A stretch of 64,000 nucleotides of DNA from Candidatus Binatia bacterium (lineage in GTDB: Bacteria; Desulfobacterota; Binatia; HRBIN30): positions 75,464-139,463 of the forward strand of contig JBBRSP010000014.1 of the NCBI GenBank assembly GCA_038245295.1, read 5' to 3'. This document shows, in pieces, positions 1 through 64,000 of the stretch (its first letter is position 1; each line of letters opens with the position of its first letter). The position numbers and the translations under genes are program-made. Below the pieces are notes generated by a model. That model did no database searches. It was not told where the DNA came from and was given only the letters and a program-made list of their open reading frames with translations.

Positions 1-464
1 GCCGTTTTCGCGAAGATTTGTTCTTTCGCCTTAACGTCATTCCGGTGCAGCTGCCGACGTTGCGCGAACGCAAAGAGGACATCCTGCCCCTGGCGCAGCA
101 CTTCCTGGCGCGCTTCGCGGCGGAGGCGTCGCGGCCGCTGTCGTTCAGCGCCGAGGTAGAGGCGGCCCTCGTCGCTCACGAGTGGCGCGGCAATGTTCGT
201 GAGCTCGAGAACACGATCGAGCGGGCCGTCGTATTGTGTCGCGGCGCCGAGATCCAACCGGAGGACCTCCTCCTCACGGCGATGCCCGGCGCGGGAGTTG
301 TTGCCAGTGGCGGCGACTTGCAGTCCGTCCTCGATCAAGCCACCGCGGCGCGCATTCGCAGCGCTCTACAAGCCACCAATGGTCAGCGCGCCGAGGCAGC
401 CAAAGTCCTCGGCATCGAGCGCACGACCTTGTACCGATTGATGCGCAAGCTGGGGATTCAGTGA
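1..464 (+). CDS. Sigma-54-dependent transcriptional activator (NtrC/Fis family), C-terminal part; 5' end lies outside the window
   Basis: [22 protein letters not shown] and a C-terminal Fis-type HTH ([16 protein letters not shown]). Confidence 0.93.
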
Positions 465-504
465 CTCTTGAGCCCTCTCCCGGTGTTGGTAGGGCGTCGC
501 CAGA

Positions 505-1278
505 TCACTCCCCGTGGTCCGGCCGCCACGCTCCCGACGCGTAGCGCTCGAGGCCGCCGAACATCTCGCCCGACGCCAAGCTGGTCATGCCATGCCGGTA
601 CTCGCCCAACAGTGCTTCGGCGAGACTCAAGGACCATTGCTCGTACGACGATAGACGATCGCCGCGCAGCGCCGCCTGCGGCCGCGACGCAATCTCATGC
701 GCCAGGGCGATCGCTTCAGGCAAGGCGCGGCCCGGGGGAACGAGACGGTTGGCGAGACCCATGCGCAGCGCCTCCGCACCGGAGACGCCGCGGCCGGTGA
801 GGATGAGGTCGAGGGCATGGCTGTGGCCGATGAGTCGCGCCAGGCGGATCGTTCCGCCGTCCATCAGCGGAATTCCCCAACGCCGACAGAAGACGCCAAA
901 GATCGCATCCTCCGCCGCGACGCGAAGATCACACCACGCGGCAACTTCCAGACCGCCAGCAACGGCGTGGCCTTCGACCGCGGCGATCACCGGCTTGCCG
1001 AGCAGCATACGCGTCGGGCCGACTGGGCCGTCGCCATCCGGCAAAACGCGAGTGACGCGCTCGGGGTCGCCGCCGCGCATCGCCTTGAGGTCAGCGCCGC
1101 AACAGAATTTGCCGTTGGCGCCGGTGAGAACGGCAACAGAGAGTGAAGCGTCGGCATCGAAGCGTCGGAACGCATCGGCGAGGGCGTCCGCCGTCGGGCG
1201 ATCGATTGCATTGCCAACCTCGGGCCGATCGATGGTGACGACGACGATTGGGCCATCCGGTTCATAGTGAATACTCAT
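505..1278 (-). CDS. Enoyl-CoA hydratase/crotonase family protein
   Basis: FCCGADL, KPVIAAVEGHAVAGGLE and crotonase-fold motifs; GGAGG RBS upstream. Confidence 0.93.
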   Translation of the reverse strand: MSIHYEPDGPIVVVTIDRPEVGNAIDRPTADALADAFRRFDADASLSVAVLTGANGKFCCGADLKAMRGGDPERVTRVLPDGDGPVGPTRMLLGKPVIAAVEGHAVAGGLEVAAWCDLRVAAEDAIFGVFCRRWGIPLMDGGTIRLARLIGHSHALDLILTGRGVSGAEALRMGLANRLVPPGRALPEAIALAHEIASRPQAALRGDRLSSYEQWSLSLAEALLGEYRHGMTSLASGEMFGGLERYASGAWRPDHGE

Positions 1279-1365
1279 CGAGTGTTTCCTCCGCAGCGCG
1301 GTCTACGACAGTGCGTCGGCCGATGAAACCATCCGAATCGTTATCAAGGAGTGCTCTCCCAGACC

Positions 1366-1395
1366 GTCGTCCCGACGAAGGCTGAGCACCGGTGG
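1366..1395 (+). repeat. Degenerate left half of the CGTCRTCCCGGC-type REP palindrome family
   Basis: cgtcgtcccgacgaaggctgagcaccggtg resembles cgtcgtcccggctaaggccgggacccagtg at 34114. Confidence 0.4.
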
Positions 1396-1745
1396 TTGGA
1401 CCCGCGCCGCGATCCCTCCGACGCGGGATTATCAGGCGTGCTGAGGACAATGCAGGGCTGGGCCGCCGTTTCCAACGCTCCAGGAAGCCCCAGGATCGAC
1501 GATCTCGGGTCGGGGTAGGTCCACCTAGCCACACAAACTCAACGTTTTTTGGCGTTTCGGTTCGTTCAGCCGTGTTGGATGGCTGATTTCGTTACGGAAT
1601 TTCTCGGCGTCCGAGCTCGCTGGCTTGCCCGTCAGAACGGATTGCCCCGCCCTCCCTCAATCTCACAGCACCTCGCATTGCAGACCGCGGCCCCGTGGGC
1701 GGGCGTTCGGACTCACGTCCCGACTCGGGCCGGCGGAGCGCGCGA

Positions 1746-2177
1746 TCAGGACTTACCGTAGTCGACGGTGAGCCAATGCTCCGGCTTGATCACAACGATG
1801 ATCTCCTCGGCGCGCTGTTCGGCCGTCATCTTCAAGAAGGCTTCGCCACCGCGTTCGCCGAGATACCGATGCGCCATCTGGCGCATGTCGCGCTCGAAGT
1901 TCACGGCGTCGAAGGTCACCGGCCCTTCGACGCTGACGTATTTGTAGGGTGCCTTCTCCGCCTGCACACACAAACTGGCGCGACCGGCATCGCGCAGCAG
2001 CAGGGCTTTCTTCGATGAACCGTGGGTCGAGATGCGAATCACTCCGCCGGCTTCGTACGTGTACCACACCGGCACCGCCAGCGGGGCGCGGCCGGGATGG
2101 TTGACGCTGAGCACCGCGACGCGCGTGTCGGCGAGAAACGCTTCGCGTGCCGCCCGGGTCATCGAAAATTGCGCCAT
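1746..2177 (-). CDS. Pyridoxamine 5'-phosphate oxidase-like split-barrel protein (PPOX class, possibly F420-binding)
   Basis: AVLSV...P.AVPVWY, S.K...L...RASLCV and YVSVEG pattern. Confidence 0.85.
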   Translation of the reverse strand: MAQFSMTRAAREAFLADTRVAVLSVNHPGRAPLAVPVWYTYEAGGVIRISTHGSSKKALLLRDAGRASLCVQAEKAPYKYVSVEGPVTFDAVNFERDMRQMAHRYLGERGGEAFLKMTAEQRAEEIIVVIKPEHWLTVDYGKS

Positions 2178-2187
2178 GCTTCCTCCG

Positions 2188-3336
2188 TTAGGCCAAGCCC
2201 ATACGCTTGGCGATGATCACCTTCATGATCTCGTTCGTGCCGGCGTAGATGCTCTGCACGGCCGCATCCGCATAGTCCATCGAGATCGGGTATTCCTTCA
2301 TAAAGCCGTAGCCGCCGTGCAGTTGCAAACACTCGCCCGTGACACGCTTCTGCAGATCGGTTGTCCACCACTTGGCCATGCTGACTTCCTTGACGATCTC
2401 TTCGCCGCGCACATGCGCCGCCAACAGTTTGTCGACGAAGGCCTGCCCGACTTCGATCTCGGTCGCCAACTCGGCCAGCTTGAACTGCGTGTTCTGGAAA
2501 CTGGCGATCGATTGGCCGAAGGCTTTGCGTTGGCGACAGTACTCGATGGTGTCGTCAAGCGCCCGCCGGCACGACGCAATCGACGCCACACCGATACAGA
2601 TGCGCTCCTGTTGCAGCTTCTCCATCAGCATCTTGAAGCCCTGCCCTTCCTTGCCGAGGATGTTCTCGACCGGGACAATGCAATCTTCGAAATGCAGCTC
2701 GCTGGTGTCCTGACCACGCAATCCGAGCTTATCGAGCTTCCGGCCACGCTGAAAACCGGGGCTGTTCGCCTCGACGAGGATCAAGCTCACACCCTTGTGC
2801 GCCGGCTTGGCATTCGGGTCGGTCTTGCAGACGACGACGAACAGATCGGCGATCTGGCCGTTCGAGATGAACGTCTTGGAACCGTTCAGTACGTAATGAT
2901 CACCCTGGCGTAGGGCGCGTGTCTGAACGTTGGCCAAATCCGAGCCGGTACCCGGCTCCGTCATCGCCACGCCCATCACACATTCACCGCTGATCGCCTT
3001 GGTCAGGTACTTCTGCTTCTGCGCCTCGGTGCCGTACGAAGTGATGTAGGGCATGCAGATGTCCGAGTGCAACGAGATCATCATCCCATGAGCGCGCATG
3101 TAGGCGAGCTCTTCCATGATGATGGCATCATAAAGAAAGTCGACGCCCGAGCCGCCGTATTCGGCTGGCGCGTTGGCGCCGAGAAAGCCTTCTTCGCCGG
3201 CGCGCCGCCAGGTGGCGCGGTCACTCATACCGCGCTCGTTCCACTCGCCGATCTTCGGCTCGATCTCCTTTGCCGCAAAGCGTTTGAACTGCTCGCGGAA
3301 AAGCTCGTGTTCTTCTGTGAAGATGTCTCGTTTCAT
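2188..3336 (-). CDS. Acyl-CoA dehydrogenase (long-chain type)
   Basis: AMTEPGTGSD, NGSKTFISN, CLQLHGGYG and IYAGTNEIMK; start taken at MKRDIF (3336). Confidence 0.96.
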   Translation of the reverse strand: MKRDIFTEEHELFREQFKRFAAKEIEPKIGEWNERGMSDRATWRRAGEEGFLGANAPAEYGGSGVDFLYDAIIMEELAYMRAHGMMISLHSDICMPYITSYGTEAQKQKYLTKAISGECVMGVAMTEPGTGSDLANVQTRALRQGDHYVLNGSKTFISNGQIADLFVVVCKTDPNAKPAHKGVSLILVEANSPGFQRGRKLDKLGLRGQDTSELHFEDCIVPVENILGKEGQGFKMLMEKLQQERICIGVASIASCRRALDDTIEYCRQRKAFGQSIASFQNTQFKLAELATEIEVGQAFVDKLLAAHVRGEEIVKEVSMAKWWTTDLQKRVTGECLQLHGGYGFMKEYPISMDYADAAVQSIYAGTNEIMKVIIAKRMGLA

Positions 3337-3481
3337 GGTTCTGCCTTTCTTACCTGTCATTGCGGCGGAGGCGCAAATCCACCCTTCATCGGACGCAACA
3401 ATTTCACCCGCGTCCCGGCCGTCACCGCGACGACGCATCTGATATGAGGGCCAGCGCACGTCCACCACAGGGGAGAAGCCG

Positions 3482-3883
3482 ATGCCGACCGATCATCCAA
3501 ACGCCACACGCATCAAGCGCCTGTTCGAAGCCTTTCGCAGCGCCGATCTAGCAACGATTGAAGAGATGATTCCAGAGGACGCCGTCTGGCGTTTTCCCGG
3601 GCGCCACGGCCAGATCGCCGGCGAACACCGTGGCCGTCAGGCAATCCTCGGTTTTCTGCTTCAGGTACAATCCCTCACCAGCGGAACCTTCCATCTCAGT
3701 CTACTCGATGTCCTGGCCAACGATCACTGGGCGGTGGCGCTGTTCGTCGGCCATGCCGAACGCGATGGCAAGACACTCGACAATCCCACCTGCCTGCGCA
3801 TGCGCCTCGATGCCGACGGGCGTGTCGTCGAGGTATGGGAGTTTGTCTGGGACCTGTGGAGCGTCGACGAGTTCTGGAGATAG
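3482..3883 (+). CDS. SnoaL-like/NTF2 family protein
   Basis: N...IKRLFEAF, DAVW.FPG, GEHRGR and VVEVWEF typical of NTF2-like proteins. Confidence 0.85.
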   Translation: MPTDHPNATRIKRLFEAFRSADLATIEEMIPEDAVWRFPGRHGQIAGEHRGRQAILGFLLQVQSLTSGTFHLSLLDVLANDHWAVALFVGHAERDGKTLDNPTCLRMRLDADGRVVEVWEFVWDLWSVDEFWR

Positions 3884-3907
3884 CCGACACAACGCGCGAC
3901 ACGAACC

Positions 3908-6900
3908 TCACCCAACCGCCGGGTCCCGCGGCCTGCCGCCGGCGTTGAGTTCGACGAAGAGTTCACAGCCGAGCGGACGCAAAACGGCCCGGGCTTCCGC
4001 GAGTGCGCTGGTTCGCCGCTCGGCGGAACGCGCCAGGCTTGCCTGATCGAGGTGAACCAGGGCCTGCTCCAGGGGCATATGTAAACGTGTCGCAATCGCC
4101 AGACTGCGTTGCCACGCCCGCTGCGCCGCGGCTTCATGCCCAGCCGCCGCCGACAGGCGAGCTCGAGCCCGATGAAAGGCCGGAGCAGCGATCGGAAACA
4201 AGAGCGCGAAGCGCCGCAGCGTCTGCATCGCCAGGCGAAGTTCGGGCGTCACATCACCACCCGCCTGGCGCAGCCAGAAGAGCACCTCCGCCGCTGCGGC
4301 GACACCATCGACACACTGCCCCGTCGCCGGCCATTCGCCGCGATTCAGGCGACCGGTCAGGCGGCGACAGGCGGCGGTCGCCACGGCGGTGTTACCGCAA
4401 TGAAGCGCGGCGCGGGCCAGCGTGCCGTCCAACATCACGTTGGAGAGCGTGTCCGGAAGGTGTTCGATCAAATCCTTTGCCGCGCTGGCGAGGGCGAACG
4501 CCTGCGCCGCCTCGCCGCGCGCGAGCAACGACCGCGCTGACATGAATTTGGCCCAGCCGACATGCTGAGCGTTCGAGCGGCGCGACGCCATGCGGCGAAC
4601 GTGCTCGATCTGCTCGTCGGCACCGACGACATCGCCGGCATAGTAGAACCCATGTGCCGCGATCGTCCGCGAGATCTCCGCCTCGTGGGCATCACTGATC
4701 GACTCGAACAGCTCGGCCGCTTCGATCCCCAAGGCGCGTGTCTCTTGCCAACGCGCCAACCCAACGCAGTGCATCGCCTCCAGGTAGAGAGCCAGGGCGC
4801 GGCCGCGCGTATCGCCGCGCCTGCGTGCCACGCGTTGCGCTTGCCCAAAATAATGTCGCGCGACGGTGCCGGCGCGCGCCGTGCCGAACACAAATCCCAG
4901 GTTGGCGTACGATTGCACAGTCGCCGCATCGGCGCCGCAGCGCTCGGCTGCCGCCAGACCACGCAGGATCGCCGCCAAGGTGCGCGTCGGGTCTCCCGCA
5001 AAGAAGTAGAGGGTCGACAACTGGTTCCAGGCCAGGGAAGCCTCAAGCACGACTTCCGAGGCTTCGCGGGACAACACCGGACGCCAACGCTGCGGCACAG
5101 CCAGGCCGACGACGCGACGGCCCGAAGCGCCTAACACGGCGCGTAATGCGCCGAGGCGCGATTCCGGGGGAGGCTTGCCGAGGCCGCGCAGCGCCTGCTC
5201 TGCATAAGCGATACTCTCGGATAGGTCGGCAACACCGAACGCAGCTACGCTAAGCATGCGCTGGCGCCGGGGTTGGCTGATGGCAGACGCGGGCGGCGCC
5301 GCCACCTCAGAGGCGCGCTGCAGCGCGGCGTAGGCTTCACCATACGCGCCGGCCCGCAGCGCGTATTCGCCGGCAAGATCAAACTAATGCGTTACGCGCT
5401 CGCCGTCGCCTGCCACAAACCAATGATGTGCCAATTGTGATGACAGGCCCTCCATCTCAGGCCGCCCGGCGTGGCGGGCCTCCAAAAGACGCGCGGCGCG
5501 CTCATGCAACTCCGGACGTCGTTGCGGCGATAGCTCGGCGTAGGCAACTTCGCGCAGTTGATCGTGCGAGAATCGCAGTTTGCCGTCGCCGGCATCGTCG
5601 AAGATTTGCCCCGCACCAGGGTCGACAGGACCTCCAGCTCGCGATCCCCGTCGAGCGACGCCAGCTGACGGAGCGCCGCCGCATCGAGCTCGCGACCAAA
5701 CACGGAGGCGGCCTGCACCACGTCCAACACGCCGGGCGGCAAGCGGCGCAGGCGGTCCAGAATGAGATTCTTCACGTTGCCCGGCAGCCAGAGAGCCACC
5801 GGCTCGCCGAAGGGACGTGGCCGCATCTGCCAATGGCCGCGGTCGCGCTGCAGAACCTCCGTCGCCACCGCAGCGCGCAGATACTCCCCGACAAAGAGTG
5901 GGTTGCCTTCGCATCGTTGCAGTAGTGCCTCCATCAGGTCGGCGGGCGGACGGGCGACCGCAAGCATGGCGCCGACCATCGTCGTGAGGCTTTGCGTATC
6001 CAGGCGTCCGAGCTCCAGCAGCGTCGCACCCGGACTCGCGGCCAGCCGTTCGACGGCCGGCGTGGCTTCACCGCTGCGATAGGTGCCCAGAAATACTGCC
6101 GGCATCTCGGCGGCGGCCCCGGCCGCCAGCGAGCTGAGGGCGGCAATCGACAAATCGTCCGCCCACTGCAGGTCATCGATCACCATCAAGGTTGGGGTGC
6201 GACGCATGAACGCGGCGATCGTTTCGATCAAGTCCGACAGTATGCGCGCCCTTGCCGCTTCACCATCCAGAGACTCGGGCTCCGGCTGGGAGTCGAAACC
6301 CGGCACCGAGGCTAGTGACGATTCAAAGGCGGCCAGAGTGCGGGCCCGCGGGCCGAGAATTTCAGCCGTAGCGGCAGCGCCGCCATAGCGGCAATCGTCA
6401 GCAATCGCGCGCAACAGCGGCACGAACGGGTGTAGCGCCGCGCCGTGCACCTCCGGACCTCCGGCGTTGGAACGGATTGGCAGGCACTCGCCCGTCAGCA
6501 CCCGCATGTGCGATTCGGTGGCCCGGCGCGTCGCCTCCATGGCAAAGCGTGTCTTCCCGACGCCGCTCTCCCCAGCCACCATCGCCACGCCACCGCGCCC
6601 CCGGCCAGCCTCGGCAAACAGGCCGTCCATCGTTGCCAGTGGATCGTTACGGCCGACGAAGCCGGCCCGATACAGGTAGGTCGGGGCAACTGTCGGATCG
6701 TCGTAGCCGCGTTCGCCGCTCATCTGTCGCAGCGCGGCAGCAATGTCCGAGGCGTAGCCCGGCCGCTCTGCCGGCTCATTGTGGAGCAGCGATAGGACGA
6801 GATCCTCGAGTGGGCGCGGCACATCGGCGAAGCACGACGGTCGCGGAGCGGCGGCGCGTGCCCGCCCAGTCCAGAGATCCCGCTCGGCCAGAGTGAACGG

Positions 6901-7542
6901 CAGACGCGCCGTCAGCGCCTCGTACATCATGATGCCGACAGAAAAGAGATCCGAGCGGGCATCGACATATTCGCCGCGAAACTGTTCTGGCGACATGTAG
7001 ATGGGCGTGCCGTAGATGAGCCCGCCCGCCTCGAGCGACTCGCGTGAGACGGCGCCCGCAAAGTGGCTGGCGAAGCCGAAATCGACCAGCACTGGCTCAT
7101 CGTTCGGGCGCAACATCACATTCGCCGGTTTGAGGTCGCGGTGCACCACCCCTTCGCCATGGAGAAAGGCAAGCGTATCGCACAGCCGCGCAAACAGCCT
7201 CGTGACGCGGGACGGCTCGACCGCATCGCGGCCAGCGTTCCAGCGTTCCTCAAGCGTCGGTTCCTCGAGTAGCTCCATGGCGTACCACGGCAGACCGTCC
7301 TCCACACCGTGATCCAGGATGGACACAACGCCAGAATGGCGGACACACGCCAGCGTGTAGATCTCGCGCCGCAGACATTCGAGATCTTCCCGATGCCGCG
7401 AGAACAAGGCCTTGAGCGCCACCGGCCGCTCAACATCGGGGTGGACCGCGCGGTACACGACGCCGCCGGCGCCCTGCGAGATCCTTGCAGTTATTCGATA
7501 CGGTCCGACCGAAGACGGCAAGGGAACTTCGGAATCGATCAT
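3908..7542 (-). pseudogene. Ser/Thr protein kinase + AAA (STAND-type) ATPase + TPR-like helical region, split by one frameshift (~5610) and one in-frame TAG (5384-5386)
   Basis: Kinase HRDLKPAN, DFG, GTPIYMSPE; Walker A GESGVGKT; IDDLQWAD; GNPLF. The conserved RFSHDQLREVAY and LAHHW motifs lie in a second frame (5384..5914), which continues past TAG in frame with ORF 3908..5305. Confidence 0.85.
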
Positions 7543-7584
7543 GCTTACCGCGATCTTAGCGCCGGGCTTGCGGCACGCACCCGA

Positions 7585-8550
7585 TCAGATCTCCTGGCCG
7601 GTGAGTCGCAGATCCACCGTCACATGAACGCACACGGGAAGGTGCTGCCGCGTTTCGATCCCAAGCGTATCGGCGAGACGCAAGCTCGCATACGGCTCGA
7701 CAACCAGGTCGCGCCCGAACAACGTCGCCACAGGATGAACATCGGGCGCGGCGCGAAACTCGAACTGCGCGCCGACGACCTCCTGGTAGCAGACAGGGTC
7801 GCCTCCCGTCTCGGCGGCGCTGCGGAATTGCTTGAGAAAGACCAGCCGCAGGCGATCGAATCCGGTTACGTCCGTCACCAATTCACCCAACTCGATCCCG
7901 AGCGTATCCAGAACCGACTCGATCAAATTTTGGGTGATGTTCTCCGTCGTGTCGGCGACCTCCTCCGCCAGCGTCTTGCCGAGGAGCTTGGTCATTAGTC
8001 CCGCCGTGCCACTCTGCTTGACCGCCAGAACCGTCTCTTCGGTCGCCGGCTTGTTTGGGTCGTACTCGCGGAACACCAAGGACTCGACGCTGAAGACGAC
8101 GTCAGGCGCGTGCCAGGCGATGCGACCGAGGATCTTTGGGAAACCAAAGATCTCGCGGCCCATGATCACGCCGGCGGGATTGTCGACCCACAAAAAGGGG
8201 TTGAGCAGATGGATGCCGCGATCGACGCCGTCGACCGTCAACTTGACAGGAACGAATACAGCCACATCGCGCTCGCTGATAAAGCCCTTCTTGGCGTCCT
8301 CGGGATCCTCCGAGCGGATCTTTGGGAAGCTGGCGCAGGCAAGGACGGCAAGGCAGCGATCGCCCGCACTTGGCCATGGCGTCGCGATGACCCGTCCGCC
8401 CGACGGCACCTGAATTCGCTCGTCACACAACTTCTGCACATGTGAGCGCGAAGCCCGGAACGGGAAGACAAACAAATCGGCGCCATCAATCAGGACGGGC
8501 TGGCGATGACACCAGTCGCCGTCACAACGCACGAACACTGCGTCACTCAT
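7585..8550 (-). CDS. Acetoacetate decarboxylase (ADC)-like family protein
   Basis: LWVDN...MGREIFGFPK and FLKQFR (candidate Schiff-base Lys); ATGA overlap with the upstream flavoprotein. Confidence 0.8.
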   Translation of the reverse strand: MSDAVFVRCDGDWCHRQPVLIDGADLFVFPFRASRSHVQKLCDERIQVPSGGRVIATPWPSAGDRCLAVLACASFPKIRSEDPEDAKKGFISERDVAVFVPVKLTVDGVDRGIHLLNPFLWVDNPAGVIMGREIFGFPKILGRIAWHAPDVVFSVESLVFREYDPNKPATEETVLAVKQSGTAGLMTKLLGKTLAEEVADTTENITQNLIESVLDTLGIELGELVTDVTGFDRLRLVFLKQFRSAAETGGDPVCYQEVVGAQFEFRAAPDVHPVATLFGRDLVVEPYASLRLADTLGIETRQHLPVCVHVTVDLRLTGQEI

Positions 8551-10529
8551 GGTTTAACACGCCCTTCCTGAATCGCCTTGCCCGCCAGCAGACCGCCTTC
8601 CGTCGCCGACTCGAGGCAGCCGGAACTGAGTTCCGTACGCACCCAGTCACCGGCGACCGCGAGATTGCGGAAGCCAGTGTCGCCGGGCTCCAACCGATGC
8701 TGCGGAGACTTCGGACCGACGGTCACGTATCGTTCCGATCCCTCGTTGTTCTTGCGGAAGTACTGCGCCTGTAGCCGTTGCATGCCGCTGTGCGCCGCGT
8801 CAGGGTCATGCAGCATGGCCATGGAGAAGTTAGGCCAAATGCCATTCGCCTTGGTCGCGAGCCACGCCGCGGCGCTCTTCTGGATGTCGGGGTCGTCGGG
8901 GTGGTCCGTCTCATGGAACTCGTCGCACAGGTAGTGCACGGAAACGGGACCACCTTCGGGCCAATTCTCGATCGGGATGAGGTGCGACATGTCGACCCAC
9001 GCATTGAACGGGCGCTCGTAGGAGATGAGCATCCCCTCCTCGGGCTGCTCCTCCCAGCCGAGTTCGCGGCTGCCCTTGGTCAACCACAACTGCACCGCCT
9101 GGGTCCCGACCGTGGTCGCCGTTGAAGTTGCCTGTTTGAACCTCGGACTGGCGTTCTCCAGTTCACCGACCAGGGCCGGCGTGAGTCCGCCCATCGAGAT
9201 GCCGAGGACAACCACGTCGAAACCGTCCGCTCCCTCCTGCCCACGGCGCAGTGTCAGAGACGTCGTCGGCCCCTTACTGATCGGCGGGGCATGGAATGGC
9301 CATGCCAGACGGACCGAGCCGTCCTTGCCGGTGACCGGGGCGAGCGGATCATTGTACTGCGCCGCGTCGATCGGCAACCGGAAATCGATTGCCGAAACCA
9401 CCGGCGTCGCACCGTCCGCTTCGACGTGCAGCTTCGTCACCTCGTGCATGAAGCGAAACCTCACACCGCGTTGCTTCAGCGCCAGGTAAATCGGCGCGAA
9501 GACGATCTCTCCCATGCCGCCTTTCATCTTGTACGAAAAGTGGCCCGCGTAGTCGAAGACCATACGCAGAACGGCATGCAAGGTTACGCCCGTGGCCAGA
9601 CCGGTGCGTCGGCTGAACGCCAGATCATAGAGAGCCAAGATGGGTGCGGACTCGTGTCCCAGGTAAGCGGGAATGTCCTTCGGCCCATGTTTCTTCAACC
9701 AGTCACGGTAATCGATGTCGTTCAGGTGGGCGATTCCCCGGGACAGCACATCGTCGCGCAGCACGCCGGTGATGTTGGCGGCGAGCAGGTAGACGACAAT
9801 CCACGCACGCCGCACCGCAGGCTCATCCATCCGCGGCTGCGCCAAGCGCCAGATCGCCCCAACCGCCTTATCGATCAGCATTAAGACGGGTTCCTCGGCG
9901 GCGGCTTCCAGGAAGTTGCCGACAACCTCCCCCGCCAGCGCCAAGGCATGTTCCACCCCGTGAACGATCGCGATGAATTTGTCGATGCCCCGGGGCAACT
10001 GGTCGAGAAAAATATCGGCGTGCGAAATGCCCATATCTGCCGCCAGAGCTTTGCACCGCTGCACGAACTCACTCAACGACTGACGCACCAGAGCGGCCAG
10101 CCCTGGTCGGCTCGTACGAAAGCCCGGGGCCTGACCATTCGCGGGGAAATGGGCCAACCACGGCTGCTTCTGCCACACACCGGCCGGGTGCTGCTCGGCC
10201 ATCCAGATGTGGTCCCAAGGCAGCAGCACATCGTTGAACTCCGGCAAGAGAGTTGCCGGGTCCGCGGCGTGCACCTCCTTGTAAGCGACGCGCAACAGGG
10301 ACAGCGCCGAGTTGTAGAATCCGAGCAAGAGGTGTAGGCCGTGCTCGTGAATTCTCTGCCCGTTCAACGAATCGCGCGTGCTGGCGCCCTTACCTCCGAG
10401 CAACCAATCCTTCTGGTAGACGGTGATCTCGAAGCGCTCGGGATCGGCACCGTGGGTCAGCGCCCAGGCGGTCGCCAGCGAACCCATCCCTCCACCTAAG
10501 ATCGCCACTCGAATCTTGTCAGACGGCAT
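8547..10529 (-). CDS. FAD/NAD(P)-binding oxidoreductase, amine-oxidase/phytoene-desaturase-like
   Basis: VAILGGGMG Rossmann motif, LGGKGAS, EHGLHLLLGFY and C-terminal NLAVAGDW...GCLESA; GGGGAGGGGG RBS. Confidence 0.85.
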   Translation of the reverse strand: MPSDKIRVAILGGGMGSLATAWALTHGADPERFEITVYQKDWLLGGKGASTRDSLNGQRIHEHGLHLLLGFYNSALSLLRVAYKEVHAADPATLLPEFNDVLLPWDHIWMAEQHPAGVWQKQPWLAHFPANGQAPGFRTSRPGLAALVRQSLSEFVQRCKALAADMGISHADIFLDQLPRGIDKFIAIVHGVEHALALAGEVVGNFLEAAAEEPVLMLIDKAVGAIWRLAQPRMDEPAVRRAWIVVYLLAANITGVLRDDVLSRGIAHLNDIDYRDWLKKHGPKDIPAYLGHESAPILALYDLAFSRRTGLATGVTLHAVLRMVFDYAGHFSYKMKGGMGEIVFAPIYLALKQRGVRFRFMHEVTKLHVEADGATPVVSAIDFRLPIDAAQYNDPLAPVTGKDGSVRLAWPFHAPPISKGPTTSLTLRRGQEGADGFDVVVLGISMGGLTPALVGELENASPRFKQATSTATTVGTQAVQLWLTKGSRELGWEEQPEEGMLISYERPFNAWVDMSHLIPIENWPEGGPVSVHYLCDEFHETDHPDDPDIQKSAAAWLATKANGIWPNFSMAMLHDPDAAHSGMQRLQAQYFRKNNEGSERYVTVGPKSPQHRLEPGDTGFRNLAVAGDWVRTELSSGCLESATEGGLLAGKAIQEGRVKP

Positions 10530-11427
10530 GCCCCCTCCCCTCGGTTCCCTGACGGCGCCCGACTCTCATTCAGTCGCGCGCTATTTTGACGAAACGGTGC
10601 GTCTGTACCAGCTTTTCTGGCATGGTCCCACAGGCGCATTACATTTCGGCATGCGCGGCGAGGAAGCCACCAATCACTATGAAGAGTTGTGGAACACCAA
10701 CCGGGTCGTGGCCGACTTCGTCGGCATCTCGCCGGGGGAGCGCGTCCTCGATGCCGGCTGCGGTATCGGTGGCAGTGCCTTGTGGTTGGCCCAGCAGCGG
10801 CAAGCCGCCGTAGTCGGTGTCACGCTGAGCGAGTCGCAGCTCCGCGTCGCCCAGCAAGCGGTGCGACAGCAGGCGATGACGGCGCGCGTCGAGTTCCTCC
10901 GGCGCGACTACGTCAACACGCAGTTGCCGGATCGATCCTTCGACGTCGTTTGGGCGCTCGAAAGCGCGTGCTACGCCGCCGACAAGCACGCCCTGTTACG
11001 CGAGGCATACCGGGTTTTGCGACCCGGCGGCCGTCTGGTCGTGGCAGACGGCTTTCTGAAAAGTGCCCCCCGGGGACACATCGAGGCCCGCCTGTTCGAT
11101 TCGTTCACGCGCGGGCTGGTCCTGCCTGTTTTGCCGACCGTCGACTTCTTCCAAGAAGCGATGGCCGAGTGCGGGTTCAGCTCGGTCACGACACAAAACC
11201 ATGACGATGACGTGCGCGGCTCCTGCAACCGCCTGTTCTGGCGCTGCCTACTTACCTACCCGATGGCTAGGCTGGCACACACGCTGGGCCGGGTGTCGCG
11301 CTTACAACTGGCGAACAGCCGTGCCGGTATCGCCGCCGCCTCGCTCCTGCGCACGGGCGTGCTCGAGTATGCGCTGATCAAGGGCGTCAAGGATGTGGCC
11401 CCAGGTCCGAGCCGCGCCGGAGTCTGA
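10528..11427 (+). CDS. Class I SAM-dependent methyltransferase (tocopherol/sterol C-methyltransferase-like); start uncertain
   Basis: LHFG, VLDAGCGIGG, FDVVWALES and RVLRPGG motifs. Confidence 0.88.
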   Translation: MPPPLGSLTAPDSHSVARYFDETVRLYQLFWHGPTGALHFGMRGEEATNHYEELWNTNRVVADFVGISPGERVLDAGCGIGGSALWLAQQRQAAVVGVTLSESQLRVAQQAVRQQAMTARVEFLRRDYVNTQLPDRSFDVVWALESACYAADKHALLREAYRVLRPGGRLVVADGFLKSAPRGHIEARLFDSFTRGLVLPVLPTVDFFQEAMAECGFSSVTTQNHDDDVRGSCNRLFWRCLLTYPMARLAHTLGRVSRLQLANSRAGIAAASLLRTGVLEYALIKGVKDVAPGPSRAGV

Positions 11428-11443
11428 AGACAACCGCGTGGTG

Positions 11444-12022
11444 CTACGGCTGTAACAAGCGCATCACCCAAGCCTTGCCGCGGCGCAGGAAGACTTCACG
11501 GTGATGCAGTCGCGACTCGCCGCGGGTCCAGAATTCGATGCGCTCGGGCACGACGCGGTAGCCGCTCCATTCGGGCGGCCGCGGCACGTCCTTATCCTCC
11601 ATCAACTTCGTGAAGCCCTTCAAACGAGTCACCAGCGTCTGCCGGTCGTCGATCGGTTGGCTCTGCGCCGAGACAGAACCGGCCAACTGACTACCGCGCG
11701 GCCGCGACTTCCAATAGGCGTCGGCCTCGGCGGCGGTCACCGCCCGCACCCGCCCTTCGACGCGCACTTGGCGACCGAGGATGTCCCAGTAGAAGGCCAA
11801 CGCGGCGCGCTTGTTGTCGGCAAGCTCGCAGCCTTTGCGACTCAGCGTGTTGGTATAGAAGACGAAGCCGGTTTGATCGGCACCCTTGAGCAGCACATAG
11901 CGCACATCCGGGCGCCCAGCGGTGTCGGCTGTGGCCAAGGCCATTGCATCATATTGTGGCGCCCCCGATTTGGCGGCGGCACGGTACCAGCTTTGAAAAC
12001 GACGGATCGGATCGATTGCCAT
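11444..12022 (-). CDS. pdxH: Pyridoxine/pyridoxamine 5'-phosphate oxidase
   Basis: AMALATA, RYVLLK, FYTN..SRKG, RQVRVEG, EFW....RLHHR. Confidence 0.93.
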   Translation of the reverse strand: MAIDPIRRFQSWYRAAAKSGAPQYDAMALATADTAGRPDVRYVLLKGADQTGFVFYTNTLSRKGCELADNKRAALAFYWDILGRQVRVEGRVRAVTAAEADAYWKSRPRGSQLAGSVSAQSQPIDDRQTLVTRLKGFTKLMEDKDVPRPPEWSGYRVVPERIEFWTRGESRLHHREVFLRRGKAWVMRLLQP

Positions 12023-12090
12023 AGGCGGCTCGTACACCGAGCGACCCGCTGAGAGAAGTAGGAGCCGACAATCGTGCGAGTGGCGCCGTC

Positions 12091-13251
12091 CTACGCGGCG
12101 ACGCCGGAAGCGGTCTCTTCCAATTGATCCACCCGCGGACCACGCGTCAGCCACGCCCCCGCCGCCTTGCGTCCGGCCGCCTGCATCGCCGCCAATACCG
12201 AGCGTTCGAAGTAGAGATACGAACCAGCATTGAAGCATTGTCCATCGCGCGCCGGCCGCACGGCTTCGTACAACTTTACCTCGCGATACCGCCCATCACT
12301 GCCCTCGGCGAGGCGATTGCGATCGAGCAGAAGCTTGCGGTCGACGTTGTACGCGTTCTCCAGGAAACTATCGACGGTGCGCTCGACGGCGCGTCCGAAA
12401 TGGGCAAACGGTGTCGCTTCTTCCTCGGCCGCTTCGGTCACCAGCACCGTAACGATCTCTTCCGCGCCCAGGGCAACGACGGGGGCCAGGGGGGTGTTGA
12501 CGAGAAGGCCGCCGTCCCACAGCAGGTAACCACCGACATTCACCGGTGGGAATAACAACGGGATGCTGCAGCTGGCCAGAACCATATCGACGGTGATGGC
12601 ATCGACGAGGTGGTAGTCGGGCGGCCGGGTCAACGGCGTCTCGGTGGTCACGAAGCGCACGACGCGCCCCGTGTGCGCATCGACGGTGTTGATCGCCAGA
12701 TGCACACCTCGGTTGGGGACCACGACTTCACCGCCGAACGCCTCGACGAGTCGGCCGCGCAGGCTGCTGGTGTCGGCCAGATACGGAACCGCGATTCCCT
12801 CCAGAAGATCACTCACCAACTCGAAGCGCGCGGTCAGCAGATACTCGACAATCAACGCCATGGCACTACCGCGCTCCGGCGGAAAGTGATGGCGGGCACG
12901 CTGTAAGAATGTCGTCCAACGTCGCCCCGGAATGATCGATTGAAGCACCTCACGGCCGGCCAGTCGGAGCAACGTCTGCACGGCGCTCCAGAAGAACCGC
13001 GAGCTCACCACGGCCGGTGGGTCGTCGGCGATGCCATTCCAGAACTCCATCATCTGGCGCGGCGTGTGACCGGCCGCAATGAAGGCGCTGTTGATGGCAC
13101 CGGCCGAGGTGCCCGAGAGAACTGTCGGCCCGTCGGAGAAACGCGGATCGCGCAACAAACGCTCGTAGACGCCGACCTGGAAGGCGCCGCGCGCCCCACC
13201 ACCCGAAAGGACAAGACCTAGTTTGCGATGCCGCCGCTTCGTCGTCGCCAT
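12091..13251 (-). CDS. Patatin-like phospholipase
   Basis: GGGARG, GTSAG nucleophile elbow and DGG motif. Confidence 0.92.
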   Translation of the reverse strand: MATTKRRHRKLGLVLSGGGARGAFQVGVYERLLRDPRFSDGPTVLSGTSAGAINSAFIAAGHTPRQMMEFWNGIADDPPAVVSSRFFWSAVQTLLRLAGREVLQSIIPGRRWTTFLQRARHHFPPERGSAMALIVEYLLTARFELVSDLLEGIAVPYLADTSSLRGRLVEAFGGEVVVPNRGVHLAINTVDAHTGRVVRFVTTETPLTRPPDYHLVDAITVDMVLASCSIPLLFPPVNVGGYLLWDGGLLVNTPLAPVVALGAEEIVTVLVTEAAEEEATPFAHFGRAVERTVDSFLENAYNVDRKLLLDRNRLAEGSDGRYREVKLYEAVRPARDGQCFNAGSYLYFERSVLAAMQAAGRKAAGAWLTRGPRVDQLEETASGVAA

Positions 13252-13423
13252 GGGCTCTCCCTCCCGCAACCACCCCTCAAAGTTCCGCAACAATTCAACG
13301 TCTGGTCACAGTCTCGCGTTTTGCGCCGCTTTTCAACCGAAACCGTGGAGGCAGGATGTTCGGTGTTACGGGCAGCGCCGCGTTCCCGCTCCTAACACCC
13401 CAACCCCTTGGCACTCTAAGACG

Positions 13424-13906
13424 TCACTGCGCCTCTGCCTTGCACAAGATGCCGGCGGCGAGGAAAAACGTGCCGGTCTTGTTCACCGCCATGCTGTAGA
13501 TGTCGGCTTGGCCGGCCGGCTCGACCTTCCCAACGCGCCACGCGTGCGTCGATACACGCTTCTCGTTTTTCTTCTGATCGTCGTATTCGTAGCCTTCGGG
13601 GTAATGATGCGCCGCCTCGAGATCGTCGCCCACCTGGAGATCCGCGGCTCGCACCTCGACCATGCCACGTTTGAAGAGCACCTGGTCGGCACCAACCCGA
13701 AAGCTGGCGCCTGCTTCCAGCGTCACCTTCAGGACAGGCTGCGCTTCGGCAACTTGGCGAGCGTTGATCATGGCGCGGAAACGCACGCGGCCATTCTCCT
13801 CGCGCGTGAATACGGACATCGCCTTGCCGGCAACACCCTTGACGGTCATCGCCCCCTCGGGCGTCTCCACCTTCGTATCGGAAGCCAGCGCACACACACC
13901 ACTCAT
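13424..13906 (-). CDS. Stand-alone, catalytically degenerate intein-like Hint domain protein
   Basis: Block A-like ALASDTKVETPEG, block B-like VLKVTLEAGASFRVGADQVLF, AADLQVGDDL, block F/G-like VEPAGQADIYSMAV...FFLAAGILCKA; GAGGTG RBS. Confidence 0.75.
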   Translation of the reverse strand: MSGVCALASDTKVETPEGAMTVKGVAGKAMSVFTREENGRVRFRAMINARQVAEAQPVLKVTLEAGASFRVGADQVLFKRGMVEVRAADLQVGDDLEAAHHYPEGYEYDDQKKNEKRVSTHAWRVGKVEPAGQADIYSMAVNKTGTFFLAAGILCKAEAQ

Positions 13907-13987
13907 ACGGCACCTCGCAATGCGCGCCGCTTAGCGCGGATACAGAAGTCGGTCTAGCGCCCTGATCGACGTCGCGTCGGCTGAGGT

Positions 13988-14011
13988 CGCAGGCTGAAGC
14001 CTGCGGCTACC
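13988..14011 (-). repeat. GTAG-type REP (GGTAGCCGCAGGCTTCAGCCTGCG)
   Basis: GTAG head plus CGCAGGCT/AGCCTGCG palindrome; near-identical copy at ~32427-32450. Confidence 0.75.
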
Positions 14012-14032
14012 GCCTGGGGAATGCGGCCCGCT

Positions 14033-15241
14033 TCACGCCGACAATCGAGCAATCAACGCCGGACGTTTCATCAACGCACGCCAGGCAGTCTCGACCTCGG
14101 CTTTCGAGAGACTGCGGACGATACGTTCGATCTCTTCGGGCGGGGGCACACCGAGCAGTGTGTTTTCGGCGAGAGCCAGGGCACGATCGAAGCGACTGTG
14201 CGCCAGCGACGCATACCGGTAGCGCAACTTCTTGCGGCCGCGCTCGATCTCGTCCGGCGTGAAACCATCGCGGGCGGCGTGTTCACAAACATCCGTGATT
14301 GCACCCTCCAGACGCGCCAACGAACGGTGCGCGGCGCTGGCCGAAATCGTCACCACCGCCCAGTCGGGGCCCCAATCCAGATGGGCTCCGACTTCGTAGC
14401 CGAGACCGAGACGTTCGCGGATTTCCTGGAAGAGGCGACTATCCGGATCGGCGCCGACCAGATCGAGGGCCACGCCGGCGGCGGCGATTTGCCGCGGTAT
14501 CGGGGTCACGGGCATCATACGCAGGATGAATCCCTGTCCACCGTCGTCGCGCACACGCACCGGTCGCACCGCGTGACCATACTGCACTTTGCGTGGCTTT
14601 GGCGGCTCCAACGAGCTCTTGTGCGAGAAGCTGCGTTTTACGGCACCCTTGGCCGCCTCAAACTCGACGCCACCAACCAGCGACAAGACGCTGCGCCCAT
14701 GTGTGAAGTGTGTTGCGATGAAGGCGGCCACATCCGCGGCCTGCATTTGCCGCAGGCTCTGCATGCTGCCCCAGACGGGATGGGCCAATGGGCCGCTGAA
14801 GAAGTTGCACCAGGCACGTTGGTGTAGGCGTTCAATCGGATCGTCGATGCGACCGCGCGCTTCGTCCATGACGACGTGCCGCTCCTTGCGGAAGCGCCTC
14901 TCGTCGACCTGGCTGTGATAAAACTGCTCGGCCAACAACTCGAGCGCGTCGCCAACGTCTTCATTGAAGACTTCGAAGGTCAACGAGATGTTCTCGTAGC
15001 CGGTGTCGGCATTGTGCTCGCCGCCCAGCTCGGCAGCGCGACGATTGAGAGCCACCTGATCGAAAAGACGGGTTCCCTGGAACAGCATGTGTTCCGACAT
15101 GTGGGCGATCCCGGGGAAGCGCTCGTCGAAGCGGGCTCCGGCGCGAATGGAAAGAGCAATGGCGGTAAGTGGTCCGGGCATCTGCTGATGGACGACGCGC
15201 AATCCACGCTGCGAGAACCGGCGGACGGTGTTTGAAATCAT
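14033..15241 (-). CDS. M16 family (pitrilysin-like) zinc metallopeptidase
   Basis: GIAHMSEH (HxxEH), NADT, SRLFQEIRERLGL. Confidence 0.92.
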   Translation of the reverse strand: MISNTVRRFSQRGLRVVHQQMPGPLTAIALSIRAGARFDERFPGIAHMSEHMLFQGTRLFDQVALNRRAAELGGEHNADTGYENISLTFEVFNEDVGDALELLAEQFYHSQVDERRFRKERHVVMDEARGRIDDPIERLHQRAWCNFFSGPLAHPVWGSMQSLRQMQAADVAAFIATHFTHGRSVLSLVGGVEFEAAKGAVKRSFSHKSSLEPPKPRKVQYGHAVRPVRVRDDGGQGFILRMMPVTPIPRQIAAAGVALDLVGADPDSRLFQEIRERLGLGYEVGAHLDWGPDWAVVTISASAAHRSLARLEGAITDVCEHAARDGFTPDEIERGRKKLRYRYASLAHSRFDRALALAENTLLGVPPPEEIERIVRSLSKAEVETAWRALMKRPALIARLSA

Positions 15242-15325
15242 TGGGGTCGGCGATTAGCGGCGCGGCGCAGGGGGGGCAACGTTTGACGACCGGCAATCGG
15301 CTCGGGCCGTTCGCCCGCGCCGGCT

Positions 15326-15928
15326 TCAGGTTGCGTCGGCTTCGACGAAAGCGACGGCGCCTTCGAAGTCGGCAGCGGTGATTGCACCGTCGTCGCGCAG
15401 TTGGCGCAGCAGCGGGCGGATCTTGATGACGCTGTGCAGACGCAGACCCGCTTGCTCGATGACACGGGCTCCCGACTGTTCGCGATCGACCACAACGACG
15501 ATGTCGCTCACCACCAGACCCGCTTCGCGCAGCGGCTGCAAAGCCTCGATCTTGGCGCCGCCGGTGGTGATGACGTCGTCGACAACCAGCGCGCGGGCGC
15601 CGGGTTCGAAGACTCCTTCCACCAGCTTACGTGTGCCGTAGGCCTTCGCCTCTTTGCGCGGGTAGACGAGCGGCTTGCCGCCGGCCAGCGACATCGCGAC
15701 CGCCAACGGCAGGCCGGCGTACGGAATGCCGGCAACACAGTCGTACGCGACGTCGCGCGTCGTCTCGAGCATGGCGCGGGCCACCTGATCGAGCACTGCG
15801 GGGTGGGCGATGACGACACGCAAGTCGACGTAGATCGGCGAGTGGCGCCCGTCCTTGAGAACGAAGTCGCCAAACTTTACCGCGCCGATGCGATGTAGAG
15901 AACGCGCTACGTCGATCGCCAAGCTCAC
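15326..15928 (-). CDS. pyrE: Orotate phosphoribosyltransferase
   Basis: FGDFVLKDG.HSPIYVDLR, RKEAKAYG and PRPP-binding VVDDVITTGG. Confidence 0.94.
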   Translation of the reverse strand: MSLAIDVARSLHRIGAVKFGDFVLKDGRHSPIYVDLRVVIAHPAVLDQVARAMLETTRDVAYDCVAGIPYAGLPLAVAMSLAGGKPLVYPRKEAKAYGTRKLVEGVFEPGARALVVDDVITTGGAKIEALQPLREAGLVVSDIVVVVDREQSGARVIEQAGLRLHSVIKIRPLLRQLRDDGAITAADFEGAVAFVEADAT

Positions 15929-17661
15929 TCAAGCCCTCGCGAACGACGCCGTAGCAACAGCAACGCGGCCGGCAACAAGAGCGCCGACCAGGCCGACTGG
16001 CCGGTAGCCGCGCCGGTCACCGGATCCACCACGCAACCGCAGCCGCCGCCACCGCCGCCGCTATGGCTCACTGCCGTCGCCACCGGGGTAGGAACGGTAG
16101 TACCGGTTCGCGTGCGGGTTGGGAGTGCTGTGAAGCTCGGCATGATAGTCGGCGTGAATGTTGCCGCCGACGTGTGAGTCGGCGCTGGCGGCGTTTGCGT
16201 CGGCGACGGGGACGTCTGGCCTGTCGGTGTCGATGTCGGACGAGACGTTTGTGAAGGCGTCGGGGTCACCGTCGCGTCCTCCGGAGTGGGTGTTTCCGTG
16301 GGCGTCGGCGTCGGCGTCGGGCTCATCAACAGCGGCTTTGTCCCGAGTGGGTTATCCGTGATGTAGACGTCGACTTGATTGTCCTGATCATCCGGGATCA
16401 GACGCCCGGCGGCTTGGAACACGACGCGCAGGCCGTCGCCACTGATCTGTGGATTGTTGCTGTCGGCCGTGACTTCCTGGCCGCCGGCATCGACGCTGAC
16501 GCGCCGCACCTCGCCGTCGTTAAGATCGACAACGAACACATCGACATGGCCGTTGCCGTCGCCGGCGATGAGGTTGTTGGCTTGCGATTCGAAGACGACG
16601 AAACGGCCGTCGGCACTGATACTGACAGCACCACTCACACCGTTGCCGCGCTCGCCCGATTGATTCTTCGACAACAAAAACGTCTCGCCGGTGTCGCGGC
16701 GATGGACATAGACATCGGTCCCGGAGTCGTCGTCGGCCGCATCGAGATTCGTCGCATTGGAGAGGAACGCAACAACGTTCCCGTCGGCGCTGACGGCCGG
16801 CGCGTTGATACCGGCGCTGCTCGACGCATTCGCCTGGCTACCGTCGGTCGCCACACTCACACGCTGAATCTCGCCGCTACAGCGATTACGCACAAAGACG
16901 TCGCGGCGCTCGTTGGTATCGGCAGGGACGAGATTGCCGGCGTCCGAGTAGAAGGCCACGATGCAACCGTCGGCGCTAATGGACGGTCCGCCACTCGGGC
17001 CGTCGGCGGTGCCGATGGTGGGCGAGCCAAGGCTCGTCAGCGTCAGCACTTCGGTCTGCTGAGTTGTCTGATCGTAGACGAAGATGTCGCTGACGTGATT
17101 GACGTCGCTGAGGTCGAGGCGGTCGGCCTCCGACACGTAGGCGACGAAACGGCCGTCCTGGCTGAGCGCCGACGGCAAATCCGGCACGGCGCCGCCGCCG
17201 AAGCCGTCCTGGCTGAGCGAAAGCTCGGACGTCACGCTCAGGCCGCGGTCGAAGACGAATACGTCGGGGCGCGTGTTGAAGTCACCCTGTACGATGTTGG
17301 ACGCCGCCGACCCGTAGGCGATGGTGCCACCATCGGCGCTGATCGACGGCGGGAAGCTGCTGTCGTTCGGATCGCGGCCGGTGGCCGAGATACTCACACG
17401 ATCGGTGGCCAGGGTCAGGGTGTCGGTGAGGAACACGTCCACCAGTTCGTTCAGGTCGCCGGAAACCAGGTTGGAGGCAGCCGACTGAAAAACCACCAGG
17501 GTGCCGTCGGCGTTGGTGTGCGGGTTCAAACTGCGCCCGTTGGGAGCCGTGCCACCGAGACGCTTGAGCCCTTCCGCTGCCGCCGGCGACGTCAGCGCCA
17601 AGGTGACAGCCGCGAGGCAAGTAAACGATTTGATCCGATCAACCCGGCTCGACAGCATCAT
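15925..17661 (-). CDS. Secreted TolB/PD40-type beta-propeller protein with Pro/Thr linker and C-terminal MYXO-CTERM-like (GCxC-TM-RRR) anchor
   Basis: Signal peptide; repeated ISADG..VAF.S.A.NLV..D.N...DVF; PTPTPT tract; GGGGGGCGC...LLLPAALLLLRRR; GGAGG RBS. Confidence 0.85.
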   Translation of the reverse strand: MMLSSRVDRIKSFTCLAAVTLALTSPAAAEGLKRLGGTAPNGRSLNPHTNADGTLVVFQSAASNLVSGDLNELVDVFLTDTLTLATDRVSISATGRDPNDSSFPPSISADGGTIAYGSAASNIVQGDFNTRPDVFVFDRGLSVTSELSLSQDGFGGGAVPDLPSALSQDGRFVAYVSEADRLDLSDVNHVSDIFVYDQTTQQTEVLTLTSLGSPTIGTADGPSGGPSISADGCIVAFYSDAGNLVPADTNERRDVFVRNRCSGEIQRVSVATDGSQANASSSAGINAPAVSADGNVVAFLSNATNLDAADDDSGTDVYVHRRDTGETFLLSKNQSGERGNGVSGAVSISADGRFVVFESQANNLIAGDGNGHVDVFVVDLNDGEVRRVSVDAGGQEVTADSNNPQISGDGLRVVFQAAGRLIPDDQDNQVDVYITDNPLGTKPLLMSPTPTPTPTETPTPEDATVTPTPSQTSRPTSTPTGQTSPSPTQTPPAPTHTSAATFTPTIMPSFTALPTRTRTGTTVPTPVATAVSHSGGGGGGCGCVVDPVTGAATGQSAWSALLLPAALLLLRRRSRGLE

Positions 17662-17760
17662 CCGTGGTCTCCTCCCCTGCTCTGGCGCGCTCGCATAGCA
17701 CGGCGGCGCCAAAGGCAACAGCAAGAACACGCCGTTGCATCCTCGCAAAACCTCAGCTTT

Positions 17761-18714
17761 ATGACGTACTTCATGACGGACTCGCCAACGGCAATCAGCG
17801 TAGACAACCTGACGCATCGTTATGCCGAGCGGGTTGCCCTCGACAACGTTTCCTTCAAGGTTCGCCGCGGTGAAATGTTCGGCCTGCTCGGGCCGAACGG
17901 CGGCGGCAAGACAACCCTCTTCAAGATCCTATCGACCCTGATGATGGCCAGCTCCGGTGAGGCTCAGATTCTCGACGCGCCGTTGTCGCAGCCGGCGCGT
18001 GTGCGCGAGCATCTTGGCGTCGTGTTCCAACAACCGAGCATCGACGGCAAACTCACCGTGCGCGAGAACTTGTGGTGCCATGGATACCTTTACGGACTCC
18101 AGGGCGCCGAGCTGAAGCGGCGCAGCGCGCTGCTGCTGACGCAGCTTGGGTTGAGCGATCGCGTCGACGACATGGTTGACACCCTGTCGGGCGGCCTGCA
18201 ACGCCGCGCCGAGCTGGCCAAGTCACTGCTGCATCAACCACCGGTGCTGTTGCTGGACGAGCCATCGACCGGGCTCGATCCTGGGGCACGGCGCGACTTC
18301 ATGCACTACCTGCAACGCTTGCGCGATGAGCAAGGCGTCACGATCGTGCTCACGACTCATTACATGGAAGAGGCGGAGCGCTGCGACCACGTTGCGATCT
18401 TGCACCAGGGCAAGTTGGTCAAAGTGGCCAGCCCCGAAGAGTTGAAGGCCAGCGTTGGTGGCGACATCGTGGCCGTGCAGGCGACCGACCCCGAAGCCCT
18501 CGCCGTCAAGATCGAACAACGCTTCGGTTGTACGGTGCAACGCGTCGACGGGGCGTTGCGCATCGAACGCAAGGCCGGCCATGAGCTGGTACGTGATCTG
18601 GTCGATGCGTTTCCCACCGAGATCGTGTCGATCACCTACGGCAAACCAACGCTCGAGGATGTATTTATCAGCCTGACCGGCCATCGCTTCTGGGCTGCCG
18701 AGGAGAACTCCTGA
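17761..18714 (+). CDS. ABC transporter ATP-binding subunit (ABC-2/DrrA-like)
   Basis: GPNGGGKT, LSGG, LLLDEP and TTHY; start at ATG 17761 or 17773. Confidence 0.95.
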   Translation: MTYFMTDSPTAISVDNLTHRYAERVALDNVSFKVRRGEMFGLLGPNGGGKTTLFKILSTLMMASSGEAQILDAPLSQPARVREHLGVVFQQPSIDGKLTVRENLWCHGYLYGLQGAELKRRSALLLTQLGLSDRVDDMVDTLSGGLQRRAELAKSLLHQPPVLLLDEPSTGLDPGARRDFMHYLQRLRDEQGVTIVLTTHYMEEAERCDHVAILHQGKLVKVASPEELKASVGGDIVAVQATDPEALAVKIEQRFGCTVQRVDGALRIERKAGHELVRDLVDAFPTEIVSITYGKPTLEDVFISLTGHRFWAAEENS

Positions 18715-19490
18715 TGCCGCGCGTTATGTTGCCGGTCATTGCCCTCTGGAAGCGCGAGATGTTGCGCTTCGTACGCCAGCGCAGTCGCATCTTCGGAGCT
18801 TTCGCGCAGCCCCTGCTTTTCTGGGTGCTGCTTGGAAGCGGTTTCAACGCTTCCTTCCGCCCAGCCGGCGCTGGGAGCGGAAGCTCGTACTCAACCTATT
18901 TCTATCCCGGCACCATCGCCATGGTGCTGCTGTTCACGGCAATCTTCTCGACCATCTCGACTGTCGAAGACCGCAAGGCCGGCTTCCTTCAGGGAGTGTT
19001 GGTGTCGCCGGTGCCGCGATGGGCCGTGGTGCTTGGACAGGTCATGGGCGGCACCACGCTAGCCGTCGTCCAAGGCATCCTGTTTCTTCTGCTGGCGCCG
19101 ATCGCCGGAGTGACCCTGACACTCCCGGGTGTCATCCTGAGTATCATCGTCATGAAGTTGATTGCCCTGGCGCTGACGAGCCTGGGCTTGATCATCGCCT
19201 GGCGCATGGAATCTACGCAGGGCTTCCACGCCATCATGAATCTGATCTTGTTGCCGATCTGGTTCCTCTCCGGCGCCTTCTTCCCGGCAGCCGGGGCTCC
19301 GGCGCCCATGCGCTTGGTGATGAACCTCAACCCGCTCACCTACGGTGTCGCGGCGCTGCGCCGCGCCCTTTATTGGGGAACCGACACCGACCTCAGCAAC
19401 GTCGCGGCGTTTGGACCGTCGGTGGTGATCACGATCATCTTCTGCATCGTCACCTTTGCAATCGCCGTACGCACCGCCGAGCGGCGCTGA
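18714..19490 (+). CDS. ABC-2 type transporter permease
   Basis: Six hydrophobic segments, FLSGAFFP and NPLTYGV; overlaps the ATPase stop codon. Confidence 0.93.
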   Translation: MPRVMLPVIALWKREMLRFVRQRSRIFGAFAQPLLFWVLLGSGFNASFRPAGAGSGSSYSTYFYPGTIAMVLLFTAIFSTISTVEDRKAGFLQGVLVSPVPRWAVVLGQVMGGTTLAVVQGILFLLLAPIAGVTLTLPGVILSIIVMKLIALALTSLGLIIAWRMESTQGFHAIMNLILLPIWFLSGAFFPAAGAPAPMRLVMNLNPLTYGVAALRRALYWGTDTDLSNVAAFGPSVVITIIFCIVTFAIAVRTAERR

Positions 19491-19582
19491 CAACTTTCCA
19501 ATTCAAACGGCGCTCAGGTGCCGCCGTCAATCCGTCCACCGGGCTGAGACGGATGGGTTCTGCTGCGTGTGGCCCTTTGCCT

Positions 19583-20686
19583 TCAAGGTACCGAACGAGG
19601 CGGTTGTCCCACAGGTGCGGCCGTGCCCAGTCGCTCACGACCGTACGAATTCTCCTGCACGGCAGAACACCAGTCGCGATGCGTGAGGTACCAGGCGATC
19701 GTACGCCGTAGGGCGGCGGCAAACTCGAATTGGGGCGCCCAGCCGAGTTCGGTGCGAATCTTGCGCGCATCGACGGCGTAACGGCGGTCATGTCCTGGGC
19801 GATCGCTGACAAAACGCTTCAGCTCGCCGTGCCGGCGCATACCGCGAGCGCGCAGCGACGTGCTGTCGGGAACGAGGTCATCGAGAATGCCGCACAGTTG
19901 ATCGACCAGATCAACGTTGCGCAGCTCATTGCCGGCTCCGATGTTGTACTTCTCACCGAGGCGTCCACGCTGCAGGACCGCCAGGATGCCGAGGCAATGA
20001 TCCTCGACGTAGAGCCAATCGCGAATGTTGCCGCCGTCGCCGTAGATCGGCAGATCCTTGGCCTCGAGGGCGTTCAAGACGGTGAGAGGAATGAGCTTTT
20101 CGGGGAATTGATACGGACCGAAGTTGTTCGAGCAGTTGGTGATCAACACCGGCAAGCCGTAGGTCGCGAAGTAGGCACGTGCCAGATGATCTGCCGCCGC
20201 CTTGGAGGCCGAGTAGGGCGAGCTTGGCGCATACGGAGTTGTTTCGCTGAACTCGCCGCTGGCCCCAAGGGATCCGTAGACCTCGTCGGTCGACACGTGC
20301 AGGAAGCGACAACTCGCAACCTCGGCCGGATTGTCCTTCAGATGTTGGCGCGTCGCCTCCAGCAGCTCGAACGTGCCGACGGTGTTCGTCTCGACGAAAG
20401 CGCGCGGACCATCGATGGAGCGATCGACGTGTGACTCGGCGGCGAAGTTGACGATCCACTGTGGGTGGTGTTGCGCGAACAGCTGCCGGAGCAAGGCCGC
20501 GTCGGCGATATCGCCTTGGACAAACGTGTAGCGCGGATCCGCCGAGACGTCGGCGAGATTGAGCAGATTGCCGGCGTAGGTGAGCTTATCGAGGACGATC
20601 ACACGCTCGGCGCCTGTGGCCAACAGGAGGCGCACGAAGTTGCAGCCAATGAAGCCGGCGCCGCCGGTGACCAGGATGGATTGCAT
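19583..20686 (-). CDS. rfbB: dTDP-glucose 4,6-dehydratase
   Basis: TGGAGFIG, DKLTYAGN, AAESHVDRSI, STDEVYG, YSASK, DRPGHDRRY. Confidence 0.96.
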   Translation of the reverse strand: MQSILVTGGAGFIGCNFVRLLLATGAERVIVLDKLTYAGNLLNLADVSADPRYTFVQGDIADAALLRQLFAQHHPQWIVNFAAESHVDRSIDGPRAFVETNTVGTFELLEATRQHLKDNPAEVASCRFLHVSTDEVYGSLGASGEFSETTPYAPSSPYSASKAAADHLARAYFATYGLPVLITNCSNNFGPYQFPEKLIPLTVLNALEAKDLPIYGDGGNIRDWLYVEDHCLGILAVLQRGRLGEKYNIGAGNELRNVDLVDQLCGILDDLVPDSTSLRARGMRRHGELKRFVSDRPGHDRRYAVDARKIRTELGWAPQFEFAAALRRTIAWYLTHRDWCSAVQENSYGRERLGTAAPVGQPPRSVP

Positions 20687-20754
20687 CGGTTGGTTAGGTA
20701 ACGGGAATGGGGGGGGAGGTCCACTGGTTTTGGGGTGGGGTGCTTTTGGGGCCG

Positions 20755-20790
20755 ATAGGAACGATGGGAAGAATGGGAGTCATGGAATTG
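20755..20790 (+). repeat. 9-bp tandem repeats (ATAGGAACG ATGGGAAGA ATGGGAGTC ATGGAATTG) downstream of the four-helix-bundle gene
   Basis: Direct reading of period-9 ATRGGA units. Confidence 0.6.
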
Positions 20791-20806
20791 GCGGGAAGGA
20801 TGTGGG

Positions 20807-21457
20807 CTATGGATTGCGGGCGCGGTGGGCTTGGCGGGCTTTGGTCATGCGTTCGCGTAGGCCTCCTTGTTCTAGAAAATCTTGCTCCAGGCGGCGTAGT
20901 TGTTGGTCGATGAGGTAACTGGTCTGATGGATGAGACAGATGGCTATGTTAGCCACCACGGCAGGCGGGCGGGTTTCGACGAAGGCGCGGTATAGCTCGT
21001 AGGTTTGTGGGGTCTTGCGTCCCAGGGTGCGCACGTACTGCGCCTCTTTGGAGTCTTTGTCCCAGATCGGCAGGTCGCGGGCTCGCAAGTAATCTTTGTA
21101 GTCGTCGAGCACTTCTTCCAGGCTGGCTCTAGCGACATTCGTGAGCTTGAGCTCCATCTCTTTCGATGCTCGGCCGGCTTTGCTGCCCTCGAGGATGTTC
21201 TTCTTGCCCGAGCGCGCCGCCTGGATCATCTGGTCGATGGTGCGGTCGCCGCGCGACAGGAACTTGTGAGCAAAGCGATAGGTGAGATCGTAGACGACTT
21301 CGGCTTTTTGGAAGGACAACAGGGTTTGGTAGTCGCCGCGCGGTGGCAGGAGGCGAGTCGGCTCATGCGAGGGATGGGAAGGATGCGATGCATGTCCGCC
21401 ATTCTTCCCCTGCCTCCCATCCTTCCCATTGGTTGCCGTCGCCACAAAGGCCACCAT
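20807..21457 (-). CDS. Four helix bundle protein with C-terminal suffix domain; start uncertain
   Basis: Y..L.SFQKA..VYD.T, RT.DQMIQAARSGK.NI.EG, ARASLEE...DY.DYL and the suffix FLEQGGLRERM. Confidence 0.88.
   Translation of the reverse strand: MVAFVATATNGKDGRQGKNGGHASHPSHPSHEPTRLLPPRGDYQTLLSFQKAEVVYDLTYRFAHKFLSRGDRTIDQMIQAARSGKKNILEGSKAGRASKEMELKLTNVARASLEEVLDDYKDYLRARDLPIWDKDSKEAQYVRTLGRKTPQTYELYRAFVETRPPAVVANIAICLIHQTSYLIDQQLRRLEQDFLEQGGLRERMTKARQAHRARNP
21374..21429. repeat. 12-bp perfect inverted repeat ATGGGAAGGATG/CATCCTTCCCAT built from 9-mer units at the 5' end of the four-helix-bundle gene
   Basis: 21374-21385 pairs with 21418-21429. Confidence 0.7.
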
Positions 21458-21504
21458 CCGCAACCGCCGCTGCCAAGCAATGGCTGCATCGCATCGATGC
21501 AACC

Positions 21505-22407
21505 TCAGTGCTGGTTCAAACAGCTCTGCGGCAACCCGAGACGCTTGCACGCATCCGCCGGCGGACTTCCCGGAAGCACCACATAGTCGGCGAGCACTCC
21601 GAGTGAGCGGATGATACTGGGCTCGATCGCGCCGAGGCCGAAGCTGGCATCCAGGCCGAGCCGATCACGTACCCACCCTGGCGTGATCTCGACAGCGGCG
21701 CGAATGAGCATCGACTGCACACCGCCGAGCGGCCACGGAAAGATCGGCGTGCGGTGCAGGATCTCCAGAAATTCGAAAACAATCTCGGAACGCTCGAGCT
21801 TTGGACCCATGGCCTGCATCAGCTCATCCATCGCCGCACACGAGCTGGGCGCAGCAAGAGCACCATAGAGACGCGCCGCCTGCGAACCTTCCTTATAGAA
21901 GGCATCGCGATCGGCAGCGCCGAGCGGACGCACGAAACGGCAATACGCTTCGAGAAAGCCGAAGCTGGCGGTTGCCTGGACCCAATCGAGAAGCTCCGGA
22001 TCATCGGCGCGATAGGCGACGCCGTCGGGCGTCGTGCCTTGCACACGCGCGTGCATGCGGCCGATGCCGGCGATCATCTTCTCGGCGGTGCGCCGCGGTC
22101 CGTAGACGGTGACCATCGCGGCGATGCCGGTGCGTTGCATGCGCGCCAACGGATCGGTGCGGAAACTGGTGTGATCCCAGACGCCGCTACGGACCCGCGG
22201 CTCGGCGAGCTCGAGGATGACGGCGCTTATGCCACCGATGAACAAGCCGATGGGGTTCTTGAAAACCTGCCAGGTCACACCGCCCGCCGGTGCCAGCGAC
22301 TCTTCCCCGGCCGGGCCGCTGAAGTCGATGTCCAAACCCTTCGGTGGCGGCGGCATGGCGCGCCGCATGATCTCGCGCAGGCTTGTCGGGATCGGGCCGA
22401 TGCTCAT
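21505..22407 (-). CDS. MpaB/DUF2236 oxygenase-family protein
   Basis: GG..A..L.LAEPRV..GV.DH, DP..R..RT, H.RV.G and YRADDPELLDWV. Confidence 0.87.
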   Translation of the reverse strand: MSIGPIPTSLREIMRRAMPPPPKGLDIDFSGPAGEESLAPAGGVTWQVFKNPIGLFIGGISAVILELAEPRVRSGVWDHTSFRTDPLARMQRTGIAAMVTVYGPRRTAEKMIAGIGRMHARVQGTTPDGVAYRADDPELLDWVQATASFGFLEAYCRFVRPLGAADRDAFYKEGSQAARLYGALAAPSSCAAMDELMQAMGPKLERSEIVFEFLEILHRTPIFPWPLGGVQSMLIRAAVEITPGWVRDRLGLDASFGLGAIEPSIIRSLGVLADYVVLPGSPPADACKRLGLPQSCLNQH

Positions 22408-22476
22408 TCGGGAAACTCCTTCCACATGGTGCGGCGCCCATCTAGCTCGGCGACATTCGCGTTAGAAGAGTCCCTT

Positions 22477-22826
22477 GTCGTCCCGGAGAAGACCGGGACC
22501 CGGTGCTGGAATCGACACCGCGCGTCAGGCATGGTTTCCATCACTGGATCCCGGCCTTCGAGACTGTCGATAAACTGAATTGGAGCAACGTCATCCTGGC
22601 GAAAGAGACTGTAGGAGAACCAAGGTGGAGCAACGTCATCCCGCCGAAGGAGTGTGTCGGTAAAACCAAAATGGAGCGACGTCATCCCGGTGAAAACCGG
22701 GATCTCCCCCTGCTGGAAGCCTCGAAAGCTGGCGAGATACCGGCTTTCGCCGGTATGACGGAGGTGTTTGAGCAGATTCAAAGGATGAATCAGAGACAAT
22801 CGACAGTCTCCTTCGCCGGGATGACG
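22477..22826. repeat. REP-like palindromic element (GTCGTCCCGG...CTGGATCCCGGC-CTTC-GCCGGGATGACG) interrupted by a nested MITE array
   Basis: The same outer element occurs at 34114-34373; CTTC is duplicated at 22556-22559 and 22811-22814. Confidence 0.8.
22560..22810 (+). mobile_element. Non-autonomous MITE array: two 45-bp left-end units (22560-22604, 22605-22649) plus one complete 161-bp MITE (22650-22810)
   Basis: Terminal inverted repeats GAGACTGTCGAT/ATCGACAGTCTC, 4-bp flanking duplication CTTC, internal REP CGTCATCCCGG...CCGGTATGACG. Confidence 0.75.
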
Positions 22827-22843
22827 AACGGGAGGATCGCTTA

Positions 22844-23683
22844 ATGAAGCTCGGACTCTTCGGAATCAACGTCGGACCCAACGCCAACCCCGCTACCGCC
22901 ATGAAAGTCGCCCAGGCCGCCGAGGCTGCCGGCCTCGAGTCGCTGTGGACCGGCGAGCATGTCGTGTTGCCCGATCCGCAGGCGCCGCCCTCCCCTACGC
23001 CACCCGAGACGCCGTTCCTCGACCCGGCGGTTTCCCTTGCGTTCCTGGCCGGGGGCACCAAGACGATCCGCCTCGGTACCGGCATCATCATCCTGCCGCA
23101 GCGTAATCCGGTGGTGCTGGCCAAGGAGATGGCCAGCGTCGACGTGGTCTCCAACGGTCGTCTGATCTTCGGTGTCGGCATCGGCTACCTGAAGCCGGAG
23201 TTCGACGCCATCGGTGCTCCGTTCGAGCACAAGGGTTCACGCACCGTCGACTTTCTCGGCGCCATGCGCGCTCTCTGGACAATGGAGAAGCCGGCGTACG
23301 AGGGTCGGTTCGTGCGCTTCAGCGGCATCCAAGCGTTCCCACGCCCGGTGCAACAACCGCACCCACCCATCGTCATGGGTGGCCACACTCCGGCGGCGTT
23401 TCAACGAGCCGTGCAACACGCCGATGGCTGGTACGGTTTCGCGTTGAGTCTGGAGACGACCAAGCAGTGCATCGCCGGCCTCGCTGCCGCCGCTGCCAAG
23501 CAACCGCGGCCGGCTCACCTGGGCGAGCTTGAGATCAGCGTTACGCCGGCGGCTAAGCTCGAGGCGGCGACGGTCGACGCTTTTGCCGAGCTTGGTGTGC
23601 ATCGGCTCATCGTGTCGCGGTGGGCGACGACGGATGCCGAGGCGCTCGCGGCGGTTGATTACATCGCCAAACTCGCGCGGTAG
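22844..23683 (+). CDS. LLM-class (luciferase-like), probably F420-dependent oxidoreductase
   Basis: SLWTGEH, LGTGIIILPQRNP, GRL..GVG.GY...EF and PRPVQ.PHPPI. Confidence 0.9.
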   Translation: MKLGLFGINVGPNANPATAMKVAQAAEAAGLESLWTGEHVVLPDPQAPPSPTPPETPFLDPAVSLAFLAGGTKTIRLGTGIIILPQRNPVVLAKEMASVDVVSNGRLIFGVGIGYLKPEFDAIGAPFEHKGSRTVDFLGAMRALWTMEKPAYEGRFVRFSGIQAFPRPVQQPHPPIVMGGHTPAAFQRAVQHADGWYGFALSLETTKQCIAGLAAAAAKQPRPAHLGELEISVTPAAKLEAATVDAFAELGVHRLIVSRWATTDAEALAAVDYIAKLAR

Positions 23684-23706
23684 GGGCGGTTCCCGAACCG
23701 CCCTAC
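23680..23706. repeat. GTAG-type REP hairpin GTAGGGGCGGTTC-CC-GAACCGCCCTAC between convergent genes (could also act as a terminator)
   Basis: Palindrome read directly; overlaps both stop codons. Confidence 0.7.
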
Positions 23707-25256
23707 GCCAGCATTGATGCACAGGCGTCAGCGACACGCACGCCATCAAGCGCCGCCGAGACGATCCCACCGGCATACCCCGCCCCTTCACCACATGGGT
23801 AGAGACCCGGCACGTCCGGATGTTGCAACGACACGTTGTCTCGCGGAATCCGCACCGGCGAACTGGTGCGTGTCTCGACGCCAACGACAACGGCTTCCTC
23901 GGTGAGGTAGCCGCGCATCATCGAACCGAAGCGTTTCAGTCCGCCGCGCAGGCGCGTCGCCATCCCCGGCGGCAACAGCTCGTGCAGCGGCGCCGACGTC
24001 AGCCCGGGGTGATAGCTGCTCCTGGGCAGTGAACTAGACAGTTCACCCGCGACAAAATCAATCAGACGCTGCGCGGGCGCGCGCTGCTGACCACCACCGG
24101 CCGTGAATGCCATCGTCTCGAGTGTTCGTTGCAGCTCGACGCCGGCCATTGCCCCTGTCGCGCCCGCGGGCAGGTCCGCCAACTCGGTGGCAACCACAAC
24201 TCCCGAGTTGGCGAACGGCGAGTCGCGACGCGATAGGCTCATACCGTTGACCACAACTTCATCCGGAGCCGTCGCCGACGGGACGATAAACCCGCCTGGG
24301 CACATGCAAAACGAAAACACTCCACGCTCGTCGACCGTCGCCGCAAGCCGATAGCTGGCGGCCGGCAGGCGGCGATCCATGTTGCCGTGATACTGGATCG
24401 AATCGATCAGGGGTTGCGGATGTTCGACGCGCACACCTGCAGCAAAAGCCTTCGCTTCGATGAGAATGCTGCGCTGCTGGAGCAGTGTGAAGATGTCGCG
24501 GGCGGAGTGTCCAGTCGCAAGCACAACTGCAGCGCCACGAACTTCGTGTCCATCAGCGGTGCTTACACCAATCGCCCTACCGCTAGCATCGATCAGCAGA
24601 TCGCTCACCCTGACGCCGAAGTGCACCTCGCCGCCGGCGGCGAGAATGCTTTCGCGCATCGCCGTGACAACCTTGGGAAGTCGATTCGAGCCAATATGCG
24701 GATGAGCGTCGATCAAGATGTCCGGCGGCGCACCATGCGCCACCAACGTCTGCAGAACCGCCTCGACGTTGCCGCGTTTGGTGGCGCGCGTGTAGAGTTT
24801 GCCGTCGGAATAGGTCCCGGCACCGCCTTCGCCGAAGCAATAGTTACTATCGGGATCGACGATGCCCTCGCCCTGCAGTGATGCCAGATCGCGGCGACGT
24901 GCCTGTACATCTTTCCCGCGTTCGAGAATGATCGGTTTGATCCCATGCTCGATGAGTTGCAGGGCGGCAAACATACCGGCCGGCCCACAACCAACGATGA
25001 CGACCGACCGCGTCGTCGTGACATGTTTGTAGTGCGGCTGGGGCAACGGCTCGTCCGGGGCCGGTTCGACGATGTAGACGTCGACCTGCAGGCGAATGAC
25101 CACGCGGGCATGACGCGCATCGACCGAACGCTTGCGGATGCGCACAGCACGGATGTCTTCGACGCATCGGCCAAGCAGTCGCGCCGCCTGACGGCGCTGC
25201 TCTTCGACATCGTCGGCGTGATCGAGATCGAGCTTGAGCTCCACACTCAGCGGCAT
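23703..25256 (-). CDS. FAD-dependent oxidoreductase (uncharacterised NAD(FAD)-utilising dehydrogenase family)
   Basis: IVGCGPAG, FGEGGAGTYSDGKL, FCMCPGG, GVETRTSSP and GEGAGYAGGI.SAA.DG. Confidence 0.9.
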   Translation of the reverse strand: MPLSVELKLDLDHADDVEEQRRQAARLLGRCVEDIRAVRIRKRSVDARHARVVIRLQVDVYIVEPAPDEPLPQPHYKHVTTTRSVVIVGCGPAGMFAALQLIEHGIKPIILERGKDVQARRRDLASLQGEGIVDPDSNYCFGEGGAGTYSDGKLYTRATKRGNVEAVLQTLVAHGAPPDILIDAHPHIGSNRLPKVVTAMRESILAAGGEVHFGVRVSDLLIDASGRAIGVSTADGHEVRGAAVVLATGHSARDIFTLLQQRSILIEAKAFAAGVRVEHPQPLIDSIQYHGNMDRRLPAASYRLAATVDERGVFSFCMCPGGFIVPSATAPDEVVVNGMSLSRRDSPFANSGVVVATELADLPAGATGAMAGVELQRTLETMAFTAGGGQQRAPAQRLIDFVAGELSSSLPRSSYHPGLTSAPLHELLPPGMATRLRGGLKRFGSMMRGYLTEEAVVVGVETRTSSPVRIPRDNVSLQHPDVPGLYPCGEGAGYAGGIVSAALDGVRVADACASMLA

Positions 25257-25355
25257 CGCGGCCAGTCTTAACGACACGCGTGGCGCCAAGCCACCTGAGG
25301 CGCGTATCGTGAGCAATGAGTCACAGTGTGCCGCCCCGAGTCACGCCAACCAACC

Positions 25356-28300
25356 ATGGGATATCTGCACCTGAGGCAAGTTGTTCGCTTCATTACTTCC
25401 CTGGCCGCCGCCGCCCTTCTGGCGCACGCGATCACTCATCCGGCGGCCGCCACCCCTGTGAAGACTCACCCGCGCTTGTGGGTGAGAGCTTCCGACATCC
25501 CCGAGTTGCAGAGTCGTATGGTCCCCACCAACCCGCTATGGGTGTCCTTCAACAGTTTCGTGCAGACCGCGCTGGCCGACTACCAGAACGGCAAGGTCCC
25601 GAATCTCGACCCGGGCTGGCACACCGGCAACATCCCCTACACTTCCGAGCTTTGGGGTATGGTCTTCGCGTTCATGTCGCTGATCGAGCCGAACGCGACG
25701 CAGAAGCAGATGTACACGACGGCGGCCAAGGACTGCCTGATGCACATCATCAACCAGGCCTATCTCGGACCCGGCACCCCAGACGCCAACGGCAACTACC
25801 CGCCGTTCCGCCACCCCGATTTCCCGAATGCCGATCGCGGCTTCTATAATGAAGCGTTCCCCCTGATGGTCGACTGGCTACAAGCGCAGCCGGGGGTCCT
25901 GACGGCCGACGACCTCGGCAAGATCCGCAAGACCTTCCTCTGGTGGGCCCTGTCTTCAGAGTCCGCCGTCTACTTTTCGCCGAACAACCCCAATCACCTC
26001 GTCAACGATCCGACCCTGCTGCACCTGACGCCGCCGGCATCGTCGTACGACATCGACAATCGCGCCGTGCCGCGCGACGCCCTCAACAACCACTACGCCA
26101 ACCGGCTGCGCATGCAGATCATGATGGCCCTTGCATTCGATCCGGCCAACGACGTGTCGGTAGCCCCCGGCGACATCGACACGCCGGGCGCCCTTACCGG
26201 ATACATCGTCGGTCCGGGCGGCCCGGCCGACTGGCTCTACCAGAACAAAGGCTACCTCCGCCTCGGCACGGGGAGCTGGTTGTATTTGACGGACTACGGT
26301 CTGCGTCACGACACCGGCAACGGCATGTCGCCGGAGGGTCTGGAGTACATGTCGAATGGCCTCGGACCCATCGCCTTCGCCATGCTGATGCTGCAGACAG
26401 CCGGCCAGGACGATCCGAATCAGTGGGGGCCACAAGTCGTGCTCAACGGTCATCCCTTCTGGAAGGACAGCGTCGATGCCTTCTTACATCAGTTGCCGCC
26501 GTCGACTCGCTTCGTCAAAGACTACGAACATGTCGGGCCGAGCTTCGACATGGCCTGGTATGGCGACGGCGAGAATTACGTCCAGAATGATCAATACATC
26601 AAAGTCCTGGCGCCGCTGGCGCTGGCCGACCAATACCGCACCGGCAACATCAACGAACCGCGCACGCAAGCCGTGCGTTACATCGAGCAGTACCTCGCGC
26701 CGGGCGGTGCGGCCAAATTCGCCAGTCGCATCACATCCAATTACGGCAACCGCACCTTCCGCGATGCGATTCAGCAGTTCTTGCTTTACGACCCGGACGC
26801 CGCCGCGCCGACCGATCCGCGCCTGAGCCTCCCGAACACGGTCTTCTCCGCCTTCAATCCAGCCGGAACCATGGGTTCTATCCACTCGCGCACCGGCCTC
26901 GGCGAGAACCAGAGTTACTTCGACTACCGCCTCGGCTGGATGCGCATCGATCATCAGCACGGCGACGGCAATAGCTTTGAGCTGTGGCGCAATGGCGTGT
27001 GGCTCACCAAGCGCTCGATCGGTTACGGCGCCGTCGCGTCGAATGCCGACTACAACAACGCCTTCACGATCCAGAACAACACGCTGCCGATCAACGATAC
27101 GTTCGAGAATCACAAGACGGCCAATCGCCATGGCTCGCAGTACACGTACAGCCAGGCCGCCGACCCGGCGCTGGTCGCCAAGAGTCTGGCGCAGAATTTT
27201 CTCTACGTCAGCGGCGACGCCAGCGGTCTCTACAATATCTATTCAGACGCGGTCATCAACGACGTGCAACACGCCAGCCGCTCCATCGTCTGGTTGAAAC
27301 CCGATTACGTGGTCGTCTACGACCGCGCCACGACGGCCACCGCCGGCCGTTTCAAACGCTTCTGGCTGTCGCTCTCCGACGTGCCACAGATCAGCGGCAA
27401 CACGACACACACGACAGTAACCGACACACACTACGTGAGCGGCGTTCTCACCAGCACACCGAAGGCGGAGCTCTTCACAACGACGCTGCTGCCCGTCGGC
27501 GCGACTCTGTCGACCGACTTGCGTCGCCAGATGACCTACAGCTGTCAGCTTGCCGATCACTCGACGGTGGACTGCGACACGCCGGCGGCAAGCCAATGCG
27601 TCTATGCCGACAGCGCGACCGGTCGATGCAATTGTCCGGCCCAGGGATCGCTACCGCCCGAGTGGAACGGCACGTGTCCCTGTCAATGTGGCGACCAGAC
27701 AGCCGCCGGCGAACCGATGGATGTTCGCCTGCGCGTCGACGCACCAGGTGGTCCGGCCAACAGCCGCTTCCTCAATGTTCTGCAGAGTAGTGATCTCGGA
27801 GCGACGCAAAACACGGCCAGCAGCATCACCTCGTCGTCTGGCAACGCCTACGACGGCGCCGTGGTCAACAACGCGGTGGTGCTATTTCCGGTGAACCTGG
27901 ACACGGCGTTTGCCGGTATGACTTACAGCGTCCCGAACACGACGACCGGACATCTCATCACGGGGCTCACCTCCAACGCGGTCTATTACGTCACCCAACA
28001 AACCAATGGCGGAATGACCACGGTGACGGTGAACCCGAGTGCTCCGGGAACCCAGGCGATCACGGACAGTGGCGGCGTGCTCGTCCTCGGGTCGATCGAG
28101 CCGGCCAACGTCAGTATTGTCGCCACCGACCCCAACGGCGCCGAAGCCGACAGCGATCCGCTTTCCTTCACGATCAATCGCAGCGGTAGCACGGCGGCAG
28201 CGCTCGTCGTTCACTACTCGCTGAGCGGGACGGCCACCAACGGCAGCGACTACGGAACACTCAACGGTGCCATCACCATCGCGGCAGAAAGTGTCAGCGC

Positions 28301-31190
28301 GGTGCTGACGGTTGCGCCAATCAACGATCCGACGTTCGAAGGCACCGAGACGGTTGTTGTCAAACTGACGCCCGATGCGGCCTACTTCGCCGCCGATGGC
28401 GTCAACAGCGCCAGCGGCCAGATCGCTGACAATGACCCGCCGCCCGGCGGCTTCCTGCAGTTCAGCAGCGCCACCTACAACGCCGCCGAGAATGTCGGCA
28501 TCGCGGCGCTCCTCGTCACACGCAGCGGCAGCAGCAGCGGTAGCGTGAGTGTCCTGTGTACGACATCAAACGGCAGTGCCCTCGCCGGCTCGGATTACAC
28601 GAGCACATCGGCAACTCTCACCTGGGGGCCAGGCGAGACGGTCGCCAAGGCCTGCAACGTGCCGATCCTCGACGACACGACCTACGAGGCCAACGAGACA
28701 GTTCTCGTGACGCTCTCAAACGCAACCGGCCAGGCGGCAGTCGGGGTGCCTGGAAGTGCGACACTCACCATCGTCGAGGATGATCCGGCACCTCCCGGGC
28801 AAATCGTGCTGAACACCTCAACCGTCACGGTTGCCGAAGGCGGCGGCAGTGTGACGCTTACCGTGAAACGCATCAACGGCACCGGTGGTGCGGCGAGCGT
28901 CAACTACGCCACTTCCAACGGCTCGGCGACAGCCGGCTCCGACTACACGGCAAACTCGGGCACCCTCATGTGGGCGAGTGGCGACAACACCGACCAGACG
29001 ATTACCATCAACATTACGTCGGATGATCTATACGAGGGCGGCGACGAAACGTTCTCGTTCGACCTGAGTGGCGCGACGATCGCCCTTGGGACGCCGAGCA
29101 GCGCGACGATCACCATCATCGACGACGACCCGCAACCCCTCGAATATGATGTCGGCCCAGGATGGCCGTTCCCGACCATCAGCGACGTGCCGTGGCAGTC
29201 GCTTGTCGCCGCAAGTATCGTGCGCATCCACGGCGAGGGCTCGCCGTACCATGAGAAGTTCCTCATCTCGAGTCGCGGTACGGCGGCGCAGCCCATCCAG
29301 GTGCTGGGAATTGCGGGGCCCGCCGGCCAACCGGTCGTCATCGACGGCGCCAACGCCACCAGCAGTGCGGCTCTGCACTACGTCTCGTCGATGTTCACCG
29401 AGTCGCACAGTATTGTTGCCGTGGCGCGCGATACCCTCGACAACAGCGGCTTCAAGCCCGGCTACATCGAGATCGATGGGCTCGAGATCAGGAATGCCAC
29501 AGGCAATTTCACAACGACGACGGGACAGCCGGCAACCTACTCGAGCTTCGCGGCGGCGGTTCTCCTTCAAGGAGCGGAACACGTCAGCGTGCGCCATTGC
29601 GTGCTGCACGACTCGGCCAACGGACTCATGGTGGAATCGCAAGGCAGCGAAGCCGACGTGGCGCGCGATGTCCTCGTTCAGAACAACCACATCTACAGCA
29701 ACGGCTGGGCCGGCAACTACAACGGGCGGAACATTCAGATCCAGGCGGCAGGAGTTCGCATCGAAGCCAATCGCCTCGACACACCGGTGAACGGCAGCAA
29801 TGCCTACAACGTGGAAGATCACTCGTCAGGCGCGGTGATTCGATACAACCGCATCGAAGGTGGCGGTCGCCTGGTGCAGCTCTCCGACAGCAACAGCGCG
29901 GTGATTCGGGCCGAAGCCGACTACGGCAAGGCGATGGTCTACGGCAATCTCCTGCTCGACGGTCCGAACAACCCCGGCTCTCTCGTTTTCTACGGCGGCG
30001 ATAGCGGCACCACGGGCAACTATCGCAAGGGCACGTTGTACTTCTTCCACAATACGATCGTCATTGACTCGACCGAGTGGGAACCATCGGTCTTCGCCCT
30101 GGCGACCAACGCCGAGTCTCTCGATGCACGCAACAACATCTTCTACCGCCATCCTGTCGGCATCTCGCTCGGCAGCGCCAGCCTGCGCCTGATGCCGGGC
30201 AACGGTGTCGCAACGCTCGGCAACAACTGGATCAGCAGCGGTTGGCAGGCCGGCGGCAACGTCACGTACAATCCGGGGACGCAGATCGTCGGCACCCTGC
30301 CCGGCTTCGTCGACTACGCCAACGGCGACCTGCACCTCGCGACGAATGCGACGGCGCGTGATCAAGGCGGTGGGCTCAACGCCGCAACCGTCGGCACCTA
30401 TGATGTTACGGAACAGTATGTCGATGTTGCGACGCTGGAGCAGCGGCCGGTGGATGCGGCGGGCGATCTCGGGGCTTTCGAGTTTGGCAGTGTGCTGCCT
30501 ACTCCCACAAGGAGCGCAACGACAACAGGGACTGCAACGACGACGGTGACGCCTACGGCTACGGTCAGCGTCACGCCAACGACGACTCCGACGACCACAG
30601 CCAGCCCTTCGGTAACCGTGACGCCCACGGTGAGCCCGACCGGCACCGCCACGGTTTCACCGACCGTTACCGCTACACCGACCTCTACACCACTGGTGTG
30701 CTCGGCGGGGGTTGCGATGCGCGGGGCACGGCTCGCGCTCAAGGGAACACCGTTCGCCCTTCGCCTAACGGGCAATGCTGTGCTGCCGAAGCCGTGGGTC
30801 GCGGTTGATCCGCTCAACAATGGGTTTCGTGTCGCCATCAGCGACGACGTTGGAACCAACGTAGATCGAACAGTGCCGGGTGGGGCCAAGGTGAACGGGA
30901 CTGGGTGGACCATCAACGCGACGGGGCGGCGTTGGGTCTATGTCGATCCGGCAGGTAGTATCGGCGGCATCAAGCGCATCGTCATTCGCGATCGTTCGCT
31001 GCTCGAGAATGGACGGGTCAGCTGGTTTGTGATCGCCAAGGGCGACGCAATTGCCCTCCCGGACCCCAATGGCGTGCGCGCTGCCGTTGTCGTCGGCTCA
31101 CCAACCGAGTGCGCCGCATTCACCTGGAATGGGCCGCTGGCGTCACGGCCGCGATGTAATCTCAGGTCGGGCCGGCTGGTTTGCCGATGA
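25356..31190 (+). CDS. Giant (~1944 aa) secreted modular protein: heparinase II/III-like lyase module, three Calx-beta domains, right-handed beta-helix, Thr/Pro linker, C-terminal beta domain
   Basis: Signal peptide; HPRLWV; HQHGDGNSFELWRNG; three units of A.(N/A)GSDY...(F/Y)E..ET...L...I.D.D; beta-helix repeats; TPTAT tract. Confidence 0.8.
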   Translation: MGYLHLRQVVRFITSLAAAALLAHAITHPAAATPVKTHPRLWVRASDIPELQSRMVPTNPLWVSFNSFVQTALADYQNGKVPNLDPGWHTGNIPYTSELWGMVFAFMSLIEPNATQKQMYTTAAKDCLMHIINQAYLGPGTPDANGNYPPFRHPDFPNADRGFYNEAFPLMVDWLQAQPGVLTADDLGKIRKTFLWWALSSESAVYFSPNNPNHLVNDPTLLHLTPPASSYDIDNRAVPRDALNNHYANRLRMQIMMALAFDPANDVSVAPGDIDTPGALTGYIVGPGGPADWLYQNKGYLRLGTGSWLYLTDYGLRHDTGNGMSPEGLEYMSNGLGPIAFAMLMLQTAGQDDPNQWGPQVVLNGHPFWKDSVDAFLHQLPPSTRFVKDYEHVGPSFDMAWYGDGENYVQNDQYIKVLAPLALADQYRTGNINEPRTQAVRYIEQYLAPGGAAKFASRITSNYGNRTFRDAIQQFLLYDPDAAAPTDPRLSLPNTVFSAFNPAGTMGSIHSRTGLGENQSYFDYRLGWMRIDHQHGDGNSFELWRNGVWLTKRSIGYGAVASNADYNNAFTIQNNTLPINDTFENHKTANRHGSQYTYSQAADPALVAKSLAQNFLYVSGDASGLYNIYSDAVINDVQHASRSIVWLKPDYVVVYDRATTATAGRFKRFWLSLSDVPQISGNTTHTTVTDTHYVSGVLTSTPKAELFTTTLLPVGATLSTDLRRQMTYSCQLADHSTVDCDTPAASQCVYADSATGRCNCPAQGSLPPEWNGTCPCQCGDQTAAGEPMDVRLRVDAPGGPANSRFLNVLQSSDLGATQNTASSITSSSGNAYDGAVVNNAVVLFPVNLDTAFAGMTYSVPNTTTGHLITGLTSNAVYYVTQQTNGGMTTVTVNPSAPGTQAITDSGGVLVLGSIEPANVSIVATDPNGAEADSDPLSFTINRSGSTAAALVVHYSLSGTATNGSDYGTLNGAITIAAESVSAVLTVAPINDPTFEGTETVVVKLTPDAAYFAADGVNSASGQIADNDPPPGGFLQFSSATYNAAENVGIAALLVTRSGSSSGSVSVLCTTSNGSALAGSDYTSTSATLTWGPGETVAKACNVPILDDTTYEANETVLVTLSNATGQAAVGVPGSATLTIVEDDPAPPGQIVLNTSTVTVAEGGGSVTLTVKRINGTGGAASVNYATSNGSATAGSDYTANSGTLMWASGDNTDQTITINITSDDLYEGGDETFSFDLSGATIALGTPSSATITIIDDDPQPLEYDVGPGWPFPTISDVPWQSLVAASIVRIHGEGSPYHEKFLISSRGTAAQPIQVLGIAGPAGQPVVIDGANATSSAALHYVSSMFTESHSIVAVARDTLDNSGFKPGYIEIDGLEIRNATGNFTTTTGQPATYSSFAAAVLLQGAEHVSVRHCVLHDSANGLMVESQGSEADVARDVLVQNNHIYSNGWAGNYNGRNIQIQAAGVRIEANRLDTPVNGSNAYNVEDHSSGAVIRYNRIEGGGRLVQLSDSNSAVIRAEADYGKAMVYGNLLLDGPNNPGSLVFYGGDSGTTGNYRKGTLYFFHNTIVIDSTEWEPSVFALATNAESLDARNNIFYRHPVGISLGSASLRLMPGNGVATLGNNWISSGWQAGGNVTYNPGTQIVGTLPGFVDYANGDLHLATNATARDQGGGLNAATVGTYDVTEQYVDVATLEQRPVDAAGDLGAFEFGSVLPTPTRSATTTGTATTTVTPTATVSVTPTTTPTTTASPSVTVTPTVSPTGTATVSPTVTATPTSTPLVCSAGVAMRGARLALKGTPFALRLTGNAVLPKPWVAVDPLNNGFRVAISDDVGTNVDRTVPGGAKVNGTGWTINATGRRWVYVDPAGSIGGIKRIVIRDRSLLENGRVSWFVIAKGDAIALPDPNGVRAAVVVGSPTECAAFTWNGPLASRPRCNLRSGRLVCR

Positions 31191-31662
31191 GGGATTCCAA
31201 GACGCCGGCGCTCTGTTCTTCGAGATCGGCGCAGGCGAGGAACACGGCGCGACTGGCAGCGTCGGGAGCGTGCTCTGCGAAGGCCCTCCATACCGCGGCA
31301 CCGGCACGCTCACCTTGCGCCTGCATGCGGAACTGCTGCGCCAGGGCGCGATCCGCAAACAGCGTGCGGTTGATCTCGGGCAGATCGGGGTTTGCCTTCA
31401 CGATGGCGGCCTGCGTCGCCGCCGCGTCCGGGAACAGCCCTTCTATCCGCGCAGCAATCTCTTCTTCGCGTGCCGCACACGCGCGCAGTTCGGAGCGGTG
31501 CGAAGCAACCGCCGGCTCATCCGACCAGGCTCGATAGCGCGCCGCCGCCAGGCGTTCGGCAAACGCGATCAGCAAAGGCTGCTGAGCCCGTGGTACACGC
31601 TGAACCACCGAGCCCAGAAGCGCCGCGACGTCGGGCGGTTCCGTCTGAACATCGATCGACAT
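31162..31662 (-). CDS. Hypothetical helical (ferritin-like) protein
   Basis: AERLAAARY, CAAREEEIA, QAQGE and CADLEE duplicated helical pattern; GAAGGAG RBS; 3' end overlaps the giant gene by 29 bp. Confidence 0.6.
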   Translation of the reverse strand: MSIDVQTEPPDVAALLGSVVQRVPRAQQPLLIAFAERLAAARYRAWSDEPAVASHRSELRACAAREEEIAARIEGLFPDAAATQAAIVKANPDLPEINRTLFADRALAQQFRMQAQGERAGAAVWRAFAEHAPDAASRAVFLACADLEEQSAGVLESLIGKPAGPT

Positions 31663-32014
31663 GGCAATCTCCTTCTTCTCACCGATCCCCGTCGAGCGCG
31701 AACCTTGAGAGAGTCGCATACTCGGCGCCGCGCGGCGACAGCCTGCTTTCGATGAGTTCGATCTGATCGACGCGCCAGGGCTCGATCGGCCGAGCGTTCC
31801 TTGGGTAACAAGCGATACGCGGTCTACCCCAGAGGACGGTATATCGTCGTGATACCGATTCGTTCCGTTACCGCTAACGCATTCAAGAATTTCACATCTA
31901 ACCTTTGGACCGAGGACAAACCTCAGTAGCGACACATTCGGCTGAGTCCCTCCCCCGGCCGTCGAGGCTCATCTTCTATTGCGCTGGTCGGATCAAATCC
32001 TGTAGGCGCAGCGC

Positions 32015-32422
32015 ATGAACGACACGAACGATCTCGTCATCCAGAGCCCGGCGATCGCACTGGCCGGGCGCATCATGTTCACGCTGATCTTTTTCCTTTC
32101 GGGCATCACCCATTTTACCGACGGCGAACGCTACGCCAATTTGATGCCGGCGGTGATTCCGTTTCGCCTTTTCTGGGTATGGATCTCGGCCGTCTTCGAG
32201 CTAGCCGGAGCGGCGATGGTCCTGATCAACTGGCGGCCACGCCTGGGCGCGTGGCTGATCGCCATCTTCCTCGTGCCGGTGACGATCACGGTACACGGGA
32301 CGGCGATGATCACGTCACCCGAGGAGCAGATGCGAGCGATTCAGACATCGTTTTTCTTGAAGGGCATCACCATGACCGGTGCGGCGCTGCTGATTACGCA
32401 GCTTGGAGTGAAGCCGCGCTAG
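32015..32422 (+). CDS. DoxX family membrane protein
   Basis: GR....IFF.SG..HF, ELAGA, FLVPVT...H and FFLK. Confidence 0.85.
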   Translation: MNDTNDLVIQSPAIALAGRIMFTLIFFLSGITHFTDGERYANLMPAVIPFRLFWVWISAVFELAGAAMVLINWRPRLGAWLIAIFLVPVTITVHGTAMITSPEEQMRAIQTSFFLKGITMTGAALLITQLGVKPR

Positions 32423-32425
32423 CCA

Positions 32426-32500
32426 GCGCAGGCTGAAGCCTGCGCCTACCGATTGCCCCCCCCCGAAGCCGACACCGGCAGGCGCAAGCTTCAGCTTGCG
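32426..32500. repeat. Inverted pair of GTAG-type REPs (BIME-like) between convergent genes
   Basis: gcgcaggctgaagcctgcgcctacc ... gcaggcgcaagcttcagcttgcg; same family as 13988-14011. Confidence 0.7.
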
Positions 32501-32522
32501 GCCGCGAGCAGCGGCTCGTCGC

Positions 32523-34073
32523 TCAGATTTTCTTCTCCCGTCCAACCCAGTACGGATCCCGCAGCTTGCGTTTGTAGAGCTTGCCGTTGGGATCGCGCGG
32601 CAAGGCTTCTATGAAGTCGACCGACTTAGGCGTCTTGAATTTGGCGATCTTGCTGGCGCAGAAGGCGATGATCTCCTGAGCCAAGGCTGGTCCCGCCTCG
32701 AATCCCGGCTCGAGCTCGACCACCGCCTTCACTTCCTCGCCCCAATCCTCGTTCGGAATACCAAAGGCGGCCGCGTCGGCTACCTTGGGATGCATCAGCA
32801 GCGCCGACTCGACCTCAGCTGGATAGATATTCGCCCCGCCGCTGATGATCATGTCGATCTTGCGGTCACACAGGAACAGGTATCCCTCTTCATTGAGGTA
32901 GCCGATGTCGCCGACGGTGAAGAAGCCATCACGGCGATTGGCATCCGTCTTCTCCTTGTCCTTGTGATACTCGAAGTCGGCGACGCCCAGCTTCATGTAT
33001 ACCGTGCCTGGTTGATTCGTCGGACAATCGGCACCCTGGTCATCCAGAATTCGCAGCTCGGAGCTCGGCCAGGCGCGCCCGACTGTGCCGGGATACTGCA
33101 GCCACTCCTGCGGTGTCACCAGCGAGCCGCCGCCTTCGCTGGCCGCGTAGTACTCGTAGATCACCGGGCCCCACCAATCGAGCATGCGGCGCTTGACGTC
33201 GACCGGACATGGCGCGGCGGCGTGAATGACGTGACGCCAGGAGCTGACGTCGTATTTCTTCTTGATGTCCTCGGGCAGAGCCAGCAAACGATGGAACTGC
33301 GTCGGCACCATATGCGTTACGGTGGTGCGGTACTTCTCGACGATTTGCAGACAGGTCTCGGGCGTCCACTTGTCCATCAACACCACCGTGTGGCCGTAGT
33401 GCAGCGACGAGCCGGCGAACATGAGCACGGCGGTGTGGTAGAGAGGTGAACCGGTCAGATGAACATTGTCGTTTTCCGGTTCGACGCCGAACATCGCCAG
33501 GAACATGGCGAACATCGAAAACATCATATCGGGATCGAAGGGCGACAACGGTCGGCGCACGCCCTTCGGCCGCCCCGTCGTGCCAGAGGTGTAGTTCATC
33601 ACCTGGCCGGCAACCCGATTGTCCGGCATCGTCGTCGGCTGCCCGGCGCTCAACTCGTCATAGGAACGGAAGCCCGGAACCGGACCAACCGCGAACCGAC
33701 GCTCTTTGGCAAAGTTGATTTCGTCGGCGGCACCGCTGCAGATGGCGGCGAACTTGTCGGAGCCGATGAACACCTTGGCCTCGGAGTTGTCGACGATGTA
33801 CGCCACCTCGGACGCCGCCAGGTGATTGTTGATGGGCACCAGGTAGAGACCGATCTGCGCCGTGGCCAGATAGATCTCGATCATCTCCGCCGAGTTCGGC
33901 AGCACGGCGGCGACGACATCGCCCTGCTGTAAGCCAAGCCCACGCAACCCATGCGATACCTGGTTGGCCTTGGCCAGAAGCTGGCCCGCTGTGAGTTCGC
34001 GCCCGCTGGGATCGACGAGAGCCAGATGTTCGGGGTTGCGTTGCGCGACGTTCCAAAATCCATAATCAGGCAT
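32523..34073 (-). CDS. Acyl-CoA synthetase (AMP-binding)
   Basis: YTSGTTGRPKG, YAASEG, GDIGY, DMIISGGANIYPAE and PRDPNGK. Confidence 0.95.
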   Translation of the reverse strand: MPDYGFWNVAQRNPEHLALVDPSGRELTAGQLLAKANQVSHGLRGLGLQQGDVVAAVLPNSAEMIEIYLATAQIGLYLVPINNHLAASEVAYIVDNSEAKVFIGSDKFAAICSGAADEINFAKERRFAVGPVPGFRSYDELSAGQPTTMPDNRVAGQVMNYTSGTTGRPKGVRRPLSPFDPDMMFSMFAMFLAMFGVEPENDNVHLTGSPLYHTAVLMFAGSSLHYGHTVVLMDKWTPETCLQIVEKYRTTVTHMVPTQFHRLLALPEDIKKKYDVSSWRHVIHAAAPCPVDVKRRMLDWWGPVIYEYYAASEGGGSLVTPQEWLQYPGTVGRAWPSSELRILDDQGADCPTNQPGTVYMKLGVADFEYHKDKEKTDANRRDGFFTVGDIGYLNEEGYLFLCDRKIDMIISGGANIYPAEVESALLMHPKVADAAAFGIPNEDWGEEVKAVVELEPGFEAGPALAQEIIAFCASKIAKFKTPKSVDFIEALPRDPNGKLYKRKLRDPYWVGREKKI

Positions 34074-34113
34074 CCTGATGACCCTTCCGTTGCGATAGCT
34101 GTCTAAACCCCAA

Positions 34114-34373
34114 CGTCGTCCCGGCTAAGGCCGGGACCCAGTGCCGGAATGACATCCGCACGTCAGGCACACGATCCATCACTGGATCCCGGCCTTCGAG
34201 ACTGTCGATTTTCTTTGATTCAGCGTTTGAGCCAGCGCAAACACCCCCGTCATACCGGCGAAAGCCGGGATCTTGCCAGCTTTCGAGGCTTCCAGCAGGG
34301 GGAGATCCCGGTTTTCACCGGGATGACGTTGCTCCACTTTGGCTTTACGACACACTCTTTCGCCGGGATGACG
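34114..34373. repeat. Second copy of the REP-like outer palindrome, with a MITE in its right-hand loop
   Basis: CGTCGTCCCGGCTAAGGCCGGGACCCAGTG...CTGGATCCCGGC-CTTC|MITE|TTTC-GCCGGGATGACG. Confidence 0.8.
34198..34357 (-). mobile_element. 160-bp MITE, inverted relative to the copy at 22650-22810
   Basis: Ends GAGACTGTCG...CGACACACTC; interior is the reverse complement of 22650-22810; flanked by CTTC/TTTC. Confidence 0.78.
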
Positions 34374-34380
34374 AACAGCC

Positions 34381-35559
34381 TCATCGCGGCAATCCCAGTA
34401 TCCGCTGCGCAATAACGTTGCGTTGGATCTCCGAGGTGCCACCCATGATGGTTTCCGAGCGCGAGTACATGTACTCACGCGCGATGTCTTCGCGATCGGC
34501 GCCGTCGTCGCCTTCGTACGACACGCCGTCATTGCCCAGCACGTACATGGCGACCTCCTGCAAACGCTGGTCGGTTTCGCTTCCGAGGATCTTTTCGATC
34601 GAGCTCTCGGCGCCGGGATGACCGGTGCGCAGCAGATTCGTCAGGCTGCGGTACCCGCTCAGCTTGAGTAGCTCTACCTCGATATAGGATTGTACCAGGC
34701 GCTGCCGGCACAAGGCGTCGGCCTGCATGTGTTGCTTGCGCGCAAATCGCACCATGCGCTCGTAGCTGCGGCGGATCTTGCGTTGGAAGGTGAAGGTCCA
34801 TACGGGGCCACGCTCGTGGGCCAGGATCCCCATGGCGATCTGCCACCCGGCGCCGCCGGCACCAACCATGTTCGCGACAGGCACACGGACATTGTCGAAG
34901 AACACTTCGCAGAACTCGGCTTCGCCGGTCATCTGCTGTAGCGGCCGCACCTCGATCCCCGGCGTGGTCATCGGCACCAACAACAGGCTGATGCCTTTGT
35001 GTTTTGGCTGATCGAGCTCGGTGCGACAGAGAAGGAAACAGAAGTCGGCAAGATCGGCGTGGCTCGTCCACACCTTCTGGCCGTTGACGATGAAGTCGTC
35101 GCCGTCACGTTCGGCGCGGGTTTTGAGCGACGCCAGGTCCGAACCGGCGCCCGGTTCCGAAAACCCCTGACACCACAGATCACCGCCCGACAGCAGCGGC
35201 CGTAGGAAGCGATCCTTCTGCGCCTGGGAGCCGTGGTTCAAGATTGCCGAACCGATGAGATCGACGGCGCCGCTACTGGCGATCGGCCGCGGGGCACCGA
35301 CACGATCGAGCTGTTCTTCAAACAACCAGCGCTCGACGACGGTCGCGCCACGGCCGCCATTTTCCTTGCTCCAGGCGATCGCCGCCCAGCCGCCTTGGGC
35401 GAGCTTGGCTTGCCACTCACGCGCGATCACTTTCCAGAGAGGGTCGTCGGAACGGGCCCACGCGTGGTCCTTACGCCAATAGGCCGGCACGTTACCTTCG
35501 AGCCAGTCGCGCGCCTCTTTGGCGAATGCCAATTCTTTCTCTGAGAAGGAGAAATCCAT
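34381..35559 (-). CDS. Acyl-CoA dehydrogenase (FadE-type)
   Basis: WCQGFSEPGAGSDLA, NGQKVWTS, FCEVFFD and TIMGGTSEIQRN. Confidence 0.96.
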   Translation of the reverse strand: MDFSFSEKELAFAKEARDWLEGNVPAYWRKDHAWARSDDPLWKVIAREWQAKLAQGGWAAIAWSKENGGRGATVVERWLFEEQLDRVGAPRPIASSGAVDLIGSAILNHGSQAQKDRFLRPLLSGGDLWCQGFSEPGAGSDLASLKTRAERDGDDFIVNGQKVWTSHADLADFCFLLCRTELDQPKHKGISLLLVPMTTPGIEVRPLQQMTGEAEFCEVFFDNVRVPVANMVGAGGAGWQIAMGILAHERGPVWTFTFQRKIRRSYERMVRFARKQHMQADALCRQRLVQSYIEVELLKLSGYRSLTNLLRTGHPGAESSIEKILGSETDQRLQEVAMYVLGNDGVSYEGDDGADREDIAREYMYSRSETIMGGTSEIQRNVIAQRILGLPR

Positions 35560-35571
35560 GGGGTCGGTATC

Positions 35572-35596
35572 AACCGAACAAACGTTTGGTTGTCAA
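35572..35596 (-). promoter_or_regulatory. TTGACA -35 element with an adjacent imperfect palindrome AACCGAAC-N4-GTTTGGTT (candidate TetR-type operator)
   Basis: TTGACA on the minus strand at 35591-35596; 7/8 inverted repeat at 35572-35591, 13 bp from the fadE ATG. Confidence 0.45.
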
Positions 35597-35719
35597 GCAA
35601 TGCTGGTGACGTGCCCCCCAATTGACCGCAAGGACTGCGGCGACAGCAACGACACTCTTCACTGACGGTTGCCGGCCTCCACTCGAACAGGCCTTGGTGA
35701 GGGCGTCTAACGATCGAAG

Positions 35720-35767
35720 GGCCAGATGGCCAGATGGCCAAATCGCCACATGAGCAAATGGCCAGAG
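35720..35767 (+). repeat. Six degenerate 8-bp tandem repeats (consensus GGCCARAT)
   Basis: ggccagat ggccagat ggccaaat cgccacat gagcaaat ggccagag. Confidence 0.7.
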
Positions 35768-35813
35768 GCGCGTGATTGAATCAGTCTTGCGCCGCTCTTA
35801 TAAGCGCGGCGCA

Positions 35814-36236
35814 ATGGCAACTTCATATACGGGACCGATCCCCAAGCCGACGCCCGAGTCGAAGCCCTACTGGGACGCCGCCGCCCAGGGCAAGCTGCGC
35901 CTGCAGAAGTGCAACGACTGCGGCCAGTTCTACTTTTACCCGCGCCCGCTGTGCGTGCATTGCCTGTCACGCAACGTCGAATGGCAGGATTGCAGCGGCC
36001 GCGGCACCTTGCACACCTTCGTCATCAATCAGCGAGCGCCGCGAGGTTTTCCAGCCGATGGCCCCTACATCATCGGCATCGTACAGCTCGACGAAGGGCC
36101 GCGTTTGATGACCAACATCGTCGGCATCGAGCCCGACCCGAAGAAGTTGCGCTGCGACATGCCCGTCGAAGTGGTGTTCGAGCAGATTACCCCTGAGATC
36201 AGCCTTCCCAAGTTCAAGCCACGGGTGACGGCATGA
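35814..36236 (+). CDS. DUF35 Zn-ribbon/OB-fold acyl-CoA-binding protein
   Basis: C..CG....YPR..C..C and L.EGPRL.TN; ATGA-coupled to the thiolase. Confidence 0.93.
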   Translation: MATSYTGPIPKPTPESKPYWDAAAQGKLRLQKCNDCGQFYFYPRPLCVHCLSRNVEWQDCSGRGTLHTFVINQRAPRGFPADGPYIIGIVQLDEGPRLMTNIVGIEPDPKKLRCDMPVEVVFEQITPEISLPKFKPRVTA

Positions 36237-37396
36237 GCGTCGACTACCGCAAGCAACGCGGCACCGTCGCCATCGTCGGCGCCGCCGAATCGGACGAGTT
36301 GGGCAAGCTTCCCCACAAATCGGCGCTCGCTCTCCATATGGAAGCGACGCACAATGCCCTGGCCGACGCGGGCCTGAAGAAGAGCGACATCGATGCCGTC
36401 TTCACCTCCGGTCGCAACATGGCCAACGAGCTCCCCGAATACCTCGGCATCCGGCCACGCTTCCTCGGTGGCACCCAGGTCGGCGGCTGTTCGTTCATTC
36501 TACATGTCGAACACGCCATGGCGGCGATCAACGCCGGTTTGTGTGAGGTTGCCCTCATCACCCACGGCGAAAGCGGCGCCTCGCGGATTGCCATGCCGTC
36601 GATGCGCTGGGGCGATGACTCGACGGCCAATCAATATGAGCTCACCTACGGGCACGCCGGACCACCGACCGGCTACGGCATGGTGGCGACGCGCCACATG
36701 CACGAATACGGCACGACAAAAGAGCAGATGGCGGAGGTCGCCGTCGCGACGCGCCAATGGGCCGCCCTCAATCCGAAGGCCATGATGCGCGAGCCGATCA
36801 CGATTGCCGACGTGCTGGGCTCGCGCCTGGTAGCCTGGCCGTTCAATCTGCTCGACTGCTGCCTGGTCACGGACGGTGGCGGCGCCATCATCGTCACCTC
36901 AGCCGAGCGCGCCAGAAGCCTGCCGAAAAAACCGGTGTACGTGCTCGGCACGGGCGAGTGCTCGTCCCATACGATGGTCAGCCAGATGCCCAACTACAAT
37001 CGTTGGGATGCGGCGGTGGCCAGCGGCGAACGCGCCTTCAAGATGTCCGGCGTGAAACACTCCGAGATTCATGTCGCCGAGTTCTACGACGCCTTCACCA
37101 TCGTACCGATTCTCGCCGCCGAAGCCCTCGGCTTCTGCAAACCGGGCGAAGGCGGGCCGTTCATGGCCGGCCAGCGTACGGCGCCCGGTGGCGCCTTCCC
37201 CATGAACACCAACGGCGGCGGTCTGTCCTATACCCACACCGGGATGTACGGGATCTTCATTCTGATTGAGCTGGTACGGCAGCTGCGCGGCGAATGCGGC
37301 CCGCGTCAGGTGGCGAATGCCACGACCGGCATCTGTCACGGAACAGGCGGCACATGGAGCGCCGCGGCGACACTCATTGCATCAACGGAAGTATAG
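36233..37396 (+). CDS. SCP2-type thiolase/lipid-transfer (Ltp2-like) protein
   Basis: NPKA..R, DCC.VTDGGGA, YDAFT and NTNGGGLS. Confidence 0.9.
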
Positions 37397-37421
37397 GTCC
37401 TATACGACCTATGGGACCTAT
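37393..37421. repeat. Solo 9-bp repeat/hairpin ATAGGTCCT ATACGACCT ATGGGACCT AT
   Basis: Period-9 units; ATAGGTCC (37393-37400) pairs with GGACCTAT (37414-37421). Confidence 0.65.
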
Positions 37422-37431
37422 TGGAGAAAAC

Positions 37432-39585
<2,154 letters not shown>

Positions 39586-39600
39586 GAGAGGTGGAGCGGG

Positions 39601-39743
39601 CTTCGAGACGCCGCTTCGGCTCTTTTTCCGTCGCGAGCGGCTCCTCAGCCCGAGCGGGTCTGGGGTCTCCAAGACACCCACACCCTACCGCTCGCCCTGA
39701 GGAGGCGCCCTTGCAGGGATCGGAATGGAGCGCCGTCTCGAAG
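39601..39743. repeat. Long composite palindromic REP/RIME-like element (CTTCGAGACG...CTCCTCAG / CTGAGGAG...CGTCTCGAAG)
   Basis: 39601-39610 pairs with 39734-39743, 39641-39648 with 39697-39704, and 39651-39657 with 39688-39694. Confidence 0.75.
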
Positions 39744-39779
39744 GGCGCGCGTTCCGCCTAACGAAGCGATTCTGTCCCT

Positions 39780-40784
39780 ATGCCGACTTCCGCATCATCC
39801 ATTCAGACCCTGGCCCAAGGCTTGCGCAGCGGTAACCGCCGTTCGCTGGCCAAGGCGATCACGCTCGTCGAAAGCACCCGCGCCGATCATCAGGCCGACG
39901 CGCAGCGACTGCTCGAAGCCGTCCTACCGGCGACCGGCAAAGCGGTTCGCATCGGCATCAGCGGCGTGCCGGGTGTCGGCAAGAGCACGTTCATCGAAGC
40001 CTTCGGCCTGCACCTGATCGGACAGGGCAAACGTGTTGCGGTTCTCGCGGTTGATCCGTCGAGCGCCATCTCGGGCGGCAGCATTCTCGGTGACAAGACA
40101 CGGATGGCGCAGCTCTCCGCCGCCCCCGAAGCCTTCATCCGTCCCAGCCCATCGGCTGGCTCCCTTGGCGGCGTCGCACGCCGCACACGCGAAGCAATGC
40201 TGGTCTGTGAGGCGGGAGGTTACGACGTCATCCTCGTCGAGACCGTCGGGGTCGGGCAATCGGAGTTCACCGTCGCCTCGATGGTCGACTTCTTCCTCGT
40301 GCTCATGCTAGCCGGCGCCGGCGACGAGTTGCAAGGCATCAAGAAAGGCATCCTCGAGCTCGTCGATGCTCTCGCCATCAACAAGGCCGACGGCGACAAC
40401 CTCAAACGGGCCGAGCAAGCCGCCGCCGAATACCGCGGCGCCCTGCGGCTGTTCCGCCACAACACGGCGCTGTGGGACCCGCCGGTTGTGACCGTAAGCG
40501 GCTTGCATGCCAACGGTATGGAAAAGATCTGGACCATCGTCCAGCAACACCACGACGCGTTGTGCCAAGCTGGAGCACTCGCCGAGAGACGCCGGCAACA
40601 ACAACGCACTTGGATGTTCTCGATGATCGACGACGGACTGCGCGGGCACTTCTTCGCGCGCCGCGATGTCGCCGCCGCCCTTGTGGAGATGGAAGATGCG
40701 GTCGCCCGCAACCGCATCACCCCGACCGAAGCAGCCAACCGCGTCCTTGGCTTGCTCGACATTACGGCGCCCAGCGAGCGCTGA
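39780..40784 (+). CDS. meaB: Methylmalonyl-CoA mutase-associated GTPase
   Basis: GVPGVGKS, GGSILGDKTRM, ETVGVGQSE and NKAD. Confidence 0.96.
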   Translation: MPTSASSIQTLAQGLRSGNRRSLAKAITLVESTRADHQADAQRLLEAVLPATGKAVRIGISGVPGVGKSTFIEAFGLHLIGQGKRVAVLAVDPSSAISGGSILGDKTRMAQLSAAPEAFIRPSPSAGSLGGVARRTREAMLVCEAGGYDVILVETVGVGQSEFTVASMVDFFLVLMLAGAGDELQGIKKGILELVDALAINKADGDNLKRAEQAAAEYRGALRLFRHNTALWDPPVVTVSGLHANGMEKIWTIVQQHHDALCQAGALAERRRQQQRTWMFSMIDDGLRGHFFARRDVAAALVEMEDAVARNRITPTEAANRVLGLLDITAPSER

Positions 40785-40828
40785 AGAGAGATCCAAACAT
40801 CATTCAAACTGCACTGAGCGAGTGTGGA

Positions 40829-40880
40829 ACCGCAGGGCATTCAAACGCGGGGCCTCGGCGCGCTCTGCCCTCTGCGGTGA
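40829..40880. repeat. ACCGCAG...CTCGGCG/CTCTGC/CTCTGCGGTGA short-repeat palindrome between convergent genes
   Basis: ACCGCAGGGC (40829) pairs imperfectly with GCCCTCTGCGGT (40867). Confidence 0.45.
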
Positions 40881-40903
40881 GGTCCTTGTCACATTGGAAC
40901 TAA

Positions 40904-42520
40904 CTACCTCGGCGACGGCATGGTCAAATCGAGCGGCGCGATCCAATAGATCTCGCCGACCGTATCGCTGCTGAGGAACAGTCGACCATCCGGCGCGAAC
41001 GCCACGTTGGCTGGGCGGCCGTGCGACAGCGACCCATCGTCCCAGCCGGTGGCGAAATCCAACATTGAACCCATTGAGCTGCCGCTGAGGTCGGAGCCTG
41101 GAAGCACTTCTCCGCTCACCGGGTCGACAGCCATCGCCACCACACGTGCTCCCTGCCACGTACCGTAGGCACCATGCTGCGGCACGAAGACGCGGTTGCG
41201 CCACGGCTCGGGCCACTTCCCCGGCTCGAAGTCGAGATCGAAGGGTGTGTTCCCGATGTAGAATGCGCCCGGCTCTTCGACCACATTGGTACAATCGGGC
41301 TTCGGGATCAGATCCGGGTAGGGCTTGTTCGCCGTGGCGCAACACGGGAAGCCCCAATCGCCGCCCTGGCGAATCGGCACAAGTTTCTCGCGTCCGCCGA
41401 CGCCGGCGGTGTAGTCGCGCGCCAACTCGATGGCGTAACACAGGTTGTGGCCGCGCGAGCAACGGATGGAGATGGGATTGCGGAAACCTTTCGCGACCGG
41501 AAGCCCGCCAGCCGAGCCGTCGAGAGCAAAGATACCACCATGGAAGGGGCGATCCGGGGTGCAGCGCTCCTCCTGATCACCGCCGTTGGCGACGAAGATC
41601 GTTCCGTCGTCGGCAATATCCATCGCCTTCGGCCAATGCAGCGACGAGAAGTACAAATCAATTTTCGCGACTTGCTCACTCGGGCCGGACGGCAGTCGGT
41701 CTCCCGACGTGTAGGGGACACGCATCACGTTGACGCGATCCTGGTAGTAGAAGAAGCCGTCGGTAAACAGCATACCCTGTGTCGACGGCAGGCTGCTCAG
41801 GAAGGTCTTCACAGCATCGCCGTTGCCATCACGGTCGTCGTCCGGAATGATCACCAACGCCGCACGACCGCCGGGTCCACCACCGGTGCTGCCCGTTGTC
41901 GGAGAGGCAACGAAGAGATCGCCGTTCGGGGCAAATCGCAATTGCCGAGGATTGCCCAGTTTCGAATAGAAGTGGGCGCAAAAGCCGTTCGGCATGTTCA
42001 TGAACGTCAGATCGCGCACGCCGGTCGGGCCGCCGGGAACAACAACCACGCCGGCCTCGGTGTTCTGCACGGAGCCCGGCAGATCGCAGAAACGCCACGC
42101 CACAGCGACCGTTGGCGTACTCGTGGCAGGCTCCGTCGGCGTCGGCGTCGCCGTCGGCGATAGGCTCGGCACCAGCGTGTTCGTAAACGAGGGAGTTGCA
42201 CTCGGAATCGCCGTTGCCGTAGGGCTTGGAACGGCCGTCGTCGGTTCCGGTGTGGGGCTGGGCTCAGTGGACAGCGCGGAATTGACAGCGGCAATGATCT
42301 CGTCGACCGTGACCAGCCCGTCGCCATCGGAGTCACCGGCCGGACACACCACCAGGGGCGCGTTGTCGAGAGCGATGTTGACCATCGTGACCAGATCGCT
42401 GATCGTCACACTGCCATCACCATCACAGTCGCCGGCCAGTGGCGCGGCAGCGGCCGAGCCAAATGCGACCCCCATGAGGGCGACAGCCAAGAGTACGATG
42501 TTACGCAAACTAGACCGCAT
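40904..42520 (-). CDS. Secreted protein: dockerin-like double EF-hand domain + Pro/Thr linker + glucose/sorbosone dehydrogenase-like beta-propeller
   Basis: Signal peptide; GDCDGDGSVTISDL...GDSDGDGLVTVDEI; NPRQL.FAPNGDLFV, GFRNP, DWGFP and GRPANV...PDG.L..SSD. Confidence 0.8.
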   Translation of the reverse strand: MRSSLRNIVLLAVALMGVAFGSAAAAPLAGDCDGDGSVTISDLVTMVNIALDNAPLVVCPAGDSDGDGLVTVDEIIAAVNSALSTEPSPTPEPTTAVPSPTATAIPSATPSFTNTLVPSLSPTATPTPTEPATSTPTVAVAWRFCDLPGSVQNTEAGVVVVPGGPTGVRDLTFMNMPNGFCAHFYSKLGNPRQLRFAPNGDLFVASPTTGSTGGGPGGRAALVIIPDDDRDGNGDAVKTFLSSLPSTQGMLFTDGFFYYQDRVNVMRVPYTSGDRLPSGPSEQVAKIDLYFSSLHWPKAMDIADDGTIFVANGGDQEERCTPDRPFHGGIFALDGSAGGLPVAKGFRNPISIRCSRGHNLCYAIELARDYTAGVGGREKLVPIRQGGDWGFPCCATANKPYPDLIPKPDCTNVVEEPGAFYIGNTPFDLDFEPGKWPEPWRNRVFVPQHGAYGTWQGARVVAMAVDPVSGEVLPGSDLSGSSMGSMLDFATGWDDGSLSHGRPANVAFAPDGRLFLSSDTVGEIYWIAPLDLTMPSPR

Positions 42521-42722
42521 TCCGATGGAGGCGCAGGCGTGAAACCTCGCCGGCCGGCAACAACATACGCCGAGCGTCGATCGAATATCTTGGGCTGTCA
42601 TCGGAAGAGTCATACAAACACCTGCCACCTGGTCGCAACTTCGCTCGGCGCAAACTATCAATGCGTCATCGGGCTCGCAATTCGCCCTACCCGCCCGCAG
42701 CGCGTTTGGCTATCGAGTCGCG

Positions 42723-44336
42723 GTGAATCCGCTGCCGCCGTGGACTTGGAACATCCCCGAGCATTTCAACATTGCCGTGGCGTGCACCGATGCCCACGTC
42801 GAGACGCAAGGTGATCGCCAGGCGGTCATCGTTCACGACGCGGTGCACGGCAGCCAATCTCTCACCTACGCACAACTGAGCTCCGCAACCGATCGCGTGG
42901 GGCAATTGCTGCGCAATCTCGGAATTGCCGCTGGCGACCGGGTTTTGATTCGCCTGCCCAACTGCCTTGAGTATCCACTGATCTTCCTTGGTGCGATGAA
43001 GTGCGCCGCGGTGCCGGTGCCGACCTCGATCCTGCTGACTGCCGACGAAGTGGTCTATCTGGCCGGAGACTCCGGCGCGGCGGCACTGGTGACCAACCGC
43101 GCCACGTGGAACGAGCTACACGAAACATTCGAAGGCATTGCGTCGCTGCGCTGCGTGATTCTTGTCGACGAAGGTAGCGTGGCGGCGCCGACTCGGCTGC
43201 GTCTGGTGAACCTTTCGACGGCCGTTGCGGCGATCCAGATCTGCGAGGCACCCGCCGTTACACGCGCCGATGATCCTGCCTACCTCGTCTACACCTCGGG
43301 AACGACGGGCTACGCCAAGGGCGTGCTGCACGCACATCGGGTCCTTCTCGGCAAACAACCTTCGTCGGAATACTGGTTCGACTTCCTTCCCGACGGTGAG
43401 CGTGTGTTGCATTCAGGCAAGTACAATTGGACCTACGTCCTGGGCACCGGGATGATGGACCCGATGTACCGCGGCCACACGACAATTGTCTACGAAGGGC
43501 CGAACGACCCACACGTCTGGCCTGAACTGATTGCGCGTCACGGTGCGACGACGTTCATCGGTGTGCCCACTTTGTATCGCCAGATCCTGCAACGCACCGA
43601 GCTCGGGGCCAAGGACGTCCCTACCCTGCGACACTGCATGTCGGCCGGCGAACATCTATCGGACGAATTGCTCGCCGGCTGGCGCGCGCGATTCGACATG
43701 AACATTTACGAGGGGCTCGGCATGACCGAGCTCTCCTATTACCTTTGCGAGACCGCGTCGCGGCCGATCCGTCCCGGCTCCGCCGGCTTCGCGCAGCCCG
43801 GACACGACGTGCACCTCCTCAATCCCGAGACCTGGAATGAAGTGGCCGTCAACGAGGAAGGCATGATGTGCATCCCTCGCACCGACCCGGCCCTGATGCT
43901 CGGTTACTGGAATCAGCCGGAGGAAACCGAGCGCTGCTTTCACGGCGAGTGGTTCCTCACGGGTGACTATGCACGGCGCGATGAAGACGGATACATCTGG
44001 TTTCTCGGCCGCAAGGACGATCTGATCAAGAGCTTTGGTTATCGCGTCTCACCGCATGAAGTCGACCGCGTCCTCAAGGAACACAGCGGCGTCGCCGATG
44101 CCGCGACCGTCGGCGAGATCATCGGCCCCGACAAGATGATCGTCGTCTCCTACGTCGTGCCGCGCCCCGACGCGACGATCGCGCCGGATGATCTTGTCGC
44201 CTATGGCCGCAAGCACCTGGCAACCTACAAGGCTCCGAAGGTCGTCTATTTCGTCGATGACCTGCCGCGCACGCGTAACGGCAAAGTGCTGCGGCGGGCG
44301 CTCAGTCCACAACACGCGACACGCCACTCCGGTTGA
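42723..44336 (+). CDS. Acyl-CoA synthetase (benzoate-CoA ligase/medium-chain type)
   Basis: YTSGTTGYAKG, SAGE, GMTE, TGD, GRKDD and PRTRNGK. Confidence 0.93.
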   Translation: MNPLPPWTWNIPEHFNIAVACTDAHVETQGDRQAVIVHDAVHGSQSLTYAQLSSATDRVGQLLRNLGIAAGDRVLIRLPNCLEYPLIFLGAMKCAAVPVPTSILLTADEVVYLAGDSGAAALVTNRATWNELHETFEGIASLRCVILVDEGSVAAPTRLRLVNLSTAVAAIQICEAPAVTRADDPAYLVYTSGTTGYAKGVLHAHRVLLGKQPSSEYWFDFLPDGERVLHSGKYNWTYVLGTGMMDPMYRGHTTIVYEGPNDPHVWPELIARHGATTFIGVPTLYRQILQRTELGAKDVPTLRHCMSAGEHLSDELLAGWRARFDMNIYEGLGMTELSYYLCETASRPIRPGSAGFAQPGHDVHLLNPETWNEVAVNEEGMMCIPRTDPALMLGYWNQPEETERCFHGEWFLTGDYARRDEDGYIWFLGRKDDLIKSFGYRVSPHEVDRVLKEHSGVADAATVGEIIGPDKMIVVSYVVPRPDATIAPDDLVAYGRKHLATYKAPKVVYFVDDLPRTRNGKVLRRALSPQHATRHSG

Positions 44337-44399
44337 ACCGGCAGCGCTCGATGCACGTCGCCTCGAGCCGGCGTTTGGTACCCCCTGAGCCCAAACGCA

Positions 44400-44430
44400 C
44401 GGCGGCGACCGCTAGAGCCGGTCGCCGCCG
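44400..44430. terminator. GC-rich hairpin between convergent genes (candidate terminator)
   Basis: Perfect 11-bp stem CGGCGGCGACC/GGTCGCCGCCG; no clear U-tract. Confidence 0.45.
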
Positions 44431-44534
44431 CTGCTGGGCGTCCATGCTTCATGGACGCAAGAGCTGAAGGACGCTTCCTAGTTACAGATCCGGTTCACGC
44501 ACACACCACGACTGTCGCGGTCGGGATTGACCAA

Positions 44535-46517
44535 TCAATTGCCGCCGCCGGCGATCGTACACGCGCCGGCGCCGTCGCAGGCACAGTTATTCGGGCTCGC
44601 GCAACCGTCCATCAGTGGCGGGCCCATCGGCGGCGTGGCGATACATTGCTGCGTCGCCGTCGTGTCGGAGCCAACCAGTGTGCTGACCGGGGCGCACACA
44701 CCATTGGTCGCTCCGGTGAGCGCCGTGTTGCAGGCGTAGCAAAGGTCGTCACAGACGGTATTGCAGCAGTAGCCGTCAATGCAGTGCCCGGTGAAGCACT
44801 GTGCATCGGTGGTGCAGGCTTCGGGCGGCGGCGGCGGCGGGTTGGCGAACGAAACCGACGACGGGATGCACATCTCCTTGGGGAAGCGAATGTACAGTTG
44901 GCCCTTGCCGAAGTCGTTGCTGGTAAACATCCGGCCCGGCGAGGCGAACGAGCCGTCGCGGGTCAGGCGGTAACACAACAGGTGCCCAATGTGAGTTATC
45001 GCGTCGGGGTTGTTGCCACTGATGTCCGTGGGCATGCACAGACGCAGCGGCTTGAGCAGGGTCACAGGCGCGGTGCGGAATTGATCGGTGGTGACGTTGA
45101 AGGTGCGTGGCGTGTACGCGGGCTGCCCTTTCGCCTTCTGGACGCGGTAGCAGGTGAAGTCGTCGAGCGTGATCGGCGTCGAGGGCAGTGAGTTCGGGCT
45201 CTTTCCGGTTTGCAGCACGACGCGGAACGGCCAACGCATCTTGAGTTGCAGGGTCTCGTATTGGTTGGTGACGGTAACGTTCTCCGGTAGAATTGCCGAC
45301 ATCGGTCGGCGCGATGGGCGCACGACGCGGTCGGTGTAACTTTCCATGTGCTCGGTTCGCAGCGGGATCAACGGCTGACCATTATTGATACTGGTTGGCG
45401 TGCAAAGATCCTGCGGGCCTTTGATCTTCACGTCGGGGGCGATGCTGTTGTTGAACACATCGGCCACCGTTTTAGCGCCGGCGTTCGGATGGGCAATCGT
45501 CACGCCAGAGCGGTAACACTGGATGCCGCAGTTTTGCTTAAAGAGGTCGGTTGGGCATTGCGGGCCGCTGCCGGTGCAGTACTCTTCGATGTCGCAGACG
45601 TTGGTTTCGGGACGACACAATGTCGAGCTATCGAGGTAGAGATCAGTGGGGCAATCGAGGCTTGCGCCGTCGCAGTATTCGACGACATCGCACTTGCCCT
45701 GCAGCAATCGGCAAAGCGCCGTCGTCGGTTTCACGGCGTCGCTCGGACAGGCATCGTTGACGCCGTCGCAGTTTTCGACGACGTCACAAACGCCGGCCGA
45801 CCCGCGGCAGACGGTTGTTGTCGGGCTCTTCGAATCCGCAGGACAGGTGGCGGAAACACCATCGCAGTGCTCGGCGGGATCGCAGACGCCCGCGGTAGTG
45901 CGACACTCGGTTGTCGTTGGCTCACGCATGTCTGCCGGGCAGGCCGTGGACGAACCGTCGCAGATCTCATCCGGATCACAGATTCCGGCCGAGGCGCGAC
46001 ATGTCGTCTCAACCGGCATGACGGCATCGGTTGGGCACGCGTCACTTGAACCGTCGCAGTTCTCAACTTCGTCACAAAGGCCGGCTGCCGGACGGCAGAC
46101 TGTGGTTGTCGGATTCTTGGCATCCGCCGAGCAGGCGCCGACGCCGTCGCAATTGTCCGCAGTGTCGCACACATCGACAGCGGCGCGACAAAGGGTCGTT
46201 GTCGGAGCAAAATTGGTGACGCACGTCCCCGCACCGTCGCAGTGATCGGCCGGGTCGCAAGCCCCGTTGGCTGGGCTGCAGATCGTACTCGTTGATTCGT
46301 ATTGACAGAATTGATCGCAGCAATCGCCGTTGGCAGTGCCACCGTCATCGCATTGCTCACCCATGTCGACGTTGCCGTCACCACAAGTGGGAGGAAGAAT
46401 GGCGGCCGCGAGGTGGGCGTTGAACGCCACCGCCGCAACGGCCATCAATGCCAACTTGCCGAATTGTTTAAAGGGGCTCCGAGGCCCCCCCATGGTTCCT
46501 ACCCTGGATATCATCAT
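44535..46517 (-). CDS. Secreted Cys-rich protein with a Myxococcus-type Cys repeat and eight disintegrin-like repeats
   Basis: CGDGNVDMGEQCDDG; 8 x C(R/S)xxxxxCDxxxxC(D/T)G...C of ~31-32 aa; GGAGG RBS before ATG 46517. Confidence 0.8.
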   Translation of the reverse strand: MMISRVGTMGGPRSPFKQFGKLALMAVAAVAFNAHLAAAILPPTCGDGNVDMGEQCDDGGTANGDCCDQFCQYESTSTICSPANGACDPADHCDGAGTCVTNFAPTTTLCRAAVDVCDTADNCDGVGACSADAKNPTTTVCRPAAGLCDEVENCDGSSDACPTDAVMPVETTCRASAGICDPDEICDGSSTACPADMREPTTTECRTTAGVCDPAEHCDGVSATCPADSKSPTTTVCRGSAGVCDVVENCDGVNDACPSDAVKPTTALCRLLQGKCDVVEYCDGASLDCPTDLYLDSSTLCRPETNVCDIEEYCTGSGPQCPTDLFKQNCGIQCYRSGVTIAHPNAGAKTVADVFNNSIAPDVKIKGPQDLCTPTSINNGQPLIPLRTEHMESYTDRVVRPSRRPMSAILPENVTVTNQYETLQLKMRWPFRVVLQTGKSPNSLPSTPITLDDFTCYRVQKAKGQPAYTPRTFNVTTDQFRTAPVTLLKPLRLCMPTDISGNNPDAITHIGHLLCYRLTRDGSFASPGRMFTSNDFGKGQLYIRFPKEMCIPSSVSFANPPPPPPEACTTDAQCFTGHCIDGYCCNTVCDDLCYACNTALTGATNGVCAPVSTLVGSDTTATQQCIATPPMGPPLMDGCASPNNCACDGAGACTIAGGGN

Positions 46518-46710
46518 TGTTGCTGTCCTCCACTGCGGCTGCGATTCGATCTCGGCCGCGGCAACAACGTTGCCGCGCATCGAGGGACGACCAATACCAT
46601 GCGCAGGCCGCCCCTTGTCAACGTAAGACTACCCCAGGCTGGCGCGGGGTTCCCCTTGAGGACCCTTGAGAGGCGGCCCTGACCGATGCAGATCCAAAGG
46701 GTGGGCGACC

Positions 46711-48453
46711 TCAGTCGAGACGTTTCAGAAGCTCCTGGCGCTGGCTCTCCAACTCCTCGGGCAGCCGATCACCGAACTTGGCGAAGAACTCGCCGACGCT
46801 CGCCGCCTCGGCGCGCCACTCGTCGCCGTTGATGTCGAACAACTCGGCCATCGTGGCTTCATTGACGCTGAGGCCCTGCAGATCGAGCCCGCCCTTGGCC
46901 GGCAGGAGACCAATCGGCGAACGCGTCGCCTCGCCCTGCCCTTCGCAGCGATCAACGATCCAACGCAGGACGCGCATGTTTTCGCCGAAACCGGGCCAGA
47001 TAAACTTGCCTTCGGCGTTCTGGCGGAACCAATTGACGTGGAAGATCTTGGGCGGGTTCTTCAGCTTGGCGCCGACATCAAGCCAGTGGCTGAAGTAGTC
47101 GCCCATGTTGTATCCGCAGAACGGTAGCATGGCCATTGGATCGCGTCGCACGACGCCGACGGCGCCGGTAGCGGCCGCCGTCGTCTCGGAGGCAACCGAG
47201 GCGCCCACATAGACGCCGTGCTTCCAATCAAAGGCCTCGTAGACCAGCGGTGCCGTGCGCGCCCGGCGCCCACCGAAGATGATAGCGGACAGCGGCACGC
47301 CCTCGGGCGCATTGAACTTCGGGGAGATCGACGGGCACTGAATCGCCGGCGCCGTGAAGCGCGAGTTCGGATGCGCCGCCTTTTCCTTCGACCCCTTCCG
47401 CCACGGCTCGCCGCGCCAGTCGGTCAGCTTCTCCGGCACCTCGCCGTCGAACCCTTCCCACCACGGGGTGTTATCCTCGGTAACCGCAACATTGGTGAAG
47501 ATGCTGTTCTTGCGCAGCGACTCCATCGCATTGAAGTTGGTTTTCGAGGACGTGCCCGGCGCGACACCGAAGAATCCCGCTTCCGGATTGATGGCCCACA
47601 GGCGGCCGTCCGCGCCAGGTCGGATCCATGCAATGTCGTCACCGATCGTCCACGTCTTCCAACCCTTCTGCGACGCCGGCGGAATGAGCATGGCAAGATT
47701 GGTCTTGCCGCACGCGCTCGGAAACGCGGCAGCGATGTAGTGGACTTCTCCCTGCGGGCTTTCGAGCCCGAGAATCAACATGTGTTCCGCCAGCCAACCT
47801 TCTTCGTTGGCCTGCTTGCTGGCGATGCGCAGCGCAAAACACTTCTTGCCGAGCAGCGCGTTGCCGCCGTAACCGGAGCCGACGCTCCAAATCGCCTTCT
47901 CTTCCGGGAAGTGCAGGATGTAACGCCGCTCGGGGCTGAGATCACCGAGCGAATGGAGGCCTTTGACGAAGTCGTCGCTGTCGCCGAGCTGCTTGAGCGC
48001 CGCGTCGCCCATGCGAGTCATGATGCGCATGTTGGCGACCACATAGGGGCTGTCGGTGATCTCGACGCCGACTTTGCTCGACGGTGAACCGATCGGACCC
48101 ATGACGTAGGGAATCACGTACATCGTCCGGCCCAGCATGGCGCCGGCAAACAGCGGCGTCACTTTGGCGCGCGCCTCGTCGGGAGCCATCCAATTGTTGC
48201 TGGGCCCGGCGTCGTCTTTGTTCTTCGAGCAGATGAAGGTCAGGTGTTCGGTGCGTGCCACGTCGCTGGGGTCGCTGCGATGCAGAAAGCAGTTGGGAAA
48301 CTTTTCATGGTTCAGAGCTTGCAGAGTCCCGTCCGCCAGCATCTGCTCCACCAACTGATCATTTTCCCCCTGTGAGCCATCGCAGTAGTGAATCTTCGCG
48401 GGCTTCGTAAGCGCTGCAACCTCGTCCACCCAAGTCTTCAAAGCTTTATTCAC
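46711..48453 (-). CDS. pckG: Phosphoenolpyruvate carboxykinase (GTP)
   Basis: [33 protein letters not shown] and AHPNSRF; GTG start. Confidence 0.97.
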
Positions 48454-48472
48454 AGCCGACCCCTTCGTGATC

Positions 48473-49327
48473 TTACAATGTGCTGGCAACGCAGCGATTG
48501 CGCAGCGTGCCGATGTTTTCGATGGTGCTGATGATCACTTCATCAGCTTTCAGGTAGCGACGCGGGTTGCGCGTTGAGCCGACGCCCGCCGGTGTCCCGG
48601 TGAAGATGAGATCGCCCGGCGTCAGAGTGCAGCGCCGCGATAGGAATGCGATCAAGCTCGACACCGAGAAGATCAGATCGCTGGTGCGCGCCCCCTGCAC
48701 CTGTTCGTCGCCAATCCAACACTCGAGCTCGAGGTCGTTAGGGTCCTTGAACGCATCGAGGGTCACCAGCAGCGGCCCGGTCGGCCCGTAGGTATCGTAC
48801 GACTTGCCCATCGAGAACTGCGGCGGTGTATCGGCGAACTGCGCCTTGCGGTCCGAGATGTCCTGCCCGACAGTAAACCCGGCCACGTGGTCGAGCGCGT
48901 TCTCTTCGGAGATGCCACGCCCGCCTTTGCCGATCGCCACAACCAATTCCACTTCCCAATCGACGTGCCCCGAGGACAGCTCGACATCGACGAACGGGCC
49001 GCTGATGCAATTGGGGAACTTGGTGAACACCACCGGCGCGGTTGGAATGGGCATACCGGCTTCGGTGGCGTGGGCGCGGTAGTTCATGCCGATACCGAAG
49101 ACCTTGAGCGGGCGTGGTACCGGCGCACCGAGATCGCCATCGATGAGCGGCGCTTCCGTATCACCCGGAAGCAAGCCAGTGGCCCAATCGAGCAGACTCG
49201 GCCAGCGCCGCACGGCATCCATCGGATCCGAGGTGAACTTTCCCTTCGACGCGCGTTCAACGTCGGCGACCCGATCGCCGATGACAATCGAAGCCCTACC
49301 CTTCACATTCGCGAATCGCACACTCAT
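48473..49327 (-). CDS. Fumarylacetoacetate hydrolase family protein
   Basis: [25 protein letters not shown] and GDLIFTGTP. Confidence 0.93.
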
Positions 49328-49342
49328 TGCGGCGCCTTGCTC

Positions 49343-50392
49343 CTACAAGCCATAGGCCTGTGCCAACTCGGGGTCTTTGCGAGCCAACATGGTGGCCAGG
49401 TTGACCATCACTTTGCACTGCTTCCAGGTCGCATCGTCCTGCATCTTGCCGTCGATCATTTGCACACCACGGCCGTCGGGCATCGCCTCGAGCACGCGTT
49501 TGGCGAAGATAACTTCGTCGACCGGCGGGCTGAAGACTTTCTTGGCGATGGCAATCTGACTCGGGTGGAGCGACCAGGCACCGACACAGCCGAGAAGAAA
49601 GGCGGCGCGGAACTGATCCTCACATCCCAGGGGATCGGAGATATCGCCGAACGGTCCATAGAAAGGTAGCGCCCCCGTGGCGGTGCAAGCATCGACCATG
49701 CGCGCGATCGAATAGTGCCAGGGGTCTTGCTGCGACGTCGGACGCGGCGCCTCCGGATGCGCCTTGTCGGGGTCGCTGCGCACCAGGTACGCCGGGTGTC
49801 CGCCGCCGACGCGCGTCGTTTTCATGCGGCGCGACGCAGCCAGGTCGGCCGGTCCAAAACTGATTCCCTGGATGCGCGGGCTGGCGGCACAGATTTCCTC
49901 GACATTGGCAACGCCGAGCGCCGTCTCGAGGATGGCGTGCACCAAAATCGGCCGCTGAACTTTATGGCGGGCTTCGAGTTGTGCCAGCAGGCGATCGACG
50001 AAGTGAATGTCCCACGGGCCCTCGACCTTGGGGATCATAAGGACTTCGAGTTTGTTGCCGATTTCGCCGACCAGCCGCATGACATCGTCGAGGAACCACG
50101 GGCTATCGAGGCTGTTGACGCGACTCCACAACGGCGTATCGCCGAGATCCACCTCGCGGCCAATCTTGACCAGTCCTTCGCGCGCGTCGACCTTTTTGTC
50201 GAAGGGAATGGCGTCTTCCAGATTGCCCAGCAGAATGTCGGTCTGCTTGGCAATCTCGGGCAGTTTCGCGGCCATCTTCGGATTGCTGCCGTCGAAGAAA
50301 TGGATCGAGCGGGACGGCTTGACGGGAATGTCGAGCATCGGAGTCGGCGCGCCAACAGCGAGTGGCTTGCCGAAATCGCGAGGATTGCGCAT
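49343..50392 (-). CDS. mcl: Malyl-CoA/beta-methylmalyl-CoA lyase (CitE-like CoA ester lyase, Chloroflexus-type)
   Basis: [52 protein letters not shown] and terminal AQAYGL, all recalled from Chloroflexus Mcl. Confidence 0.88.
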
Positions 50393-50620
50393 CGGTCATC
50401 CTTTCCTGCCGACGACGCCGGGCGTCGCCAGTTCAATCAGGGGCGTAAGTGAAAATCTCTAACCACGCACTGCTCGATGAGGCAACGATCCCACGGTGAG
50501 GAATTTTCAGGGTCTTATTAGGCAGGCACGCCGCCCCACAGCCGGCCACCCGACGATCGCTCGCCAACCGATCTCAGCCGGGTCCGCAGCAAATTTGAGC
50601 GCTGGTGGCGGTCAGCGTTC

Positions 50621-50827
50621 TTGTCACAAGGCATCGTTCGGTGCACAGAGCTGACGGAGAAGGAGGGCCGCAAGGCCGGACTCTACCGCTCGACCTTCGG
50701 ATCGTCCCACGGTGTGGAAATTGCCGACGCGCTGATCGCCGCAACCGCCCACACGCACGGTTTCACCCTGTGCACCCGCAACCTGAAGCACTACCCGATG
50801 CGCGACCTGAAGAAGCTACGTGTATAG
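50621..50827 (+). pseudogene. C-terminal fragment of a PIN-domain (VapC) toxin
   Basis: ADALIAATA...L.TRN.KHY present; N-terminal PIN half and antitoxin not evident. Confidence 0.7.
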
Positions 50828-50873
50828 CCACCACGGAGCCACGCACGGGGGTGCGCCATCTGACACCCGTGGC

Positions 50874-52841
50874 TCAGGCCGCGTGGCGATCCGTACCGAT
50901 CGTGTGGATGATGTCACCGATGATTTCGGTGAGCGTCGACTGCCCCGGGGTATAGATGCGCCGCACACCGGCGGCGTGCAGCTTCTTGTGATCGGCGTCC
51001 GGGATGATGCCGCCGACGAACACCGGCACGTCCGCCAGGCCTTTCTGCTTCAGCAACTCGGTGATCCGCGGGATCAAGGTCATGTGCGAACCGGAGTGGA
51101 TCGATAGACCAATCGCGTCGACATCCTCTTGCAATGCCGACTCGACGATCTGCTCGGGCGTCAACCGGATACCGTCGTAGATCACTTCCATGCCCGCCTC
51201 TTTGGCGCGCACCGCCACCTGCTCCGCTCCGTTCGAGTGGCCGTCGAGCCCGGGCTTGGCAACCAGCAAGCGAATCGGATGGCCGATCTGCTTGGCGACG
51301 CTAGCCGCATGGTTGCGCACATCAGTCAGCCGCACGCTGTCACCCGTGAAGGTGGCGCCGCGCAGGCCCGTAGGAGCACGATATTCACCGAACACCTGAC
51401 GCAGCGTCGAAGACCACTCTCCGGTAGTCACCCCGGCGTGCGCGGCACGAATCGACACCGGCATGATGTTGCTGCCGTTCTTGGCTGCATCGGCCAGGGC
51501 GCGCAGCGCCGCCTCGACGTCGGCTTTGTTACGCTTGGCGCGGAAGGCCTGCAGACGCTCGATCTGACTGCGTTCGGCATCGGCTTCGACAACCAGAATG
51601 TTCTCGGCGTCGCCGCCGGCGACGAGGGGCGACGGCTCATGCTCGGTGAACTTGTTGACGCCGACGACGACAAGATCACCACTCTCGATGCGCCGTTGGC
51701 GTTCGGCGTGGCTCGCCACCAGCGACGTTTTCATCGACTCGATCGCCTGCGCCGCATCACCAAGCGACAGCACCCGCGCCAACTCGGCCTCGGCGCCGTC
51801 GCTGATCTCCTTCACCTTGGCTTCGATGACCTTTGAACCCTCGAAGATATCGCCTTCGTACTCGAGGACGTCGGTCTCGAACGCCAAAACCTGCTGGATG
51901 CGCAGCGACCATTGCTGATCCCAAGGTCGCGGCAAGCCGAGCGCCTCGTTCCACGCCGGCAACTGCACCGAGCGGGCGCGCGCCTCTTTGGAGAGCGTGA
52001 CCGCGAGCATCTCGAGGACGATGCGCTGCACGTTGTTCTCAGGTTGCTGCGCCGTCAGGCCGAGCGAGTTGACCTGCACGCCGTAGCGAAAGCGGCGCTT
52101 GGCGGCGTCTTCGATGCCGTATCGCTCGCGCATGTGTTTGTCCCACAGGCGCGTGAAGGCTTTGAGTTTGCACATCTCTTCGATGAAGCGGATGCCGGCG
52201 TTGACGAAGAACGAAATGGCGCCGACGACATTGGGCATCGCCACACCCGGGCGGGCCTTGACGCGATCGAGGATGGCAAACGAGTTGGCCAGAGAGAACG
52301 CCACTTCCTGGACCGGCGTCGCGCCGGCTTCTTGCAAGTGGTAGCTGCAGATGTTCACCGGGTTCCACTTCGGAATGTTTTCGACGGTGTACTCGATGGT
52401 GTCGGCGGTCAGACGCAAGGACGGCTCCGGCGGAAAGGCGTAGGTGCCGCGGGCCAGGAACTCCTTGAGGATGTCGTTCTGCGTCGTGCCACGCAGGTCG
52501 CGCGGCGTCGCACCCTGACGTTCGGCCGTGGCCACATACAACGACAGTAGCCACGCGGCCGTGGCGTTGATGGTCATCGACGTGTTCATCTTGGCCAACG
52601 GGATCGCTTCGAAGAGCTGCTCCATGTCGGCGATATGCGAGATCGGCACGCCGACCTTGCCAACCTCGCCGCTGGCCATCGGATCGTCCGAGTCGTAGCC
52701 GGTCTGCGTCGGCAGATCGAACGCCACACTGAGGCCCGTCTGGCCCTTGCTCAGGTTCTTGCGAAACAGCTCGTTCGCCGCTTTCGGGTTCGTGTGTCCC
52801 GCATAGGTGCGCATCAGCCACGGTTCTTGACGGTTTGCCAT
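50874..52841 (-). CDS. ecm: Ethylmalonyl-CoA mutase (MeaA/Ecm, B12-dependent)
   Basis: WLMRTYAGH, NICSYHLQE, FRYGVQVNSLGLT, QLPAWNEALGLP and the B12-binding LDGHSNG. Confidence 0.92.
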   Translation of the reverse strand: MANRQEPWLMRTYAGHTNPKAANELFRKNLSKGQTGLSVAFDLPTQTGYDSDDPMASGEVGKVGVPISHIADMEQLFEAIPLAKMNTSMTINATAAWLLSLYVATAERQGATPRDLRGTTQNDILKEFLARGTYAFPPEPSLRLTADTIEYTVENIPKWNPVNICSYHLQEAGATPVQEVAFSLANSFAILDRVKARPGVAMPNVVGAISFFVNAGIRFIEEMCKLKAFTRLWDKHMRERYGIEDAAKRRFRYGVQVNSLGLTAQQPENNVQRIVLEMLAVTLSKEARARSVQLPAWNEALGLPRPWDQQWSLRIQQVLAFETDVLEYEGDIFEGSKVIEAKVKEISDGAEAELARVLSLGDAAQAIESMKTSLVASHAERQRRIESGDLVVVGVNKFTEHEPSPLVAGGDAENILVVEADAERSQIERLQAFRAKRNKADVEAALRALADAAKNGSNIMPVSIRAAHAGVTTGEWSSTLRQVFGEYRAPTGLRGATFTGDSVRLTDVRNHAASVAKQIGHPIRLLVAKPGLDGHSNGAEQVAVRAKEAGMEVIYDGIRLTPEQIVESALQEDVDAIGLSIHSGSHMTLIPRITELLKQKGLADVPVFVGGIIPDADHKKLHAAGVRRIYTPGQSTLTEIIGDIIHTIGTDRHAA

Positions 52842-52997
52842 GTTCCTCAATTAGCAAGCGTGTGAAGCCACAGGCAACCGCGGTACCTGAAGGCGCCCGT
52901 AGCAATCGACGCTAAGCTACCCGCTGGCCTTGAGTGTCCAGACAATCTGTGCGACACGTCCGCCGCTTTAATCCAATCAGCAAGGGGTTCTGTCCGC

Positions 52998-54311
52998 ATG
53001 ATTCCGATCAAAAACGTGGTCGTGTTGGGTGCCAACGGCACCATGGGTGCTGGCAGCGGCGAAGTCTTCGCGGCCGGCGGATGTGATGTTGTCTTCCTCG
53101 CCCGCTCGGTGGAGAAGGCGCACGAAGGCGTAGTGACGGCGCAGAATATGGCGAAGTCCGTACGAATCGCCGATCGCATCTCGGTCGGAACGTACGACAA
53201 GGACCTCGAGGAAGCCGTCGCCAAAGCCGATCTGATCTTTGAAGCCCTGGCCGAAGAGATCGAGCTGAAGAAAACCTTCTTCACCCGAGTAGACAAGGTG
53301 CGGCGCCCCGATTCAATCGTCGCCACCGTGTCGTCCGGTCTGTCGATCGCCCAGATGGCGGCCGGCCGCAGCGCTTCCTTCCAGAAGAACTTCCTCGGCA
53401 TGCACTTGTTCAACCCGCCGAGTGTCATCGTCGGCACCGAAGTGATTCCGCACGCCGGCACCGACCCGAAGCTCGTCAAGGAAGTCGTCGACCTGCTGGA
53501 GACGCGTTTCGGCCGAATCGCCATCGTCACCGACGACAAGCCGGCCTTTGCCGGCAACCGTGTTGGCTTCAAGGTTCTCAATGAGGTTGCCATCCTCGCC
53601 GAGGAACACGGCGTCGCCTACATTGATTACCTGATCGGGCCGCACACCGGCCGTGCGATGCAGCCGCTGGCAACCGTCGACCTGGTTGGCTGGGATGTCC
53701 ACAAGGCCATCGTCGACAACATCTACGAGAACTCCGCCGACGAGGCACACGCACTGTTCAAGCTGCCGGCGTACATGCAGAACTTGATCAGCCACGGCCA
53801 CCTCGGCAACAAGACCGCCAACCTCGGCGGCTTCTACCGCCGCGTCAAGGAAGGCAAGACGACCACCAGCCTGGTGCTCGACCCGAAGACCGGCGCCTAC
53901 AAGGATACGCGCGACAACCCGGTGCACAAGATCGCCTTCGTCGAGAAGATGAAGGAACTGCATCGCGTCGGCCTCTACCCGGAAGCGATGAAGGTGTTCG
54001 TCGACGCCAAGGGCGACGATGCCGATCTCTGTCGCAAGGTCGTCCTCGGTTACGTCAGCTACGGACTCAACCGCGTCGGCGACAACGAAGTCGTCCGCAG
54101 CCCGCGCGACGTCGATCGCATCATGGGCTTCGGGTTCAACTGGGCGCCGCCGACGGTGCTGGTCGATGTGATCGGGATCAAGACGACGATCGCGCTGCTC
54201 GAGAAGTACAAGCTCGTCGTGCCGCCGGTGTTGCAGCAGGCGGCGAAGAATCCCAACACCAAGCTGTACCAGGAACCGAATGTCAACGTTGGTAGGTTCT
54301 TCGCGGCTTGA
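52998..54311 (+). CDS. 3-hydroxyacyl-CoA dehydrogenase family protein
   Basis: VLGANGTMG, EALAE...K, GMHLFNP and FAGNR. Confidence 0.88.
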   Translation: MIPIKNVVVLGANGTMGAGSGEVFAAGGCDVVFLARSVEKAHEGVVTAQNMAKSVRIADRISVGTYDKDLEEAVAKADLIFEALAEEIELKKTFFTRVDKVRRPDSIVATVSSGLSIAQMAAGRSASFQKNFLGMHLFNPPSVIVGTEVIPHAGTDPKLVKEVVDLLETRFGRIAIVTDDKPAFAGNRVGFKVLNEVAILAEEHGVAYIDYLIGPHTGRAMQPLATVDLVGWDVHKAIVDNIYENSADEAHALFKLPAYMQNLISHGHLGNKTANLGGFYRRVKEGKTTTSLVLDPKTGAYKDTRDNPVHKIAFVEKMKELHRVGLYPEAMKVFVDAKGDDADLCRKVVLGYVSYGLNRVGDNEVVRSPRDVDRIMGFGFNWAPPTVLVDVIGIKTTIALLEKYKLVVPPVLQQAAKNPNTKLYQEPNVNVGRFFAA

Positions 54312-54363
54312 TCTTGCTCTAGTTCATGCGCACAGGTAGTCGGATCGAAGAAGGGAGGCCCTG

Positions 54364-55593
54364 ATGGCTGCACCGATTTACGTCCTGGGAGGATATCAAA
54401 CTGATTTCTCCCGCAACTGGAACAAAGAGAACAAACATATCCTCGCCATGATGCGCGAGGCCGTCCAAGGCGGTCTCGAAGCAACCGGGATCGAGGCCAA
54501 GGACGTCGAAGTGGCGCATGTCGGCAACTTTGCCGCTGAGCTCTACTCGATGCAGGGGCATCTTGGTGCCTTCGTCGTGGATACCGACCCCGCCTTCTCC
54601 GGTCTGCCAACGTCGCGCCACGAGGCCGCCTGCGCCTCGGGTAGCATCGCCATTCTCGTTGCGTCTTCGGAAATCGAAGCCGGCCGTTACGACCTGTCGA
54701 TGGTCGTCGGCGTCGAACAGATGAAGACCGTCGATCCCGCCAAGGGCGGCGACTTCCTCGGCACCGCAGCCTGGTACGATCGCGAAGCCAAAGGCGTCGA
54801 GTTCCCCTTTCCAAAACTCTTCGGTCGCCTCGGCGACGAATACGACAAGCGCTACGGCTTGAAGGATGAGCATCTGGCTCACATTTCCGCCGTCAATTAT
54901 TCGAACGCCAAGCGCAACCCGCTGGCGCAGACACGCAATTGGTACATGACCGAAGATCACGCGCGTTCGACCGACAAGTTCAACAGCGTCATCGGCGGTC
55001 GCATCAAAATCTCCGATTGCTCGCAGGTCACCGACGGCGCCGCATCGCTCTTCCTCGCTTCCGAGAAGGCAGCGGCCGCCTACGCCAAGAAGCGCGGCAT
55101 CAAGCTCGAGAGCATTCCGAAGTTGCTCGGCTGGGGCCACAAGACCGCGCCCATCGAGTTCGACAAGAAGGTCGCCGAGAGCAAGGACAACGCCTACGTT
55201 CTGCCGCACACGCGCCAGGCCATCCTGGACGCCTTCAAGCGCGCCGGTGTGGCCGATGTCTGGGGCGTCCAGGCAATCGAGACCCACGACTGCTTCACCA
55301 CCTCGGAGTACATGGCCATTGATCACTTTGGCCTCACCAAGCCGGGTGAAGCGTGGAAGGCCATCGAAGACGGCACCATCGAGATGGGCGGCAAGATGCC
55401 GATTAATCCGAGCGGCGGCCTGATCGGCACCGGACACCCGGTCGGCTGCACCGGTACGCGTCAGGTCCTCGATGCGTACAAGCAGGTCACCAACCAGTGC
55501 GGCGAGTATCAGGTCGAAGGCGCCAAGAAGATCGCCACCCTCAACATCGGTGGCAGCGGCACCACCAGCGTTTCGTTCGTAGTCGGATACTAG
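54364..55593 (+). CDS. Acetyl-CoA acetyltransferase (SCP2-type thiolase)
   Basis: EAACASG, HDCFT and NPSGGLIG.GHPVG. Confidence 0.92.
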   Translation: MAAPIYVLGGYQTDFSRNWNKENKHILAMMREAVQGGLEATGIEAKDVEVAHVGNFAAELYSMQGHLGAFVVDTDPAFSGLPTSRHEAACASGSIAILVASSEIEAGRYDLSMVVGVEQMKTVDPAKGGDFLGTAAWYDREAKGVEFPFPKLFGRLGDEYDKRYGLKDEHLAHISAVNYSNAKRNPLAQTRNWYMTEDHARSTDKFNSVIGGRIKISDCSQVTDGAASLFLASEKAAAAYAKKRGIKLESIPKLLGWGHKTAPIEFDKKVAESKDNAYVLPHTRQAILDAFKRAGVADVWGVQAIETHDCFTTSEYMAIDHFGLTKPGEAWKAIEDGTIEMGGKMPINPSGGLIGTGHPVGCTGTRQVLDAYKQVTNQCGEYQVEGAKKIATLNIGGSGTTSVSFVVGY

Positions 55594-55620
55594 GACCCGG
55601 GGCCGCATCCTTGGGTGAAC

Positions 55621-55658
55621 GGGGACATGGCCTGGAGCCATGTCCCCGTTTCTATTTT
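55621..55658 (+). terminator. Intrinsic terminator after the thiolase
   Basis: 11-bp stem GGGGACATGGC/GCCATGTCCCC followed by gtttctatttt. Confidence 0.65.
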
Positions 55659-55731
55659 GGGCACTGCTGCCGACAACCGCAGCAGCGGGCCTTGCAACGA
55701 GTCGGGATCACAGCCAAAAGACGGACCTCTT

Positions 55732-56916
55732 ATGGAAGACCTGAGCAAGCAGTCGGTTGAACTTCACGCGCTACACCACGGCAAGCTCGAGGTGAAGAGC
55801 AAGGTCGGACTCGAGAGCCGCCTCGATCTGAGCCTCGCATACACTCCTGGGGTGGCCGAGGTGTGCCACGAGATCCACAGAAACCCGGCCCGGGTTTTTG
55901 ATCTCACGATCAAGCGCAACACGGTAGCCGTAGTCTCCGACGGTTCGGCGATTCTCGGCATCGGTAACCTTGGCGCCGAGGCGGCCATTCCTGTGATGGA
56001 AGGCAAGGCGGTGCTCTTCAAGGAGTTCGCCAACGTCGACGCCTTTCCGATCTGCCTCAACACCCAGAACACCGACGAAATCGTCAGCATCGTGCGCGCC
56101 ATCGCGCCGGTGTTCGGCGGCATCAACCTCGAAGACATCTCTGCGCCACGCTGCTTCGAGGTCGAGGAGCGATTGCAGGATCTCGGTATTCCCGTCTTCC
56201 ATGACGACCAGCACGGCACGGCGATCGTCGTTCTCGCAGCCATGCTCAACGCACTCAAAGTCACCGGCAAGAATCTGTCTGACTGTCGCGTCGTCTTCAG
56301 CGGCGCCGGTGCCTCGGCCATTGCCTGTGGGCGCCTGATCCGCAGCTGCGGCACACTCGGCGTCTTGCCGCCGGTGGGCGACATCATTCTCGTCGACTCG
56401 AAGGGGATCGTGCACAAGGATCGCACCGACCTCAACCGCTACAAGCGCGACTTCGTCGACAACGGCAATAAGGAGAACCGCAAAGGCGGCCTAGCCGAGG
56501 CTCTGCGCGGCGCCGACGTGTTCATCGGTCTTTCGATGGCCAACATCGTCACCGGTGAGATGGTCCACAGCATGAACAAACATCCGATCGTTTTCGCGAT
56601 GGCGAATCCGGTTCCGGAAATCATGCCCGAACTGGCGCGTGATGCCGGCGCCGTCGTCGTCGGCACCGGCCGCAGCGACTTCCCGAACCAGATCAACAAC
56701 GTCCTCGCCTTCCCTGGCGTCTTCCGCGGCGCGCTCGATTCCAGCGCCAAGGTCATCAACGAATCCATGAAGGTCGCCGCTGCGTTGGCTCTCGCCGAAG
56801 CGGTGATTGAACCAACTCCCGACCGTGTGATTCCGAACGCGCTCGACCGCTCCGTCGGGCCGCGGGTTGGACATGCCGTCGCCGCCGCGGCGGTGAAGAG
56901 CGGGGTGTGCCGCTAA
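55732..56916 (+). CDS. NAD(P)-dependent malic enzyme (short bacterial type)
   Basis: AYTPGVA, PVMEGKA.LFK, NLEDI, HDDQHGTA and TGRSD.PNQ.NN. Confidence 0.95.
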   Translation: MEDLSKQSVELHALHHGKLEVKSKVGLESRLDLSLAYTPGVAEVCHEIHRNPARVFDLTIKRNTVAVVSDGSAILGIGNLGAEAAIPVMEGKAVLFKEFANVDAFPICLNTQNTDEIVSIVRAIAPVFGGINLEDISAPRCFEVEERLQDLGIPVFHDDQHGTAIVVLAAMLNALKVTGKNLSDCRVVFSGAGASAIACGRLIRSCGTLGVLPPVGDIILVDSKGIVHKDRTDLNRYKRDFVDNGNKENRKGGLAEALRGADVFIGLSMANIVTGEMVHSMNKHPIVFAMANPVPEIMPELARDAGAVVVGTGRSDFPNQINNVLAFPGVFRGALDSSAKVINESMKVAAALALAEAVIEPTPDRVIPNALDRSVGPRVGHAVAAAAVKSGVCR

Positions 56917-57407
56917 TTCGACCTCATGTTGCGGCCGCCGCTCTGGTCGCACTCCTGGTCGCGCCGGCACTGGCTCAGGTTTCCGGCGTCCCCGTGCGCG
57001 TCGACAGCGGCCCACTCAGCGATCTCAGTGACAGCGTTGGTTCCGGCAGTCGCCCGGTTCACGAACCGGGACGCGGAAGCTTGCGCGATCTCTCCAACGA
57101 TTCCCTCAGCGACGGACCGGTGAGCGACACGGTCACCGGAACCGTCGGTAACGGCTCGGTGCACGACGGAACGGCTGGCTCCGTCCACGATCAGGGGCGG
57201 ATGCCTTTCTTTTTCGTAGCGCCGCAATACAGCGACGACGACGCAGCGCTGGCCGAGCCTGCGCCGGACCTGAGAAATCTGCAGGACAGCGTTGCCGGGG
57301 TCGAACCCCTACCCGTCGAGGAGCCGACGCCCGATGCCCGCGTCGACGAAGGCGACGGCGATGCGGACGCATCGCCCCCTGCCGCGACCGACACAACCAC
57401 ACCTTGA
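56907..57407 (+). CDS. Hypothetical secreted acidic low-complexity protein
   Basis: Signal-peptide-like N-terminus (…APALA|Q); repeated G(P/S)(L/V).D motifs. Confidence 0.6.
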   Translation: MPLIRPHVAAAALVALLVAPALAQVSGVPVRVDSGPLSDLSDSVGSGSRPVHEPGRGSLRDLSNDSLSDGPVSDTVTGTVGNGSVHDGTAGSVHDQGRMPFFFVAPQYSDDDAALAEPAPDLRNLQDSVAGVEPLPVEEPTPDARVDEGDGDADASPPAATDTTTP

Positions 57408-57425
57408 GCCGTGAGCGCGACGCAA

Positions 57426-58076
57426 CTAACCCCGGATCGCTTTCATCCCAGCGCTGAACTTCGAGTCGGTCGACGCCGACAAACCAAACTGCCGGCGCAG
57501 CAGTGCCGTCAGCGCTTCGATATGGCGTCGATCGCCGCAGCGGTCCTCGGCTTCCAACTCCAGGTAGCGTAAACGCACGCGGCGCTCGCCCGGGGCCCGA
57601 ATCCGAACACGATCGAGTGCCAACTCGGCGACTTGTGTCGTTCCAAGCATGACCCGCCGCGTGCTGCGCTCAATGTCGGTCACCAGGATCGGGGTGAACG
57701 GCCCCGAGGCAAGTCGGGCGCCGAGGACTTCGGCGATCTCATTCGGAAGCTTCGACCAGCGCTGACGCAACGGTCCAGGCAGGGCGACATTGACCTCGAC
57801 GCGCTCGTGCACTGCTCGGCGGACTCGGGTTGGGCCCTTGACCGAGGCCTCGTCGCCGGCGGTGCTGTGGCGGGTCCGCAAGGCCAACCGCGCCGTCGTG
57901 AGCTCGCGTCCCTGGTTATCCCAGTACCGCGTAACCAGGCGCTCCTGTCGTGGCCGGCGCAACTGATACTCCCCAACTTTGCGCAGAGCCCGCAGCGCCG
58001 CGAAGGCCGGCGCGTCGGGAATGCTCAGCTTGGTCTCGACCTCACGCGGCGCGGCGGCGCGTTTCACGGAAGACAA
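57426..58076 (-). CDS. CYTH domain protein
   Basis: EVETKL (ExExK), Y.D...L....ALR.R, ELALD, ELEAE and SKF. Confidence 0.85.
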   Translation of the reverse strand: MSSVKRAAAPREVETKLSIPDAPAFAALRALRKVGEYQLRRPRQERLVTRYWDNQGRELTTARLALRTRHSTAGDEASVKGPTRVRRAVHERVEVNVALPGPLRQRWSKLPNEIAEVLGARLASGPFTPILVTDIERSTRRVMLGTTQVAELALDRVRIRAPGERRVRLRYLELEAEDRCGDRRHIEALTALLRRQFGLSASTDSKFSAGMKAIRG

Positions 58077-59851
58077 CTACGCAACGCCGCGGCGGTACAC
58101 GAGGCGTGGGTCTCGTCGGCAATACTGTCGCCGTCAAGATCGACACCAACACTCCCGTCGGATTGATAGATCGCCCGGTAGGCGTTGCCGCCGCTGGTGA
58201 CGCGCAAGCGTCCGGCCGCGAAGCAGAGACTATCCGCGCCCGGCACCAGGCCGATTTCCGTCACGACATCGGCCGCACCGCCGAAGCACGGCGAGGTAAT
58301 CCTGCCCGACATGTCGAGGTGCGGCGGAGTCGTCGTCGAGTCCTGCGCCGTCACGAAATCCTGCAACACGGCGTCGAAGGTATCACCGGTCGTCGGATCG
58401 CTCACCTTGTCGGAACCGTTGAACTTCAGCCGGTAAGCGAGAGGCACGCAATCGGCATTGAACTGCGAGATGAGGAAATTCACAGCAGTGTTCTCGAAAT
58501 CGATGCGCGATGCGGAACCGCCCGGGCTCTGCGCCGAGATGTAGCCGGAGAGCGTCACGTCGCCACCGTTCAGGAAACAACTGACTCCCGGGTTGACGCT
58601 GATCGTCGTCACGCTGCCGTTGACATTGGCATTGATCAGCAGCTTCGGCGTGCCCGTCGAGTCGCGGAACGTCGCATTGACTTGGATCGCTTCATCGAGG
58701 ACCGGCGCCGCGACCACGACGTTCGGACAGGCACCGGCGCCACGCAGACCAATCGTGCCGCTTTCGAACGTGACCGAACCATTGTCGGTGGCCAACGTGC
58801 ACCCCGTAAAGGTGATGTTGATATTGACGTTACCAACGCCGCTGCACGTACTGAGCACCTGGCCACCCAGCGGACAGCTCGTTGCCGGCGCCAACACGGA
58901 CGCCGTCGTGTAACCACTCGGGGAAGTATTGAGGCCGAGCGTCTGACCAATTTGCAAGCCACGAATGATCGCCGTCACCAATGGCGGGAAGGCGCCGAGG
59001 CCGTTGCCAATCAAGGCGGCACGGCCTGCCACCGCACGTCCGGGCGAGAGTGGACCCAGGGTATTGGTTGGCGTCGGTGTGGCCACGGCCGTAGTCGGCG
59101 TTGGCGTCGACGTGACACAGCCGGCAAGCGCGGCGTTAACGGCCTGGACGATCTCATCGACGGTAACCTCACCGTCGCCGCTGGAGTCGAAGTTCGGGCA
59201 TTGATCGAGAGCCAGGCTTCCGAGCGCGATGTTTACGCCACGAATCAACTCGTCGACGGTGACCTCGCCGTCGTTGCCGCAATCGCCTACACAAGCGATC
59301 GGCACCGGGGTCGGCGTCGGACTGCCGGAAACCGGCGCCCGGCAGACGCCAGTCGTGCTGGTGCCGTTGCAATCGGCATCCACAACGCAACTGTAGTCGG
59401 CGTAGTCGCCGCCGTCGCAGAACTTTCCACTCGAGATACAACTCACCGACGTGCCGCACTGATCGGATCGTAAGCAGCCGAAGCCGCGGAACTCGCCGCT
59501 GCCACAAACCCGGTAGGCTCCAACGCAGATCGGCGCACCGCCGCAGCTGGCATCGGCTGTGGTGCCGCAGCTTTCGCCGTCGAAGGCGCCGCCCTGGCAC
59601 AGGCCCGCGGCGCTGCACAGACCGCCGGGGCAATCGCACGGAAAGCCGTCGAAGTCGCCGCCGTCGCAGACACCTTGCACGAGGACACAGGCGCCGGCGA
59701 CCGGCGAGCCGTCACACTCAGCGTCGCCCGTGGGACACGTGAGACCGTCGCGGGGGCCGGCCGAGCAGACGAAGTCTTGCGCGCGCGCGGTAACGGCGGC
59801 AGCGGCGGACATCCACGTAAAAGCAAGAAGAGCGATGACTATGCGGCGCAA
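58064..59851 (-). CDS. Secreted Cys-rich protein with a dockerin-like double EF-hand domain and a C-terminal beta-rich domain
   Basis: TTG start with GGAGG RBS; signal peptide; C.GG...G..C repeats; GDCGNDGEVTVDEL...DSSGDGEVTVDEI. Confidence 0.75.
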   Translation of the reverse strand: MRRIVIALLAFTWMSAAAAVTARAQDFVCSAGPRDGLTCPTGDAECDGSPVAGACVLVQGVCDGGDFDGFPCDCPGGLCSAAGLCQGGAFDGESCGTTADASCGGAPICVGAYRVCGSGEFRGFGCLRSDQCGTSVSCISSGKFCDGGDYADYSCVVDADCNGTSTTGVCRAPVSGSPTPTPVPIACVGDCGNDGEVTVDELIRGVNIALGSLALDQCPNFDSSGDGEVTVDEIVQAVNAALAGCVTSTPTPTTAVATPTPTNTLGPLSPGRAVAGRAALIGNGLGAFPPLVTAIIRGLQIGQTLGLNTSPSGYTTASVLAPATSCPLGGQVLSTCSGVGNVNINITFTGCTLATDNGSVTFESGTIGLRGAGACPNVVVAAPVLDEAIQVNATFRDSTGTPKLLINANVNGSVTTISVNPGVSCFLNGGDVTLSGYISAQSPGGSASRIDFENTAVNFLISQFNADCVPLAYRLKFNGSDKVSDPTTGDTFDAVLQDFVTAQDSTTTPPHLDMSGRITSPCFGGAADVVTEIGLVPGADSLCFAAGRLRVTSGGNAYRAIYQSDGSVGVDLDGDSIADETHASCTAAALRSCLP

Positions 59852-59938
59852 GTTGAGATCCTCCAACGATTGGGTATCTCGGAAGCGCGCCCCCCGGTCA
59901 AGCTGGAAAGGTTGCCACAATTGCGCGAAAACCTCGCC

Positions 59939-61027
59939 GTGATCCGCGTTTCCCTGCCCGCCCGCATCAATATCCTCGGCAGTCCGACGGACGCCTGCGA
60001 AGGTGCCTATGGCACTATCTCGGCCGCCGTCGACGTACGCGGCGGCGCCAGCATCGAAGCGGCCGAGCTGCTGGAGTTCCATCGGCCACAGGCTTCGATC
60101 AGCTTTCCACGTCAGCGCATAGGCGAGCCCCGAGGCTTCGACATCGAAGCCGCCGCCGTAAACGCCTTGCTGGCGCATGTTCCCGAGTTTGCCGAGCGCC
60201 TGGCGCAGCGCGGCGCCCGCGTCTCGACGTGGACCGACGTGCCGGCATCGAGCGGCCTCGCCGGTTCGTCGGTGCTGCTGCTGGCGGTCCTCAGCGCCTT
60301 ACGCGCCTTCTATGAGCTCGACCCACATCGATGCAACGACTACGTCCTCGCCGAGATCGCCCAGCGTGCCGAGGAACACGAGATGGGCATCGTCTGCGGT
60401 TTCGCGGATCGCTACGTGCCGCTCTTCGGCGACATCGCCTACCTGAGCTACCACGGCAAGTTGTGGCACGCCGGGCTCGGCGACGAGCCTTTCGTAACCT
60501 ACGAAAGGCTGGGCGCCCATGTCCCACCACTGACGTTTGTCGTCGCCACCACGGGGATCAAACGCGACTCCGGTGCCGTCCACGCCCCCATGCGCCAACG
60601 CTACCTTGAGCAGCGGCGCCAGGGCAGCGGCGATCTCCTGGATCTGGCGCGCGCCATCGGCGCCACAGCCTGGCGCGGGAAAATGGCCCTGCTGCGACAC
60701 GACCTCCGGACCTTCGGTACACTCATCAATCAGAACCAGGACCTCGTCGATCAGTTGATGCGCCGCTGCGGCTTCACCGCCGGCGTCGGCGAGGAAGTCG
60801 CGGCGCTCGTCGCCGCCGCCCACGCCGGCGGCGCACTCGGCGCCAAGCTGTGCGGTGCCGGCGGCGGCGGAGCCATCTTCGGACTGCCCGAACCCGGTCG
60901 TGCCGAGCAGCTACGCGACGCGCTCCAAACCTCGGCGCTGCGCCTCGGACTCGGCGACGCCCAGGTGTTCAGCATCCCAGTATCAGCTGCTGGTCTACAC
61001 TTCGCGACCGAATCGACGGCGCCCTGA
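59939..61027 (+). CDS. GHMP family sugar kinase (glucuronokinase/heptose kinase-like); start uncertain
   Basis: PARINILGSPTD, PASSGLAGSS, CGFADRY and GAKLCGAGGGG. Confidence 0.88.
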   Translation: MIRVSLPARINILGSPTDACEGAYGTISAAVDVRGGASIEAAELLEFHRPQASISFPRQRIGEPRGFDIEAAAVNALLAHVPEFAERLAQRGARVSTWTDVPASSGLAGSSVLLLAVLSALRAFYELDPHRCNDYVLAEIAQRAEEHEMGIVCGFADRYVPLFGDIAYLSYHGKLWHAGLGDEPFVTYERLGAHVPPLTFVVATTGIKRDSGAVHAPMRQRYLEQRRQGSGDLLDLARAIGATAWRGKMALLRHDLRTFGTLINQNQDLVDQLMRRCGFTAGVGEEVAALVAAAHAGGALGAKLCGAGGGGAIFGLPEPGRAEQLRDALQTSALRLGLGDAQVFSIPVSAAGLHFATESTAP

Positions 61028-61158
61028 CCGGCCAGCAGCCTGAGCCAATCGACCAGGGCACGAGGAAGGAGAGAACTCATAAATGAAATCCTGGCTAGGA
61101 CCGCTGACCCGTCTCCTGGTCTTTTGCCACCGTGCCTGCCGGGCTAAGCATCGCTACG

Positions 61159-61767
61159 ATGCAAGTCGAACCAAACGTCGAGCGTGTCCCCTCCATTTTT
61201 CACCTTCCCCATGTGAAACTATCGAGCGCTCAGCTCTGGCAGATCTGCGGTGCCAATCCGGACTGGCGCGTCGAGCTGACGGCCCAAGGAGATCTGGTGA
61301 TCATGCCGCCCACGGGAGCGAGGACGGGTGCACGCAATCAGGAAATCAGTTTGCAGCTGGGACTCTGGGCGAAGCAGGACCAATCCGGCGTCCGTTTCGA
61401 TTCATCGACGGGGTTCGAGCTTCCCAATGGCGCGATGCGCTCGCCGGATGCGGCGTGGGTCTGCCGCGATCGTTTGGCGAGTCTGACCGAGGAACAGCGG
61501 GAGCGCTTCTTGCCGATTTGCCCTGACTTTGTAGTCGAACTGAAGTCCCCCTCGGATCTCATGGCGGACCTGCAAGAGAAGATGACGGAGTACAGGGCCA
61601 ACGGCGCGCAGCTCGGTTGGCTCATCGATCCACAGCAACGTCGAGTCTACGTGTACCGTCCGGCCGCAGCGGTGGAAGAATGGCGCGACGCGGTTACCGT
61701 CACGGGGGAACCACTGCTCCGAGGTTTTGTCCTTAAGCTCGGCAGCATCTGGGACCCAGGCGTCTAG
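61159..61767 (+). CDS. Uma2 (DUF820) family putative endonuclease
   Basis: DSSTGF.LPNGA.RSPDAAW, PDFVVEL.SPSD and KM.EY..NG..LGWLIDP. Confidence 0.93.
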   Translation: MQVEPNVERVPSIFHLPHVKLSSAQLWQICGANPDWRVELTAQGDLVIMPPTGARTGARNQEISLQLGLWAKQDQSGVRFDSSTGFELPNGAMRSPDAAWVCRDRLASLTEEQRERFLPICPDFVVELKSPSDLMADLQEKMTEYRANGAQLGWLIDPQQRRVYVYRPAAAVEEWRDAVTVTGEPLLRGFVLKLGSIWDPGV

Positions 61768-61932
61768 CCGTAAACCCAGGTGCCTGCCGCCTTCCTTCAG
61801 TTTGTCTGCGTCTTTCCCGCTCTGCGTGAGACCGCCCGCAGTTTTCTTCGCGCGCCGTCGTCCCCGCTCGCGCTTGCATAAAGGATCGCGCGGTTTGCCT
61901 TGTCTCCCGCAAACGTGCGAAGGCGGCGCGTT

Positions 61933-63429
61933 ATGAAGCGCGATCGCTACCCCATCTACGTCCTCCTCGTCTTGATGGTCGTGTACCTGTTCAACTTCCT
62001 CGATCGCCAGATTCTGTCCATTCTCGCCGAGCGCATCAAAGCCGATCTGGGCCTGGACGATTCGCAGCTCGGCTTCCTCTACGGTACGGCGTTCGCTGTC
62101 TTCTATGCCCTGTTTGGCATTCCGCTCGGGCGCGTTGCCGACATGTCGAACCGCCGCAACCTGATCGCCTTTGGCTTGGCGTTCTGGAGCGTCATGACAG
62201 CCACGTCGGCGCTGGCGCAGAACTTCTGGCAGCTGGCGATCGCGCGCATCGGTGTCGGCATTGGCGAAGCCAGCGCCAACCCGGCGGCTTATTCGATGCT
62301 CTCGGACTACTTTCCACCGCAGCGCCGCGCCACCGCGTTGGCGCTGTACTCGTCCGGTCTGTATGTCGGCGCCGGGCTCGGCCTGGGCATCGGCGGCCTC
62401 GTCGTCGATCGTTGGGAGATCGCCTACCCGCTCGGCACGGCGCCGTTCGGCTTACGTGGTTGGCAGGTAGCGTTCCTCATCGTCGGACTCCCCGGCCTGC
62501 TGCTCGCCGCGTGGGTCAGAACCTTGCGCGAGCCGCAGCGCAGCGCGCCGCTTCCCACGACGACCAGCGCCTGGCGCGAGTTCTTCTTCGAGCTGCAGTC
62601 GGTGTTGCCGCCCCTGACATTCATCTGCCTCTTCCGCCTCGGCGGCTGGCCGACACTGGGCCGCAACGTCGTCAACGCGTTGATCGTCACCGCCGCGGCA
62701 GCGCTGCTCATCCATTTCCTTGGATCACCGGCACAATGGATCGCCCTCGGCATCGGCATGTATGCCGCCGTCTCCTGGGCCCAGGCGCTGCGCCTGCGTG
62801 ACGCCAAGGCGCACCAGGCAATCCTTATGAACCCCGGCCTGCGTTATGCCGCGCTGGGCTTCGCCTTCCTCGCCTTCACCGGCTACGGACTCGGCTTCTG
62901 GGGCCCAGCTTTCTTCCAACGCTACCATCACGCCACCGCCTCTGGGGCCGGCGTTACCCTTGGCCTCAGCGCCGCCATCGCCGGCTGGCTCGGCGTCACC
63001 ATTGGCGGGTTGTGGTCGGACCGCTGGCGGCGCACCCACGAGCTGGCGCGTCTCTCCGTTGGCCAAGTGACGGCGATCCTACCGATTCCGATCGTGCTGG
63101 CCATGCTCTTCGTCAGCGACTCCAACCTCGCCTACGCCCTCAACTTCCCGGCCGGCATGGCGACTAGCTTGTGGCTCGGCCCCGGCGCATCAACCGTGCA
63201 GGACATGGTGCCGGCACGCATGCGCGCCTCAGCGTCCGCGGCCTACCTGTTGGTGATCACCTTCATCGGTTTGGCGCTCGGTCCCTACACGATGGGACAA
63301 ATCAGCCTGCGCAGCGGCGACCTGCGCAGCGGCATGCTGGTGTTCATCGCTAGCAATATTGCGGCGTTCAGTTGCTTCGCTCTGGCCAAACACCACCTAT
63401 CGGCCGCCCCCCACAGCGCGGTCTTGTAG
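61933..63429 (+). CDS. MFS transporter (spinster-like)
   Basis: NFLDRQILS, GIPLGR.AD, ARIGVGIGEA and DYFPP..R. Confidence 0.93.
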   Translation: MKRDRYPIYVLLVLMVVYLFNFLDRQILSILAERIKADLGLDDSQLGFLYGTAFAVFYALFGIPLGRVADMSNRRNLIAFGLAFWSVMTATSALAQNFWQLAIARIGVGIGEASANPAAYSMLSDYFPPQRRATALALYSSGLYVGAGLGLGIGGLVVDRWEIAYPLGTAPFGLRGWQVAFLIVGLPGLLLAAWVRTLREPQRSAPLPTTTSAWREFFFELQSVLPPLTFICLFRLGGWPTLGRNVVNALIVTAAAALLIHFLGSPAQWIALGIGMYAAVSWAQALRLRDAKAHQAILMNPGLRYAALGFAFLAFTGYGLGFWGPAFFQRYHHATASGAGVTLGLSAAIAGWLGVTIGGLWSDRWRRTHELARLSVGQVTAILPIPIVLAMLFVSDSNLAYALNFPAGMATSLWLGPGASTVQDMVPARMRASASAAYLLVITFIGLALGPYTMGQISLRSGDLRSGMLVFIASNIAAFSCFALAKHHLSAAPHSAVL

Positions 63430-63717
63430 GCACGGCTGGCCCGCCTGCAGGCGTCCGACATCACCCACCTTGAATCGGTAGATGCCACGGGAGCAGACCT
63501 CCGCCCAGGCCGGGAGCACGGACCGATAGAATAGTTGAGAAAGTTCTCACTACGACCCCTTCGGGAACGGAGGTGGCCCTATGCGCATGATCGGTGAACC
63601 GCATGAGTCGTCGATCGGGTGCGGCTTTGACGAGTGAAGAGTGAAGGCTACGCCCGACGCCCGGCCCAGAGCACCCTACCTTCTTGGAGAGTGATCTTGC
63701 GTATCACCGCGCCGCAA

Positions 63718-63761
63718 CCCCCGCCCGTGCCCGTGCCCGAACGCGGGCGGGGGCGGGGGCG
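63718..63761. repeat. Hexamer-repeat hairpin (CCCGTG-type units facing GGGGCG-type units)
   Basis: cccccgcccgtgcccgtgcccgaacgcgggcgggggcgggggcg. Confidence 0.6.
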
Positions 63762-63766
63762 AGGAC

Positions 63767-64000
63767 ATGCTTCAACGCTGGATCATGGAGCTGCTGCGAC
63801 CGCTGCTGCAGAAGTGGTTGCTCAGTCGCAAGACCAAAGCCTTCGTCGGCGCTGATCAATTCATTTATTGGCGCCAGTATGACGCGCATGCCCGGGTCGT
63901 GCCGGATATCTACGTCCTGCCGGGCATCGATCCGACCACCTATGTGCGCACCTGGAAGCTGTGGCTTGATCGCGTCGTGCCGAGCTTTGCCATGGAGATC
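63767..64000 (+). CDS. Second Uma2-family protein, runs off the window end; N-terminus possibly truncated
   Basis: MLQRWIMELLRPLL...FVGADQFIYW...VPDIYVLPG...WKLW...P.FAMEI; in-frame TGA upstream at 63692. Confidence 0.75.
   Translation, partial: MLQRWIMELLRPLLQKWLLSRKTKAFVGADQFIYWRQYDAHARVVPDIYVLPGIDPTTYVRTWKLWLDRVVPSFAMEI

Follow-up and report, generated by a model that had tools for sequence, protein, structure and literature searches.

Stand-alone Hint-fold proteins of the Binatia, apparently splicing-dead and descended from ribonucleotide-reductase inteins

What use is an intein-like domain that has neither a protein to be spliced from nor the residues to splice with? The question is posed by a 160-amino-acid reading frame on the minus strand of the window (the whole stretch of Candidatus Binatia DNA analysed here, 64,000 nt), which the original prediction took to encode a free-standing, catalytically dead Hint protein domesticated for some other role. 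All of the motifs quoted in that prediction are found in the frame; Cys5 and Cys155 are, as it claimed, the only cysteines; and the ribosome-binding site proposed for it is present. A codon model trained on the genome prefers the 13424-13906 frame to the shadow ORFs overlapping it.

13424..13906, minus strand: gene for a stand-alone, apparently splicing-dead Hint-fold protein (P0002), 160 aa, from the ORF, the predicted fold, the codon model and homologues
13911..13916, minus strand: Shine-Dalgarno-like GAGGTG, 4 nt 5' of the ATG, read in the sequence; function putative

The co-oriented neighbours named originally, an M16 peptidase upstream and a patatin downstream, are both there. A scan of positions 13100-14200 found no sigma-70-type promoter, and, on the opposite strand, a single site resembling a terminator, which is what chance would give. 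Apart from GC-rich words, no upstream 8-mer is common to the host families described below; one of these, f116, has a recurring GATTG(C/T)GACA-like word, seen by eye, in the intergenic DNA before the gene, twice in some loci. The short polar leaders of the proteins are, by eye, unlike signal peptides, and the window protein is probably a small cytoplasmic one. Elsewhere on the minus strand of the window, overlapping frames at 5384-5914 and 3908-5305 come after a Ser/Thr kinase and AAA ATPase frame (5392-7542), suggesting one large gene (3908-7542) broken by a frameshift or sequencing error; and a gene at 20807-21550, adjoining a dTDP-glucose dehydratase-like gene, weakly matches the 23S rRNA intervening-sequence (four-helix bundle) family.

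Taken alone, the sequence evidence for an intein is weak: the Pfam Intein_splicing match to the window protein has an E-value of 0.0049 (17.1 bits, against a cut-off of 35.8), a single-sequence search of the PDB with this protein gave no intein match, a profile search of the PDB matched inteins weakly (best E 0.003), and PF14890 is matched at E 0.01 by 36 of 66 close homologues. It is the predicted structure that settles the identity. The AlphaFold2 model (pLDDT 92.5, pTM 0.86) was compared with known structures, as had been proposed in advance, and Hint structures were recovered: every row listed by Foldseek against the PDB is a Hint-fold structure (best E 7.5e-9), and VIA-align superposes the model on the Mtu RecA intein (2imz) with Z 20.1 and rmsd 2.2 A over 134 residues, where the best non-Hint chain among 48,161 reaches Z 2.0. 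An ESM Atlas model of a member from another family, f5, has TM 0.77-0.80 to Hint domains. The comparison confirms the model of the window protein as that of a complete Hint domain.

Residues 6..157 of the model align to intein residues 1..440 of 2imz, and likewise to 5o9i, 1dq3 and 2cw8, which sets the register: Ala6 is intein position 1 and Ala157 the position of the terminal Asn. The register proposed originally, with Cys5 at -1 and Cys155 at block G5, is thereby borne out. The corresponding features, all on the minus strand, are:

13436..13891, minus strand: Hint domain, residues 6-157 (intein position 1 to the terminal-Asn position), by structural alignment
13889..13894, minus strand: vestigial N-terminal splice junction, Cys5 (-1) and Ala6 (position 1, normally Cys/Ser), by structural register and alignment
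13682..13693, minus strand: block B remnant, Gly72-x-x-Gln75 in place of Thr-x-x-His, by alignment
13544..13609, minus strand: insert at the endonuclease-insertion site, residues 100-121, with an aromatic F/W-x-Y/F-P-x-G-Y motif and a short hairpin, by conservation and model
13493..13495, minus strand: block F4 position, Ser138 (Asp in many class 1 inteins, Cys in class 3), by alignment
13433..13444, minus strand: vestigial C-terminal junction, Cys155 (G5), Lys156, Ala157 (terminal-Asn position) and Glu158 (+1), by alignment

At its catalytic positions the window protein reads Ala, Gly, Gln, Ser, Lys-Ala and Glu, in agreement with the losses first described (Ala1, Gly72/Gln75, Ser138 and Lys-Ala). 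Since both splicing residues and exteins are missing, we infer that it does not splice. The same positions were read across 62 distinct members kept for residue counts, from nine host families. Position 1 may be A, G, R, C, S, E, Q or V, with Cys or Ser in 9 of 62. The block B Thr (B7) is found in none of the 62, against 13 of 13 true inteins; B12, Leu77 in the window protein, is never Trp; and F4 is Cys in one member and Asp in one. Terminal Asn or Gln is likewise absent throughout, the single Asp at this position having no residue after it, while +1 is Thr in one member and never Cys or Ser, so that no member combines a terminal Asn, Gln or Asp with a +1 Cys, Ser or Thr.

The site is nonetheless not uniformly degenerate. 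B10 is Gln in 38 members and His in 24, with no other residue, and its neighbour in the cleft varies with it: G5 is Cys or Ser in 23 of the 24 His75 members, whereas it is Gly, Leu or Ala in 17 of the 38 with Gln75, among them ten f113 members with Gln75 and Gly155. The -1 residue is Cys or Ser in all 36 members of the window's own order, and R, S, G, T, A or P in the other 26. All six f117 members have a Gly|Cys1 junction, His at B10, Cys155, and a short basic leader with a further Cys at -4; all nine of f5 have His75, His145, Cys155 and Glu157. Judged by these residues, the old cleft is under lineage-specific constraint, which runs counter to a simple "dead" reading. A glutamine can mimic the non-catalytic NE2 side of histidine, which would make the His/Gln contact at B10 a structural one. 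Should any member still cleave itself at the N-terminus, or carry a CxxxC redox motif, the f117 proteins are the likeliest; those of f116 begin with a proline-rich extension and read Arg at position 1 (8 of 8). An explanation of the C-terminal Cys-Gly-Glu in f5 as the +1 extein of a ribonucleotide reductase (RNR), left by a three-residue deletion, was set aside, since the intein P0114 aligns without gaps.

How widely is this architecture found? A first protein search, which could not have revealed longer forms, returned 66 proteins including the query, of 130-187 aa and at least 54% identity. When 1.84 billion representatives were searched with a profile, more distant members of ~150-175 aa appeared, and beyond these long intein-bearing proteins. 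In all 62 members examined the frame is open, at 152-176 aa, with a leader of 2-19 residues and a tail of 0-13 (5 and 3 in the window protein). In 14 of 15 loci there is an in-frame stop no more than 44 codons upstream of the match; in the fifteenth a start codon lies just before the domain. The stand-alone architecture claimed for the window protein is thus that of the family. Record titles for the fifteen loci are mostly Candidatus Binatia or Deltaproteobacteria, with a few other labels. A search for longer fused forms of P0002 passed none of 925 candidates, which is weak evidence; P0082 (402 aa), considered as a fusion, has an N-terminal match followed by low-complexity sequence and is read as a frameshifted or mis-called member. 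Two other proteins met in these searches stand apart: P0207, an apparently stand-alone 161-aa protein on a 1677-base contig, has Ser1, block B Thr-x-x-Gln and a terminal Arg-Asn|Thr, and falls on a long branch among true inteins; and P0083, of 7077 aa, has 31 stretches matching the family profile, possibly very many inteins or Hint repeats.

Strong matches, at E 2e-27 or better, were sought in 400 further genomes of the class: nine Binatia families account for all of them, with 108 of 124 genomes matching, against 0 of 276 in the other eleven families. By family, carriage is 19/25 in f1 (the window's own), 3/3 in f2, 17/18 in f113, 5/5 in f114, 4/8 in f115, 18/20 in f116, 23/25 in f5, 18/19 in f117 and 1/1 in f123. 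Nine genomes were taken out of an automatic tally of 118, two with divergent f6 genes and seven with weak matches in frames of 669-1417 aa, read collectively, not one by one, as true inteins. Where a genome has a second match, it is an intein or a fragment at a contig edge, and the gene is thus present essentially once per genome. Sampling of 387 genomes of the phylum beyond the class gave 6 with weak N-terminal matches in long frames. In the ESM Atlas the family is an unnamed cluster of 77, with Binatota the commonest taxon; the Binatia (Binatota) are described as an uncultured lineage (PMC8262859, in the part available). On the viral side, none of 131 pattern matches in viral contigs was confirmed, and a viral fold library gave generic Hint matches alone, at 7-23% identity.

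The gene was not found in six f1 genomes; five of these were searched again at E 1, with nothing recovered and the M16 peptidase retained. It is therefore dispensable. In loci L106-L110 (genera g259 and g263) it is cleanly absent downstream of the M16 peptidase, with other genes in its place. A second, far more divergent stand-alone Hint-like gene of ~170-195 aa is present in 5 of 61 genomes of f6, including 4 of 4 in one genus (L100-L104, in G772, G797, G762, G789 and G687); it has Gln at B10, Cys1 in 3 of 5, no terminal Asn and no aromatic insert motif, and its placement in the tree is without firm support.

Within the nine families the gene has mostly followed its hosts. In a maximum-likelihood tree f113, f5, f116, f117, f114 and f115 each form one clade with starred support, six of the eight multi-member host families, and f1 and f2 are not separated from each other. 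Selection was assessed by the Nei-Gojobori method on 291 within-family pairs, which are not independent and in which dS is probably underestimated at high GC; dN/dS is below 1, as the original prediction had proposed to check, in every one of the 250 pairs with dS 0.02-2 (median 0.33, range 0.10-0.93, and 0.13 in the closest pair). At nine loci, identity to the window protein is 50-61%, compared with 58-64% for the adjacent M16 peptidase. This dead Hint family has descended vertically and under purifying selection. A neutrally decaying intein remnant might also have lost all of its catalytic residues, gone missing from some relatives and reached a dN/dS of 0.93 in one pair, but it would hardly be expected to keep its frame intact in 62 of 62 members and its place in 108 of 124 genomes, to stay below a ratio of 1 throughout and to diverge much as a neighbouring enzyme does, and this explanation is scarcely credible. 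The domestication originally claimed agrees with distribution, tree and selection alike, and a domesticated, splicing-dead Hint family is well supported.

The source of the family can be traced. Of the top 20 profile hits among long proteins, 17 have an intein inserted in class II RNR at NP|C...N|CGE (16 parsed by script and one read manually). A quick tree of 17 members and 34 inteins places the family as one clade (SH-aLRT 100) inside the RNR-site inteins (97); three rows labelled "other" within the RNR clade share this NP context, the search pattern having cut them wrongly. The intein set consists of hits to the family's own profile, and the quick tree does not fix the exact donor, but on these sequences it shows a single origin among RNR-type inteins. 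The host's own RNR is free of inteins. Several RNR-site inteins bear an HNH endonuclease (HNH_3 hits), and the start of their HNH region, Y-x-Y-x-A-N-x-K-G-Y, resembles by eye the F/W-x-Y/F-P-x-G-Y motif of the family, after which the AlphaFold2 model predicts a hairpin, acidic or variable in sequence; the insert at residues 100-121 is probably a stub of the ancestral HNH region. On the tree, the distribution and the selection together, the host gene, most of the endonuclease and the splicing chemistry of a class II RNR intein were lost a single time, in the ancestor of one branch of Binatia, and what remained was kept as an independent gene. An intact-looking mini-intein of gyrase subunit A (L079, at G403:C207, and P0138) has C-terminal blocks much like those of the window protein and groups apart from the family in trees.

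If the domain was kept, for what? One reading is that the dead site has been rebuilt for a new thiol chemistry in trans, as a free-standing Hint enzyme or a redox/metal sensor, using His75 with Cys/Ser155 (or Cys1) in the early-branching families and Cys/Ser at -1, Gln75 and Cys155 in the window's order. It can be held only tentatively, well short of even odds; if true, this would be a role not found for any Hint domain in the literature searched.

Its sensor form, a switch in which Cys5, Cys155 and Gln75 or His75 form a disulfide or bind Zn or Cu so as to sense or buffer redox state or metal, is the role first suggested for the cysteine pair. Both cysteines are present in 58 of 66 close homologues, and the pair may be important in the window's own lineage. 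Residue 155 maps, at the end of the aligned range and assuming no gap, to Thr143 of MchDnaB1, a member of that intein's active-site triad Cys124-His65-Thr143 (PMC7664689, in the sections available), which probably places Cys155 in the cleft, close to the N-terminus. Zn or Cu binding and junction disulfides are described for inteins and for Hedgehog Hint domains (PMC8529194, likewise in part), and the f5 and f117 residues listed above (His75/His145/Cys155/Glu157 and Cys1/His75/Cys155) are possible ligands elsewhere. Family-wide, though, the suggestion is not supported: the pair occurs in just 16 of 62 members across the nine families, with the first cysteine alone in 12, the second alone in 22 and neither in 12, so that each is lost while the other stays and several members are free of cysteine; Cys5 is Ser in 8 of 36 members of the window's own order; and the Hedgehog disulfide, in the account available, links position 1 to the terminal position, not -1 to G5. 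Such a switch is possible but rather unlikely.

The enzymatic form supposes that a kept or re-evolved nucleophile either removes the short leader or serves a hydrolase or acyl-transferase activity in trans, on the model of Hedgehog, which uses the first splicing step alone. There are candidate nucleophiles in Cys1 (f117, with its Gly|Cys junction, His B10 and extra leader Cys), in His75 with Cys/Ser155 (the His clades) and in Cys/Ser at -1 (the window's order); the covariation of B10 with G5 fits the idea; and inteins that lose the block B His can compensate for it (PMC7664689 and PMC7765530, in the parts available). The window protein itself, however, has Ala1 and Gln75, the block B Thr is missing from all 62 members, and ten in f113 have the combination Gln75 and Gly155. 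Leaders of 2-19 unconserved residues, sometimes Met plus one, offer little to transfer, and Ser at G5 stands beside His B10 in 3 of 13 true RNR inteins, so that the pairing may be structural. Rebuilt catalysis is accordingly doubtful.

The genes around the family might have named a partner. The original prediction set the gene among M16 and patatin neighbours and proposed a test of their conservation, but an M16 gene is directly upstream in 8 of 15 loci (nearby in 9 of 15) and patatin present in 1 of 15; a beta-propeller gene, pyrE and M16 are upstream in part of f1 and in f114. In f5 the upstream genes are dnaA and an HTH gene, with a uracil-DNA glycosylase (UDG) downstream in 9 of 9, as in 2 of 2 of f115; f113 has the gene in an EF-G-like gene region and f116 near a ClpB-like gene (the dnaA, EF-G and ClpB labels were read from sequence, not from family scans). 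Neighbours are kept within families and change between them. A conserved partner was rejected on these grounds, the M16/patatin context being lineage-specific and not a system. Co-distribution with host RNR was also rejected, an RNR match being present in 45 of 48 genomes regardless of carriage.

The UDG of f5 and f115 and the dnaA and HTH genes of f5, together with the resemblance of the insert to the start of an HNH region, are what would be expected of nucleic-acid binding through that retained region and R35, R44 and K/R156. Net charge (K+R minus D+E) instead ranges from -6 to +3 and is negative in most members, the window protein standing at 0. The hairpin that follows G-Y has an acidic or variable sequence, and the UDG link is missing from the other seven families; binding of this kind is quite improbable.

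A role as trans modulator or decoy for host or phage inteins, for instance by capturing split-intein halves, was another of the original suggestions. The family does descend from an RNR intein, and intein C-terminal motifs were found in 8 of 24 carriers against 3 of 24 comparison genomes without the main family, small and related samples. But 16 of the 24 carriers have no such motif (as do 21 of the 24 comparison genomes), and host RNR matches are uninterrupted in most genomes. The gene is single copy, slow to change and set among housekeeping neighbours, all of which is unlike a defence gene; PADLOC and PHROGs matched 0 of 37 members each, and no viral relative with A1 patterns was found. The window's own genome has one other intein that was found, with Cys1 and His-Asn|Ser intact (G000:C66:3863-6826, minus strand; L017, L018 and L020), in a 987-aa frame that we take from its appearance to be a phage portal protein. 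The suggestion has proved weak, and modulation of other inteins is very improbable.

Among the non-splicing roles proposed at the outset, then, the redox/metal switch is not supported family-wide and the intein modulator is weak, and the binding scaffold is left. A domesticated, non-catalytic binding or scaffold protein is the leading reading, at a probability of roughly 0.55, reached by elimination of the alternatives and not by a positive binding test. The dead Hint domain would bind a protein or small ligand non-enzymatically through a constant part of the molecule, proposed to be E14, E/D17, T34-R35, F43-R44 and the aromatic F/W-x-Y/F-P-x-G-Y hairpin, while the old active-site cleft would have been refilled differently in each lineage, which would make cysteines there lineage-specific. 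The near-invariant non-Gly residues (out of 62: E14 in 61, Glu/Asp17 in 62, T34 in 56, R35 in 58, F43 in 62, R44 in 51, and in the insert an aromatic at 100 and 102, P103 in 54 and Y106 in 61) fall outside the catalytic positions, and no catalytic set is common to all members. E14, the acid at 17 and R35 are more fixed in the family than in 13 true inteins. T34, F43-R44, the aromatic at 100 and G-Y were already present in the ancestral RNR inteins, however, and residues so inherited may just stabilise the fold, which counts against binding. So does the old cleft, which is not free to drift, B10 being His or Gln in 62 of 62. Neither the gene neighbours, which vary by family, nor co-distribution with RNR recovered a partner.

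How, finally, does the family compare with Hint systems already described? The closest sequences are class 1 inteins at the RNR site (P0106, P0114, P0141 and others), at 80-88 bits, with colinear Hint blocks and shared motifs. These have a host protein, Cys1, Thr-x-x-His, a terminal Asn and a +1 Cys, and may be mini-inteins or bear HNH; the family lacks exteins, the terminal Asn and the block B Thr, and of the HNH region it has a stub alone. The solved mini-inteins 2imz, NpuDnaB (4o1r), NrdJ-1 (8ubs) and gp41-1 (6riz) have the same fold as the window protein (Z 18.5-20.1, rmsd 1.8-2.2 A) at 17-19% identity, but splice. In the window protein every class 1 feature, whether exteins, Cys/Ser1, Thr-x-x-His, or terminal Asn and +1 nucleophile, is absent. 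Class 2 (KlbA) inteins share its Ala1 but keep the terminal Asn and +1 Cys that it lacks; class 3 (WCT) inteins also have Ala1, but need Trp at B12, Cys at F4 and Thr at G5 (both from the available sections of PMC7664689), where the window protein has Leu77, Ser138 and Cys155.

The Hedgehog Hint domain (1at0, Z 17.6) and 2lwy (Z 18.2, in the Hedgehog/BIL group) resemble the window protein in having the Hint fold without full splicing. Hedgehog and BIL-A/BIL-B domains are, however, described as parts of larger proteins that autoprocess (PMC7765530, in the part available); unlike Hedgehog and BIL-B, the window protein lacks a flanking domain as well as Cys1 and the block B His. The f117 proteins do share the Gly|Cys junction and block B His with Hedgehog/BIL, but lack the Thr and any fused domain. 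BIL-A and polymorphic-toxin Hint domains end in His-Asn within larger, variable proteins (same source), where the stand-alone window protein has Lys-Ala. On its residues, none of the 62 members would be classed as a class 1, 2 or 3 intein or a BIL under the definitions in the available parts of PMC7664689 and PMC7765530.

The Hint families covered in the available parts of the reviews (inteins, Hedgehog, BIL-A and BIL-B) all self-process. The present family works unlike any of them and falls outside the definition of each. The AXH domain of ataxin-1 and HBP1 is a non-catalytic interaction domain grouped with Hint by Pfam, eukaryotic and found in large proteins. PF14890 and PF08517 occur together on one Atlas cluster close to the query (score 0.89, a lead alone); the AXH family PF08517 had no match at E 0.01 in the 66 members and was not among the fold-search matches listed. 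Open-licence PubMed Central and bioRxiv texts yielded no description of this family, nor of any dead, stand-alone Hint protein from bacteria; the part available of 10.1101/2025.01.02.630785 concerns free-standing endonucleases, not Hint domains.

Selection has kept just the splicing-dead Hint fold, in nine families and at the rate of a neighbouring enzyme, which implies that the fold is useful apart from splicing. This bears on the question of whether inteins are parasites alone. The route by which an RNR intein became a cellular gene can be traced through graded intermediates, with Cys1 and His still present in f117 and both gone from the window's own order. Although the hosts are uncultured, the family also offers small, expressible proteins in which a Hint domain could be examined without its chemistry. 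The nearest parallel is yeast HO/WHO, described as intein-derived, stand-alone, extein-less and non-splicing, with HO domesticated (PMC7282813, in the part available); the architecture and residues of the present family have these same stand-alone, extein-less and non-splicing features. HO works through an endonuclease and a zinc finger (same source) and was kept for its nuclease. In the 66 members neither LAGLIDADG nor zinc finger has a Pfam match, and proteins of 152-176 aa leave no room for them; here the endonuclease has gone, and it is the dead Hint fold alone that has been kept.
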